Assembly: GCA_018813815.1 (NCBI GenBank)
Contig: JAHJAY010000027.1
Location: 1 to 50,956 of the forward strand
Direction: 5' to 3'
Origin: Patescibacteria group bacterium
Lineage (GTDB): Bacteria; Patescibacteriota; Microgenomatia; UBA1400; JAHJAY01
DNA: 50,956 nucleotides
Part shown: positions 1 through 50,956 of the stretch, piece by piece
Layout of the letters: the number at the start of each line of letters is the position of its first letter
Numbering within the stretch: the stretch's first letter is position 1
The notes under the pieces: model-generated
The model's input: the letters and a program-made list of their open reading frames with translations, nothing else
What the model was told of the DNA's origin: nothing
The model's database searches: none
Position numbers and translations under genes: made by a program

Positions 1-111
1 AACGCTAAAACCTGGTTATCTGCCCGGGAAAAAGGCAAGTTAAAGCTGGTTGGGCGTGACTACCAAGTTATTGACGGTGAGGTGGTGGAATTCAAGTTTG
101 GCGCTGGCTAG
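1..111 (+). CDS. ychF: 3' end of redox-regulated ATPase YchF (partial)
   Basis: Frame 1 reads NAKTWLSAREKGKLKLVGRDYQVIDGEVVEFKFGAG*, matching the YchF TGS C-terminus; ychF commonly precedes rpsF. Confidence 0.85.
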   Translation, partial: NAKTWLSAREKGKLKLVGRDYQVIDGEVVEFKFGAG

Positions 112-150
112 CCCGCATTACTTGCGTAGCTTGTGGCGGGTTGAGTTTTT
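109..150 (+). terminator. Hairpin after ychF stop (possible terminator or REP-like palindrome)
   Basis: TAGCCCGC (109-116) pairs with GCGGGTTG (136-143), followed by AGTTTTT. Confidence 0.35.
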
Positions 151-221
151 AATGAGCTTATTGTATAGTCATGTTATACTCTGATAAGAGTTATATTTTA
201 GAATAGGAAGGGGAATCCCTA

Positions 222-500
222 ATGAGAACTTATGAGGCAGTTTTTGTGTTTGATCCTCAAGTGGTCAAAAGCAAAAAAGAGGCTTTAGTTCAGGTAAATA
301 AAATTTTTAAACCAGCTGCGTCTAAAATTATTGAAACTCAGGCTTGGGGAGAACGCTCATTAGCCTATCCGATTAAGAAAAAAACTCAAGGTTGGTATTT
401 GTGCTTAACGGTTGAGCTTGACGAGGCTAAATTGGGAGAAATCAGCAAAAACCTTAAATTGGAAACAACTATTTTGCGGCACTTATTAATTAAGCAGTAA
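222..500 (+). CDS. rpsF: 30S ribosomal protein S6
   Basis: MRTYE, WGERSLAYPIKK, ILRHL motifs; rpsF-ssb-rpsR synteny. Confidence 0.97.
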   Translation: MRTYEAVFVFDPQVVKSKKEALVQVNKIFKPAASKIIETQAWGERSLAYPIKKKTQGWYLCLTVELDEAKLGEISKNLKLETTILRHLLIKQ

Positions 501-511
501 GGGGGGCGGTT

Positions 512-1075
512 ATGGCTTCACGTTCTTTAAATAAAGTAATGTTAATTGGTAATTTAACCCGGGATCCGGAATTGAGATATACACCTCAAGGGACGGCGGT
601 TTGCAGTTTTGGTTTAGCGACCAATCGTTCTTGGCAATCAGCAGGCGGCGGTGATCGTCAGGAGGAAACTGAATTTCATCGGATTGTTGCCTGGCAAAAA
701 CTGGCAGAGCTTTGCAGTCAGCTTTTGTTTAAAGGCAGAAAAGTCTATGTTGAGGGTCGATTACAAACACGGAAATGGACCGGTTCTGATGGTCAAGAGC
801 GGCAGACTACCGAAATTGTGATTGATAATATGATTGTTCTTGATTACCGTCAGCGCGATGATCAGTCTGGTGGTGGTTATGATTCGACCGGCAGCCAGCC
901 GGCGGTGGCCACAGAAGTTGTTCAGCCCGCCGCTCCAGCTGAGCCGATCAGCAGCGAGGTTCCTGTTAAAGAGAGTAAAGCTAAGGCGGTAGTTAAACCA
1001 AAAACGCAAAAAAAAGTTGAAACTGTCGGTCAGGACGATCCAAAAAAGGTCGCGCCTGATGACATTCCCTTTTAA
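512..1075 (+). CDS. ssb: Single-stranded DNA-binding protein
   Basis: SLNKVMLIGNLTRDPELRYT OB fold; C-terminal DDIPF. Confidence 0.98.
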   Translation: MASRSLNKVMLIGNLTRDPELRYTPQGTAVCSFGLATNRSWQSAGGGDRQEETEFHRIVAWQKLAELCSQLLFKGRKVYVEGRLQTRKWTGSDGQERQTTEIVIDNMIVLDYRQRDDQSGGGYDSTGSQPAVATEVVQPAAPAEPISSEVPVKESKAKAVVKPKTQKKVETVGQDDPKKVAPDDIPF

Positions 1076-1085
1076 GGAGTAGTTT

Positions 1086-1328
1086 ATGAAGCCAAAACGG
1101 CGGTTTAGAAAAAGAATAGAACAGGCCCCTGACAAATGTGCTTTTTGTGAGGAAAAAAAAGAACCGGATTATAAAACAGTTGACAGTTTGGTTAAACATC
1201 TGAGTGGCCGAGGAAAAATTTTAAGCAGGAAAAAAAGCGGACTGTGTGCCAAGCATCAACGTCGTTTAGCCACAGCGGTTAAAAGAGCCCGACATTTAGC
1301 CTTACTGCCTTTTGTTGGGGCAGTCTAA
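1086..1328 (+). CDS. rpsR: 30S ribosomal protein S18 (zinc-binding type)
   Basis: [32 protein letters not shown]. Confidence 0.97.
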
Positions 1329-1334
1329 TGCCCA

Positions 1335-1910
1335 ATGAAAACACAAACTAGAATTATTGAATTAGCGAAGGAATTAAAAATTAAACCGCGGCGGTTGGTT
1401 AATTTTTTGCTTGTATCTTTAGGTAAATCTGTTGCCAAAGGCCAGATTTTAGCTCAGAAAAAGACTATGGGTTTTATCACCAAAACTGTTCGGGCGCCTG
1501 AAGCCGGCACAGTGGATAAAATTGAAGCTACCACGGGGCGGCTTTTTTTAACTCGGGCAAGTAAGAAAACCGGCTTTGGTTTTGGTTGGGGCAAGGCTAA
1601 GGCGGTGTTAGTTAAAGCCAAAGCCGAATTGAGTTTGAAAAATTTGAACCCTGATTGGCGGGATAAAATTATTTGGGCAGAGGCTATCAGTGAACCCGGA
1701 GCAATTTTTAAAGCCGAAGTGCTGGGGATTGAAGGTTTAATTTTACCGATTGAAACGCGTGAGGAATTACAAGACAGTTGTCAGGAGTTGGTTGAAGCCA
1801 GTGAGTTGGCAGTGGTTTTTGTTAAACCAGGTGTAAGTGAAAAGTTAAAACAGCTGGTTGGTAAACAGGTCATGATTGATGGCCAGAAGGGATCAGTTAG
1901 TGAAGCTTAG
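1335..1910 (+). CDS. Hypothetical protein with possible barrel-sandwich hybrid (biotinyl/lipoyl-like) segment
   Basis: 191-aa ORF coupled to neighbours; GKSVAKGQILA...VRAPEAGTVDKI pattern. Confidence 0.6.
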   Translation: MKTQTRIIELAKELKIKPRRLVNFLLVSLGKSVAKGQILAQKKTMGFITKTVRAPEAGTVDKIEATTGRLFLTRASKKTGFGFGWGKAKAVLVKAKAELSLKNLNPDWRDKIIWAEAISEPGAIFKAEVLGIEGLILPIETREELQDSCQELVEASELAVVFVKPGVSEKLKQLVGKQVMIDGQKGSVSEA

Positions 1911-3150
1911 TTTAAAAATCGTCAGGAAAACAGTTTTAAGTTTAGCCTTTTTACTTTTAGTCGGAGGAAGCGGTTTTTGGTTGGGGCGGACTGTTCAGTT
2001 ACCATCGACCTCGTCAGTTAATTGGCGGGTTGATCGCGCTCAGCCGGCAGCTAAAAACCATTTGGATTTATCAATGTTTTGGGATGTGTGGGATCGGTTA
2101 GAGCAATCTTATTTTGATCGACAGGCGGTTGATGCGCAAAAAATGATTTGGGGAGCGATTCAAGGTATGACTGCAGCGCTTGATGATCCTTATACTGTGT
2201 TCCTGCCGCCCAAAGACAATCAGCGCGCCCAAGAAGATTTAAACGGTTTTTTTGAAGGCGTAGGCATTGAATTGGGCTATCGTGACGAGATTTTAGCGGT
2301 GATTGCCCCCCTTGAAGGTATGCCGGCTAAAGCAGCGGGAATTCGGGCAGGCGATTTGATCGTCCATGTTAAAGATGAAGCTAAAAATGTTGATGTGGAT
2401 ACTTTAAGCATGTCTTTGCCGCAAGCAGTGGAAATTATTCGCGGACCCAAAGGCACACCGGTTACATTGAGTATTATTCATTCGGGTGAACAGGAAGTAG
2501 TGGAAATTGCCATTGTTCGGGGGACAATTATTGTTTCCAGTGTTCAGCTTGATTGGGTGGAGGGTGATATTGCCCATTTGCAATTATTCCGCTTTGGTGA
2601 ACGCACGCCCGAAGAGTGGGATCAGGCAGTGACCGAGATAACAGATAAATGTTCCGGTGGTCAAAGATTCAATTGTTCTGGAATCATTCTTGATCTGAGA
2701 AATAATCCTGGCGGTTACTTGGAGGCGGCAGTTAATCTGGCCAGCGAGTTTATTGCTCAGGGTGTGGTGGTTAAACAGGAGAATGCCGGCGGTTCAGTGG
2801 AAACCTACAGTGTTACCCGGCGGGGTAAACTTCTGGAAGCGCCGATAGTCGTTTTAATTAATAAGGGTAGTGCTTCATCGTCAGAGATTTTAGCCGGCGC
2901 TTTGAAAGTCAGGCGCCAGATTGAATTGATTGGTGAAACCAGCTTTGGTAAAGGCACTATTCAGGAGGCTCAAGAATTAGGTGGTGGTGCCGGCCTTCAT
3001 GTCACCACTGCTCGTTGGTTGCTGCCTGATGATACCTGGGTGAATGAAGCTGGCTTAGAACCTGATTATCAAGTTGAAGATGATCGGGAAACTGAAGCAG
3101 ATGAACAGTTTTTGAAAGCAATTGAGGTATTAAATGAAAATAATAATTAA
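1900..3150 (+). CDS. ctpA: S41 family C-terminal processing peptidase (CtpA-like) with PDZ domain
   Basis: N-terminal TM; LDDPYT, DLRNNPGG, SASSSE (catalytic Ser), SFGKG (catalytic Lys); start likely GTG 1900 (track 1876). Confidence 0.93.
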   Translation: MKLSLKIVRKTVLSLAFLLLVGGSGFWLGRTVQLPSTSSVNWRVDRAQPAAKNHLDLSMFWDVWDRLEQSYFDRQAVDAQKMIWGAIQGMTAALDDPYTVFLPPKDNQRAQEDLNGFFEGVGIELGYRDEILAVIAPLEGMPAKAAGIRAGDLIVHVKDEAKNVDVDTLSMSLPQAVEIIRGPKGTPVTLSIIHSGEQEVVEIAIVRGTIIVSSVQLDWVEGDIAHLQLFRFGERTPEEWDQAVTEITDKCSGGQRFNCSGIILDLRNNPGGYLEAAVNLASEFIAQGVVVKQENAGGSVETYSVTRRGKLLEAPIVVLINKGSASSSEILAGALKVRRQIELIGETSFGKGTIQEAQELGGGAGLHVTTARWLLPDDTWVNEAGLEPDYQVEDDRETEADEQFLKAIEVLNENNN

Positions 3151-3574
3151 AAAAACCAGTGAAATTAAAGAGGTTTCTTTTGGCCATGCGGTTAACTATT
3201 TGATTCCTCAGGGTTTGGCAGTAGCGGCTACAAGCAAAAACCTGAAAGAGCTTCAAGTTCGGCAGGCCAAGGAACAGGATAAGAAAAAGCAGGCGGTTAA
3301 AAAGGTTAAGGCCAAGCTAAAAAATTTAACCGGTAAAGAAATCAGCTTTAAAGTTAAATCCGGTAAAAAAGGTAAAATTTATGGGGCAATTACCAAAAAA
3401 GAAATTGCCGAAAAGTTGGGAATTTTAAAAAGTGAGGTTTTGCTTGATAAGCCGATTAAAAAAATCGGAGAATACGATATAAAAATAAATATAAAAGCGC
3501 GCGCCGCCGGCATAGCCTCTGGCGACGCACGGCAAAAATCAAATGTCAAAGTAGTGGTAGAAGAAAAGAATTAA
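3134..3574 (+). CDS. rplI: 50S ribosomal protein L9
   Basis: GHAVNYLIPQGLAVAAT, GKIYGAITKKEIA, PIKKIGEY. Confidence 0.93.
   Translation: MKIIIKKTSEIKEVSFGHAVNYLIPQGLAVAATSKNLKELQVRQAKEQDKKKQAVKKVKAKLKNLTGKEISFKVKSGKKGKIYGAITKKEIAEKLGILKSEVLLDKPIKKIGEYDIKINIKARAAGIASGDARQKSNVKVVVEEKN
3497..3533. repeat. GC-rich palindromic insert within rplI
   Basis: GCGCGCGCCGCCGGCATAGCCTCTGGCGACGCACGGC in an AT-rich gene; CGCCGG/CTGGCG stem; read in frame as ARAAGIASGDAR. Confidence 0.55.
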
Positions 3575-3575
3575 A

Positions 3576-4751
3576 ATGAAGAAATTTCTTCTTGGCGCTG
3601 CTACCGGTTTTGTATTTTTAGTTGCTATTCTTGGCGGAGCGATCAGTGATCGGCTATGGGGTTATCAGCCATTAGACAAATGGTTTCCTCGTTCAGGTTC
3701 AACAGAGTCTTCATTTCACTCCAACAATATTCGGGTGGTGAATGAAGAAAATGTGGTGATTGAAGTGGTTGAACAAGTTACCCCTTCGGTGGTAACTGTG
3801 GGGATTAAAACCCGCCAACGGATTATTGATCCCGGCAGTTTTTCTTTTGACCCATTTGATTTTTTTGGTTTTAGGCAACCAACTGTTCAGGAAAAAGAAG
3901 TTGAACAGGATATTGGCAGTGGTTTTATTGTCAGTGCTGAGGGCTTAGTAGTAACCAATAAACATGTTGTGGCTGATATTGAAGCAGAATATAAAGTAAT
4001 TACCGCTGATGACCGGGAATATCCGGTGGAAAAAATCTATCGTGATCCGATTAATGATTTAGCGATTTTGAAAATTAGCGCGCTTGATGGTATGAATCTT
4101 CAGCCGGTTGATTTAGGTGATTCTGAAGCTTTAAAAGTCGGTCAATTCGTAATTGCCATTGGCACGGCTTTAGGCGAATTTCGCTCCACTGTAACCACTG
4201 GGGTGATTTCTGGTTTAGGGCGTGGAATTCAGGCCGGAAATGGTTTTTCCGGTCAAGTGGAAAGTTTAGATAATGTGATTCAAACTGACGCGGCCATCAA
4301 TCCGGGTAATTCAGGCGGACCGTTGCTTAATTCTGTTGGTGAAGTGATTGCGGTTAATGTGGCTACAACTCAAGGAGCAGAAAACATCGGTTTTGCCATA
4401 CCTATAAATATTGTCAGGCAATCATTGGAAGAGTTTGAGGAAACAGGCAGTTTTTCCCGCGCTTTTTTAGGTGTGCGCTACAAAATGATTGACCAGAGAA
4501 CAGCAATTCTCAATGAAGTGCCTGAAGGAGCTTATGTGGTTGAGGTGATAGCGGATTCTCCGGCAGACAAAAGCGGTATTCAAGAGGGTGATATTTTAAT
4601 AGCCATTGATGGTCAGGTATTAAAACAAGCCGAAGCAGGTTTAATCGAGATTATTAATCATAAAAAAGCAGGTGAAGAAGTTAAAATTGAGCTGTGGCGC
4701 GACGGTGAGACTCGGGAATTGAAGATTCGACTGGAAGAAATTGGAGAATAA
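3576..4751 (+). CDS. htrA: HtrA/DegP-family serine protease with single PDZ
   Basis: TM anchor; TNKHV (His), DLAILK (Asp), [16 protein letters not shown] (Ser); C-terminal PDZ. Confidence 0.95.
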
Positions 4752-4797
4752 TAATCAAAAATTACTAATTTCTAAATTTTATAGTATAATTGCTCCT

Positions 4798-5112
4798 ATG
4801 AAGAAAAAAATTCATCCAGTTTATTATAATGATGCAGTCGCGACCTGTACTTGTGGAAATACTTTTAAGACCGGCTCAACTAAAAAAGACATTCAAGTTG
4901 AGATTTGCGCCGCCTGTCACCCCTTTTTTACCGGCGAGATGAAGTATGTTGATACTTTGGGTCGGGTAGAGCGTTTTCAAAAAAAAGCGGCGGCGGTGGT
5001 TGGTAAAACATACCTTTCTAAAAAGAAACGTCAGGCACTGCAACGGACTAAAGACAAAAAACAAGCTGATAAGGCACCGCGAACTTTAAAAGAGATGTTG
5101 CAAAAGTCATGA
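4798..5112 (+). CDS. rpmE: 50S ribosomal protein L31 (zinc type) with basic C-terminal extension
   Basis: [29 protein letters not shown]; true start ATG 4798 rather than TTG 4741. Confidence 0.96.
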
Positions 5113-5798
5113 TTGCTCCGGGATTTGTTATTCTTGAAGTTAGACCTGGAACCGGAGGTGAAGAAGCCAAAATTTGGGCCAGAGATTTACAGCGGATGTA
5201 TGCTAAATATGCGGCTGCTCAAAATTGGCAAGTGGTTGATTTGGGGGCCGGTTGTTTGAAAATTAAAGGTGCAGGGGTTTACCAAAAATTAAAACATGAA
5301 AGCGGTGTTCATCGGGTACAGCGAATACCGACGACTGAACGTTATGATCGGATCCATACTTCAACTGCAACTGTGGCAGTTATTCCGGAAATTCCTCAGA
5401 GTGAAATTGACTTTAAATCAAGCGATTTAGAAGTTCAATTTTGTCGTTCTTCTTCGCAAGGAGGACAAAATGTTCAGAAAGTCAGCACTGCAGTTCGTTT
5501 AAAACACAAACCAAGCGGCTTGACGACTACTTGTCAAACTCAACGTTATCAGGAACAAAATCGCAAAATTGCCGAAGATATGTTGCGGGCTAAACTGTGG
5601 GAGCAGAAACAGGCTCAAAGGACTTCGCAAGTGAATCAGCACCGGGCAGCGATTGGACAGGGTATGCGGTCAGAAAAAATCCGGACGTACAATTATTCCC
5701 AAAATCGGGTGACTGATCATCGGATCAATAAAAAATGGCAGGATTTGGAAAACATTTTAGAAGGTAAATTAGACAAAATAATCAAGGCGTTAAACTAA
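5109..5798 (+). CDS. prfA: Peptide chain release factor 1, N-terminally shortened
   Basis: [26 protein letters not shown] (PxT), [18 protein letters not shown]; follows rpmE. Confidence 0.9.
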
Positions 5799-6721
5799 TT
5801 AGACGATCGTTGTTCCGATTTAACGCTTTGTTTTTTGTATTCAGTTAAAAAGACCCCAATTACAATAAAAATCGCGCCCATAATAAATGATGGATCAACT
5901 GTTTCTCCTAACCAAAAAACAGCCAGCGGTATAGTGAAAATTGGTTGAAGGTAAGTAAACAGGGTTGCCTCTGAGGCTTCAATTAAACTTACTCCGTAAG
6001 CATAAGTAAAATAGGCAATGATTGAAGCAAATAAACTCATAAAAAGAATGCCGGGAATGGCTTGGATATTCGGTAGGAAATTCATAGTTATACGATAGCT
6101 GCTACTTAAGAGAAAAAGCGGGATGTAAGTAATCAGACCAACAAAAAAGGCCATGGCCGTCAGATTGAAACTGGAATATTTTTTAGCCAGATTTTTACCT
6201 AAAAGCGTATAGGTGGCCCAGCTGATATTGCTTACAAGAATTAGAATGTTGCCCAGAAGGTTCTGAGTTGTAAAAGTTCCTGAGCTTTTTAAAAGAGGGG
6301 AAAGGACGGCAATTAAAGTTCCGCCAAAAGCTAAGGCTAGGCCAATCTTTTCTTGGCGGGTGATGACTTCTTTTAAAAAAACTACTCCACCCAAAACAAT
6401 CATAATTGGCACAGTGGCGGCTAAAACAGCTGCGTCAACCGAGCTGGTTTTATTAAGCCCGAAAAAAAGCAAGCCCAAAGTAAGACTGGTGCTGCAAAAA
6501 GCGACCAGTAAAATCTGAGGCAAGTCACAAAGTTCAAACGGCTGGACTTTTATTTTTTTTAAAAAGACAGGCAGGATTAAAATTGAAACCAGTAAAAACC
6601 GCCAAAAAAGAAAGTCAGTTGGGCTAATGAAATTAAGGGTGTATTTAATAATTGGCGGAGAAATGCCCCAAATGATGGCGGTGGTTATTAGGGCGAGATA
6701 GGCTTTAATGCGAATAGTCAT
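5795..6721 (-). CDS. EamA/DMT family transporter
   Basis: About 10 TM helices in two EamA repeats (IIWG, FLKE, WLGE). Confidence 0.9.
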   Translation of the reverse strand: MTIRIKAYLALITTAIIWGISPPIIKYTLNFISPTDFLFWRFLLVSILILPVFLKKIKVQPFELCDLPQILLVAFCSTSLTLGLLFFGLNKTSSVDAAVLAATVPIMIVLGGVVFLKEVITRQEKIGLALAFGGTLIAVLSPLLKSSGTFTTQNLLGNILILVSNISWATYTLLGKNLAKKYSSFNLTAMAFFVGLITYIPLFLLSSSYRITMNFLPNIQAIPGILFMSLFASIIAYFTYAYGVSLIEASEATLFTYLQPIFTIPLAVFWLGETVDPSFIMGAIFIVIGVFLTEYKKQSVKSEQRSSN

Positions 6722-7980
6722 TAGCCATTAGTTATTAGCTTTTCTATTGTTTTTTCTAAGCTAATTGTTTCTTGCTCCCCAGTCTTCATATTTTTAACTG
6801 CGATTATATTTGCCCTGATTTCTTCCGGACCAACAATCGCTACCCGAGGGATGCCTTTTTTATTAGCATATTTAAATTGTTTGTCCAACCTGACATTAGT
6901 ATCCGGATACAGTTCGGTCTTAACGCCGGCTTGACGGAGTCTGCTTGCCAACTGAAGCGACTGAGTTAAATATTCCGGCGAAAAAACCGTTACCAAAACT
7001 TGGGCGCCGCTTTTTTGTTCAGGAATCAAACCGAGTTGATCTGCGGCTTCAACCATTCGGTCAAAACCAAAAGCAATACCGACAGCCGGAATATCAACAC
7101 CGCCTAACTGGGCAATGAGTTTATCGTAACGGCCGCCGCCGCCACAAGAACCAGCCGTGTATTCTGGAAGGACAACTTCAAATATCATGTCAGTATAATA
7201 GTCTAAACCCCGAGCTAGACTGGGAGAAAACTGGATGTCTGTTTTGGCAACACCTAAACCAACGGCTGCCTCAATAATGCTTTTTAGACTGGGTGAGGTT
7301 TTGGCTTGACCGATTTCTTTTAAAACCTTTTGAGCATCATTCTTATTGAGACCCTTATTTTCCAGTTCACTTATAACTGCTTCTGCGCCGATTTTATTCA
7401 GCTTGTCAATTGACTGAATAAGCGAAAAAACATCAACAGTTTTGTTAGTAAAAGGTTTTAAAGTTTCAAATAAAATTTGGCGGTCATTGATTTTAATCTT
7501 TACTTGTTTAAAGCCAATATTTTTAAACGCCCAATAAGTGCAGCTGACAATTTCAGCGTCAGCTAATGGAGATGAACTGCCAAAAATGTCAATATCACAT
7601 TGGGTAAATTCGCGGAACCGGCCTTTTTGTGGTTTGTCCGCCCGAAAAACATTTTGAATCTGGTAGCGTCGAAAGTATTTGGGTAATTGATTTTGGTATT
7701 GAGCCAGAATTCGGGCTGTTGGTACGGTTTGATCAAACCTAAGACCAATTTGTCTTTTGCCTCGGTCAGTAAAAGTGTAAACTAGTTTATCAGCCTCGTC
7801 GCCATATTTACCCAGCAGTAAGCCGGCATACTCCAAAGTAGGAGTTTCCAGCGGCTCAAAACCAAAAAGCTCAAAGACTTGTTTAATTCTTTGGATAATA
7901 AAATCACGCTTGCGCTTTTCTTCCGGCAAGAAATCGCGAAAACCCTTTAAGGTTTGCGGCTTTTGCATTTTTTTAGTCAT
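6721..7980 (-). CDS. hisS: Histidine--tRNA ligase
   Basis: KGFRDFLP, LRFDQTVP, FRADKPQKGRFREFTQCD, RGLDYYT, GGGRYD. Confidence 0.98.
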   Translation of the reverse strand: MTKKMQKPQTLKGFRDFLPEEKRKRDFIIQRIKQVFELFGFEPLETPTLEYAGLLLGKYGDEADKLVYTFTDRGKRQIGLRFDQTVPTARILAQYQNQLPKYFRRYQIQNVFRADKPQKGRFREFTQCDIDIFGSSSPLADAEIVSCTYWAFKNIGFKQVKIKINDRQILFETLKPFTNKTVDVFSLIQSIDKLNKIGAEAVISELENKGLNKNDAQKVLKEIGQAKTSPSLKSIIEAAVGLGVAKTDIQFSPSLARGLDYYTDMIFEVVLPEYTAGSCGGGGRYDKLIAQLGGVDIPAVGIAFGFDRMVEAADQLGLIPEQKSGAQVLVTVFSPEYLTQSLQLASRLRQAGVKTELYPDTNVRLDKQFKYANKKGIPRVAIVGPEEIRANIIAVKNMKTGEQETISLEKTIEKLITNG

Positions 7981-8207
7981 ATTGTTTCTTTAATAATAAC
8001 TTTTTAATCCTGCCAAAAGCAAACGCATTTTGACGAGCAGGGTACAAAAAACCAGCCCGTTCTATTAAAAACAATGGTAAATTTAAACCAATGCGGTTTG
8101 CTATGCCTGTGGAGCGGCAATCATTTTTAGAACTGACATGCGCTCCTGAAACAAGTGGGACATGATATAATTTGATCCAATATTAATTTTTTTACCGTCT
8201 TAAAATT

Positions 8208-8792
8208 ATGTTAAAGGAGAGATTTTGTATTTCAAACGAGGTTTTTGCTGATTCAGAAATTGGCGACTGGGGTTGTGATGCCGGCCTTATACCTTATGCT
8301 TCAGAAACTCTTATTTGCGATAAGACGCTAACCTTTCGCGAGAAGCAGATTATAGTCTTGATAGTTTTTGGTTTTACTAATAGGAAGATTAGTAAAATAC
8401 TTAGTAATAAAAATAATGAACAACCATTAAGTTACCATACAGTCAGAAGCCACATGCACAATATTAATGAGAAACTTGATCTTGGATCTAAGATCGAAGT
8501 TGCAATAGCGGCTGTTTCTCGAGGTTGGGTTGATATTCCGGCAATTTTACAAGCAGGATACGATTTACCTGTTAGTAGAGTAGAAGACCTACCTCCCAGA
8601 GGTAAGGAGGTTTTAGCGATGATGGCAGAAGGAGATATTAACAAAGAAATTGCTGCTAAGCTAGTAATAGGATATCCTACAGTCAGAAGTCACGTAGCGA
8701 TTATTTTAGATAAACTTGAAGTTGAAAATAAAACGCAAGCAGCGGTGGCTTATTTGTGTTATCAACAGCCTATTCTTCATCCGGAGGGTTAG
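8208..8792 (+). CDS. LuxR-family regulator with two tandem LuxR HTH domains
   Basis: LTFREKQII...TNRKIS...TVRSHMHNINEKL and LPPRGKEVL...INKEIA...TVRSHVAIILDKL. Confidence 0.88.
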   Translation: MLKERFCISNEVFADSEIGDWGCDAGLIPYASETLICDKTLTFREKQIIVLIVFGFTNRKISKILSNKNNEQPLSYHTVRSHMHNINEKLDLGSKIEVAIAAVSRGWVDIPAILQAGYDLPVSRVEDLPPRGKEVLAMMAEGDINKEIAAKLVIGYPTVRSHVAIILDKLEVENKTQAAVAYLCYQQPILHPEG

Positions 8793-9528
8793 TTGTTTTA
8801 GCCGTTGAACTAGCTGTTTCAGTCTCGGTTGGTTCAGTCTCATCAGTTAAGCCATTTTTGGTCGGAATAACTAAGACTTGATTTACCTTGTCAATTTCGC
8901 CGTCTTCATCAAGAGTAACGATCACATAAATTTTGTCTTCCAGGTTAATGTCTTCGATTTCCGGTTCTTCGATTCCTTTTATTTTTAAATTTTTACTGGA
9001 AGCCAGAGTAATTTCGTGATCATTAAAAACAATAGTTTGGTTGTCAATTTCTTTAACTTTACCCCAGAGTAATTGCCTGGCAGGAGCCGGTTTCGGCTCA
9101 GTTGTTACCACCACCCGCTTAGACTCTAAAACGCCGGTGTCATTTAAAAAACCCATGGCAATGATAAAATCGCCGACAGCCAAATCTTCAGGATTAAGTT
9201 GGTTGTTGCCCGGTGATTTGACAAAAACGGTTTCCTCCGAAAAGCTGGCTTGTTTAACCTCGTCAGCAATTTCAATTAAAAGTGTATCAGTGGTAATGTT
9301 TTTAAGTTTGCCGGGAAAACCCCGCTTCACTAATTGGCTAGTTTGGTCGTCAACCAGGCTTTTAACTTTATCAACATCCTCATCTACGTTTTCTTCAAGT
9401 CGCTCTTTTATTTTTTCTTTAACTTCATCTGAGGCTTCAGGAGTAGGCGATTGAGCCTGTATAAACGGAGTAAACAGCAAAGAGCAAAGAGTAAAGAGTA
9501 ATAAAAAGATGCTTATTTTTTTCTTCAT
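8770..9528 (-). CDS. Secreted hypothetical protein with two OB-like (DUF5666-like) repeats
   Basis: Signal peptide; repeated G-K-x-K-x-I...DL/I-x-V/L-G/E-D-x-I pattern. Confidence 0.7.
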   Translation of the reverse strand: MKKKISIFLLLFTLCSLLFTPFIQAQSPTPEASDEVKEKIKERLEENVDEDVDKVKSLVDDQTSQLVKRGFPGKLKNITTDTLLIEIADEVKQASFSEETVFVKSPGNNQLNPEDLAVGDFIIAMGFLNDTGVLESKRVVVTTEPKPAPARQLLWGKVKEIDNQTIVFNDHEITLASSKNLKIKGIEEPEIEDINLEDKIYVIVTLDEDGEIDKVNQVLVIPTKNGLTDETEPTETETASSTAKTTNPPDEE

Positions 9529-9542
9529 GATTTAATTAATAA

Positions 9543-9977
9543 TCATTCAATTTTTGCTGTTGAATAAATCAAGGTCAGACTGGCATTGCTTTCTTGCCCG
9601 TCTTCAGCCACCATGGTAATAGTAATCTGGTTTACGCCGCCGATTAAGCCAATTTCTGTTTCAAATAAACCATCTTCATCAGTCTCGATCAGAATTTCCT
9701 CTTCTTCTGTCACAATACCAATGATGGATTTAGGTAAAGCTTTGCCTCGGATGGTGGTGTTTTCTTGGTCAATTAAAGCCTGATTGGCTGGTTCATAAAT
9801 AGTTAAACCCGCTGGTATTAATGTTGGTGTGGGTGAGGCTTCAATCTCTTCTGAAGTTTGAGGAATTTCATCAGTTTGGGTTTGGCGAAGACCTTTATTG
9901 GCAGTGTAAATTCCAAAAGTAATTATTAGGCCGATGATAAAGCCAAAAAAAATCGCTAAAAGCACTTCTTTACGCAT
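9543..9977 (-). CDS. Membrane-anchored protein with Ig-like domain
   Basis: N-terminal TM, PTPT linker, LTIYEP...IRGKA...DGLF...GVNQITI. Confidence 0.75.
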   Translation of the reverse strand: MRKEVLLAIFFGFIIGLIITFGIYTANKGLRQTQTDEIPQTSEEIEASPTPTLIPAGLTIYEPANQALIDQENTTIRGKALPKSIIGIVTEEEEILIETDEDGLFETEIGLIGGVNQITITMVAEDGQESNASLTLIYSTAKIE

Positions 9978-10078
9978 AGATATTCAGGACTTTAACAAAT
10001 TAAGGTGGTAAAGTCAATGTGATATTTATTCAACTTATAAAAATGTTATAATAGCATTATTCTGCTCAGACATAAATC

Positions 10079-11686
10079 ATGGGTAATTCTGAGAAAATAT
10101 TTCCTGCAAATTTTGATTTTTTGAATCTAGCGCTTGGTGAAAGGTTAGCCCCAGCCCTTATTAGGGTCGATGGTGCTTTACCGGCACAAAGAGCGGCCTT
10201 AATGGTTGAACAAGTAATTCCTAATTTATCCCCTGAAAAAGCAGTTTATGCTGTTGACACTGGAATAAAATTAGGAAATTTGCAGGTTGATCTAGGCGAG
10301 AGAAGACCCTTACCCAACTTTTCACTCCTAGCTGAGGTGCTTGTATTTGCTCGTGAACCGGTGGAGGGCGAACTGACACAAGGATTGGCTCTTTATAGTC
10401 AAGGGAGGCGAGCTTGTGGACAACACACGACTAGATTTAAACTAAGGCCGTTTTCTTATCAGGATATTATTAGTTATTGTTCTGCATGGCTTCAGAAACA
10501 TCTAGAAATGAATGTTAATTGGACAGATGAATCTGGGAATGATTGGAGAATTTTTGCCGCCGTCGCCAGCGTTTTGATGAGTCATCCCAATATGATTGAT
10601 TTAGGCTTGCTTCATGAACAGGGTAAGCTCCATTCGCTTGAAGGCGTTGCTTTAAAGCAGATTTCACCTTATCAACTGGGAATAATTTTACAAAAAAGCC
10701 TTCAGTCAGACTGGATGTTGCCTCTTCTTAGTAAAGAACAGCATGGCGTTGATTGGTTAGTACACGATTTTAATAGGTCGCCACCACCACAAAACCTGTT
10801 TAGCCCTTGGTTTATAGATCAAGTGGAGATTCATCCTATGTGGAGTGAGTTAGTGTCCAAAGTACCCAAGGTTCAGAGAATACAGGATATTATTTCAGCT
10901 TTGGGTATAACGACGCCGCATTTTATTATACCTTGGAGTATTTTTTTGGAGCATTTGAAAGAGGAGGGTGGACACATGAGTCTACAAAATAATTTGATGG
11001 TTTTGACCGGTTGGCGGGGAGATGTTGGGATTAGTGTTTTGAGGTCGGATGAAGGTTTGGGTAAAACCGCGCCCCATTTAACCTTAAAGGGAGGATCTGT
11101 TTTTCCTTCTTGTTTTGAAGCTGGAGTGAGTGCGGAGCAAAATGAAGCAATCGCGGATTTTATTAGGCAGGTACATAGTGGGCGGGGTGGGAGTTTTAAG
11201 AAAGATATTTTTGTTCAAATTTATTTAAGCCCGTGGAGTACGCCGGGTGTGGCAGGGGCGACTGTAAGGTTTGATGATTTACCAAGAACGCCTAAAAGAG
11301 AAGAAGCGGTGGTAGTTGAAATGTCGCCAAGATGGCCGAGAGGTTTTGATTTAAGCAGGGCAAATAAGGCAGGTCTGCCGGCTTGCAGTATTGTTTTGGG
11401 TGGTGAGTGTCGCCAAAAGCGAGGTTCAACATGGGAAACAATAATGGTTGATGGAGACAAGAGGGTAAATAGAATTTATCAAGAATTAAGTGCAGGAGCA
11501 AGTTTTTATATGAATGAGCGACGTTTGTTACAACTAATAAACAGCATTACCTTTAGGCATGGAATTGCTCAGATTTGGAATACAGCTGAAACAAGACTGG
11601 AAACAGAAATTGCTAGCTTGGCATTGGAACTTTATTGGGATCCAGTTTTAGGGCAATGGATTCCATTTGATTATACAGCGCATTAG
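10079..11686 (+). CDS. Hypothetical protein (535 aa), possibly divergent ATP-grasp-like C-half
   Basis: Long ORF; TGtTATAAT upstream; function only weakly inferred. Confidence 0.65.
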   Translation: MGNSEKIFPANFDFLNLALGERLAPALIRVDGALPAQRAALMVEQVIPNLSPEKAVYAVDTGIKLGNLQVDLGERRPLPNFSLLAEVLVFAREPVEGELTQGLALYSQGRRACGQHTTRFKLRPFSYQDIISYCSAWLQKHLEMNVNWTDESGNDWRIFAAVASVLMSHPNMIDLGLLHEQGKLHSLEGVALKQISPYQLGIILQKSLQSDWMLPLLSKEQHGVDWLVHDFNRSPPPQNLFSPWFIDQVEIHPMWSELVSKVPKVQRIQDIISALGITTPHFIIPWSIFLEHLKEEGGHMSLQNNLMVLTGWRGDVGISVLRSDEGLGKTAPHLTLKGGSVFPSCFEAGVSAEQNEAIADFIRQVHSGRGGSFKKDIFVQIYLSPWSTPGVAGATVRFDDLPRTPKREEAVVVEMSPRWPRGFDLSRANKAGLPACSIVLGGECRQKRGSTWETIMVDGDKRVNRIYQELSAGASFYMNERRLLQLINSITFRHGIAQIWNTAETRLETEIASLALELYWDPVLGQWIPFDYTAH

Positions 11687-11740
11687 TTCTGTTCGTTCTC
11701 ATTAGTTTTTGCTACAATCAAACAAAGAGGAGGCTTTCAA

Positions 11741-12391
11741 ATGGAAATTGTTTATTTTGGTCATTCTTGTTTTTGGCTTAAAACCCAAGAGGCGGGGGTT
11801 TTAATGGATCCTTTTGCCGACAAAATTGGCATGCGTTTGCCTAAAGTCGCTCCGGATATTGTTTGTTGCTCTCATCAACACTCCGGTCACAATGATGTTA
11901 GTCAAATAAGTAATAGCGCTTTTATTATTTCTGCTCCGGGAGAATACGAGATTAAAAATGTATCGATTACCGGCTTAGCTGCTTGGCATGATGGAGTAGA
12001 TGGTAAAGATCGCGGCCGGAATACGGTTTATATTGTTGAAGCCGAAGGCTGGCGTTTGTGTCATTTGGGGGATATTGGTCATTTGTTGTCTGACAAAGAG
12101 TGCGATTTGATTAACAGCGTGGATGTTTTAATGATTCCGGTTGGCGGTGAGACTACGATTGATGCGAAACAAGCGGCGGCAGTTGTTGCCCAGCTTGAGC
12201 CGCGTTTAGTTTTACCCATGCATTTTAAAACCAACAAAACCGCTGAATATGCCAAGGCTAAAACCCCAATTGAAGATTTTTTGCAAGAAATGAACGGGAC
12301 GCGAGTAAGACACGAGAAAAAACTGAAGTTAAGCTCTATAGCCGCGGTTGAGTCGGAAATGGAAATTGTGATTTTAGAAAGAAAAGAATAA
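11741..12391 (+). CDS. MBL-fold metallo-hydrolase (Lactamase_B_3-like)
   Basis: YFGHSCF, MDPF, SHQHSGHN, HLGD, PVGG, PMHF; GAGGAGG RBS. Confidence 0.9.
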   Translation: MEIVYFGHSCFWLKTQEAGVLMDPFADKIGMRLPKVAPDIVCCSHQHSGHNDVSQISNSAFIISAPGEYEIKNVSITGLAAWHDGVDGKDRGRNTVYIVEAEGWRLCHLGDIGHLLSDKECDLINSVDVLMIPVGGETTIDAKQAAAVVAQLEPRLVLPMHFKTNKTAEYAKAKTPIEDFLQEMNGTRVRHEKKLKLSSIAAVESEMEIVILERKE

Positions 12392-12419
12392 TTCCCGCAC
12401 TGAGGGAAAAGGACAGTTA

Positions 12420-13733
12420 ATGGCAAAAGTTCGAATTCCGCCCCATAGTCAGGAAGCAGAGCAATCAGTATTGGGTGCTTTGTTAATTGATAAAGACGCG
12501 GTGATGGAAACCAGTCAATTATTACGGCCGGAATTTTTTTATGACGAAAAACACCGCTTAATTTTTGAAGCAATAGTTGGTTTGTATGATGAACGCGAAT
12601 CGGTTGATGTGGTGACTGTTTCTGAAGTCTTAAAAAAGAATCGGGCTTTAGCCAAAGTTGGCGGCCGGGCTTATTTAACCAATTTGGTTAACCAAACACC
12701 AACCAGCGCTCATGTTCAAAGTTACGCGCAAATTATTAAAGATCATTATACTAAGCGTCAATTAATCAGTATGGCTTCCAGAATGGTTGATGAAGCTTTT
12801 GATGAAGGGATGGAGTCCGGCGAGGTTCTAGAAAAGGCCGAAAAACAGGTCTTTTCTTTATCACAAAAACACTTAACCCGGAATTTCATTGCTCTTAAAG
12901 ATGCTTTGGCTGAATCATTTGACCGTTTAGATGAGTTGCATAAAAAAGGCAGCGGTTTGCGGGGAATATCAACCGGTTTTCAGGCTTTGGATAGTCTTTT
13001 AGCCGGCATGCAGGATAGCAACTTATTAATTTTGGCCGGCCGGCCAGGCTTGGGTAAAACTACCTTAGCTTTGAATATTGCTCAACATGTAGCAGTTAAA
13101 GAAAAAATACCGATCGGTTTTTTCTCTTTAGAAATGAGCAAAGAAGAATTAGTGGATCGGCTTTTAGTTGCTCAGGCTGATATTGATGCCTGGCGTTTAA
13201 AAACCGGCCGTTTGGATGATGAAGACTTCAGTCAACTTTCCGATGCTATGGGTTTATTGGCTGAAGCGCCTTTTTTTGTTGATGATACGCCGGGAATTTC
13301 TTTAAGCGAAATTCGGACCAAAGCCAGGCGGCTTCAAATAGAGCAGGGAGTTAAGTTGATAATTCTTGATTATTTACAATTAGTTCATGGTCGGCAGGTT
13401 GATAATCGGGTTCAAGAGGTGTCCGAGATCTCTCAGGGGTTAAAAAATCTAGCCCGAGAACTGCGTGTGCCGGTTTTGGCTTTGTCTCAGCTGTCCCGGG
13501 CAGTGGAACACCGCGGCAGCAAGCGGCCTCAGCTGGCGGATTTAAGAGAATCAGGCTCAATTGAGCAAGATGCTGACGTGGTGATGTTTATTTACCGCGA
13601 AGATGAAGAGGATTTGGAAAAACTCAAGCTGATTCTTTCCAAACACCGGAATGGTCCGTTGGGAGCAATTGATCTTCGTTTCCGCGGCGACCGCATCCGT
13701 TTTTATGGTGTGGATAAAAAGCGCAAGGATTAG
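12420..13733 (+). CDS. dnaB: Replicative DNA helicase
   Basis: PPHSQEAEQSVLG, AGRPGLGKT (Walker A), LDYLQL, LSQLSR, DLRESGSIEQDAD, KHRNGP. Confidence 0.98.
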   Translation: MAKVRIPPHSQEAEQSVLGALLIDKDAVMETSQLLRPEFFYDEKHRLIFEAIVGLYDERESVDVVTVSEVLKKNRALAKVGGRAYLTNLVNQTPTSAHVQSYAQIIKDHYTKRQLISMASRMVDEAFDEGMESGEVLEKAEKQVFSLSQKHLTRNFIALKDALAESFDRLDELHKKGSGLRGISTGFQALDSLLAGMQDSNLLILAGRPGLGKTTLALNIAQHVAVKEKIPIGFFSLEMSKEELVDRLLVAQADIDAWRLKTGRLDDEDFSQLSDAMGLLAEAPFFVDDTPGISLSEIRTKARRLQIEQGVKLIILDYLQLVHGRQVDNRVQEVSEISQGLKNLARELRVPVLALSQLSRAVEHRGSKRPQLADLRESGSIEQDADVVMFIYREDEEDLEKLKLILSKHRNGPLGAIDLRFRGDRIRFYGVDKKRKD

Positions 13734-13738
13734 AGGAA

Positions 13739-14290
13739 ATGGCTAGCGTTGAAGCGAGAAGTCCCGCTTTAGATTTTCAGGTTGATTTTACGTTGGAGAG
13801 TTATCCATTTGAGATAAATTCTAATGGGTTTAGGTTTGTTGTTAAGCAGGGAAGAATCAACACTTTTGTAATTAATAGTGGGGATCAGGAGATTAATTTG
13901 CTGTCTCCTGAATTGCTTCCGAAGAATTGGGAGTTTGTTGCTGTCCGGATAATGTCTGGGGCTTCTTTTAACTGCGGTGCTGAACAAGCATTTGAGAATA
14001 CGGCTTGTTTATTAGACGAAACTGGCTGCCGGATATTAGTAGCTGATATTAACACGGTTGCCGGAGATGTTGTCGGAGAGGTGTTGGTAGACCTTTTGCA
14101 TGCTCGCGCTCTTGAAGAACATACGATATCAGGTCGTGATGAGGGTGGACATGGTTTTAATAGGATCTTATTATTGTATTCCCTAGCGGTTAAGCGGCGA
14201 GCTGAAGTTCTTCAAGCTTTGGTTAGTTCAGCTGATGAGGCAATTGAGTTAATAAGAAAACCTTTTGATTTTGAGATAGCCAAGGTTTGA
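13739..14290 (+). CDS. Hypothetical protein
   Basis: 183-aa ORF with GAGGA RBS; no recognisable motif. Confidence 0.55.
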   Translation: MASVEARSPALDFQVDFTLESYPFEINSNGFRFVVKQGRINTFVINSGDQEINLLSPELLPKNWEFVAVRIMSGASFNCGAEQAFENTACLLDETGCRILVADINTVAGDVVGEVLVDLLHARALEEHTISGRDEGGHGFNRILLLYSLAVKRRAEVLQALVSSADEAIELIRKPFDFEIAKV

Positions 14291-14299
14291 CAAAAACTG

Positions 14300-14384
14300 T
14301 GCCGGGGGAGGGAATCGAACCCTCACGGAGCTAAGCTCCACCAGTTTTTGAGACTGGCCTGTCTACCAGTTCCAGCACCCCGGC
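14300..14384 (-). tRNA. tRNA-Leu(CAA)
   Basis: Reverse complement GCCGGGGTGCTGGAACTGGTAGACAGGCCAGT-CTCAAAA-ACTGGTGGAGCTTAGCTCCGTGAGGGTTCGATTCCCTCCCCCGGCA; long variable arm; CCA not encoded. Confidence 0.97.
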
Positions 14385-14424
14385 GCATCTTAATTTTACA
14401 ATAAAGCCATGTTAAAATACAGTT

Positions 14425-15009
14425 ATGTTAAACGCCAGTCAATTAAGAAACGGAACGGTTTTTGAATACCAGGGCAATGTTTATCGGGTGGTTAATTATA
14501 AACACACGCATATTTCCCGCAGGGGCGCAGATATTAAGCTTAAGGTGAAGGACTTGCTCCGCGATTCTGTTTTAAATCTGAATTTTTCTCCTTCAGATAA
14601 ATTTGAGGCGGCGGATATTAGACATCAAGTGATGCAGTTTCTATATCAGGATGAGGATCAGGTTTATTTTATGAATCCATCCAGTTTTGAACAAGTTAAT
14701 TTTGACAAAAAAACCCTGGGTGATAAAGTTAAGTTTTTAAAAGAAGGCGGTCAGATAACTGTTGTTTTTTGGACCCATTCGACAAGCTCAGGGCAAGAAA
14801 ACCGGGCGATTGATCTTGAGCTGCCGCTTTCCATGGTTTATTGTATTAAGCAAACCGGTCCGGGTGAAAAAGGCGATAGTGCCAGCAATGTTTATAAATC
14901 AGCGATTTTAGAAAATGGTTTGCAGACAAAAGTGCCTTTGTTTATTAAAATTGGTGATCAGGTGAAAATTGACACTCGCAGCGGTGAATATTTGGAGCGG
15001 GCTAAGTAA
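14425..15009 (+). CDS. efp: Elongation factor P (non-canonical tip loop)
   Basis: ASQLRNG, QFLY, FEQV, PGEKGDSA, LENG, VPLFIKIGD, IDTRSGEYLERA. Confidence 0.95.
   Translation: MLNASQLRNGTVFEYQGNVYRVVNYKHTHISRRGADIKLKVKDLLRDSVLNLNFSPSDKFEAADIRHQVMQFLYQDEDQVYFMNPSSFEQVNFDKKTLGDKVKFLKEGGQITVVFWTHSTSSGQENRAIDLELPLSMVYCIKQTGPGEKGDSASNVYKSAILENGLQTKVPLFIKIGDQVKIDTRSGEYLERAK
14772..14798. repeat. REP-like miniature repeat inserted in frame in efp
   Basis: GACCCATTCGACAAGCTCAGGGCAAGA, resembling the TTCGACAAGCTCAG repeat family; adds THSTSSGQ. Confidence 0.7.
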
Positions 15010-15025
15010 TTAGTCCCGGCAGGCG

Positions 15026-15466
15026 TTAGCCTGAACGGGATGCTAGGGCAATGAGCAGGACAACTCCGATTTGAGTGAGTAGCCCCCAAGGAAGATCAAG
15101 TTTGCGATGGAAAAAGCTTTGCAGTTTTTTAATCCAGCTGAAGGGCGGGAAGTGCCAGCCAAAAATCCGGTAAGGTCCTTCAAGCCAATCCGGCCCCTGA
15201 GCCATAAGCATGGCGGCCAATAAATAGCCCGGATCAACCCGATCTTTAAACAAAAGCCAGCCTAAAAGCAAGCCCTCAAAAGCATCAACTAGAGAAATAG
15301 CCAAAGTTTTAATTTTACTAAAACCATTATGGCGGGTGTTAAAGTCCCAGTGGGGGATTAAGTCGGCCAGATGATGGCTTAAATAGGCTAAAACTAAACC
15401 GATTGTGGGATTGGGAAAACTGGCGGCAATTGAGGCGCCGATTACCGCGTGTGAAAGATTCAACAT
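15026..15466 (-). CDS. Membrane protein, putative metal-dependent hydrolase (YdjM-like)
   Basis: N-terminal His, SHHLADLIPHWD, PD, H motifs among hydrophobic helices. Confidence 0.7.
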   Translation of the reverse strand: MLNLSHAVIGASIAASFPNPTIGLVLAYLSHHLADLIPHWDFNTRHNGFSKIKTLAISLVDAFEGLLLGWLLFKDRVDPGYLLAAMLMAQGPDWLEGPYRIFGWHFPPFSWIKKLQSFFHRKLDLPWGLLTQIGVVLLIALASRSG

Positions 15467-15520
15467 GTGTCAAAGTGTAGCATTTTTACAGGTGGGCTGC
15501 AACTATGCTATACTATTTTT

Positions 15521-16369
15521 ATGTTTCCAACCTTATTTAAGCTGGGTCCGTTGGTGATTTATAGTTATGGTGTCTGCCTGGTTTTGGCTTTTTTAATTGG
15601 TCTGTTTTTTGTTTGGAAAGCCGGCAGAGAAGAGAATTTTGAAGAAGAAGATTTGTTGAGCGGTTGTTTTCAGGTGCTGGTTTTCAGTTTTATTATTGCT
15701 CGCCTGGGTTATGTTATGCTGCATTTTAACAAGTTTGGTTTAGATTTTTGGCAATGGTTTAATTTTGCCTGGGATCCGGGGTTGGAATTTGTGGGCAGCA
15801 TTTTAGGCGGTGGCATAGGTTTATGGCTTTGGGCCAAGAAAAAACAATGGCCGTTTTTTAAAATTGCCGACATTATGGTAATTGGTGTGGCTTTGGCCCA
15901 AGGAGTTATTCGTTTGGGTGATTTTTTAGGCGGTAATTTTTTTGGTCGGCCGACTAATTTACCTTTGGGTTTGAGCTTGCCCGGCAGTTTAGAGAAACGC
16001 CATCCGGTTCAGCTTTATGAAATGGTGGCCTACTTTATTTTAGCCTGGAGCTTAATTCGTTTGGAAAAAGAGTATCGCAGCCTTGTTTGGTATCAGGATA
16101 AACGGGGTGAGGCGCGGCCGGGTTTCATTTCCGCTATTTACTTAATTGTCTTAGGTTTTATTAGAGGAGTAAGTCATTTTTTAATCGATAATCAGTCGTT
16201 ATTTTTAGGCCTAAATCTTGATCAATGGTTAGCTGTTGGGTTGACAATTGGCGGGGCCGGGCTGTTATACTCATTTTCAGGACGAAGTTTTAAATTGATA
16301 AAAAGATCCGTCCGTCAACAGAAAATCAGTCAACGTCAACGAATTAAACGAGGAGCCGATATACTATGA
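15521..16369 (+). CDS. lgt: Prolipoprotein diacylglyceryl transferase
   Basis: MFPTLFKLGPLVIYSYG, ARLGYV, RLGDFL, RHPVQLYE; start ATG 15521. Confidence 0.9.
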   Translation: MFPTLFKLGPLVIYSYGVCLVLAFLIGLFFVWKAGREENFEEEDLLSGCFQVLVFSFIIARLGYVMLHFNKFGLDFWQWFNFAWDPGLEFVGSILGGGIGLWLWAKKKQWPFFKIADIMVIGVALAQGVIRLGDFLGGNFFGRPTNLPLGLSLPGSLEKRHPVQLYEMVAYFILAWSLIRLEKEYRSLVWYQDKRGEARPGFISAIYLIVLGFIRGVSHFLIDNQSLFLGLNLDQWLAVGLTIGGAGLLYSFSGRSFKLIKRSVRQQKISQRQRIKRGADIL

Positions 16370-16749
16370 AAAAAATTAAATTTCCCGGTAAAGTTTTACA
16401 ACCTCTTACTGCATTTTTAAAAAAAGAAGAAAAAAAGTTGGAAGAACATAAAAAAGAATTGGCCAAACAAGATCCGTTTATCAATGTGGATCGAGTTAAT
16501 GATAATGCGGCCTCGGATACGGATGCGGCTGAAGAATCCGGACACGAACGAATTCATGCTTTAAAACGTGAGATTGACAAAACCTTGGTGTTTATTAGAA
16601 AAACTTTGACTAAAATAAAAATTGGCAAATATGGTTTATGCGAACACTGTGGCCAGTTGATTGATACTGATCGTCTGGCTGTAAATCCAACTGCCCAGTT
16701 GTGTATTGACTGTGAGCGTAAAAAAGAGCGCCTGTCAACTTCTCGATGA
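16366..16749 (+). CDS. TraR/DksA C4 zinc-finger protein
   Basis: Coiled coil with acidic tip (DTDAAEE); YGLCEHC...RL...PTAQLCIDC. Confidence 0.9.
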   Translation: MKKIKFPGKVLQPLTAFLKKEEKKLEEHKKELAKQDPFINVDRVNDNAASDTDAAEESGHERIHALKREIDKTLVFIRKTLTKIKIGKYGLCEHCGQLIDTDRLAVNPTAQLCIDCERKKERLSTSR

Positions 16750-17129
16750 TTGATGCACTTTTAAGCTTATTATTGGTTGCCGCAGATCAGTTTTCTAAGC
16801 AATTTGCTTTGAATCAACAATGGCCTGTATTTTATAATCAACGGGCAATTTTTGGTTTAGTTAGCCATTTTGAGCTGGTGCAGTTGTTGGCTTTGCTAGT
16901 TCTATTCGTCTGGTTTGTTTTCCGTCTTAAACAAACCAGGCCGCTAGGCAGTATTGAACGGTTGGGTTGGATAATGATTATTAGCGGGATAATGAGCAAT
17001 TGGCTTGATCGATTACGTTGGGGTGCAGTAGTGGATTTTATTGATTTGAAAATATGGCCGGTATTCAATTTAGCTGACGGTTTAATTGTTGGCGGTTTGA
17101 CTTTAATTTTTTTATGTTCATTAAAATAG
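16746..17129 (+). CDS. lspA: Lipoprotein signal peptidase II
   Basis: DQFSK, SNWLDR, VVDFI, WPVFNLAD. Confidence 0.9.
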   Translation: MIDALLSLLLVAADQFSKQFALNQQWPVFYNQRAIFGLVSHFELVQLLALLVLFVWFVFRLKQTRPLGSIERLGWIMIISGIMSNWLDRLRWGAVVDFIDLKIWPVFNLADGLIVGGLTLIFLCSLK

Positions 17130-17845
17130 TTTTTGAAAGCCAGGATTTTCTAGTCATTAACAAGCCGGCCGGCCTGATTGTCAATCGAGTGCCTCAAGCT
17201 AGAGGGGAAACTTTACAGGATTGGATAGAAAAACAATTTCCAATTTCCAATTTCCAATTTCCAAATGAAAACGAAAAAGAATTTATCAGCCGGTCGGGGA
17301 TTGTTCATCGTTTAGATAAAGAAACCAGCGGACTTTTAGTGGTGGCCAAAACTCCGGCGGCTTTTTGTCACCTTAAAGATCAGTTTAAGCGTCGGCAGGT
17401 AAGTAAAACCTATTTAGCTTTAGCTCATGGTCAGTTAAAGCCTAAAAACGGTGATATTAATCAGCCTTTGGCGAGACGGCGTACGGGCGGCGGCCGTTTT
17501 GCTGTTAGCCTGGGCGGGCGGAAAGCCATTACTCACTATCAAGTGCTGGATTATTGGAAAAAAGACGGGCGGCTTTTTAGCCGCCTTGAACTTAAGCCTT
17601 ATACCGGCCGGACTCATCAGCTTCGGGTGCATTTACAACATTTAGGTCATGCTTTGGTGGCTGACCCGCTTTATTTAAGCAAAAAAGGCCTTAAATCTGA
17701 CCGGGATTGGTGTCCTCGGCTTTTTTTACATGCCAGCCAGTTGGTTTTTACCCACCCTGTTGATCAAAAACGGCTTGAATTTAAACTGGGGCTGCCGCTA
17801 GATTTAAACACAGCTTTAAAACACCTAAGTCATGAAAAAATTTAA
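17114..17845 (+). CDS. RluA/RluD family pseudouridine synthase
   Basis: INKPAGL, HRLDKETSG, TGRTHQLRVH, LFLHA; follows lspA; no S4 domain. Confidence 0.95.
   Translation: MFIKIVFESQDFLVINKPAGLIVNRVPQARGETLQDWIEKQFPISNFQFPNENEKEFISRSGIVHRLDKETSGLLVVAKTPAAFCHLKDQFKRRQVSKTYLALAHGQLKPKNGDINQPLARRRTGGGRFAVSLGGRKAITHYQVLDYWKKDGRLFSRLELKPYTGRTHQLRVHLQHLGHALVADPLYLSKKGLKSDRDWCPRLFLHASQLVFTHPVDQKRLEFKLGLPLDLNTALKHLSHEKI
17234..17261 (+). repeat. Tandem heptamer (CAATTTC)x4 inside the pseudouridine synthase gene
   Basis: Four perfect copies; encodes QFPISNFQFP. Confidence 0.9.
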
Positions 17846-18746
17846 AACACTGATTTTAATTATTCTGGGATTGGTATTAAGCTTTGGTGCGGTCAGCTTT
17901 ATTTACGGTGCGCAATGGGAGGGTAAAAACAATTTTAATCTGGCTTTTTGGCTTAATCAAAATGGCGGAATAATTTCTTTACAACCTCAAAATCAACAAG
18001 CAGTGATTGTCGTTTTTCCGCCGGAAACCATTTTACCGGTCGCTAAGGGTTTTGGTGATTATCGGGCTAAAGCAGTATACGCTTTGGGTGAGCAGGAAAA
18101 ATTAGGCGGTGGTTATCTGTGGCAGCTTTCAGTTGAGCGTTTTTTAGGTCTTATGACTGATGGTTATCTGATTAATCTTAAGCCTCGGCAAACGCTGAAA
18201 AAGTCTTTACTGGTTAACGGGGTTTTTCTGAGCTTGTTTAAGCCGGGAGAATTAGCCAGCCTTGATGCTTTGAGGGCTTGGTGGTTTTTAATTAGGTTGC
18301 GCCCCGACCAATTAGAAATAATTAATTTAGTTGATTCGGGTGTGGCCGTAGAAAAACGCTTGGCCAATGGCGATTTGGCTTATGAGGCAACTGAAGAAAA
18401 AATTGACCAGTTACTGCGGCGCTTTTTTGTGGAAACTACTGCCGCCAATCAGAATTTGCGCCTGTTGGTGTTTAATGCTACTGATCAGCTTGGAGCCGGC
18501 AGCTGGTTCAGTCGGGTTTTGAATAACCATGGCGGCCTGGTGGTTCATATTACTAATGCGCCGCCATCTGAGCATTCGGTGGTCGAAGCTACGCAGGAAC
18601 CATTTTTTGATAAGTTTTTGGTGGAAAAAACTATAAAAAAGTTCAACTTTGACACTAAAGTGGTAAATAGTATTTTTCAAGGGAGGGGAGATGTTGGTTA
18701 TATTTTAGCTGAGGATTTTAAGCAAAAATATTTTGTTAATGACTAG
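17832..18746 (+). CDS. Membrane-anchored LCP-like protein with LytR C-terminal domain
   Basis: N-terminal TM; VFNATDQLGAG...DVGYILAEDF LytR_C pattern. Confidence 0.7.
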   Translation: MKKFKTLILIILGLVLSFGAVSFIYGAQWEGKNNFNLAFWLNQNGGIISLQPQNQQAVIVVFPPETILPVAKGFGDYRAKAVYALGEQEKLGGGYLWQLSVERFLGLMTDGYLINLKPRQTLKKSLLVNGVFLSLFKPGELASLDALRAWWFLIRLRPDQLEIINLVDSGVAVEKRLANGDLAYEATEEKIDQLLRRFFVETTAANQNLRLLVFNATDQLGAGSWFSRVLNNHGGLVVHITNAPPSEHSVVEATQEPFFDKFLVEKTIKKFNFDTKVVNSIFQGRGDVGYILAEDFKQKYFVND

Positions 18747-19359
18747 GAAAAGAGATAATATTAATATTTTTTGAATCTTGCCGAATTTCTTGTAAAAATA
18801 CTGTCAGATCGTTTTTAGTGATTGCTTTAACCAGGGCGGTATATTGGTTACCCCGCTTAATTAATTTAATTAGCCGGAAAGACAGGTCTTCAGGTAAAGA
18901 ACCAATGTAATTTTTTTTAAAATGCAAAGTAATGAGACGTTTTTTGGGAACAATTTCCAATGAATTGCCGCTGGAGAGTTCTGCAAGTGTTTGAATTGAA
19001 CCCAGACGAACCAATTTGGTAGTTTTGGTTTTACCCGGTTCTTCTAAAAAACTTTGGCTTGAGTTTAGCAGGGCGGCTTTATGTCGATTACCTTGAGCCA
19101 GTTCGAGCCGTTGTAGATTTTTTAAGGCAATGGGATTATATTTATCAATTTGAAGCACTTTTTTATAGATTTGTTTTGCTTGTAGGGCTTGGTTGGTTTC
19201 AACAAGCGCGCGAGCCAGGCGATTTAGTGCTTCGGTATTGGCGGGCACCTGTTGTAAAATTTGTTGATTGAGTTTGACCGCTTCTTCCCATTGACCCGTT
19301 AAAGCCGCTTTAACCGCTTTTTGAGTGAGGTCTTTGAAAACTGCTGGATCCATTGGCAT
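18736..19359 (-). CDS. TPR protein with HIRAN-like C-terminal domain
   Basis: Two TPR-like repeats (WEEAVKLN, ALNRLARA, YKKVLQID); YIGSLP...GNQYTALV. Confidence 0.75.
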   Translation of the reverse strand: MPMDPAVFKDLTQKAVKAALTGQWEEAVKLNQQILQQVPANTEALNRLARALVETNQALQAKQIYKKVLQIDKYNPIALKNLQRLELAQGNRHKAALLNSSQSFLEEPGKTKTTKLVRLGSIQTLAELSSGNSLEIVPKKRLITLHFKKNYIGSLPEDLSFRLIKLIKRGNQYTALVKAITKNDLTVFLQEIRQDSKNINIISFPSH

Positions 19360-19420
19360 TAAACTTTATCGGCTTTAACAATTGATGTCAAGAGTGATTT
19401 GTTATGGTAAAATATAATTT

Positions 19421-20152
19421 ATGTCAGGGCATAGCAAGTGGTCGACGATTAAAAGGCAAAAAGGAGTCAAAGATCAAAAGCGTGGACAGTTGTTTACTAA
19501 AATGGCCAAGGCAATTTCGATTGCCGCTAAAGAAGGCAACAGCGGTGACCAGGAAACAAATTTTAAACTGCGGTTGATTATTGATCGGGCCAGAGCAGTC
19601 AATATGCCCAAGGATAGTATTCAAAAAGCGATTGATCGGGGTTTAGGCAAAGCTGGCGGCGGCGAACTAATCGCCGCGATTTATGAGGGTTTTGGGCCGG
19701 AGAAAGTTGGCATCATTGCTGAAGTGGTAACTGATAATAAAAATCGGACTGCAGCTGAAATAAAACATTTATTTGAAAAGGGCGGGGGAATCCTGGCTCA
19801 ACCCGGGGCAGTAACTTTTATGTTTAAGTCGATGGGAGAAATTGTGGTTTGTAAGAGTAAAGATCCTGAGGCGCAAATGTTGCAGATTATGGATTTGGAT
19901 GTTGAAGATGTTGAAGAGGTGGCTGATGGCCTTGAGGTCCACGTCAAGCAGGCTAAGCTTAATCAGCTTAAACAAGCTTTGGAAAAATTGGGCTTTATTC
20001 TTGAATCAAGCGAGCTGGTTTGGCTGCCTGTCGCCCAAGTGGCGGTAACTGAAAAACAGGCGAATAAGGTGTTAAACTTATTGGAACTTCTTGATGATCA
20101 TGATGATGTTCAACGGGTTTTTTCCAATATTGATATTTTGATTAATGAATAA
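19421..20152 (+). CDS. yebC: YebC/PmpR family protein
   Basis: MSGHSKWSTIKRQK, YEGFGP, TDNKNRT, DDDVQRVFSN. Confidence 0.97.
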   Translation: MSGHSKWSTIKRQKGVKDQKRGQLFTKMAKAISIAAKEGNSGDQETNFKLRLIIDRARAVNMPKDSIQKAIDRGLGKAGGGELIAAIYEGFGPEKVGIIAEVVTDNKNRTAAEIKHLFEKGGGILAQPGAVTFMFKSMGEIVVCKSKDPEAQMLQIMDLDVEDVEEVADGLEVHVKQAKLNQLKQALEKLGFILESSELVWLPVAQVAVTEKQANKVLNLLELLDDHDDVQRVFSNIDILINE

Positions 20153-20912
20153 GCGCTTAAAATTCATTTTAATTTCCGGTTTATTAAGTTTGGGTTTATT
20201 AACCACTCAATTTATTGATATTTCCTGGCGTTATTGGGCCATTTTAACTTTAACACCTTTAACTTTTGGTTTTTGTGTCTGGGGTTTGGTTGAGGATCTT
20301 AAGGGCGTTGAATGGTTGACTTTATTTATTTTACCGATTTACTATACGGTTTCAGTGGCTTTGTTTTACTTTTTACTGCCGGAAAAAATAATTACCCGGA
20401 TTTTTATTCTCAGCTTGTTTGGTATTGGTATGTATGCCTTATTGTTAACTCAAAACATTTTTTCCATTGCCGCGATTCGAACCATTCAGCTTTTAAGAGC
20501 GGCTCATGCGGTGGCTTTTTTATTAACTCTGGTAACCACCTTTTTTCTATTTGATACGTTGTTATCATTCCGCTTAAGCCCCTGGTTTAATGCCTTGTTG
20601 GCTTGGGTGATTGCTTTTCCCTTAGTTTTGGCTGGCTTGTGGAATATAACGCTGGCCAATAAAATTGATCAGGAAACTTGGGGTTATTCTTTAGTTTTAG
20701 CTTGGATTTTTAGCCAGCTGGCGTTTTGGATTAGTTTTTGGCCGTTATCTGTGGCCGGGGCTTCACTTTTTTTGGTAACCGCCATGTATGTCGGCCTGGG
20801 GATATTTCAGCATCATTTTAGCGGCCGTTTGTTTCAAAAAACCATTTCTGAATATGCCTGGGTTGGTGTAGTGGTTTTAATAATTACTTTTTTAACTGCC
20901 GGCTGGGGGTAA
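20145..20912 (+). CDS. Multi-pass membrane protein of unknown function
   Basis: About 9 hydrophobic helices; coupled to yebC. Confidence 0.75.
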   Translation: MNKRLKFILISGLLSLGLLTTQFIDISWRYWAILTLTPLTFGFCVWGLVEDLKGVEWLTLFILPIYYTVSVALFYFLLPEKIITRIFILSLFGIGMYALLLTQNIFSIAAIRTIQLLRAAHAVAFLLTLVTTFFLFDTLLSFRLSPWFNALLAWVIAFPLVLAGLWNITLANKIDQETWGYSLVLAWIFSQLAFWISFWPLSVAGASLFLVTAMYVGLGIFQHHFSGRLFQKTISEYAWVGVVVLIITFLTAGWG

Positions 20913-21073
20913 AAAGAAGCAGAATTGAAGGTTGTTATATTAAATATTTTGATGCTAATATGCAGTTAGCCTACAGACCATTAACTGTACAAGAAATGAC
21001 TGAAAATGGTCTTGTTTATTATGCAACCATAAATAACTTAACTCAAAATGGAGCCCTTGAAGGATTAGTTGAA

Positions 21074-21536
21074 ATGGATGAATCCCAATTAGGTCAAGAT
21101 CCAGAAGACAAAATTGAAAATGGCACGCCTGCGCCGCAGGAGCCTCCAGGGCCTGATCGGGAGCAGGCTGAAGGGGGAGCAAGAACAACCGAGGCCGCCC
21201 AGAAAGGTTTTAGTTGTAGAAGACTCTGAAAATTGGCCTGATACATTGTCCCGTTTTTTTACAAGTGAAGAAATAGAATTTGTGATTGTTGATAGTGTTG
21301 AAGCAGCTGAAGTAGCCTTGGCGGAGGGAGGCTTTACGGAGATTCTTACTGATGGTTTAGAAGGAGATTGGGTAGGCGTTGTAGATATCTCTGGGGATAT
21401 GCCCGTCAGGCTTTTAACAGCTCAATATAAAGATTATAAACCCCTTGCTGATGAAATGGGTATATCGATATTAGATAAATTTACTCTTGATTGGATGGAT
21501 GCTGTGCTTGAAGAACCGCTAGCTCAAACACCTTGA
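21074..21536 (+). pseudogene. Frameshifted receiver-domain (response regulator-like) gene
   Basis: ORF 21114-21536 has KVLVVED...EILTDG...LLTA...DK; removing one G of G5 (21173-21177) joins it to the upstream MDESQ... frame. Confidence 0.6.
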
Positions 21537-21655
21537 TAGTAAAAAAACTTGATCAATAGCCGGAGAACAGGGGAGGGGCAGTCTGGAATAAGTCCCATAA
21601 TAATGGATGGCCTATAGTAAGGTAGGCGAGTTTTCATGAAAATAAACGGCGACTT

Positions 21656-21684
21656 TTCACGAAACCCACATGGTTTGATATAGT
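21656..21684 (+). promoter_or_regulatory. Predicted sigma70 promoter for the structured non-coding region
   Basis: TTCACG (21656-21661), 17 bp, TATAGT (21679-21684) with extended -10 TG; predicted TSS ~21691. Confidence 0.5.
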
Positions 21685-21892
21685 TAAGTCGGTGGGTTTT
21701 CTTCGGGTCTTGTGGAAAACCTAATTGGGCTTAAGGGGAGAGATTTGGGGCTTGAGAAGTTAACCGGCACTATGGCGGCAAAGAGAAGCACAACTTCAGT
21801 CGAATACCTTATTTGATTTTAGTTAAATTGGGTTATTATCCTCCAAAAAGCCAATATCAATGGGGAGTCAGAACAATCTGGCTGTTATGACC

Positions 21893-21920
21893 TTGTCGCA
21901 CAATGATCCTTTTGCGACAA
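21893..21920. other. dif-like tyrosine recombinase site (11-6-11)
   Basis: TTGTCGCACAA-TGATCC-TTTTGCGACAA; arms are inverted repeats with 1 mismatch; CGCAyAA-TG resembles the E. coli dif XerC arm; next to a xer gene. Confidence 0.7.
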
Positions 21921-22237
21921 GGAACTGAAAAGTCAGGAGGAGAGCCAGGTTGTTCAGTTTTTACTTCATTGGTTTAGTATTGGTCCCCAGTTTCAGTTTT
22001 TTAAAAGCTGATTATTTGGCAGTTAAATTCCCCCAATTTGTTAATGAGGAAAAAAATCTCAAAAAACTCAAAATTTAAGCGAAAAGCGCTTTAAGAGGTT
22101 CATTGTTAATATCCGGTGTTTTTTAATTTTTAACATCGGGTGCTACTTATATCTATCGGTTTATTGCCAATCGGCCTTAAAACGCCGCTGGTAAAGCCCC
22201 TTCTCATGTATGTCGTACAATTCTAGTAGAAAAGACC

Positions 22238-22271
22238 AGAAATAAGGAATTAGAAATAAGGAATTAGAAAT
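22238..22271 (+). repeat. Tandem 14-mer (AGAAATAAGGAATT)x2.4
   Basis: Direct reading; sits between structural domains 1 and 2. Confidence 0.85.
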
Positions 22272-22422
22272 TATACTGCCAGCGCTTCTTTGGTTTTATA
22301 AACTAACACTAGTTATAGTGGTTTAACCAGGGTTTTACTCTGTAAATAGTGTTAAAATTAGTTAAGTTGAAAGCTGAAGATTCAGTTGATGGCTTAAGCG
22401 ATGTCTATAAAACAGAGTTTGC

Positions 22423-22462
22423 GTCGCACAATGTTGACAGTTGGTTATTAAAGTGTTAGCAT
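22423..22462 (+). promoter_or_regulatory. Predicted xer promoter with adjacent dif half-site
   Basis: GTCGCACAATG (22423-22433), then TTGACA (22434-22439), 17 bp, TGnTAGCAT (-10 at 22457-22462). Confidence 0.6.
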
Positions 22463-22697
22463 TATGTTTATGCAATCAGTTGATACAGGCTTAATTTTAA
22501 ACCGATTTTTACCCAGGCTATCAGGCCTTTTCTCCGGACAGGGTTTACGGGCTAATAGAAATTATAGGTCTTCTCCCCCACTCTACTATGGGATGCTATT
22601 TCACCCTCTGTTAGCCCCGAGAGTAATAAATCGTGAAAAAAGACTGATATAGCAACCTTTTATTATTTTTTTCATTTTAAGCAAAGGAGGAGATCGA

Positions 22698-23651
22698 GTG
22701 CTAAAGAAAAAGACGAAGAAAAGCCCAGGGTGGCCGATATTAATTAACCAATTTTTAGAACATTTACAGATAGAGCGAGGATGTTCAGTCTTAACGGTTA
22801 GAAACTATCGTCATTACCTTGAACGTTTTTACCGTTTCATTCAGAGAGAAAAACCTCAAATGCGGGTTTCTCAATTGGATCTGGCAATTGTTCGGCGCTT
22901 CCGCCTGTTTTTAGCTGAGTATGTTGACCGCCATGGTTTACCTTTGAAAAGAGTTACACAGGCTTATCATGTAATTGCCTTGCGGTCTTTTTTACGCTGG
23001 CTGGTTAAAAATGATATTAAAACCCTGGCGCCGGAAAAAATTGATGTACCCAAAGGTGAAAGTCAGTCGTTAAAGTTTTTGAGCATTGAACAAGTGGGGC
23101 GTTTATTGTCTCAACCGACATTGAGTAGTTTAAGTGGCTTAAGAGATAAGGCGATTTTAGAAACGCTTTTTTCCACTGGTCTGCGGGTATCTGAGTTGGT
23201 GGGACTCAACCGCGATCGGCTTAATTTTAAAACCAAAGAGGTTGGAGTGATTGGCAAGGGTGGTCGAGCCCGGGTGGTATTTTTAAGCAAGTGGGCGATT
23301 AAATGGCTGCAGCGCTATTTGCAGACTCGCGAGGATAACTGGCGGCCTGTATTTATTCGCTATTCCGGAAAAGTACTGGAAGCTAGTCAGGGTGAAAAAA
23401 TGCGTTTAACTAGCCGGTCGGTTCAACGAATTGTGGAAAAATATGTTAAACAAGCTCGTTTGCCAGTTAAAATTACACCCCATGGACTTCGGCATAGTTT
23501 TGCCACTGATTTGTTGGAGTCAGGCGCTAATCTGCGTGAAATTCAGGAAATGTTAGGGCATAAAAATATTGCCACCACTCAGATTTACACCCATGTGACT
23601 AATCGCCAGTTAAGAAAAGTCCACGAGGAGTTCCACTCTGGCAATCAGTGA
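22698..23651 (+). CDS. XerC/XerD-family tyrosine recombinase
   Basis: SAM-like N-domain; LFSTGLRVSEL, IGKG, HGLRHSFATDLL, LGH, TTQIYTH; AAAGGAGG RBS with GTG start. Confidence 0.96.
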   Translation: MLKKKTKKSPGWPILINQFLEHLQIERGCSVLTVRNYRHYLERFYRFIQREKPQMRVSQLDLAIVRRFRLFLAEYVDRHGLPLKRVTQAYHVIALRSFLRWLVKNDIKTLAPEKIDVPKGESQSLKFLSIEQVGRLLSQPTLSSLSGLRDKAILETLFSTGLRVSELVGLNRDRLNFKTKEVGVIGKGGRARVVFLSKWAIKWLQRYLQTREDNWRPVFIRYSGKVLEASQGEKMRLTSRSVQRIVEKYVKQARLPVKITPHGLRHSFATDLLESGANLREIQEMLGHKNIATTQIYTHVTNRQLRKVHEEFHSGNQ

Positions 23652-24262
23652 AATTGTTTTTCATCTTTAACGGTTGTAGCCGGTCCATGACCTGAATACA
23701 TCAGGGTTTTGGCTGGCAGACTGAGGATTTGTCTGATTGATTGTTGAATTTGGCTTTCATTGCCGCCGTCAAGGTCGGTCCGGCCCCGATCGCCATGAGC
23801 AAAAATAAGGTCGCCGGTAAAAATAAGCTTTTCTGCTGGGCAATAAAAACAAACACTTCCCTGTGTGTGACCCGGAGTATGGATAATTTGCAAGCTTGAC
23901 TCCCCTACCTTGATTTTTGCTTGGGGAACAAGGGAATGATAAACTTTTGGCGCCGGATCAACTTCCAATCCGGTAAAATATTTAGCCGTGCTTTGGGTGC
24001 GGGCCAAAATTTTCTTATCAGCCTGATGAAGATAAAAAGGCAGGTTAAAAGCGAGCTTTAATTCAGTAACAGCCAAAACATGGTCAAAATGGCCATGAGT
24101 TGCCAGAATTGCTTCGGGATTGAGATCTAGGTCTTGGATTTGGGAGATGATTAAGTCAGCATCATCACCCGGATCAATAATGACTGCTTTTCTTGAGGGT
24201 TCTGAGTAAAATAAATAACAATTGGTTTGCAGTTGACCAACAATTAAAGTTTTAACCGGCAT
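23645..24262 (-). CDS. MBL-fold metallo-hydrolase (glyoxalase II-like)
   Basis: TNCY, IDPG, THGHFDH, HTPGHT, FTGD, GHG; start ATG 24262. Confidence 0.92.
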   Translation of the reverse strand: MPVKTLIVGQLQTNCYLFYSEPSRKAVIIDPGDDADLIISQIQDLDLNPEAILATHGHFDHVLAVTELKLAFNLPFYLHQADKKILARTQSTAKYFTGLEVDPAPKVYHSLVPQAKIKVGESSLQIIHTPGHTQGSVCFYCPAEKLIFTGDLIFAHGDRGRTDLDGGNESQIQQSIRQILSLPAKTLMYSGHGPATTVKDEKQFH

Positions 24263-24908
24263 GGTACTTAAAGCCATTAGCCAGCTCGCGCAATTTGGCT
24301 TTGGGATTGTCGGCTTTGACGACAGCTGAAGCCAAAATAACGCCCTGGCCGCCAGCTCTAAGGGTTTTTTTAACATGATCTTGAGTGGAAATCCCTGCAC
24401 CAACAATTAACGGCTGTTTAATTATTTGAGCCAATTGTTTAACACTGGCCTCTTCTTCATCAATCATGCTAATTGTTCCGGCAATTAAATCCGCTCTTTC
24501 ATAAGCAATATAATCCGGTTGCCACAGAGTTACTTGTTTGGCCAGCTTAATTGTTTCGCAAATCACTAAAGTTTTTAGGCCGTATTTTTTAGCCATGTCG
24601 ATTGTTTGTTTTATTGTGTCTTTATCAACCGCATGTTCAGCATGATTAATTACTGCGCCCTCAGCTCCGGCCAGTTTAAGGCTGTAAGGCGAAATCCAGC
24701 CAAAATTGCGGCCCGGATCAATTGGATCAAGGTGTTGAGCCCAAACTTCAATTTTAAGCTCCTGCTTAATTCGGTAAATGTCAGTTGCCTGGGCACAGGG
24801 AATAATCGGCACGCCGGTTTCTTCGCTAACTTGTTTAGCCATGGAAAGTAATTTTATCACTGCTTCACCGCTGGCTTCTTTGTAAGTTTTTAATGATAAA
24901 AAGATCAT
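24252..24908 (-). CDS. tpiA: Triosephosphate isomerase, short archaeal type
   Basis: [33 protein letters not shown]; start likely ATG 24908 overlapping gyrA stop. Confidence 0.88.
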
Positions 24909-27505
24909 TTTATTTTTTTCTTTAAACAAGTGATTGCGGCCACTTGATTGTCTTTTTTGGCAAAGCGCATTAGAATTACTCCCTGAGTTGCCCGGCCAAG
25001 GGTGGGAATGTTTTTTAAAGGCAGTTTGATTATCTGGGCGGCTTTGGAGGTAATCATGATTTGTTCAACTGCTTGAGTGACTAATTTAGCGTCGGCAATT
25101 GAACCGGTTTTCTGGCTTATTTGTGCCACTTTAACGCCTTGGCCGCCGCGTTTTTGCATTGGAAAGCTTTTAATTGGTGTTCGTTTGCCCAAGCCATTTT
25201 CCGTGACGATCAGAATGTCGCGGAAATACTTTTTCCGTTTATCTTTTGGTTTAATTATAGCTTCAGAAAAAGAGATAGCGCTAACCACAAAATCATCAGT
25301 TTTTAAGCGCATGCCTCTAACGCCTTTAGTGCTTCGTCCCATGGACCGGACATTAGCTTCCTTAAAGCGGATGGCTTTACCCTGATGGCTAATCATCATA
25401 ATTTGATCATTGCCTGAAGTTGGCGCTACCCAGATTAATTCATCATTTTTTTCTAAACGGATGGCAATTAAACCATTTGAGCGAATATTGATAAACTGGG
25501 CGGTGAGGGTTTTTTTAACCGTGCCCTTTTTAGTTGCCATAATCAAGTGTTTGGGATGGGCATCGTGAGCTAAGGCTAAAACTGACTGAATGGTTTCGCC
25601 AGGTTCAATATTAATTAAATTGATAATCGCCTGGCCTTTGGCTTGGCGACTGCCCTGAGGCAGATCGTAGACTTTAACTTTAAATACCCGCCCTTGATTG
25701 GTAAAAAATAAAATATCATCATGAGTATTGGCGGCCAAAAGCAGGTTAACTTCATCGGTTTCCTTAGTTGCCATGCCGCTAACGCCTTTGCCGCCGCGTC
25801 TTTGGGAGCGGTAAGTGTTGCGCGGTATACGTTTTATATAGCCGGTTTTAGTAATGGTTACCAAACAGTCTTCAGAGGGCACTAAATCAATTTCACCAAT
25901 TTGTTTTAAACTGCGTTTGTAAATTTTGGTTCGGCGCGCGTCAGCATATTTTTCTTCTAATTGTTTTAATTCGGTTTGGATTACTTTAAGGATTTTGCCT
26001 GGATGAGTTAAGAGGTCTTCTAAATAAACAATCGCTTCTTTGATTAGCTGATATTCGTCTTCAATTTTTTGTCTTTCTAAAGCAGCTAGGCGGCGGAGCT
26101 GCATGTCTAGAATTGCCTGAGCTTGGATTTCAGTTAAAGCAAACTTTTTTATTAAGTTAAGTTTAGCTACCTCAGCATCTTTGGATTTTTTAATGGTATC
26201 AATGACCGCGTCAAGATTATCCAGAGCAATTTTCAAGCCTTCTAAAATATGGAGTCGTTGTTTGGCTTTAATTAATTCAAACTGAGAGCGTCGACAGACC
26301 ACTAGTTGACGATGTTTAACATATTCAACCAGGATTCGTTTAAGGTTTAATAATTGTGGAATACCATCTACCAAAGCTACCATATTGGCCGGAAAACTGG
26401 TTTGCAGTTCAGTGTGTTTATAAAGATTGTTCAGAATTGATTTGGCGCGGGCGTCTTTTTTAAGAAAAATTACTACTTGTAAACCGCGACGGTCTGATTC
26501 GTCTCGCAAATTACGGATGCCCTCAATTTTTTTCTTCTTAACTAAATCGGCAATTTTAATAATTAACCGGGATTTATTGACTTGATAAGGCAGTTCAGTA
26601 ACAACAATTTTCAGGCCGCCTTTTTTAGTTTCCACAATTTCGGCTTTGGCGCGGACAATAATTTTACCTTTACCGTTAGTATAAGCATCACGGATACCCT
26701 CAATGCCCCAAATTTCAGCGCCGGTAGGAAAATCCGGCCCCTGGATAAACTCCATTAACTCTTCAATGCTGACTTCAGAATGAAATTTACCCGCCAGGAC
26801 TTGAGGGGCGATTTTTTCCGGATCAACGATTTTTTCCGGTAATTTTTCATCAGCAACTACCTGACCTTTTTTAATTAAAAAATTAATTGCCTGAATAATT
26901 TCCGTTATATTATGAGGGGGAATTTTAGTTGCCATACCGACTGCAATTCCGTCAGCGCCCATTAACAATAGGTTGGGTAATTTGCCCGGTAAAACTGTTG
27001 GTTCTTGTTGGCTGCCGTCAAAATTATCAATAAATTTAACCGTGTCTTTATCAATGTCAAATAATAATTCATCCGTAATTTTGGCTAGTTTGGCTTCAGT
27101 GTAACGCATAGCCGCCGGACTATCACCGTCAACTGAGCCAAAGTTGCCTTGGCCGTCAATTAACGGATAACGCAAAGAAAACGTTTGAGCCATTCTTACC
27201 AGAGCGGCGTAAACTGCCATGTCTCCGTGAGGGTGGTATTTACCTAAAACCTCACCTACAATCCGGGCTGATTTTTTATATGAACTGGTGTAGCTTAGAC
27301 CGATTTCTTTCATGGCATAAAGAATCCGGCGGTGAACTGGTTTTAAACCGTCACGAATATCGGGTAGGGCGCGGGAAACAATTACGCTCATGGCATAGTC
27401 CAAATAGGATTTTTCCATTTCTTTGACAATTGGGGCGGTTTGGACTAAACCATAAGCGGTTTTTTTAATTGTCACTTCACCATTATCGTTGGTGTCTTTA
27501 TTCAT
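24905..27505 (-). CDS. gyrA: DNA gyrase subunit A
   Basis: [32 protein letters not shown] (catalytic Tyr), GyrA-box QRRGGKG, pinwheel repeats. Confidence 0.98.
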
Positions 27506-27513
27506 TTGTTATT

Positions 27514-27996
27514 TTATCTATATTTTTTTCTTGCTGTTTCAATTGATTTTTCTGCCACTGCCCTACTCTGCCAGTTTTTGAGCTTAACCCACTTACCTTT
27601 TTCCAATTCTTTATAGTGTTCAAAAAAGTGTTTGATTTTAGCCTTAATGCTTTCATCCAATTGGGAAATATCAGTCAGAGTGCCATAAAGCGGATCAATT
27701 TTTTCCTCCGGGACAGCAATGATTTTAATATCAATGCCGGCTTCATCTTCCATTTCCAATAAACCAATGGGGTGAGCCGGCAAAACCGACCCCGGAATTA
27801 CCGGATAAGAAGCGATGACCAAAACATCAACCGGATCCTTGTCTTCAGCTAAAGTTTCCGGAATAAAGCCATAATTAAAAGGGAAAAGCATGGCAGTGTG
27901 TAGAAAACGATCTACCGTAATTCGGTTGGTTTTTTTATCTAATTCATATTTAACTTGGCTGCCCTGAGGGATTTCAACTATAACATTAATGTTCAT
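27514..27996 (-). CDS. ppa: Family I inorganic pyrophosphatase
   Basis: [33 protein letters not shown]. Confidence 0.96.
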
Positions 27997-28041
27997 TTTG
28001 CCTCCATATTTAATCTAATTTAATTAATTAAAGCAATCACT

Positions 28042-30009
<1,968 letters not shown>

Positions 30010-30037
30010 TTAAAGGGTCTAAATAATCATCTTCAGC

Positions 30038-30721
30038 TTACCATGTCATTATTAGGTTGTCTAGCAAAAGTTTAGTGTTAATGTTGTGTTTTAAAAGATT
30101 GTCGGCCTTTAAAAGCGCTTGTAAAATCCGGCTGATTTGCTTGTCTTGAACTTTTAACTTGGCGGCCAGTTTGGGTTGATGAAGCGCTTTTTGCCAAAAA
30201 AGAATCTGCTCTAAAATAAATTTTTGCGCGGATGAACGGTTGGCCGAATAAGGTTGAATTAAAACCAGGCGTTGACCCAAGCTGGCCTGTATAAGTTGAT
30301 GATTAAAAATTAACAGTTCAGCTTGCTGAGCCGCGGGTAATTTATCCGGCTCTGGTTTTAAATTAATTATTTGACAACGGGATTGAATGGTGGGGATGAG
30401 CTGGTCTTGGTTAGGGGCGGTGAGGATAATGTAAGAATTGTCCGGCGGTTCTTCCAGGGTTTTTAACAGGGCGTTTTGAGCAGGAAGAGTCAATTGTTGG
30501 GATTGATGAATTAAGACGACTTTCGTTTGGGCCTGAAAGGGTTTTTTTGACAGAAAGCGGATCATGTTTCTTACTTGAGCAATACTAATGGACTGTTCGG
30601 GTTCAAGCAAAAGCAGGTCGGGATGTTGTCTGGGGGTTGCTGTAGTTAAGTAGCGTCCGGTTTGAGCCAGTGCGTGTTTTAAAGCCGATTTTGCTGAGCC
30701 AATAAATAAAAAGCTCTTCAT
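30038..30721 (-). CDS. holB: DNA polymerase III delta' subunit-like (short)
   Basis: HPD, ISIAQVR, AQNALLKTLEEPP, TIQSRC. Confidence 0.85.
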   Translation of the reverse strand: MKSFLFIGSAKSALKHALAQTGRYLTTATPRQHPDLLLLEPEQSISIAQVRNMIRFLSKKPFQAQTKVVLIHQSQQLTLPAQNALLKTLEEPPDNSYIILTAPNQDQLIPTIQSRCQIINLKPEPDKLPAAQQAELLIFNHQLIQASLGQRLVLIQPYSANRSSAQKFILEQILFWQKALHQPKLAAKLKVQDKQISRILQALLKADNLLKHNINTKLLLDNLIMTW

Positions 30722-30773
30722 ACTACTTGTATTCTAGCGTAATGTCTGAGTAAAATGGAGAAGAGAAAAAGTT

Positions 30774-32522
30774 ATGAACCAAACTGCCCAAGTTAGTCAA
30801 CCAGCTGTAAATACTCAAGCCAGAACCGATTCCCTATTAGATATTTTATTAACTTCCAAAGCTTTAAATCAAGAACAGCATGATCAGCTAAGACTGGAAT
30901 TGGCTAATACCAGTCAGTCAGTGGATCAATTATTGGTTAAGCATAAATTTGTTTCTCCACTTGATTTGGTTAAGGCTAAAGGCATATTTTATCAAGTGCC
31001 CTTTATTGATATTCTTAAAACCGGAGTTTCACCTGAAGTTTTGAATTTGGTTCCTGAGCAGGTTGCCCGTCATTATCAAGTGATTCCTTTTGCTTTGGAT
31101 AAAACCAATAAAATTTTGTCGGTGGCTATGGCTAATCCGCTTGATTTGGCGGCGGTGGAATTTATTCGGAAAAAATCAGGTAAAGAAATCAACAGTTTTA
31201 TTAGCACTGAGGCCGATGTTTTACAAGCCATTAACGAACGTTATGCTCAAAGTCTTTCAGTTGAAGTTACCGAGGCTTTGAAACAAACCGGGGTGGCTAA
31301 GGATAAGATCCGTGTAGTTGACAGCAGGCGGATCGGCGAGGTGATCCGGGAAGCGCCGATTGCCAAAATCGTAAGCACAGTTTTGGAATTTGCCATTAAA
31401 GCCCGGGCCTCCGATGTTCATATTGAACCGCTGGAAGATAAAACCCGGGTGCGCTATCGGATTGATGGCGTCTTGCATGAAAAACTGGTTTTACCCCGTA
31501 ATGTTCATGATGCCGTTGTTTCCCGGATAAAAATTTTATGTGATATGAAAATTGATGAAAAAAGGATTCCCCAGGATGGCCGATTTGCTTTTCGGACCGG
31601 CAACGAAGAAGTAGATCTGAGAGTCAGTTCATTACCTACTGTTCATGGAGAAAAAATAGTTATGCGTTTATTGAAAAAGAGCGGCCAGGTGCCGACTTTG
31701 CCGGAATTAGGTTTGCGGGGCCGGGCGTTGAAAAACCTGGAACAGGCAATTTTAGTCCCCCATGGCATAATTTTAGTTACCGGACCAACCGGTTCAGGTA
31801 AAACTACGACGCTTTATAGTGTGCTTTCTAAAATTAATACTCCCCGGGTGAATATTATTACCCTTGAAGATCCGGTTGAATATCAAATTCCGGGGATAAA
31901 TCAAGTGCAGGTTAATTCTCAGGCCGGTTTGACTTTTGCCTCAGGTTTGCGTTCTTTCTTAAGGCAAGACCCGAATATTATTTTGGTTGGTGAGGTGCGT
32001 GACCATGAAACAGCTGAGCTGGCTATTCAGGCTTCACTGACCGGCCACTTGGTTTTTTCCACTCTGCATACCAATTCTGCCTCCGGAGCTTTACCCCGGC
32101 TTTTAGACATGAAAGCCGAGCCCTTTTTATTGGCTTCATCAATGACTTGTATAGTTGGCCAGCGGATCTGCCGGCGGATTTGCGACTTTTGTAAACAGGA
32201 ATATCAACCCAGTTCTGAAGTAGCTGAGGATCTGAAAAAGAATTTAGGCAAACTTCTGGAGGCAGATAAAAAATTGACTTTAGTTAAAGGTAAAGGTTGT
32301 CCGGAATGTAATGATACCGGTTATCACGGCCGGGTCGGTATTTTTGAAGTTTTACCGATTACCGAAAAAATCAGCCGTTTGATTTTAGAGCGTTCGCCCA
32401 GTTCTGTAATTGAAAAACAGGCAGTTGAAGAAGGTATGATTTTAATGAAGCAAGACGGCTATCTTAAAGCTTTGGAACACTTAACCACTATGGAAGAAGT
32501 TGTGCGCGTGGCGCAAACATAA
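30774..32522 (+). CDS. pilB: Type IV pilus assembly ATPase PilB/GspE
   Basis: ASDVHIEP, GPTGSGKTT, EDPVEY, LRQDP, STLHTN, tetra-Cys motif. Confidence 0.95.
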   Translation: MNQTAQVSQPAVNTQARTDSLLDILLTSKALNQEQHDQLRLELANTSQSVDQLLVKHKFVSPLDLVKAKGIFYQVPFIDILKTGVSPEVLNLVPEQVARHYQVIPFALDKTNKILSVAMANPLDLAAVEFIRKKSGKEINSFISTEADVLQAINERYAQSLSVEVTEALKQTGVAKDKIRVVDSRRIGEVIREAPIAKIVSTVLEFAIKARASDVHIEPLEDKTRVRYRIDGVLHEKLVLPRNVHDAVVSRIKILCDMKIDEKRIPQDGRFAFRTGNEEVDLRVSSLPTVHGEKIVMRLLKKSGQVPTLPELGLRGRALKNLEQAILVPHGIILVTGPTGSGKTTTLYSVLSKINTPRVNIITLEDPVEYQIPGINQVQVNSQAGLTFASGLRSFLRQDPNIILVGEVRDHETAELAIQASLTGHLVFSTLHTNSASGALPRLLDMKAEPFLLASSMTCIVGQRICRRICDFCKQEYQPSSEVAEDLKKNLGKLLEADKKLTLVKGKGCPECNDTGYHGRVGIFEVLPITEKISRLILERSPSSVIEKQAVEEGMILMKQDGYLKALEHLTTMEEVVRVAQT

Positions 32523-32530
32523 GGAGGAAT

Positions 32531-33586
32531 ATGGAAATTAAAGAGTTATTACAACTAACTGTAGAGAAAAACGCTTCTGACCTTCATTTAGCTGTTGGTC
32601 AGCCGCCGATTTTGCGCATTAATGGCCGTTTGGTTCAAACTGATGGGCCGGTACTTACTCAGGAAAAAGTCAAGGCATTGATTTTGTCGTTGATGAATCC
32701 GATGCAAAAAGACCAATTTTTAGTTAACAAAGAGCTTGATTTTTCCAGTGAATTGGCCGGACAGGGTCGGTTTAGGATTAATGCTTATCATGCCCGGGGC
32801 CAGATGGCGGCAGCCTTGCGTTTATTGCCCATGAAAATTAAAACGATTGGTGAGCTGAATCTTTTGCCGATTTGCCATCAGTTTGTCAAGTTACAGCAGG
32901 GTTTGATTTTAGTAACCGGGCCAACCGGACACGGTAAAAGTACCAGTTTGGCCGCTATGATTGATGAGATTAACCGCACTCGGGCAGTTCACATTGTGAC
33001 GATTGAAGACCCAATCGAATATGTTTATGAAAAATATAAGGGAATTGTTTCTCAGCGGGAAATGAAACAAGATACTCATTCGTGGCAAATTGCCTTGAGG
33101 AGTGTTTTGCGGGAAGATCCGGATGTGGTTTTGGTGGGTGAAATGCGCGATTATGAAACCATTGCCGCGGCCATTACAGTTGCGGAAACCGGCCATCTGG
33201 TTTTTGCCACTTTGCATACCAATTCTGCGTCGCAAACCGTTGACCGGATCGTGGATGTTTTTCCCGAACATCAGCAGGGTCAGATTCGGGTTCAGCTGGG
33301 AGTGATTCTTGAGGCGGTTATTTCCCAGCGCTTAATTCCGGCTTTAAAAGGCGGTCGGGTGCCGGCTTGCGAAGTGCTTTTGGGCACAGCGGCAGTGAAA
33401 ACCGCCATTCGGGAAAGTAAAACCCACATGATTGATAATATTATCCAAACATCCGGCGAAATCGGAATGTTAAGTTTAGAAATGGATCTGGCCCGGTTGG
33501 TGAAGGCCAAACAAATCAGTCCGGATGAAGCCCGGCGCTTTAGTTTGCGGCCCGGCGAATTGGATCGATTACTCAGGAAACTATGA
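32531..33586 (+). CDS. pilT: Type IV pilus retraction ATPase PilT
   Basis: ASDLHL, GPTGHGKST, LREDPD, AETGHLV, AIRE motif. Confidence 0.96.
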   Translation: MEIKELLQLTVEKNASDLHLAVGQPPILRINGRLVQTDGPVLTQEKVKALILSLMNPMQKDQFLVNKELDFSSELAGQGRFRINAYHARGQMAAALRLLPMKIKTIGELNLLPICHQFVKLQQGLILVTGPTGHGKSTSLAAMIDEINRTRAVHIVTIEDPIEYVYEKYKGIVSQREMKQDTHSWQIALRSVLREDPDVVLVGEMRDYETIAAAITVAETGHLVFATLHTNSASQTVDRIVDVFPEHQQGQIRVQLGVILEAVISQRLIPALKGGRVPACEVLLGTAAVKTAIRESKTHMIDNIIQTSGEIGMLSLEMDLARLVKAKQISPDEARRFSLRPGELDRLLRKL

Positions 33587-34788
33587 AAAAGTTTAATTAT
33601 AAAGCTAAAAATAAACAGGGCAAAACCATTACCGGCTTAATTGAAGCCAATAATGATCAGAGTGCGGTTAAAATCTTAAGAGAAAGAGGTTTGTTAACTC
33701 TGTCATTAAAGGAATATCGGGAAGGTATTAGCTTGGTTCAGTTTTTTCCTTTTCTTCAAAAAATTTCCAAAGATGATTTGGTTAATTTCACCCGTCAGCT
33801 ATCGACCATGATTACTGCCGGTTTGCCCTTAACCGATGCTTTAACTATTTTACAAATGCAGGGTAAACCTGCATTTGCTGAAGTTGTGGGCGGAGTGTTA
33901 AAAGATGTTGAGGGCGGTGAAAGCTTAGCTAAAAGCCTGGAAAAATATCCTAAGGTTTTTCCGAACATTTATATTGCTTTAGTTCGTTCAGGCGAGGCGG
34001 CAGGAGTTTTAGATACGATTTTAGCGCGTTTGGCTGATAATTTGGAAAAGCAAAAAGAATTCCGGACTAAAACTCGAGGGGCCATGATTTATCCGGCAAT
34101 TATTGTTACCGGTATGCTGATTGTGGCGGTAATTATGATTATTTTTGTTATTCCCAAATTAACCAGTCTTTATGCTGAATTTGAAGCTGACTTGCCTATT
34201 GCTACCGAACTACTATTGAAATTGTCTGACTTTATGGTTAAAAGCTGGTATTTGTTTTTATTATTGATTATAGGTGCGGTGACGGGTTTTCGCCGCTTTT
34301 ACAAAACTGCGGCAGGTAAAAAAATAATTGATCGTCAATCATTGCGTTTGCCGATTTTTGGCAAACTGAAAACTAAAGTGATTTTAGCTGAATTTACCCG
34401 GACTTTAAGTTTATTGATTAATGCCGGCGTGGCGATTATTGATTCTTTAAATATTGTGGCTTCAGTAGCCGGTAATGTAATTTTTGAGGCCAGTATTCGC
34501 CAAATCGCTAAAAAGGTGGAAAAGGGCACGCCTTTGGCCAATGCGCTGGCTCAGGAGGAAGTGTTTCCTCAGCTTGTTTCTCAGATGATTTCGGTTGGCG
34601 AAGAAACCGGCAAGGTGGATGAAATTTTAAACAAACTGTCTCATTATTTTGAAACTGAAGCTGAAGCGGCAATTAAAGGCTTGACAACCGCGATTGAGCC
34701 ACTTATGATGGCTTTATTGGGTGTAGGCGTAGGCTTTTTAGTCATCGCCGTAATTATGCCGATTTATAATTTAACCTCACAATTTTAA
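33583..34788 (+). CDS. pilC: Type IV pilus platform protein PilC/GspF
   Basis: FTRQLSTM, GEAAG, MIYP, VGEETG, IEP. Confidence 0.96.
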   Translation: MKKFNYKAKNKQGKTITGLIEANNDQSAVKILRERGLLTLSLKEYREGISLVQFFPFLQKISKDDLVNFTRQLSTMITAGLPLTDALTILQMQGKPAFAEVVGGVLKDVEGGESLAKSLEKYPKVFPNIYIALVRSGEAAGVLDTILARLADNLEKQKEFRTKTRGAMIYPAIIVTGMLIVAVIMIIFVIPKLTSLYAEFEADLPIATELLLKLSDFMVKSWYLFLLLIIGAVTGFRRFYKTAAGKKIIDRQSLRLPIFGKLKTKVILAEFTRTLSLLINAGVAIIDSLNIVASVAGNVIFEASIRQIAKKVEKGTPLANALAQEEVFPQLVSQMISVGEETGKVDEILNKLSHYFETEAEAAIKGLTTAIEPLMMALLGVGVGFLVIAVIMPIYNLTSQF

Positions 34789-34805
34789 AAAGGAGGAGTG
34801 AGAGT

Positions 34806-35387
34806 ATGAAAAAACTTAAATTTGGTTTTACCATGATTGAGTTGTTAATTGTAATTGCTATTTTAGGCATTTTAGCCGTGGCAGTTTTGTCAGCCATTAA
34901 CCCGCTGGAGCAGATTAACCGTGGTCGAGATACCCAGTCAAGGGGTGATGCTGAACAGCTGATTAATGCTGTAGAAAGATATAATGCTTCTAAGGGTCGG
35001 TTCCCTTGGCAAGCCAATCCAAACGAAGTCGTCAGCCTTAACGCGCTTGATTCAACAAGCGGTGTGGACGATACTGATATCACTGATTTTTCCGGTATAA
35101 TGGCTATTCTGGTAGATACTAATGAAGTTAAGACCGGCTATGCTAATCGAATTCAACAATCAACTTACAATCCTCTTTATGCTTACTGGGACTCAGATGA
35201 TTTTTCTAACAGTGTTTATGTTTGTTTTTCACCAAAATCAAAATCCTTTAGAACTGAGGCAGCAGAGGATTGTGCAGTCAAAGTAGGTCAGGGTGATTTC
35301 GAAATTGTAGAGGGTGGGGCTTGTCCGGACTACTGCGTTGATGGAGTCTGGAATGGGATTGACGACTGCCAAATCTGTTTGCCGTAA
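34806..35387 (+). CDS. Type IV pilin (probable major pilin)
   Basis: G|FTMIELLIVIAILGIL class III signal; strong AGGAGG RBS; 6 Cys. Confidence 0.9.
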   Translation: MKKLKFGFTMIELLIVIAILGILAVAVLSAINPLEQINRGRDTQSRGDAEQLINAVERYNASKGRFPWQANPNEVVSLNALDSTSGVDDTDITDFSGIMAILVDTNEVKTGYANRIQQSTYNPLYAYWDSDDFSNSVYVCFSPKSKSFRTEAAEDCAVKVGQGDFEIVEGGACPDYCVDGVWNGIDDCQICLP

Positions 35388-35409
35388 AATTTAGCGAATA
35401 CAACATTAG

Positions 35410-35988
35410 ATGAAACGAAGCGATTGGGGTTTTACCACCATTGAATTATTGGTTGTTTTAGGCATTTTAGGAATCTTAATTGTGGCACTGATTCAAAGAA
35501 TTGCTCCGGGAGTGCAGATTAATAAAGCTAAAGGCGCTCGAGCCGAGGCGATTTGCACTGAGTTTCTTAAAGCCAGTTTGCGTTATTATTATGCTCAGGG
35601 TAATTATCCTTGGGAGGTGGCTGGTTCTAATATTCGGGTGGTGGCGGAAACCAGCGCTTTGGATAATCTTATTGCTGAAGGTGAAGTTAAGACTTCCATG
35701 AAAAATGAGCCGGTTTTTGACGGCGAGGGTAATTTGGAAGCGAGATTGATTATTGATCCGACTCAATGTAACAATTGTGCTCAGTGCAGCGGCCCTTGGG
35801 TGTGTGTCATTCCTTTGACCGAAGATGAGCAGGATCAGGTTGAGGCCGGGACTTCGCCGGATTTTGTGACAATTAACACGGGTAATTGCCAAGTACACAG
35901 CGCCGGCAACAGCTGTACTTTACCCCCCGGCTTTAGCTGGAGCGGGCCTTATATCCAGCAGCGCTGTTGGAAGTGTTTTAAGCCATGA
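35410..35988 (+). CDS. Type IV pilin, Cys-rich
   Basis: G|FTTIELLVV; 9 Cys. Confidence 0.88.
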   Translation: MKRSDWGFTTIELLVVLGILGILIVALIQRIAPGVQINKAKGARAEAICTEFLKASLRYYYAQGNYPWEVAGSNIRVVAETSALDNLIAEGEVKTSMKNEPVFDGEGNLEARLIIDPTQCNNCAQCSGPWVCVIPLTEDEQDQVEAGTSPDFVTINTGNCQVHSAGNSCTLPPGFSWSGPYIQQRCWKCFKP

Positions 35989-36788
35989 TCTACGTTTTTT
36001 TATTTATACTTGGTTTATGTTTTGGCAGTTTTCTGAATGTGGTTATTTTCCGGACCACCCATAATTATTCGCCTTTTTCCGGCCGTTCTTTTTGTCCTCA
36101 CTGTAAAAAAAAGATTAGCTGGCAGGACAATATTCCCCTACTGTCGTTTTTTCTTTTAAAAGGCAGATGTCGTTATTGTCATCAGTCAATTAGCCAATCA
36201 TATTTTTTGGTTGAGCTTTTAACCGGAATTGAATTTGTGTGGATCTGGTTTTTAATTCAAAGCAACCTGACGCTTTTGGGTCAATTTGAGGGTTTTTACA
36301 GCCTGCTTTATGCGGCTTACCTGTTATATATTTTTTATGTTTTTTTGGGCATTACGGTTGCGGATTTAAAATATGGCCTGATTCCTGATTTTTTAGTTTT
36401 TTCCGGCATAGCGGTCAGCAGTTTGTTTGTTTTAACCAGCTATAATTTTTTATTACTGGATTTTAAATCTTATTTTATTTCCGGTTTGGGAGCGGGTGGA
36501 GCGCTGGCGGCCTTAATTATTTTAACCAAAGGTAAAGGTATGGGTTGGGGTGATGTTAAATTAGCTTTATTAATGGGTTTGTTTTTGGGCTGGCCTAAGA
36601 TTGTAATAGCGTTTTATGTCGCCTTCTTGACAGGGGCAATTACGGCTGTCATACTGATTTTACTGAGGAAAAAACGCTTTGGTCAAACCCTGCCTTTTGG
36701 GCCGTTTTTGATCGCCGGTACTTTAGCAGCTTTTTTTTGGGGCGAACCAATTTGGCAGTCAGTCAGCCTGATTTTGGGCATTAAATAA
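35985..36788 (+). CDS. pilD: Prepilin peptidase
   Basis: GSFLNVV, RSFCPHC, GRCRYC, DL, MGWGDVKL, PFGPFL. Confidence 0.96.
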   Translation: MIYVFLFILGLCFGSFLNVVIFRTTHNYSPFSGRSFCPHCKKKISWQDNIPLLSFFLLKGRCRYCHQSISQSYFLVELLTGIEFVWIWFLIQSNLTLLGQFEGFYSLLYAAYLLYIFYVFLGITVADLKYGLIPDFLVFSGIAVSSLFVLTSYNFLLLDFKSYFISGLGAGGALAALIILTKGKGMGWGDVKLALLMGLFLGWPKIVIAFYVAFLTGAITAVILILLRKKRFGQTLPFGPFLIAGTLAAFFWGEPIWQSVSLILGIK

Positions 36789-36807
36789 TAATTGAAAGGG
36801 GTCAGAT

Positions 36808-37191
36808 ATGAAAAAAGGCTTCACTCTTTTAGAGCTTTTAGTGGTGATTGCCATTATTGGCATTTTAGCCGCGATTGGTTTAGGTAGTTATATGACTTCG
36901 CGCCGTAAAGCGTCTGATGCCCGGGCGAAGGCGAATTTAAGAGAAATACAAAATGCATTTGAGCAGTTTTATACGCTTAACACAGACTATCCTGAAAGTG
37001 GAGAGGCGGCGGCGCTTTTTTCTGATAATCGAGTGCCTGGGGGCGGAGATTATGCAATTGACTATGGAGGCACCGACTATACTGCTTGCGTAGTACTGGA
37101 GATTGAGGGGTCCGGCAATGCGTCTGATGACTCTGGTACATCCGCGACAGATGGTAACTTTTTCTGTGTTTGGGATTTGCAAGGCAGTTGA
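36808..37191 (+). CDS. Type IV pilin / GspG-like
   Basis: G|FTLLELLVVIAIIGIL. Confidence 0.9.
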   Translation: MKKGFTLLELLVVIAIIGILAAIGLGSYMTSRRKASDARAKANLREIQNAFEQFYTLNTDYPESGEAAALFSDNRVPGGGDYAIDYGGTDYTACVVLEIEGSGNASDDSGTSATDGNFFCVWDLQGS

Positions 37192-37200
37192 GGAAACAAT

Positions 37201-37554
37201 ATGAAAAAACAAAACGGTTTTTCTTTTATTGAACTTTTGGTAACCATAAGTATAATTGGTATTATTGCGGCGGTTGGTTTGGCTACCTACTCGACTTCAC
37301 AGCAAAAATCCCGTAACACTAAGCGCAAGGCTGATTTGAAACAAATCCAGGTAGCTTTAGAAATGTGTCGGTCTGAAGAAGGCACATATCCAACTGGCCT
37401 GAATGATTTAACGCCTGACTACATGGGCGAGTTGCCTGAGGATCCAGAAACTGGCGAGAGTAGTGATTACTATTTTTCTGAAAGGACCAACTACACCTAT
37501 ACTATTTGTGCTGATGAAGCTGAGTTAGAAACCATTTGCTACTCTAACCCATGA
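37201..37554 (+). CDS. Type IV pilin / GspG-like
   Basis: G|FSFIELLV, KRKADLKQIQVALE, YP, LPEDP. Confidence 0.9.
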   Translation: MKKQNGFSFIELLVTISIIGIIAAVGLATYSTSQQKSRNTKRKADLKQIQVALEMCRSEEGTYPTGLNDLTPDYMGELPEDPETGESSDYYFSERTNYTYTICADEAELETICYSNP

Positions 37555-38015
37555 AAAAAGGTTTTTCTTTTATTGAACTATTGGTTACGATTTCACTGAT
37601 GGGTTTAATTCTGGGGCTGGTGTTAGTGAACTTTGGCGGTTTTAATAAAGCAAAACTGTTATCCACGGCAGCTGATCAGCTGGTAGTTGATTTGCGTTTG
37701 GTTGCCAGTCAGGCCGCTTCGGCTGATAAGCCTGAGAGTTGTAAATCCCCGACTGATTTGGAGTTTGAGGGTTATCAGGCTGAGATTATGTCTGCCACGG
37801 CATATCAAATTAGCGCTGTGTGTGATGGGGCTGAATATAATTCAGTAACCAAAGAGTTAACCAACGGGGTCTTGTTTGATGATACTGTTATAGGAACATT
37901 TTTTACTTTTTACCCTTTGGATGATGGCGCTGATTCTGTTGCCATTATTTTAAGATTAGATGCTTTAACTCAAACAATTCAAGTTGATGAAGCCGGAGTT
38001 GTTTATGCTGAATAA
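37551..38015 (+). CDS. Minor pilin (FimT/GspH-like)
   Basis: G|FSFIELLV; C-terminal IQVDEAG. Confidence 0.85.
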   Translation: MKKGFSFIELLVTISLMGLILGLVLVNFGGFNKAKLLSTAADQLVVDLRLVASQAASADKPESCKSPTDLEFEGYQAEIMSATAYQISAVCDGAEYNSVTKELTNGVLFDDTVIGTFFTFYPLDDGADSVAIILRLDALTQTIQVDEAGVVYAE

Positions 38016-38475
38016 TAAACAAGGTCAATCTTTGGTGGAAGTTTTAATCGGAGTAGTGCTTTTAAGCGTGGCTTTATTGGCGCTTACTAATGCCGTGGTG
38101 CGGGCTTTGCGGGCAGCGGCTTATGCCCGGGATAAAGCCGAGGCAACTAAGCTGGCTACTGAAGCTAATGAATGGTTTCGTTTTCAGCGCGATTCTTTAA
38201 GTTGGGGTGATTTTGAGCGGCCAGCTGGCGATTATTGTTTAAATAGTCTGCCGGGTAATTGGGTTGAAGATGTACCTGCTGGAGATTGCGGGAGCAATTT
38301 TGATTTGAAAACAAAATTTCAACGTCAAGTTTATTTTGACCCTGATGATGATTGTGAAGATGGACCCTTGGTTGAGGACGCAATTAAAATAACTATTAAT
38401 GTTGCTTGGGAGAATGGTAACTATGATGTTGAACTGGTTACCTGTTTAACAAAATGGCAAGTAATAACACCATAA
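38005..38475 (+). CDS. Minor pilin (PilV-like)
   Basis: G|QSLVEVL, EATKLA, INVAW; start ATG 38005. Confidence 0.83.
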   Translation: MLNNKQGQSLVEVLIGVVLLSVALLALTNAVVRALRAAAYARDKAEATKLATEANEWFRFQRDSLSWGDFERPAGDYCLNSLPGNWVEDVPAGDCGSNFDLKTKFQRQVYFDPDDDCEDGPLVEDAIKITINVAWENGNYDVELVTCLTKWQVITP

Positions 38476-38954
38476 AGAATAGTCATCAAGCTGGTTTTAC
38501 CCTGATTGAAATTTTGGTGGCAATCACGATTTTTGCGATTGTGATTGTGGCCGCCACCGGTATTTTTCTTTATATTGTCAGCGGGGCAATGAAGGTTAAA
38601 AAAATTGGCCAACTCAAACAAAATGGTAATTTAGTTTTGGCTAAGCTTGAACGGGCGGTGCGCGATGCCCAGGTAATGCAAGCGGCAGGCGGTAGTGATT
38701 GTGATGGGACCCAGACGGAGCGATTGTATATTGAAGATGAGTCGGGCGTAACTAAAGAATTTGTTTGCCAAAATAATTTAATTATGCTTAATGGTACATC
38801 TCTAATTGACGAAACAGTTGAAATAGTTGATTGCAGCGCTATATTTCAGTGTTATGCTGATCCGCCGCGCCTGCATGCTGATTTTAATTTGCGTTACCCG
38901 CCTGATTTGGAAGAGAATTTCACTTTGTGGGTGTCAAAACGCAATGTTGACTAA
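38454..38954 (+). CDS. Minor pilin (PilW/GspJ-like)
   Basis: AG|FTLIEILVAITIF. Confidence 0.85.
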   Translation: MASNNTIKNSHQAGFTLIEILVAITIFAIVIVAATGIFLYIVSGAMKVKKIGQLKQNGNLVLAKLERAVRDAQVMQAAGGSDCDGTQTERLYIEDESGVTKEFVCQNNLIMLNGTSLIDETVEIVDCSAIFQCYADPPRLHADFNLRYPPDLEENFTLWVSKRNVD

Positions 38955-38990
38955 GCCAGCTAATTTGTGCTTTAGTATTATAAGAGACTT

Positions 38991-39692
38991 ATGGTGATTA
39001 AAAACCGAGAAAAAGGCCAGGTATTATTGATTGTTCTTTTGGTTACAGTAGTGGCCTTAACTTTAGGGCTGGGAGCGATTTCCCAATCCATTACTGACAT
39101 TAAAATTTCCGAAGAAGAAGAAGAATCTGCCCGGGCATTTAATTTAGCTGAAGCCGGGATTGAAGAAGCCTTAAGGAATTTGGGTGTAAGAGAATTTGGC
39201 TGGGACGAAGGCGAAGACGGTTATAATGTTTCAGTTGTTGAAGAAGCCGGTTTTTCTACTCCCCAGCCGGTTGAGCAGGGTGATGTGATTCAATTAACGG
39301 TTAACGGTGCTGACGGCCGAATAATTCGAATTGATTGGGATAATCCTGCGGCGCTTGAAGTAATTGCCCTGGTTAATGACAGCGGTAATTATGTAGTTCA
39401 GCGCTGGGTTTATGATGATATTGGTAGGATTCCGGGGGCAGATAATCCGGTTTCTGATTATACGGTTAATTTTACGATTCCGACTGATAGCGAGTTACTT
39501 CGCTTGCGGCCTTTATTTAGTGATAGCTCCTTTACGGTGGCTGGTAATATTCCTGATCAACAATACCGCATTGAGGCTACAGGGCAAACTGCCTCCGGGG
39601 TAACCCGGAAAATTCAGGTGACACGGGAGATTGCCCCTTCTTTGCCGGGAATTTTTGATTATGCACTTTTTTCCGGAGGAGCAATTCCATGA
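38991..39692 (+). CDS. Minor pilin (PilX-like)
   Basis: G|QVLLIVLL lacking Glu5; AFNLAEAGIEEAL; IEATG. Confidence 0.85.
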   Translation: MVIKNREKGQVLLIVLLVTVVALTLGLGAISQSITDIKISEEEEESARAFNLAEAGIEEALRNLGVREFGWDEGEDGYNVSVVEEAGFSTPQPVEQGDVIQLTVNGADGRIIRIDWDNPAALEVIALVNDSGNYVVQRWVYDDIGRIPGADNPVSDYTVNFTIPTDSELLRLRPLFSDSSFTVAGNIPDQQYRIEATGQTASGVTRKIQVTREIAPSLPGIFDYALFSGGAIP

Positions 39693-40714
39693 AAGCACTT
39701 GGTTTAGATGTAGGTTCTTCTCTGATTAAAGCCGTTCAGTTGGAGAAAAAGGGTAAAGACTTGTTATTAAGCAGTTTTGGCTGGGTGACTAATCCGTTTG
39801 GCGAGGTTAATTATAATAATGAGGCAGAAAGACTTAAGCTGGTTGAGGCAACTAAAAAATTATTAAAAGACCGTGATTTTAAAGGTAAAGAGGTGGTAAT
39901 ATCTTTACCGACCGCGCAAATTTATACCCGGATTATTGAAATGCCTTTGCTTTCAGAAAATGAATTGTCTTCAGCCATCAGCTGGGAGGCAGAACAATAT
40001 GTTCCCGTGCCCTTAGCTGAGGTTAACTTATCCTGGGAAATAGTGAGTCAGCCCAAAGTGTCGTCTGAATCAGCGAAAATGTTAGTTTTTTTAGCCGCGG
40101 CACCTAAAAAACTGATTGATAATCAAGTGAAATTTTTAGAGCTGCTTAATTTGGAGCCACTGGCTGTAGAAACTACTGCAGTTGCTTTGGGGCGGTTAGT
40201 AACCGGGGCAGATGGAGTGGAGTTGGCAGTTCAGATTGGCTGGCGCTCAACAAGCTTAACCATTATGAACCAAGGGATGATTTTGTTTGCCCATAATTTA
40301 AATACCGGAGCCGAAGCTTTAACCCGGAGTGTATCTAATGAACTTAAGCTGGATTTTTATCAAGCAGAAGAGTATCGGCGGACTTATGGTTTTGAAAAAA
40401 CCGCCCTGGAAGGTAAAGTCGGTTTTGCTATGAAAGTGGTATTTGATGAATTGGCTGGTGAAATTAAACGGGCAATGGATTTTTATAGCTCCCAAAATGA
40501 AGGTAAAGTGGTTAACCGGGTGGTTTTGGCTGGCGGCGGCGCGCTTACTCCGGCCCTAGCTTCTCAATTAGCTGAATTTTTGGGTATTGAAGTTTTACTG
40601 CTTGATCCTCTGGCTAAATTAATATCCGGGGCGGATAAAGCTTGGCCTAAAGATTTACAGATGATTGCTCCGATTTTGGGTGAAGCGATTGGTTTAGCGA
40701 TGAGAGAGATTTAA
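39689..40714 (+). CDS. pilM: Type IV pilus alignment protein PilM
   Basis: GLDVGSSLIKAV, EAEQYVP, AEEY, LAGGGA actin-like motifs. Confidence 0.93.
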   Translation: MKALGLDVGSSLIKAVQLEKKGKDLLLSSFGWVTNPFGEVNYNNEAERLKLVEATKKLLKDRDFKGKEVVISLPTAQIYTRIIEMPLLSENELSSAISWEAEQYVPVPLAEVNLSWEIVSQPKVSSESAKMLVFLAAAPKKLIDNQVKFLELLNLEPLAVETTAVALGRLVTGADGVELAVQIGWRSTSLTIMNQGMILFAHNLNTGAEALTRSVSNELKLDFYQAEEYRRTYGFEKTALEGKVGFAMKVVFDELAGEIKRAMDFYSSQNEGKVVNRVVLAGGGALTPALASQLAEFLGIEVLLLDPLAKLISGADKAWPKDLQMIAPILGEAIGLAMREI

Positions 40715-40718
40715 GATC

Positions 40719-41267
40719 ATGGCTTTTAAAATTAATTTATTAGCGGCCCGAAGTCTGGAAATTAGAAAACAACGGCGTCGCCAGGCGGCAATCACTGTTA
40801 TTAGTTTAGCAGCTTTGGGAGTTTTTGTGATTTTTTTGATTGGGTTAACCTCTTATGCTGCTTTTTTGCAGGTGCGCTACCGTTCTTTAGAGCGTCAGCT
40901 GAGTGAGACGGAAATAAAAATCAAGGCCTTTTCCGATTTAGAAATGCAGTATGTTTATTTAAAGGATAAGGCTGGCGTTTTGGTTGAAATTTTAGAACAA
41001 ACCAAAAAACAACAAGCGATTGCCAGTTATATTCTGGATATTTTTCCAAGAGAAATACCGCTGGGCGGTTTTTCGGTGGAAGATGATTGGCTGGTGTCCA
41101 TTGAGGGTAAAACCGACAGTTTTAGCCTTTTACAGGAAAGCCTGTCTCGTTTAAGCGCTTTTCCCCCTGATAATAAACTGGTTAAACTGCGGGGTATTGT
41201 TTTAAATGCTTTAAGTAGAGACAGTAAGGGTTTTTATAATTTTAGTTTAGATTTACAGTTTGAGTAG
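40719..41267 (+). CDS. pilN: PilN-like protein
   Basis: INLL motif, TM, coiled coil; follows pilM. Confidence 0.78.
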   Translation: MAFKINLLAARSLEIRKQRRRQAAITVISLAALGVFVIFLIGLTSYAAFLQVRYRSLERQLSETEIKIKAFSDLEMQYVYLKDKAGVLVEILEQTKKQQAIASYILDIFPREIPLGGFSVEDDWLVSIEGKTDSFSLLQESLSRLSAFPPDNKLVKLRGIVLNALSRDSKGFYNFSLDLQFE

Positions 41268-41270
41268 ATT

Positions 41271-42029
41271 ATGAAACAAGAAAAAATCATAAAGTCTTTT
41301 TCTTTGCCGCGAGCTTATATGCTGCCTTTATTGGTTGGAGCGCTGATTATTTCCTTGACCCTGTTGGTTTTACGCCCCCAAATTAGCAATATTATTAAAT
41401 TAAGAAAAGAAGTTGTGGTCCGCCAGGAACGCTTAACTAAACTTATTGAAAAGCTATCTTTATTGCAGGGCACTTCCCGGCCGGAAGTAAAACGGCGGGT
41501 AGAAAAGATTGAAAGCGTTTTTCCTTCAGAAAAACCGGCTGTACAAATTATCAATACGGTGTCTCAGTTAGCAGAAGAAAAAGGGTTGGGTTTTTCCGGC
41601 CTTAATTTGGCTCCGGGTGAGCTTTCCCCTAATAAAAATAAAACCGCTGAAGGGAAAAAGTCGTCAAAATCAAGATTGGGCGCTTCATTTTTGGAAGCTG
41701 ATTTTACGGTGGAAGGTTTGCAAGAGGATGTTTTTGAATTTCTTAATTCTTTAGAACGTGCCGCACCGATTATGAAAATTGACGCTTTGAGCTTGACTTT
41801 GAAAAGCAGTCAATTGGCTTCAGCAGATCCGGATTGGCTTGAAGCGACAATTAACGTTTCAATTTTTTACAAATTGCCTCCCGAGGAATTGGGCAAGATA
41901 GATACTCCCCTGCCCCTGCTTTCTCCTGAAGAAATTGAAGCGATTGCCGAATTAGATGGCTTTAGGCTTTTTACAGCTTTTAATGAAGCACAAGAACCTG
42001 GGGGTCGCGAAAACCCATTTGAGTTGTAA
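41271..42029 (+). CDS. pilO: PilO-like protein
   Basis: TM, coiled coil, FLNSLE; C-terminal GRENPF; follows pilN. Confidence 0.75.
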   Translation: MKQEKIIKSFSLPRAYMLPLLVGALIISLTLLVLRPQISNIIKLRKEVVVRQERLTKLIEKLSLLQGTSRPEVKRRVEKIESVFPSEKPAVQIINTVSQLAEEKGLGFSGLNLAPGELSPNKNKTAEGKKSSKSRLGASFLEADFTVEGLQEDVFEFLNSLERAAPIMKIDALSLTLKSSQLASADPDWLEATINVSIFYKLPPEELGKIDTPLPLLSPEEIEAIAELDGFRLFTAFNEAQEPGGRENPFEL

Positions 42030-42053
42030 AGTTTTTTACCCCCGAAGAATAAA

Positions 42054-44009
42054 CTATAAAAGAAGCCCAAAATCTATTCCATTAACTTTTCCGTCACCAT
42101 TTTGGTCAAACTCCTCCGTTAACCAAGAAGAGAAGAGTTTTTGAAAAGTTGGTGACGGGATGGGCGTCGGGGTTGACGTTGCAGAAATATTTTTTTCAAG
42201 ATAAACGACAGCCATCCTTCTACGACTGTAATAAGGATTATTCATATCATTATAGCAGCCGTTATTAGAGGTTTGGCAAGCCCCATGAGAGACTAAATTA
42301 TCATCAGACAAATTCAAACCAAATTCGATCGGCTGATTGCCTACTTCAACAGCTCTTTGTCCTACAACGTCTCCAGTTAACCAATCAAAAACCTTGGCAG
42401 TATAAGTTCCCGGTTCAAGATCAGGAATGGTCAGGACAACATTGTTTTGAGAACCTCTTACCATTATCATTAACTGGTCACCGTCACCTTGTGCGGCAAC
42501 AAAGTCAGCATTTTCTTGAGCAATGCGCTTTTCGACCCAGGGGGACATAGAAATCGCGTGAGGGTTGCTCCAGATACCCCAGTCCTCCCAATCTTCCCAC
42601 GCTTTCATGTTTTCAACTTCCCAGCGGTCCCAATTAATCTGCTCAGTAAATCTTGATGGAGCATAATAAATGCTAGAGAATCCATTTGTGTGATAGGGTA
42701 CATACGAGGTAAATCTTGTAGCCCCACCCGTTCCCCCCGAGGCAATCAAATTAAGCCAAACGTGAGCTTTTGAGTTAATCCATGGATCGTCAGGCTCGAC
42801 AACTCCCTCAAACTCGTCCTCATAATATTGGTGAGCGTAATCGGGAATAAACGGTCCATTGACTTCAGGTGGCAAACCAATACAATATCCATCATCAGGA
42901 CAAGCGGCTCTGAAAGGACCACTACCCCCACCAAAAATGATAAGTTTATCTGGATAACGCTGTTGCGCTACACGATGAGCTATAAGACGATCCCAGATAT
43001 TGTAATACTTGTAGTTATGAAAGCTCGGGATATCAACTTCTTGCAAATCAAAAATTGGGTTTATTCCTTCTATCTCATCTATAGCAGGTGGCGTTGATGA
43101 ATCCCATGGCCTCCACTCAAAATCAATACCGCCAAGCATTGTTGGTCTATCGTGCCTATCGAGCTGTTTAATATAGGCCGTACATTCTTTTGTCCAGTTC
43201 TCCAAAATCTCATGACTAGCCCAATTGTGAGACCAGTTAATTTCAATCATTAACTCCCAAACAGCGATTGCTGGTGATTCACCCCAGTTTTCTATTATAA
43301 ACCTTATCCTCTCTTTCATTATTTCCAATGACTCAGGGTCCGTTAAAGACTGCTCCTTTGTTTCAACCGGACCAGGAACACAATACCCCGAGGGCGTTCT
43401 CTCGCACCACCATTGTTGTTCACGAGCACTATTATGTATGTTTATATTCCAGTTATGGGAATAGTCTGCGTTATTGGCTAAACTTACCTTTACTTTAACA
43501 CCATATTTTTCGCAGGCTTCCAATAGCTGGGTTATATTGCTTCCGTCTGAGATGTCATCGGGATCACCATAGAGCAACTGATGACGTTCTTCTTTTTCAT
43601 CTTCAGTGGAATTCAGGGGAAGAGCTCTCACATACAAAACGTGCCCTGCACCATCATCCATTGCCACGTTGAATTCACCCTTGTTAGGCTCAAATGGAAT
43701 GCCGCTATAATACGAGGTAAACCAGATATTAATAAAATTTATGCCATTGGCTGCCAGTTCATCGCGTACCCATTCTTCATAGGATTGGTTTCCAATTAGC
43801 CCTCTTGGATCGTCCTCCGACCAATATTTCCAAGCTGCAAAAGGCTTCCAGCCTAAAGGAGTAAACATTTTCCCGGTATCACTGTCGATTAAATATTTAC
43901 CGTTAGATGATGTCTGGATGTAGCCGGCCAAACAAGTCTGCAAAGAGAGTGTTAGGCATAAGAGAATAAATACGAAGCCCCCAAATAATTTAGTGATTTT
44001 AAGTCGCAT
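42054..44009 (-). CDS. Secreted clan GH-A-like TIM-barrel protein with PT linker and dockerin-like tail
   Basis: Signal peptide; ANGINFI, ACEKYGVKV, WGESPAIAVWELMIE, LDRHDRP, FHNY; TPTPIPSPT; DQNGDGKVNGIDF. Confidence 0.7.
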   Translation of the reverse strand: MRLKITKLFGGFVFILLCLTLSLQTCLAGYIQTSSNGKYLIDSDTGKMFTPLGWKPFAAWKYWSEDDPRGLIGNQSYEEWVRDELAANGINFINIWFTSYYSGIPFEPNKGEFNVAMDDGAGHVLYVRALPLNSTEDEKEERHQLLYGDPDDISDGSNITQLLEACEKYGVKVKVSLANNADYSHNWNINIHNSAREQQWWCERTPSGYCVPGPVETKEQSLTDPESLEIMKERIRFIIENWGESPAIAVWELMIEINWSHNWASHEILENWTKECTAYIKQLDRHDRPTMLGGIDFEWRPWDSSTPPAIDEIEGINPIFDLQEVDIPSFHNYKYYNIWDRLIAHRVAQQRYPDKLIIFGGGSGPFRAACPDDGYCIGLPPEVNGPFIPDYAHQYYEDEFEGVVEPDDPWINSKAHVWLNLIASGGTGGATRFTSYVPYHTNGFSSIYYAPSRFTEQINWDRWEVENMKAWEDWEDWGIWSNPHAISMSPWVEKRIAQENADFVAAQGDGDQLMIMVRGSQNNVVLTIPDLEPGTYTAKVFDWLTGDVVGQRAVEVGNQPIEFGLNLSDDNLVSHGACQTSNNGCYNDMNNPYYSRRRMAVVYLEKNISATSTPTPIPSPTFQKLFSSWLTEEFDQNGDGKVNGIDFGLLL

Positions 44010-44097
44010 TGACTATAAGATTATTCAGGATCTGAACTAATGTCAAGGTTTGTAGGCAAAACAGGTGACGATAATTATCAGGTTTAAAATTTAAACT

Positions 44098-44559
44098 TTA
44101 TTCAGCTGGCGTGGCTTTGGGTTTTTCTGTGTTGACAGCTGGTTCAGCCGGAACCGGCGCTTCGTCAACCGGCTTGGCTGGTTCGGGTGGGGCTGGTGTT
44201 TCCTCAGAGCCAACAATTTTATCAACCGCGCTTACAGTTAGGGGTTGAGGTTCAACTGGAGAAATTGTTGCCGGCTGATCTTCCATGGCCGGATGCTCTG
44301 GGGTTGGAACCTGGTTTTGTAATGGTGGATTAACTACTTCAACTCGAACCCTCTGTTGCAGTTTAACGGCTTTAACTCGGATTAAATTCCTAATACTATT
44401 AATAATTTTTCCTTTTTTGCCAATGACTTTGCCGACATCTTCAGGATGAACTTCAACTTTAAAGACGATTGTGCCGGTTTCGTCTGTGATTTCCTCGATT
44501 TTAATTGCCTCAGGGTGATCAATAATATTATTTAACAAATAGTTTAAAAGGTCTTTCAT
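44098..44559 (-). CDS. khpA: KH-domain RNA-binding protein with Pro-rich tail
   Basis: VHPEDVGKVIGKKG; directly after rpsP. Confidence 0.9.
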   Translation of the reverse strand: MKDLLNYLLNNIIDHPEAIKIEEITDETGTIVFKVEVHPEDVGKVIGKKGKIINSIRNLIRVKAVKLQQRVRVEVVNPPLQNQVPTPEHPAMEDQPATISPVEPQPLTVSAVDKIVGSEETPAPPEPAKPVDEAPVPAEPAVNTEKPKATPAE

Positions 44560-44795
44560 ATAGAAGCCTCCTTTAAAATTAGTTTTCTGACTGTTTCTGT
44601 GGGTTGGGCGCCGCAGGAAAGCCAGTGTTTTAACCTTTTTTGGTTGATTTTAATTGTTGCCGGTTCAGTTAAAGGGTTATAAAAGCCGAGTGATTCCAAA
44701 TATTTGCCGTCGCGTTTTGAACGCGCTTCTACCACCACAAAGCGATAGCTGGGTTGATTTCGTTTTCCGGTACGGGTTAACTTAATTTTTAACAT
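44556..44795 (-). CDS. rpsP: 30S ribosomal protein S16
   Basis: LKIKLTRTG, RDGKYLESLGFYNP, GAQPTETV. Confidence 0.98.
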   Translation of the reverse strand: MLKIKLTRTGKRNQPSYRFVVVEARSKRDGKYLESLGFYNPLTEPATIKINQKRLKHWLSCGAQPTETVRKLILKEASI

Positions 44796-44807
44796 AACCT
44801 TAGTATT

Positions 44808-45503
44808 TTAAAATATTTTTTTCATTTTCTCAAGTGCCTTTTGAGCTGCCTGTTGTTCGGCCTGTTGTTTGCTTTTGCCTTTACCTTGGGCAAAAGCTTG
44901 ACCGTCAATTAACACTGCCACTTCAAAAAGCCGGTTGTGATCCGGCCCCCAACTTTTAAGTACCTGATAATTGGGGGTAAGTTTTTTCATTGCTTGAGCT
45001 TTTTCCTGTAACAGGCTTTTATAATCGATAATTTCGCGGCTGTTAACCAACTCATCAACTTGATTGATTAATTGCTGGTTCACAAAATCCCGGCAAGCAT
45101 TAAGACCCTGATCTTGATAAAGCGCTCCCAAAAAAGCCTCAAAAGTGTTAGCTAAAATTGTTGGGTTTTGCTCGCCATGATTTTGGCATTCCCCTTTTGA
45201 CACTTTTAGATATTGGTCAAAATTAAGTTGTTTGGCGATTTTAGCCAGGCTGGCGGTTTGAACGATTTTAGAACGCAGCCAAGTTAAGCGCCCCTCTTGT
45301 TTATCTGGGTGATGATTAAAAAGAAACTCGGAAACAATTAATTCTAAAACTGCGTCGCCCAAAAACTCTAAGCGTTCATTTGATTTTAATTTCCGGCGGC
45401 GATTTTCATTTAAAAAAGACCGATGAATAAAAGCCTGCTGGTACCAATCAGGGTTATTGGGAGTGATGTTCAGCTGGGTGAGTAATGAAGCTATTTTTGC
45501 CAT
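44808..45503 (-). CDS. rnc: Ribonuclease III
   Basis: NERLEFLGDAVL, FEAFLGA, DYKSLLQE dsRBD. Confidence 0.97.
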   Translation of the reverse strand: MAKIASLLTQLNITPNNPDWYQQAFIHRSFLNENRRRKLKSNERLEFLGDAVLELIVSEFLFNHHPDKQEGRLTWLRSKIVQTASLAKIAKQLNFDQYLKVSKGECQNHGEQNPTILANTFEAFLGALYQDQGLNACRDFVNQQLINQVDELVNSREIIDYKSLLQEKAQAMKKLTPNYQVLKSWGPDHNRLFEVAVLIDGQAFAQGKGKSKQQAEQQAAQKALEKMKKIF

Positions 45504-45504
45504 A

Positions 45505-45870
45505 TTAGATTTTTACTTTTTCCTTTTTAATTACTGCGCCTAAAACTCCATTAATAAAAGCAGGTGTTTTTTCACTGCCAAAAGTTTTGGCTAGTTCAAT
45601 TGCTTCATCAATAATAACCTTAGGCGGCTGTTTTTTTTCAAAAATCAATTCAAAAACGGCCAAGCGTAAAACAGCTAAATCGAGTTTGTTGATTTTTTTA
45701 ATGGGCCAAGTAGGAGCACAAATGTTAATTAACTGATCAATCTTTTTTAATTGAGCAATTATGGCTTTGGTTTTAGCATTAAGTTTACTTTGTCGAGCGA
45801 AGCTGTGAGCAAATAGAGCCTTAACTATTTGTTTTCTTTGTTTGTGTCTTGGATCTTTCTGGGTTTTCAC
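45505..45870 (-). CDS. nusB: Transcription antitermination factor NusB
   Basis: DLAVLRLAVFEL, IIDEAIELAKTFG, FINGVLG. Confidence 0.95.
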   Translation of the reverse strand: MKTQKDPRHKQRKQIVKALFAHSFARQSKLNAKTKAIIAQLKKIDQLINICAPTWPIKKINKLDLAVLRLAVFELIFEKKQPPKVIIDEAIELAKTFGSEKTPAFINGVLGAVIKKEKVKI

Positions 45871-45872
45871 TG

Positions 45873-46025
45873 TTACTTTTTACGGCAAGATGGGCAGATT
45901 CGATGAGACTCTTTTTTTTGCCCACAATTTGAACAAACAAGCAAATTTTTCAAACTGATTTTTTTGTTTGCTCGTCTTTTACCCTGTCGCCGGGTGGAAA
46001 GTTTTCTTTTTGGTACAGCACCCAT
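45873..46025 (-). CDS. rpmF: 50S ribosomal protein L32 (not in ORF track)
   Basis: Translated by hand: MGAVPKRKLSTRRQGKRRANKKISLKNLLVCSNCGQKKESHRICPSCRKK*; TAATG overlap with recG stop. Confidence 0.95.
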   Translation of the reverse strand: MGAVPKRKLSTRRQGKRRANKKISLKNLLVCSNCGQKKESHRICPSCRKK

Positions 46026-48058
46026 TATGTTAATATTTTAGATTGTTTTAACCACAATTTCAAGCCTTGATATTTATTTAAATGATTAATAACCAGCTTA
46101 GCTGCTTCTCGGGTTTGATTAATTAATGCCTGATTGTTTAAGCTGGCAAGCTTAAGCTTAAAAAAACCATGTTGTTTTACACCATAAACTTCGCCCGGAC
46201 CGCGCAGTTGAAGATCAATTTCAGCCAGCCGGGCGCCATTATGGAATTTTTCCAAGTAACTCAGGCGTTTAATTATTTGGGGATTAGCCGAGTCAGTAAA
46301 TAAAAGACAATAGGATTGTTTGGCGCCTCGGCCAACCCGACCTCTTAATTGATGCAATTGGGCCAAACCAAAACGCTCAGCGGTTTCAATCATCATAATG
46401 GTGGCATTAGGAATATCAATGCCGACTTCAACCACCGGCGTGCTGACTAAAATATGGGTTTTACCGGCCCTAAAGCGGTCAATTGCCTGTTTTTTGCTTT
46501 TAACTTTAAGCCGGCCATGTAATAAATCGACTTTAAGAGGTTGGAAAATGGTTTTGAGCCGCTCAAATTCAACTGTGGCTGCTTTGACATCTTTAAGAGT
46601 TTCTGATTCGGACTGTTCAATCAGCGGACAAACAATAAAAGTCTGTGAGTGTTCTTTTTTGATCTGAGTTTTTATCCATTGGTAAGCAGCCAATTTTTTA
46701 TGCGGTGAAACAACCCAGGTTTTAACCGCTTGCCGATTATCGGGCATTTCATCAATGGTGGAAAGCTCGAGATCGCCATAAAGAGTTAGGGCTACGGTTC
46801 GGGGAATCGGTGTGGCAGTCATAGTCAAAAAATGAGGCACCAGCGTTTTTTTACCGGCCTTTTTTAATAGCTGGGCGCGTTGTTCAACACCAAAGCGATG
46901 TTGTTCGTCAACTATGACCAAGGCGATATTGGTTGCCTCTAGCGACCGATGTAATAAAGCATGGGTGCCGATTATTAGGTCACAGGGCGTAGGATGTAGG
47001 GGTTGGCGTTTAGTTTTTGTGGAGCCGGTAATAAGTTCAATTTTCATTCCTAAAGGTTGAAGCAGGTTTTGGAAAGTTTGGTAATGTTGTTGCGCCAGGA
47101 TTTCGGTTGGCGCCATTAAAACCGCCTGTTGGTTATTTAACCAAGCAAGATAAATTGCCATGGCGGCGACCACAGTTTTACCTGAACCAACATCACCCTG
47201 GAGAAGCCGGTTCATGGGTTGGTCTTTGGTTAAGTCGGTTAAGATTTGCTTAATAACCCGTTTTTGGGCTGAGGTGAGTTTAAAAGGCAAGCCGGCAATA
47301 AACTCAAGCGTCTTGGGTTGGTCAAGTTTTAAAACCTGAGTTGGCTGATGGGTTTGCCAAAGTTTTTTTCGGGTTAGACTTATTAGTTGAATTAAAAACA
47401 TTTCTTCAAAAGCGAGCCGTTTTCTGGCCTGTTCGGCGCTTTGGAGATCTTGAGGAAAGTGAATTTGTTTTAAGCTTTCTTCTAGTCCGATAAGAGCATG
47501 ATTTTTTAAAATGACTGGCGGTAAAAATTCTTTTATGGGTAATTTCAGCACTGGGGCAATGCGCGAGCGCAGCCATTTTGAAGAAACGCCTCGAGTTTCC
47601 GGATAAATCGGCACCAACCGGCCGGTATGAATTCCGGCGCTGTCTTTGAATAATTCGTATTCCGGAGAGACCAGGCTGAGCTGGCGGCCAAAAACGTCAA
47701 CTTTACCGGAAAGACAAACTTGCTTGTCCGGTTTTAGACTGCTGACTAAAAAAGGCTGATTAAACCAAACTGCTTCGATTTGGCCGGACTTGTCCTGAAT
47801 GATAATTTTTTGAATTTTTTTACGGCTGCGGGTGTAAATATTTTGACTGCTGACAATTTTTCCGGTTATGGTGATGATTTCACCGGGTTTTAATTGGCTG
47901 ATGGTTCGGGTTTGACGAAAATCTAAATAGCGGCCGGGAAAATGATAGAGCAGGTCTTTAACAGTGTGAATTTCCAGCTTGGCCAGTTTTTTAGCATAAG
48001 CCTGACCCACCATAAATAAGTCTGAAACTGGCGTATTGAGAGTTACATTTTGGGCCAT
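46025..48058 (-). CDS. recG: ATP-dependent DNA helicase RecG
   Basis: LLQGDVGSGKT, DEQHRFG, MTATPIPRT, QLHQLRGRVGRG, DLQLRGPG; start ATG 48058. Confidence 0.97.
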   Translation of the reverse strand: MAQNVTLNTPVSDLFMVGQAYAKKLAKLEIHTVKDLLYHFPGRYLDFRQTRTISQLKPGEIITITGKIVSSQNIYTRSRKKIQKIIIQDKSGQIEAVWFNQPFLVSSLKPDKQVCLSGKVDVFGRQLSLVSPEYELFKDSAGIHTGRLVPIYPETRGVSSKWLRSRIAPVLKLPIKEFLPPVILKNHALIGLEESLKQIHFPQDLQSAEQARKRLAFEEMFLIQLISLTRKKLWQTHQPTQVLKLDQPKTLEFIAGLPFKLTSAQKRVIKQILTDLTKDQPMNRLLQGDVGSGKTVVAAMAIYLAWLNNQQAVLMAPTEILAQQHYQTFQNLLQPLGMKIELITGSTKTKRQPLHPTPCDLIIGTHALLHRSLEATNIALVIVDEQHRFGVEQRAQLLKKAGKKTLVPHFLTMTATPIPRTVALTLYGDLELSTIDEMPDNRQAVKTWVVSPHKKLAAYQWIKTQIKKEHSQTFIVCPLIEQSESETLKDVKAATVEFERLKTIFQPLKVDLLHGRLKVKSKKQAIDRFRAGKTHILVSTPVVEVGIDIPNATIMMIETAERFGLAQLHQLRGRVGRGAKQSYCLLFTDSANPQIIKRLSYLEKFHNGARLAEIDLQLRGPGEVYGVKQHGFFKLKLASLNNQALINQTREAAKLVINHLNKYQGLKLWLKQSKILT

Positions 48059-48059
48059 A

Positions 48060-48164
48060 TTAAAATGCGGCAAATAAGGGAATTAAAGAAGATAATAATA
48101 AAGATAGGGAGACAACAGTAATAACAATGACCCAAATGCGCCGGCGTTTTTTAGTTAATTTCAT
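48060..48164 (-). CDS. Small single-pass membrane protein (34 aa, not in ORF track)
   Basis: MKLTKKRRRIWVIVITVVSLSLLLSSLIPLFAAF*; fills the tyrS-recG gap almost exactly. Confidence 0.6.
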   Translation of the reverse strand: MKLTKKRRRIWVIVITVVSLSLLLSSLIPLFAAF

Positions 48165-48166
48165 GA

Positions 48167-49345
48167 TTATTTTATTTTAATAAAGCGGTGTTTGCCGCAG
48201 CGGATGGTTTCTCCTGATTTTAATATATATTTAGTATCAGTAATTACTTGTTGATTAACTTCAACTGCCCCTTGATCAATTAACCGTTTAGCTTGACCGC
48301 GCGATTGAACCAGGCTGCTGTTAACTAAAACATCAATAATGTTTGCTTTAGCCGTTGGCATTTGGTAGCTTTTAGGCGTTACCGCTTGTTTTTTTTGAAA
48401 AGTTTGTTCAAAAGCTTTTTGAGCAGATTGGGCGGTTGATTGGTCATGAAGCATTTTAACTAATTCAAAAGCGAGCTGTTTTTTCCAAACCATTTGTTTT
48501 TGGCCATTTTTAAGATCTTGAGCGGCCTGGTTGATTTGTTCAATTGGTGTTTGGGTGATCAGCCGGAAACAAGGAACAATTGCTTCATCCCGCAGGCTCA
48601 TAATTTGGCCGTAAAATTGATCCGGAGAACTGACAAGACTAATGGCATTGCCTTCTGTTTTGCCAATCTTGCTGCCTTGTGAGTCAACCAACAGCTGGGT
48701 GGTAACCACAAACTTTTCTTTATTAAGATATATTTTTGTTAAGTTTCGGCCCATCATCATGTTAAAAACCTGATCAGTGCCGCCAATTTCCAAATCAACC
48801 GCCATCGCAACCGAATCATAGCCCTGAAGTAAAGGATAAAGAAATTCGCTCAAATGAATTGGCTGGCCTTTTTTCAGTCTGGCTTGAAACATATCGCGTT
48901 CAATTAATTGTTGAACCGTTAAATGATTGCCAATTTCCAGGAATTTTTCTGAACCATAAGTTTTCCACCAATGGGAATTGAACTTCATTTTAACCGGGTT
49001 TTTGCCAGAAAATTTCAGCACCATACCGGCTTGTTCTTGATAGGTTTTGGCATTGGCGTTTATTTGTTTTTCCGTCAGGGCTTGACGGGTTTTAAGTTTA
49101 CCGGTCGGATCCCCCACCCGGCCGGTAAAATCGCCAATCAAAAAAATCACTTCATGCCCCAGGTCTTGAAATTGTTTCATGGTTAATAGGCCAACCAAAT
49201 GACCAATGTGCAGGTCTGGTTTTGATGGATCAAAACCCTGGTAGAGCCGGAGCTTTTTGCCGGAACGCAGGGCTTTTTCTAAAGCTTTTTTTGAGGGGTA
49301 GATCTTGTCTATCCGCCGGCTAAGCAATTCACCAATTTTATCCAT
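48167..49345 (-). CDS. tyrS: Tyrosine--tRNA ligase
   Basis: YQGFDPS, HIGH, GDPTG, YPLLQGYD, GGTDQ, KIGKT, S4 tail. Confidence 0.98.
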   Translation of the reverse strand: MDKIGELLSRRIDKIYPSKKALEKALRSGKKLRLYQGFDPSKPDLHIGHLVGLLTMKQFQDLGHEVIFLIGDFTGRVGDPTGKLKTRQALTEKQINANAKTYQEQAGMVLKFSGKNPVKMKFNSHWWKTYGSEKFLEIGNHLTVQQLIERDMFQARLKKGQPIHLSEFLYPLLQGYDSVAMAVDLEIGGTDQVFNMMMGRNLTKIYLNKEKFVVTTQLLVDSQGSKIGKTEGNAISLVSSPDQFYGQIMSLRDEAIVPCFRLITQTPIEQINQAAQDLKNGQKQMVWKKQLAFELVKMLHDQSTAQSAQKAFEQTFQKKQAVTPKSYQMPTAKANIIDVLVNSSLVQSRGQAKRLIDQGAVEVNQQVITDTKYILKSGETIRCGKHRFIKIK

Positions 49346-49359
49346 GCTTTAATTTTACC

Positions 49360-50956
49360 CTACGGCGCGACTTCAATCCAGGAGTAAGTCGCTCTTTTGA
49401 GCACATCAGGAGCTAGGCGGATTATATTGGGATCATAAGTAAATAGTTCAGCCGGGTCGCCGCGGTTATCGCGGCCCAAACCATTCATGCCCAGATTGCG
49501 GTAAAAATTGAAACCGCTCCAGGAAACAAAACTGCCGGTGCCATGAAACTGAAAATCATCACTGCCATTACCCTCAACAGTAATGGTTCCGTCGGCAATA
49601 ATCACCGCCTGAATTTCAGTAACATCTTCGGCAATCGTAACATCACCGCTGACAATAAAAGCCACAAAACCGTCAGTGTCTAAAGTAATATTTTCATTAA
49701 TCTCAAGGTCGTAGTCAATATCTTCATCATTTTCCCCGCCAATATAAACTACGGTAATGCCGTCAAAAGCAGACCAAGCGGTATTAATACTTACATCTTC
49801 ACTCAAAGAGTATAAACTGCCGCTGGGTGAATTACTCCAATCATCATTAAATTCCTCATCCCGGGCTAACCGCCAGAAATAGTCATAGCCCCTTTGGCCG
49901 CCATTATAACTGCTGTTGGCTACCCATTCACTTTCAGCCTCCCCATCGCCTTCACCATAATCAACAGTGCCGTCGCTATAAGTGACTAAACCTTCTTGAG
50001 GAGGAATAGTGTCGCTGTTCTTTAAGATGTAGGGAATACAGTAATCAAAACTACCATAACCGCAGGCAGCCGGAATTTCTGACCTGATCCCAGCGCCGTT
50101 GGCATGGACATCGCCGATTTCAGCCTGCCACCAGGACTCGTTTACTCCTTGAAAAGCCACTAGATCCTCAGTTGCTCCGGATGCATCAAGAGTAACGTAT
50201 GTTGATAAACTCTCACTACTGCAAAAATTAACTTCGTTAAAGCCTGATCCACCTACAGTGGCCTGAAAGTTATAATTATCAGCTAAAGGTAAACCTATAA
50301 AGCTATAACTACCATCTGGCGCTGGCGCACTCGTTCGTGAATCAGGCACACCGCAATCAGCTCCAACCCCATACTCATTACAAGCAATGACAATGCCTCC
50401 TACTCTGGTTAAACTACTCCTATTTGAACAGGCAATAGTTGTATTACTATAAATACTGGCATTATAGGCTGTGCCAACGACATTGGCAACGCAGTTTTGG
50501 ACGGTTAGATTACCCATATCGTGAAAATCATTAACCCCATCTGGGGGCGGATGCCAAGAAGGATGCTGTATTTCGATCAGATTAAGATTGCGCTCATCTT
50601 CCAATCCAGCATCATCAAAAACCCACAACAACAAATTGTGGGTACGGGGATAATTACCAGGACCCGGATAATAGTCAGAATCAAAATTTATATCCCAGTT
50701 GACAATTACATTATTACCGCTTAAAAAAGCATAAGTACTACCGGCATTTAACTCTGCCCGGCTACTCGCGCTTCTCAAAGGAGTGTTTAATTCCCACCGA
50801 TTATCTCCAGGGTCCCAAACAGCAGGAGATGAAGGCCTGGTAGCACCTTCTTCTAAGGGTCCCCAAAAGAAAAATCTGGGCGGATTTTCATCAAGTTTAA
50901 GCGATGCCCTGGTGTACCAATATGCGGGTACATGGTTATCTCCGGATTGCACACTG
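49360..50956 (-). CDS. Large extracellular protein, C-terminal part (5' end outside window)
   Basis: Open frame to window edge; acidic, Gly/Asn/Cys/Trp-rich; WWQ...GDVH and IVSGDVTI...PAELFTYDP C-terminal module. Confidence 0.75.
   Translation of the reverse strand, partial: SVQSGDNHVPAYWYTRASLKLDENPPRFFFWGPLEEGATRPSSPAVWDPGDNRWELNTPLRSASSRAELNAGSTYAFLSGNNVIVNWDINFDSDYYPGPGNYPRTHNLLLWVFDDAGLEDERNLNLIEIQHPSWHPPPDGVNDFHDMGNLTVQNCVANVVGTAYNASIYSNTTIACSNRSSLTRVGGIVIACNEYGVGADCGVPDSRTSAPAPDGSYSFIGLPLADNYNFQATVGGSGFNEVNFCSSESLSTYVTLDASGATEDLVAFQGVNESWWQAEIGDVHANGAGIRSEIPAACGYGSFDYCIPYILKNSDTIPPQEGLVTYSDGTVDYGEGDGEAESEWVANSSYNGGQRGYDYFWRLARDEEFNDDWSNSPSGSLYSLSEDVSINTAWSAFDGITVVYIGGENDEDIDYDLEINENITLDTDGFVAFIVSGDVTIAEDVTEIQAVIIADGTITVEGNGSDDFQFHGTGSFVSWSGFNFYRNLGMNGLGRDNRGDPAELFTYDPNIIRLAPDVLKRATYSWIEVAP

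What the first reader, a model, noticed from the sequence alone, without database searches (positions are those of the whole stretch)
21691..22655. ~1 kb highly structured non-coding element coupled to a tyrosine recombinase (candidate large ncRNA)
Seen: the only >1 kb gene-poor gap in a tightly packed window, immediately upstream of the Xer-type gene. Domain 1 is a nested rod: GGGGCTT 21747/AAGCCCC 22194; TGGCGGC 21773/GCCGCTG 22184; AAATTGGG 21825/CCCAATTT 22032; CCAATA 21851/TATTGG 21978; TCAATGGGG 21857/CTTCATTGG 21964; GAACAATCTGGCT 21871/AGCCAGGTTGTTC 21943; CCTTGTCGCA 21891/TGCGACAAGG 21913; side hairpin CCGGTGTT 22113/AACATCGG 22132. Domain 2: ATAAAC 22298/GTTTAT 22466; CTAACACT 22303/AGTGTTAG 22452; TAACCAG 22324/TTGGTTA 22441; ACTCTGT 22337/ACAGAGT 22412; TTAAGTT 22362/GGCTTAA 22391; AGCTGA/TCAGTT. 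Domain 3: TATCAG 22519/CTGATA 22644; GGGCTAATAGA 22549/TCTGTTAGCCC 22607. The non-Watson-Crick pairs in these stems are G.T on the + strand, as expected for a folded + strand RNA or ssDNA. A promoter (21656-21684) would start transcription at ~21691, just before a GGTTTTC/GAAAACC hairpin. I recognise no RNase P, tmRNA, SRP, 6S or intron signature. Inference: an undescribed large ncRNA acting with the recombinase as decoy, scaffold, guide or regulatory leader, or a folded ssDNA recombination substrate.
Basis: partly seen in the sequence, partly recalled or inferred. Interest (0 to 1): 0.9.

Follow-up and report, generated by a model that had tools for sequence, protein, structure and literature searches.

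The report
Chromosome dif site beside its recombinase
The 1 kb gap most likely holds the DNA site where this tiny bacterium's Xer recombinase untangles joined sister chromosomes at the end of replication, and nothing supports a large RNA there, so it is a familiar system found in a little-studied group.

Summary
The gap (21537-22697) and all 16 listed stem pairs exist. The + strand folds better than shuffles (z -4.1; - strand -2.2). The large-ncRNA reading fails the comparative test.

It has two 11-bp inverted arms and a variable 6-bp centre. The supposed stem pair shows no covariation (C-A mismatch in 37 of 86). It occurs once per genome in 42 of 61 same-order genomes, always upstream of xer on the same strand.

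In four complete relatives, the G-rich word AGGGGAG switches strand within 0.4-2.3 kb brackets that contain the site. The window shows the same switch. This is the pattern of FtsK-guiding KOPS words converging on a dif site at the replication terminus. FtsK with a gamma domain is present.

Lone arm half-sites lie at the xer promoter, which suggests autoregulation. RNAalifold finds no consensus structure, and the flanking hairpins are specific to this lineage.

Verdict: an xer-dif module, a new member of a known kind. An RNA role is unlikely but not excluded, because no RNA data exist.

The parts
21893..21920 (+). dif-type core site. Left arm 21893-21903 (TTGTCGCACAA), 6-bp centre 21904-21909 (TGATCC), right arm 21910-21920 (TTTTGCGACAA).
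   Evidence: Found in 90 of 160 xer loci, all on the xer strand. Arms are invariant and the centre varies. There is no covariation. It is single-copy in 42 of 61 genomes. Polar G-rich words switch strand at it.
21851..21983 (.). It is followed by a T-run at 21957-21961. It is specific to this lineage.
   Evidence: z -6.0 (+) and -4.2 (-). It remains at -4.8 when the two halves are shuffled separately and the core is kept. Among 86 orthologous sites only 9% reach z < -3 on the + strand.
21632..21665 (+). Two TTTTCAYGAA boxes (TTTTCATGAAAA at 21632-21643, TTTTCACGAAA at 21655-21665). The second overlaps the -35 of the upstream promoter.
   Evidence: Aligned in L106 and L159. A pair of boxes lies within 450 nt upstream of the site in 20 loci including the window. 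TTTTCAYRAA gives 34 hits in 24 of 79 loci upstream against 1 hit downstream.
21656..21684 (+). Promoter-like site (TTCACG, 17 nt, TATAGT, with an extended -10 TGATATAGT at 21676-21684).
   Evidence: Found by the scan. TGATATAGT lies within 500 nt upstream of the site in 38 of 79 loci, against 1 downstream.
21711..21719 (+). TGTGGAAAA, an 8-of-9 version of the conserved 9-mer TGTGGATAA. As I recall it (not from a call), that 9-mer is the reverse complement of the canonical DnaA box.
   Evidence: The exact 9-mer occurs once within 500 nt upstream of the site in 38 of 79 loci (44 of 79 allowing W at position 7), and 0 times downstream. It is rare elsewhere: 9 in the own genome and 24 in 1.93 Mb sampled.
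21570..22578 (.). Convergent G-rich polar words. GGGGAG lies on the + strand at 21570, 21735 and 21862, and on the - strand at 22573 and 23900.
   Evidence: In the window, the 16 GGGGAG sites read ++-+++++++------, with the best switch between 21862 and 22573. GGGGA switches between 21862 and 21984.
22212..22221 (+). Isolated Xer-arm half-site GTCGTACAAT.
   Evidence: It is one of only 7 such 10-mers in the 845-kb genome (8.2 expected by composition). Three of the 7 lie in this gap, all on the + strand.
22238..22271 (.). 14-nt tandem repeat (AGAAATAAGGAATT, 2.4 copies).
   Evidence: Found. It accounts for most of the weak BLAST matches in relatives.
22423..22462 (+). Xer-arm half-site GTCGCACAAT (22423-22432) abutting the -35 of the proximal xer promoter (TTGACA 22434-22439, 17 nt, TAGCAT 22457-22462).
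   Evidence: Promoter scan 10 of 12. Half-sites in + orientation lie within 400 nt upstream of xer in 70 of 141 unique loci (78 on + against 5 on -; control inside xer 0 and 2). 23 of 78 are followed by TTGAY.
22298..22471 (+). Its 3' half carries the half-site and the xer promoter.
   Evidence: z -4.2 (+) and -1.5 (-). Unselected windows give -3.3 and -3.2. No homologue is available to test it.
22698..23651 (+). xer, a Xer-family tyrosine recombinase (317 aa).
   Evidence: PF00589 1.9e-41 and PF02899. The XerC model scores 256 bits and XerD 255 bits, both below the equivalog cut-offs. Orthologues of 59-69% identity occur in 160 loci.

Best explanation
The gap is the xer-dif region of the chromosome. 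The 28-bp site at 21893-21920 is most likely the dif site: two 11-bp inverted arms that bind Xer, and a 6-bp centre where strands are exchanged. It lies at the junction of the two replication arms, about 0.8 kb upstream of the xer gene.

Inferred mechanism: after replication, FtsK (present, with a gamma domain) reads G-rich polar words of the AGGGGAG type. These point towards the site from both sides. FtsK reaches the site and activates Xer to resolve chromosome dimers.

Lone arm half-sites at the xer promoter (22423, abutting the -35, and 22212) probably let Xer repress its own gene. This is also inferred.

A conserved promoter with TTTTCAYGAA boxes and a DnaA-box-like 9-mer lies about 180 nt upstream of the site. 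Its role is unknown.

The long 'stems' come partly from the palindromic site itself. They also come from an extended palindrome and a promoter-spanning hairpin that are specific to this lineage and are not conserved in relatives.
For: Shown:
1. Layout 11+6+11. In 86 unique sequences the arm positions are invariant or nearly so, and variation is concentrated in the four central bases. The same Y degeneracy (C/T) occurs at the equivalent position of both arms with no pairing preference: C-G 35, C-A 37, T-G 10, T-A 4.
2. Copy number. The pattern hits once in 42 of 61 same-order genomes and twice in 1. The reversed-pattern control gives 0 of 61.
3. Linkage. All 90 of 90 matches lie upstream of xer on its strand. 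In 5 of 5 complete genomes the distance is 0.46-6.7 kb.
4. Terminus. An unbiased 7-mer scan of 200 kb round the site in 4 complete genomes picks AGGGGAG: left 74 on + and 4 on -, right 8 on + and 71 on -. The best strand switch brackets the site in 4 of 4 genomes, in brackets of 440, 2279, 895 and 509 bp. Leave-one-out picks the same word each time. The window, which was not used to choose the word, switches between 21862 and 22573.
5. In G032 the word also flips near dnaA. dnaA lies 37-46% of the genome away from the site in 4 of 5 genomes.
6. A GC-skew step of terminus polarity lies 1.1, 30, 28 and 51 kb from the site.
7. The machinery is present: Xer and FtsK with a gamma domain.
8. Half-sites at the xer promoter.

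From the literature: the 11-6-11 dif layout and the xerS-difSL module come from PMC5357621 (passages). G-rich KOPS/SRS words with skew near 1 round dif come from PMC3384302 (passages).
Against: - In G054 the GC-skew sign change lies at about 450-490 kb, while the site is at 741.5 kb, only 20% of the genome from dnaA. The polar word is too rare there (19 sites sampled) to settle it.
- The window's own GC skew follows gene orientation and shows no global switch at the site.
- 18 of 61 relatives lack the strict pattern. About 32 xer loci with a full 4 kb of upstream sequence have no match at 5 or fewer mismatches.
- The extended palindrome round the site survives a null that keeps the core and the composition of each half (z -4.8). 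Domain 2 folds much better on the + strand. I have no positive explanation for either.
- A conserved promoter points at the site, so a transcript across it is likely to exist.
- No binding or recombination has been tested.
- The autoregulation and FtsK steps are inference.
Confidence: 0.85

Rival explanations
1. One reading: a large (~1 kb) structured non-coding RNA, transcribed from about 21691, that works with the recombinase as guide, scaffold, decoy or leader.
For: The + strand folds better than shuffles and better than the - strand. The promoter 21656-21684 is conserved in relatives and points into the region. In some loci, purine-rich and pyrimidine-rich patches round the site look complementary by eye.
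Against: There is no Rfam match in the window or in 16 orthologous loci. RNAalifold gives 0 consensus pairs in 85 loci and 0 compensatory pairs in the 22-locus subgroup. 37 of 86 loci have a C-A mismatch in the only variable pair of the tip hairpin. Flank pairing and local folding in orthologous loci do not differ from shuffles. Domain 3, the leader and the linker are not structured. Genes lie between the site and xer in many loci. Domains 2 and 3 have no detectable homologue anywhere.
Confidence: 0.07
2. The 28-bp palindrome and the half-sites are operators of a transcription factor that regulates xer. On this reading they are not a recombination site.
For: Half-sites abut the -35 of the xer promoter. 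A palindrome with a spacer is also typical of dimeric repressors.
Against: The full site lies 335-3281 nt from xer, and 6.7 kb in G015, often with other genes in between. It sits exactly where polar words switch strand in 4 of 4 genomes, which an operator has no reason to do. The 11+6+11 layout with a variable centre fits a tyrosine-recombinase core site.
Confidence: 0.05
3. Part of the gap, roughly 21921-22420, is the remnant of a small element that integrated at dif by using Xer. On this reading it left the degenerate half-site at 22212 and pushed xer further away. This does not exclude the main explanation.
For: The window has an extra half-site at 22212 followed by a tandem repeat. In other loci without intervening ORFs the distance from site to xer can be as short as 345-370 nt, against 804 nt here. 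This part has no homologue.
Against: Half-sites upstream of xer are common in relatives without any sign of an insert. No gene remnant is detectable: 4535 neighbour ORF translations against the gap give only noise. The segment occurs once in the genome.
Confidence: 0.12
4. The site acts as a folded single-stranded DNA hairpin substrate, as attC sites and some phage attachment sites do.
For: In this window the palindrome extends to about 130 nt, with G.T pairs only on the + strand.
Against: The extension is not conserved. The stem pair does not covary. A hairpin of this site would present only one arm duplex. The site is single-copy and chromosomal, at the replichore junction.
Confidence: 0.03

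Closest known systems
XerC/XerD-dif with FtsK and KOPS (Escherichia coli, Bacillus subtilis CodV/RipX-dif)
   Same: A 28-bp site built as 11-bp arm, 6-bp centre, 11-bp arm with partial dyad symmetry, single-copy, at the replichore junction. G-rich polar words converge on it. FtsK with a gamma domain is present. Two Xer-like recombinases are in the genome (PMC5357621 passages; PMC3384302 passages).
   Different: The two arms are nearly identical, which would suit a single recombinase. The site is genetically linked to xer. The second recombinase is only 24% identical and its role is unknown. The polar word is AGGGGAG-like, unlike the published octamers. Nothing has been tested biochemically.
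XerS-difSL (streptococci and lactococci) and XerH-difH (Helicobacter, Campylobacter) single-recombinase modules
   Same: The recombination site sits next to the recombinase gene as one module (PMC5357621 passages). The arms are near-palindromic.
   Different: difSL has 31 bp with an 11-bp centre, whereas here there are 28 bp with a 6-bp centre. The protein scores 141.5 bits on the XerS model against a cut-off of 267, so it is not XerS. The distance from site to gene is 0.3-6.7 kb and is not immediate.
XerA-dif of archaea
   Same: A conserved 28-bp site. The protein scores 216.3 bits on the XerA model, just under the cut-off of 220.
   Different: XerA is described as acting independently of FtsK (PMC5357621 abstract). 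Here FtsK with a gamma domain and polar words are present.
Large bacterial ncRNAs in Rfam
   Same: A long gene-free stretch with a better-than-shuffled fold on one strand.
   Different: No Rfam family reaches its threshold. There is no conserved structure or covariation.

Membership tests
dif/Xer chromosome dimer resolution site | About 28-bp core: two ~11-bp inverted arms round a 6-8 bp central region | tested here: met
   In 86 unique sequences the arms are invariant or nearly so, and the four central bases vary. The layout definition comes from PMC5357621.
dif/Xer chromosome dimer resolution site | One copy per chromosome | tested here: met
   42 of 61 genomes have one hit, 1 has two and 18 have none with the strict pattern. 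The reversed control gives 0. The own genome has one full site.
dif/Xer chromosome dimer resolution site | Lies at the junction of the replichores (terminus) | tested here: met
   The strand switch of AGGGGAG brackets the site in 4 of 4 complete genomes, and of GGGGAG in the window. A GC-skew step lies 1-51 kb away in 4 genomes. G054 disagrees by GC skew.
dif/Xer chromosome dimer resolution site | A Xer-family tyrosine recombinase is encoded | tested here: met
   PF00589 and PF02899 match. The XerC and XerD models score 256 and 255 bits, below the equivalog cut-offs of 335 and 330. The catalytic motifs were read by eye and not tested further.
dif/Xer chromosome dimer resolution site | Xer binds the arms and recombines two sites | not testable with these tools
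   Needs EMSA and a resolution assay.
FtsK/KOPS guidance | FtsK with a gamma (KOPS-reading) domain | tested here: met
   PF01580 scores 198 bits and PF09397 100.2 bits in the same 721-aa frame on contig C2.
FtsK/KOPS guidance | Short G-rich words, strongly strand-skewed, pointing to dif from both arms | tested here: met
   Left 74:4 and right 8:71. Agreement with one switch point is 39/40, 42/46, 34/38 and 30/33. Binding by FtsK gamma is untested.
XerS-difSL module | XerS-type protein and a 31-bp site with an 11-bp centre | tested here: not met
   NF003462 scores 141.5 bits against a cut-off of 267. The centre is 6 bp.
Any Rfam RNA family | Covariance-model score at or above the gathering threshold | tested here: not met
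   There are 0 matches in the region at gathering. The best weak match scores 24.1 bits against 50. 16 orthologous loci give 0 matches. RNase P and tmRNA lie on other contigs.
Structured ncRNA (generic) | Conserved secondary structure with compensatory changes | tested here: not met
   RNAalifold gives 0 pairs in 85 loci. In 22 loci it gives 5 pairs with 0 compensatory changes. The MAFFT alignments are poor in the flanks, so a weak structure could be missed.

The most novel reading that the evidence does not exclude
The conserved promoter (TGATATAGT, with TTTTCAYGAA boxes and a DnaA-box-like 9-mer at its start) makes a non-coding transcript that runs through the dif site. On this reading the RNA copy of the site, a hairpin presenting a Xer arm, binds Xer and tunes dimer resolution or xer expression with the cell cycle.
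Probability: 0.07. Interest if true: 0.8.

Novelty: new member of a known kind. Interest (0 to 1): 0.35.

Why it matters
This gives Microgenomates (Patescibacteria/CPR) a concrete dif site, a candidate FtsK-guiding word and a marker for the replication terminus. Three searches of the held library found no paper joining dif and Xer, or KOPS and FtsK, with this group.

The marker is useful because some genomes of this group have a GC skew of one sign all round the chromosome. One paper took that as a hint of unidirectional replication (PMC7143001, passages). In G032, which has such a skew, the polar word shows two arms meeting at the site and at dnaA. The question is now testable.

The Xer half-sites at the xer promoter suggest autoregulation of a housekeeping recombinase.

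For the scan, the case shows that a palindromic recombination site plus lineage-specific hairpins can look like a large RNA.

Tried and rejected
- Known RNA: Rfam at gathering and at E up to 10 found nothing in the region, and nothing in 16 orthologous loci. RNase P RNA and tmRNA lie elsewhere.
- DNA homology: BLAST of the gap against 60 same-order genomes gave only matches of 51 nt or less, mostly to the 14-nt repeat. nhmmer gave 6 marginal hits.
- Decayed gene: 4535 ORF translations from the 160 loci against the gap gave only noise. The 62-aa ORF 22464-22652 has no Pfam family.
- Terminus from the window's own GC skew: it follows gene orientation and shows no global switch.
- My idea that the 'rod' is only mirror-image composition plus the site: rejected. 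z stays at -3.9 and -4.8 when the halves are shuffled separately.
- A conserved terminator after the site: the 52 nt downstream give median z -0.08, although a T-run starts 24-45 nt after the site in many loci.
- Helix between pyrimidine-rich (about -65) and purine-rich (about +35) patches: seen by eye, not recovered by RNAalifold. I did not test it with a hand-made structural alignment.
- GGAGAAG as the polar word: it is + biased on both sides and does not flip cleanly.
- DnaA-box cluster (a second origin): the own genome has no cluster of 4 or more boxes within 600 nt.
- Expression: no RNA holder was listed.
- Laying DNA contigs of 4 runs showed the stretch assembled identically in two runs flagged as possible sources. 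There were no variants in the gap, so it gave no covariation data.
- Supplements of papers were not opened.
- The protein-database searches, structure prediction and complex prediction were not used. The question turned on DNA.
Full report
WHAT IS THERE. The window is contig C7 of an 845-kb, 49-contig genome. By the titles of the related records it belongs to the Microgenomates group of Patescibacteria. Between a 140-aa ORF of no known family (21114-21536) and a Xer-type tyrosine recombinase gene (22698-23651; PF00589 1.9e-41, PF02899) lies 1161 nt with no ORF of 63 aa or more. It is the only gap over 1 kb in the window.

IS IT MORE THAN CHANCE.
- The whole region folds at -266 kcal/mol on the + strand, against -236.4 +/- 7.2 for 20 shuffles (z -4.1). 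The - strand gives z -2.2.
- The signal is local. The 133 nt round the tip hairpin give z -6.0 and -4.2. Domain 2 gives -4.2 and -1.5. Domain 3, the leader and the linker are not significant.
- In an unselected 150-nt scan of 173 windows, 4 of 23 gap windows against 2 of 150 other windows reach z < -3 on the + strand. Coding windows also reach -4.3.

NOT A KNOWN RNA. No Rfam family matches the region. The best weak match scores 24.1 bits against a threshold of 50. RNase P RNA and tmRNA are on other contigs.

COMPARATIVE TEST.
- The genome has no close relative. 60 genomes of the same order share no DNA with the gap beyond the 14-nt tandem repeat.
- I therefore fetched 160 loci with orthologous xer genes, at 59-69% protein identity.
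- BLAST of the gap against them found one recurrent piece, the tip of 'domain 1'. At 5 or fewer mismatches it occurs in 90 of 160 loci. It is always on the xer strand and upstream of xer, at 335-3281 nt.
- In 86 unique sequences, conservation is confined to about 30 nt. Each side has an 11-bp arm that is invariant or nearly so, with the form A-Y-G-T-C-G-Y-A-M-A-A when read outside-in. The 6-bp centre varies in its middle four bases: TGATCC here, and TAATAC, TGTATC, TATAAC and others elsewhere.
- The flanks carry no information in the ungapped alignment.
- The only variable 'stem' pair shows C-G 35, C-A 37, T-G 10 and T-A 4. Both arms tolerate C or T independently, as two copies of a protein-binding half-site would. 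Pairing is not maintained.
- RNAalifold predicts 0 pairs on 85 loci. On a 22-locus subgroup it predicts only the invariant 5-bp core, with 0 compensatory changes.
- In the other loci the flanks do not pair better than shuffles (median z -0.05 in 84 loci). The 133 nt round the site give median z -0.9 and -1.1, and the window is the second most extreme of 86. The 52 nt downstream hold no conserved hairpin.

A DIF SITE.
- The 11+6+11 layout is that of dif sites (PMC5357621, passages read).
- The strict pattern occurs once in 42 of 61 same-order genomes, twice in one, and not at all in 18. A reversed control occurs in none.
- In five complete genomes it lies 0.46-6.7 kb upstream of xer on the same strand.
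- dnaA lies 46, 41, 42 and 37% of the chromosome away in G032, G034, G015 and G002, but only 20% away in G054.
- GC skew steps down, which is the terminus polarity, at 1.1, 30, 28 and 51 kb from the site in G015, G032, G034 and G002. In G054 the sign change is about 250-290 kb away.
- The clearest evidence is oligomer polarity. I took 200 kb round the site in the four genomes and ranked all 7-mers by how strongly they point to the site from both sides. AGGGGAG comes first: left 74 on + and 4 on -, right 8 on + and 71 on -.
- I then searched for its best strand-switch point without reference to the site. The switch falls between 90086 and 90526 (site at 90417), 683347 and 685626 (684065), 818310 and 819205 (818859), and 348355 and 348864 (348672).
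- Choosing the word from three genomes and testing on the fourth gives the same word and the same brackets each time.
- The window was not used to choose the word. Its 16 GGGGAG sites read ++-+++++++------ with the switch between 21862 and 22573, and GGGGA switches between 21862 and 21984.
- This is the behaviour of KOPS/SRS words, G-rich octamers or heptamers with skew near 1 round dif that guide FtsK (PMC3384302, passages read).
- The genome encodes FtsK with its gamma domain in one 721-aa frame. It also encodes a second, distant Xer-like protein at 24% identity.
- The window's Xer scores equally on the XerC and XerD models (256 and 255 bits), below both cut-offs.

OTHER CONSERVED DNA IN THE GAP.
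(a) Lone arm half-sites. The genome has 7 copies of the 10-mer half-site (8.2 expected). Three of them lie within 530 nt of each other in this gap, all on the + strand, at 21895, 22212 and 22423.
- The one at 22423 abuts the -35 of the best promoter match in the region (TTGACA, 17 nt, TAGCAT).
- Among 141 unique loci with 400 nt upstream of xer, 70 have such a half-site. There are 78 on the + strand against 5 on the - strand. The control inside xer gives 0 and 2. 23 of 78 are followed by TTGAY, and most lie within 100 nt of the start.
- I infer that Xer binds its own promoter.
(b) Upstream of the site.
- An extended -10 (TGATATAGT) occurs in 38 of 79 loci.
- The 9-mer TGTGGATAA occurs exactly once in 38 of 79 loci and never downstream.
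- Pairs of TTTTCAYGAA boxes also occur, in two different orders.
- As I recall it, the 9-mer is the reverse complement of the canonical DnaA box. It is otherwise rare, 24 in 1.93 Mb.
- Their function is open.

WHAT REMAINS UNEXPLAINED.
- The extended palindrome round the site in this window is real. It gives z -4.8 against a null that keeps the core and each half's composition. It is shared by few other loci.
- Domain 2 folds markedly better on the + strand and overlaps the xer promoter.
- Both could be RNA-level features of this lineage, local DNA palindromes, or traces of an insertion at dif.
- No close relative and no RNA data exist to decide.

VERDICT. The link to the recombinase is right. 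The large ncRNA is not supported. The region is an xer-dif module at the replication terminus, a known kind of system newly delineated in this group. In the held library no paper joins dif and Xer with the candidate phyla radiation, or KOPS and FtsK with Patescibacteria (subscription journals are not covered).

Noticed in passing
G032 (L200-L219, L240-L246) and G034 (L220-L239, L247-L253): Two complete same-order genomes have GC skew of one sign all round the chromosome (G032 +0.07 to +0.33; G034 -0.15 to -0.49), whatever the gene strand. PMC7143001 reports this for Microgenomates and suggests unidirectional replication. In G032 the polar word AGGGGAG nevertheless shows two arms, switching at the site (90 kb) and between 540 and 585 kb (dnaA at 577 kb).
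   Followed up: partly
window 21632-21719; loci such as L106, L159, L029, L053 upstream of the site: A conserved set of DNA boxes lies upstream of the dif-type site: two TTTTCAYGAA boxes, an extended -10 TGATATAGT, and an exact 9-mer TGTGGATAA (DnaA-box-like as I recall it). They occur in two different orders in different lineages. Function unknown.
   Followed up: partly
about 25-45 nt after the site in many loci (e.g. L163, L063, L179); window 21936-21942: A purine-rich box (GGGAGAAGTGG, GGGGAGG or GGAGGAG), often followed by a T-run. It is conserved in sequence and lies on the same strand as the site. It is not part of a conserved hairpin.
   Followed up: partly
G054:C1, site at 741511: In this complete genome the site is only 20% of the chromosome from dnaA and about 250-290 kb from the GC-skew sign change. 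This could be a rearrangement, a misassembly or a real exception.
   Followed up: partly
G029:C16:1870 and C20:100311: This is the one genome with two matches to the site pattern. The second has a different centre.
   Followed up: no
window 22238-22271: A 14-nt tandem repeat (2.4 copies). Similar AT-rich repeats give the only weak DNA matches in other genomes of the order and on own contig C33.
   Followed up: no
window 21114-21536 (+): A 140-aa ORF with no Pfam or NCBIfam family. By eye its middle resembles the start of a receiver domain (VLVVEDS). A terminator-like hairpin follows at 21610-21627.
   Followed up: no
window 23645-24929 (-): The metallo-beta-lactamase-fold ORF (23645-24406) and the TIM-barrel ORF (24252-24929) overlap by 155 nt as listed. 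The upstream start of the first is probably too early.
   Followed up: no
G000:C15:32898-33773 (L280 899-1774, -): The second Xer-like protein (291 aa, 24% identical to the window's Xer) has N where the window's Xer has the first H of its HGLRH motif in the pairwise alignment.
   Followed up: no

Follow-up and report, generated by a model that had tools for sequence, protein, structure and literature searches.

A lone dif half-site at the xer promoter of a Patescibacteria order and its putative role in autoregulation of the Xer recombinase

Xer recombinases have mainly been studied as enzymes, the activity of which is controlled by FtsK. In the genome of a Patescibacteria group bacterium, the gene of an Xer-type recombinase (xer) is preceded by a long non-coding region containing a full dif-type recombination site, and part of the left arm of this site recurs 528 nt farther downstream, directly against the -35 box of the predicted xer promoter. 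This arrangement raises the question of what half of a recombination site does at the promoter of the recombinase gene. The window, i.e., the whole stretch of 50,956 nucleotides that was analyzed, is one contig (C7) of an 844,750-base genome, which is 94% complete and assembled in 49 contigs. The 1161 nt between a 140-aa open reading frame (ORF), which ends at position 21536, and xer contain no ORF longer than 62 aa, and a long non-coding stretch upstream of xer is also present in relatives. A conserved small ORF after dif was considered in view of a purine-rich motif resembling a ribosome-binding site, but the reading frames behind the motif are not conserved and are often absent, and the candidate was rejected. 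The full site lies 778 nt upstream of xer. The neighbors of xer are chromosomal genes, including those of YebC, a DUF5656 protein, an MBL-fold protein, TIM, and gyrA/gyrB, and the xer locus is syntenic across the order. The features of the locus are listed in Table 1; the leaders of family f10 have conserved blocks in common.

Table 1. Features of the xer upstream region, with positions in the window; promoter elements and the leader are predictions.
Feature	Position	Strand	Basis or remark
Full dif-type site, 11-6-11: TTGTCGCACAA / TGATCC / TTTTGCGACAA	21893..21920	.	Imperfect palindrome 21891-21922 and matrix
11-mer GTCGCACAATG, first copy, within the left arm of the full site	21895..21905	+	Exact match
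Distal lone half-site GTCGTACAAT, one mismatch	22212..22221	+	Third copy
11-mer GTCGCACAATG, second copy; lone left-arm half-site, proposed operator	22423..22433	+	Exact match, without right arm
-35 hexamer TTGACA	22434..22439	+	Consensus match, directly 3' of the second 11-mer copy
Extended -10: TG (22454-22455), one base, TAGCAT (22457-22462)	22454..22462	+	17-nt spacer after -35
Predicted transcription start	22468..22470	+	Inferred, 6-8 nt past the -10 hexamer
Predicted xer leader, about 229 nt	22470..22697	+	From the predicted start
Leader motif CTTCTCCCCC	about 22573-22582	+	Resembles motifs of relatives' leaders
Leader motif CTACTATGGGAT	22588-22599	+	Resembles motifs of relatives' leaders
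xer, Xer-type tyrosine recombinase, 317 aa, GTG start	22698..23651	+	Pfam/NCBIfam

The first-pass annotation of this DNA had reported two copies of GTCGCACAATG, the second of which is followed by TTGACA-N17-TAGCAT with the TG of an extended -10 element; both the repeat, on the plus strand, and the promoter match were reproduced at the positions in Table 1, and a one-mismatch copy lying between the two, the distal half-site, had been overlooked. The two copies are the only exact ones in the 844,750 bases of the genome, and a further one-mismatch match on contig C43 lies in apparently coding sequence. Promoter calls in this study are consensus matches and thus predicted only; among these, TTGACA-N17-TAGCAT is the top sigma-70-like match in positions 20900-22750, agreeing at 10/12 positions plus the TG. 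The second copy has no right arm; its best alignment with the right-arm consensus holds mismatches at 6/9 positions. Judged from the window alone, the repeat is within chance: two matches with at most one mismatch were found compared with 0.61 expected, 11 of 100 shuffles also reach two, and another exact two-copy 11-nt repeat is present in the same 1.4 kb. The significance of the repeat consequently rests on the comparison with relatives.

The designation of the full site as dif is supported by its uniqueness, its adjacency to xer, and its position at a step in GC skew, and its occurrence in phages adds support. At a distance of 0.3-2.6 kb upstream of xer, GTCGCACAAT-N5-TTTTGCGAC or a sequence close to it is found in nearly all of 90 xer loci sampled in the order, and the two arms differ systematically (CAAT vs AAAG). 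With a matrix derived from the sites of 82 relatives, the full site in the window scores 35.4 and is the sole match scoring at least 12 in the genome; furthermore, each of five complete relatives has exactly one zero-mismatch full site. FtsK (PF01580) is found at 198 bits in this genome and occurs in 5/5 complete relatives.

The position of the site relative to the terminus was initially misread. In the window and in four complete relatives, the skew has the same sign on both sides of the site, which at first suggested a location remote from the terminus. The skew of these genomes is offset as a whole: the 10-kb bins of genome G034, 81 in number, are all negative (mean -0.33), and 24/24 sampled 20-kb stretches are positive in each of G002 and G032. 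Mean-centering overturned the first reading. The mean-centered cumulative skew of G034 peaks at 684,000, and the best two-step fit places the steps at 268,000 and 684,000, the site being at 684,065. When 80-kb segments centered on the site were fitted with a single step (1-kb bins), the optimum coincided with the site in both G002 and G032, and the opposite step in these two genomes is at dnaA. In G054, which has a weak skew, the best step is found 18 kb from the site and not at the site. In the window, the maximum of the mean-centered skew (23,500) and the best single step (42,000) do not agree. As a genome-wide skew offset is combined with a step at the site, the away-from-terminus reading was withdrawn, and the full site stands at a terminus-like GC-skew step in three of the four complete relatives tested. 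Relying solely on the sign of the GC skew would thus put the terminus in the wrong place in such genomes, which matters for the annotation of origins and termini.

The full site is also found on putative viral contigs. An exact match to a degenerate 24-nt pattern of the full site is present in 95 IMG/VR contigs, and a homologue of Xer lies within 1.5 kb of the match at only one of the 80 viral-contig loci that were fetched. Of five long viral records searched over their whole length, four contain no integrase-family gene, and two of these four are rated 100% complete. Putative phages that carry the site without an integrase of their own fit a borrowing of the host Xer, and the site provides a handle on such phages. 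The viral contigs also offer indirect support for recombination at the candidate dif site, by which chromosome dimers would be resolved.

The conservation of the lone half-site was evaluated across the order; the family of the bacterium consists of this genome alone. Orthologues of xer occur in 200/201 genomes of the order, with 50-67% identity among the matches listed. The sample of 90 loci comprised the 30 best matches and 60 loci picked from the matches listed in a manner that covered the families, the latter before their sequence was inspected. A half-site was counted when it had at most one mismatch to GTCGCACAAT and lay on the xer strand within 600 nt upstream of the gene, the full site being excluded. 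An extra left-arm half-site is present in 70/90 loci, and 50/90 hold exact copies. By contrast, the minus-strand control yields 7/90 loci, the plus strand inside the xer gene yields 2/90, and 200 permuted motifs yield a mean of 0.86 loci with a maximum of 5. None of the 18 families is without a positive locus, and in 15 of them all sampled loci are positive, leaving f14 (2/16 loci), f16 (6/10), and f18 (6/8) as positive in part. The half-site is thus mostly missing in f14 and in part in f16 and f18, so that control through this element would not be universal. The 90 loci are not independent, being those of relatives.

A second set was obtained from metagenomes. Among 80 loci, 65 had at least 600 nt of upstream sequence and were kept, and 15 were too short and were dropped. 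The half-site is present in 49/65 loci, compared with one on the minus strand and a mean of 0.54 (maximum 4) for permuted motifs; some of these loci may share organisms with the genome set, and the two sets are accordingly not fully independent. The proteins of the best metagenome matches to Xer are 69-70% identical to it, and the closest relative (L126, 69% identity) holds GTCGCACAAT-A-TTGACA, arranged as in the window. The half-site is thereby seen to be kept at the xer promoter across the order, in a strand- and left-arm-specific manner, and the repeat in the window as a product of chance is ruled out by this comparison of sequences. A blastn comparison of the intergenic region with the upstream regions of 89 relatives found only the dif core and a block at 21588-21641.

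Since the first count selected for the left-arm consensus, a recount was performed without that bias. All GTCG[CT]A hexamers on the xer strand were collected from the 600 nt preceding the gene, again with the full site excluded, and the next four bases were read. These four bases are CAAT, as in the left arm, in 67 of 100 cases and AAAG, as in the right arm, in one; the opposite strand has 21 such hexamers in all, three of which are followed by CAAT. No lone copy at any locus is accompanied by a right arm, the mismatches numbering 3-8 of 9 positions. The full site of family f18 has its two arms exchanged with respect to xer, and the lone half-sites are still oriented with xer. As in this genome, two lone half-sites are found in relatives from families f11 and f5, in which they are 117-150 nt apart. 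The motif is nearly invariant, and its sole frequently variable position is the fifth, which is C or T. The combinations of this base in the left arm of the full site and in the lone half-site are C/C in 57 cases, C/T in 9, T/C in 10, and T/T in 2; the position varies independently in the two sites, and both bases thus seem to be tolerated. It had been proposed earlier that the two copies be checked for co-variation: the second copy is indeed conserved, but its co-variation with the full site neither supports nor refutes a link between the two.

The relation of the half-site to the promoter is closer than that to the full site. For 84 lone half-sites, the offset to the best nearby sigma-70-like hexamer pair was recorded; the half-site abuts or overlaps the predicted -35, -10, or start positions, with sharp offset peaks at +11 and -19/-20. 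Four arrangements can be distinguished. In 25 sites, those of this genome and of nine other families, the half-site is followed by one base and the TTG of the -35 box. In 21 sites, including all ten f10 loci, the CACAAT or TACAAT of the half-site itself forms the -10 box, 17-18 nt after TTGACA. In 10 sites from several families, the half-site lies 33-38 nt after the start of the -35 box, at the start site and just past the -10 box. In the remaining class of six sites (five f16 loci and one of f8), it lies in the spacer before TGnTATGAT, and the ATG of xer follows about 8 nt after the -10 element. Every class overlaps the predicted core promoter. By contrast, the lone half-site is separated from the full site by anything from 325 nt (L014) to 2361 nt (L090). 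The spacing to the promoter hexamers is base-exact and that to the full site is free, indicating that the element is tied to the promoter and not to the recombination site.

Considering these observations, the second copy is probably a DNA operator bound by Xer, through which xer would repress itself; we give this reading a probability of roughly two in three. The main ground for the mechanism is that the core promoter is covered in every arrangement, as is the case with the operators of repressors. Briefly, the lone left-arm half-site placed against the -35 box would act as an operator, and an Xer-family recombinase, most simply the Xer encoded downstream, would bind it as it binds the left arm of dif. 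The catalytic domain would then cover the position corresponding to the central region of dif, which is occupied here by the TTG of the -35 box; with the -35 box covered, RNA polymerase would be hindered, and xer would be repressed by its own product. Cooperative binding or looping may be contributed by the distal half-site together with the full dif site. The proposal of the first-pass annotation that the recombinase binds the half-site for autoregulation is therefore supported, on comparative rather than experimental grounds, by the frequencies in both sets of loci (70/90 and 49/65), the specificity for arm and strand, and the lock to the promoter. Autoregulation by Xer is the best-supported reading, with repression likelier than activation; we infer both Xer as the binder and repression as the effect.

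Regarding the binder, Xer matches Pfam Phage_integrase (1.9e-41) together with the SAM-like N-terminal domain Phage_int_SAM_1, and the alignment shows the catalytic residues R, K, HxxR, H, and Y. Its best NCBIfam matches are XerC (256 bits), XerD (255 bits), and archaeal XerA (216 bits), all below the cut-offs. The XerS model (NF003462) reaches 141.5 bits against a cut-off of 267, and no XerH model is among the NCBIfam matches. The genome encodes a second tyrosine recombinase on contig C15, a protein of 291 aa with a Phage_integrase match of 98 bits, which shares 24% identity with Xer and in which the His of HxxR is replaced by Asn. It is conceivable, although improbable, that the operator is bound by this divergent protein as a left-arm-specific partner or regulator, which would amount to cross-regulation instead of autoregulation. 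The C15 protein also has Xer-type NCBIfam matches, most genomes of the order give at least two recombinase matches, and the systematic difference between the arms of dif is as in two-recombinase systems. However, unequal arms also occur in single-recombinase systems, and the half-sites sit at the promoter of xer, whereas none is found in this genome at the TTGACA-N17-TACTAT promoter of the C15 gene itself.

Alternatively, the lone half-sites may be architectural or organize the chromosome, as accessory motifs resembling DR1-DR2 or as sites of SMC unloading resembling XDS, with any effect on transcription being incidental. Precedents exist in the portions of the literature covered: next to its core site, TnpI uses further copies of its binding motif arranged as direct repeats (PMC2847244), and XDS, the dif-like sites of XerD alone, have a role other than recombination in Bacillus (cited in PMC11840125). 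The single orientation of the half-sites and the location of the locus at a skew step are also compatible with such a function. An architectural element is nevertheless quite unlikely, because the distance to dif varies freely over 325-2361 nt while the spacing to the promoter hexamers is exact to the base; the accessory sites of TnpI are, as far as the source describes them, confined to a 116-bp site; and the half-sites cluster at a single promoter instead of being scattered across the terminus region.

Binding of Xer at the half-site could in principle activate the xer promoter, resulting in positive autoregulation. The half-site of this genome borders the upstream end of the -35 box and is centered near -42, and some activators that contact sigma region 4 sit near this position. 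Activation is very unlikely, however, as the promoter is already near consensus (TTGACA, 17-nt spacer, extended -10) and the half-site of other families overlies the spacer, the start site, or the -10 box, where binding would only hinder polymerase. The arrangements in the relatives thus argue for repression by Xer as opposed to activation.

The first-pass annotation had also offered an RNA-based reading, in which a large structured intergenic RNA presents the 11-mer in a loop and guides the recombinase, loosely similar to the bridge RNAs of IS110. The length of the non-coding region (1161 nt, and long in relatives as well) and the folding of an 821-nt stretch (21880-22700), which is better than that of 20 shuffles (z = -3.56), favor a structured RNA. 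This stretch contains the dif palindrome and several local hairpins. The large internal loop in which the second copy had been placed was not recovered: in ViennaRNA folds of 21880-22700 and 21537-22697, the 11-mer is mostly paired, with a mean probability of being unpaired of 0.20-0.21. Furthermore, the half-site precedes the -35 box of the one good promoter and would thus be outside the corresponding transcript, and it shifts between families from upstream of the promoter to the start site. The predicted leader (22469-22715) folds no better than shuffles (z = +0.14), and no Rfam match was obtained in the window at the gathering score, in the region at E-values up to 10, or in 20 relatives' loci. 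Variation in the two arms of the full site is independent, and the many C/A combinations that result would break an RNA hairpin. An RNA helix enclosing dif was also considered and rejected: RNAalifold gave two outer helices with little covariation for family f3 and only the dif stem for f10. When the flanks in 80 loci were tested for duplex formation without an alignment, pairing was not significant (mean z of -0.5 on the plus strand and -1.0 on the minus strand), although the shuffles keep base composition, so this test is not decisive. Finally, the enzyme is a tyrosine recombinase and not of the IS110 type. The resemblance to IS110 is limited to the notion of a non-coding element that precedes a recombinase gene and copies the target sequence; the enzyme family is different, no conserved RNA was found in the searches above, and the motif behaves as a DNA operator. 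The position, the pairing, the leader fold, and the Rfam searches lend no support to an RNA that presents the site, and we regard this reading as highly improbable.

That the second copy is a chance repeat, or the scar of a mobile element once integrated at dif, is hardly credible despite the insignificance of the repeat within the window and the presence of the full site on phage contigs, given half-sites in 70/90 and 49/65 loci against near-zero controls, lone copies that nowhere have a right arm, and no genes between the two copies in this genome.

Self-regulation of a recombinase through its own binding motif is of a known kind, of which a lone dif half-site in an Xer system would be a further form; no Xer recombinase controlled via a lone dif half-site on its own promoter was found in the abstracts and passages of openly accessible articles that were searched. 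The closest published parallel found in these sources is TnpI/irs of Tn5401 and Tn4430, in which a core site with extra directly repeated motifs precedes the gene of a tyrosine recombinase (PMC2847244, PMC7157771). In the parts of the source covered, binding of the Tn5401 TnpI to its motifs in the site, which holds the promoters, is described as modulating tnpI expression (PMC7157771). As these sources present it, TnpI/irs functions in the cointegrate resolution of Tn3-family elements, is compact (116 bp), and uses its accessory motifs in synapsis, whereas the system described here is a chromosomal Xer/dif system, has no transposase, and has half-sites with a fixed relation to the promoter hexamers at a distance of 325-2361 nt from the core. 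The textbook example of a site-specific recombinase that represses itself via its own recombination site is the Tn3/gamma-delta resolvase with res, as introduced in the portion consulted of PMC7157771; unlike Xer, it is a serine recombinase, and its promoter is inside the recombination site itself.

Among Xer systems, the single-recombinase modules XerS/difSL of streptococci and lactococci and XerH/difH of Helicobacter and Campylobacter are similar in that xer adjoins dif at the terminus (according to the passages covered of PMC5357621 and PMC2958812). By contrast, the central region has 11 bp in difSL and 6 bp here, the genome analyzed here also encodes the divergent C15 recombinase, and the passages covered on XerS and XerH mention neither a lone half-site at the xer promoter nor autoregulation. 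The XDS of Bacillus are similar as stand-alone sites read by one Xer protein for a purpose other than recombination (PMC11840125); in the part of this source covered, they serve the unloading of SMC and are distributed over the terminus region, whereas the site described here is on the promoter of the recombinase itself. The half-site operator proposed here would provide a testable case of a recombinase doubling as a transcription factor in an order of uncultured, host-dependent bacteria, and the comparison gives a defined dif site and xer promoter for an uncultured bacterial group.

A broader reading of the locus is that the 1-1.7-kb non-coding stretch is a compact terminus control region of ultra-small genomes. 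Xer would double as a transcription factor, the occupancy of the promoter being traded against the engagement of dif; xer would fire when dif is busy with chromosome dimers or phage insertion, and DnaA would tie the locus to the replication cycle. We consider this scheme, taken as a whole, unlikely. A DnaA box is present at a conserved place in the non-coding stretch upstream of xer, and it had prompted a reading of the region as oriC; this was rejected, because dnaA with a box cluster of its own lies elsewhere and the skew step at the site is opposite to that at dnaA. The same stretch also contains paired TTTTCACG motifs, which resemble half of a parS site, and repeated CCTATAAT and TGATATAGT motifs.

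A DnaA-box-like motif, TGTGGA[T/A]AA, is found upstream of the dif site in the window and holds a conserved place in the relatives of the same order, where 70 of the 80 loci considered (from L006-L095) carry it on the xer strand, 156-480 nt 5′ of the complete dif site. Five of the ten loci without the motif offered less than 300 nt of sequence to scan. The same type of box is found on both flanks of dnaA on another contig of the window's genome, C31, and the xer leaders of family f3 carry a pair of TTATCCACA boxes at a spacing of 74 nt.

The stretch further upstream (window 21590-21690) contains a set of short motifs common to all families, comprising two to four copies of CCTATAAT or CCTATAGT, two copies of TTTTCACGAAA, and TGATATAGTTTGATATAGT. 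The TTTTCACGAAA motif, which we take to resemble half of a parS site, is palindromic in L057 and L062, where it reads TTTCACGCGTGAAA, and copies of CTATAGG are also found in xer leaders. In the immediate flanks of dif, a pyrimidine-rich stretch lies 30-60 nt 5′ of the full site, and most families carry a purine-rich motif (GGAGAAG, GGGGAGG) 12-25 nt after it, often with a T run on its 3′ side. In the window and its relatives, no conserved ORF was found behind the purine-rich motif, and the pairing tested between the flanks of dif was not significant.

Features of the window and of other contigs of its genome
Feature	Position	Strand	Location
CCTATAGTAAGGTAGG	window 21611-21626		upstream of dif
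TTTTCATGAAAA	window 21631-21642		upstream of dif
TTTTCACGAAAC	window 21654-21665		upstream of dif
GGTTTGATATAGTT	window 21672-21685		upstream of dif
DnaA-box-like TGTGGA[T/A]AA	window 21711-21719	xer strand	upstream of dif
Purine-rich motif AGGAGGAGAG	window 21935-21965		after the full site
Exact tandem duplication of AGAAATAAGGAATT	window 22238-22265		between the two lone half-sites
DnaA-type boxes, TTTTCCACA twice	contig C31		upstream of dnaA
DnaA-type boxes, TGTGGATAA and TGTGAATAA	contig C31		downstream of dnaA
Divergent tyrosine recombinase, 291 aa	contig C15, 32940-33419 region; L097:1459-2334	minus	

Replication in the three complete genomes of relatives (G034, G002, and G032; loci L098-L113 and L289-L365) is visible solely as a step in the level of GC skew, which shows no sign change around the whole chromosome. 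The skew of G034 has a mean of -0.33 and is negative in 81 of 81 10-kb bins, and that of G002 and G032 is positive in all 24 stretches sampled from each. Because the skew keeps one sign around the chromosome, one strand is G-poor genome-wide, and this breaks Chargaff's second rule. A rough tally of the long frames on each strand gives no explanation for the offset in G034.

At least two recombinase matches are found in most genomes of the order. The divergent tyrosine recombinase on contig C15 of the window's genome is 24% identical to Xer, and the His of its HxxR motif is replaced by Asn. The full-site pattern has exact matches in 95 IMG/VR contigs, mostly with other central regions. A Xer homologue lies nearby in one of 80 viral loci (L194-L273), and no integrase-family gene was found in four of the five long viral records searched; these contigs are candidates for phages that lack an integrase and depend on the Xer of their host.

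Within the xer coding sequences of the relatives (L006-L095), a reverse-complemented half-site (at most one mismatch), lying on the minus strand, is seen in 10 of 90 loci versus 2 of 90 on the plus strand, an excess that may reflect coding constraint. The xer leaders of family f10 (L046-L055), approximately 190 nt in length, have long conserved blocks in common (CTCCCCTGCCC, ACTATAGGAT, CACTATRGGG, GTGTGCGGTGGGTATGTATGTGCAAAA, GGATATATCC, and AATTTTAATTC), which may represent a leader element or more protein sites and which contain TGTGCG, complementary to the half-site core.
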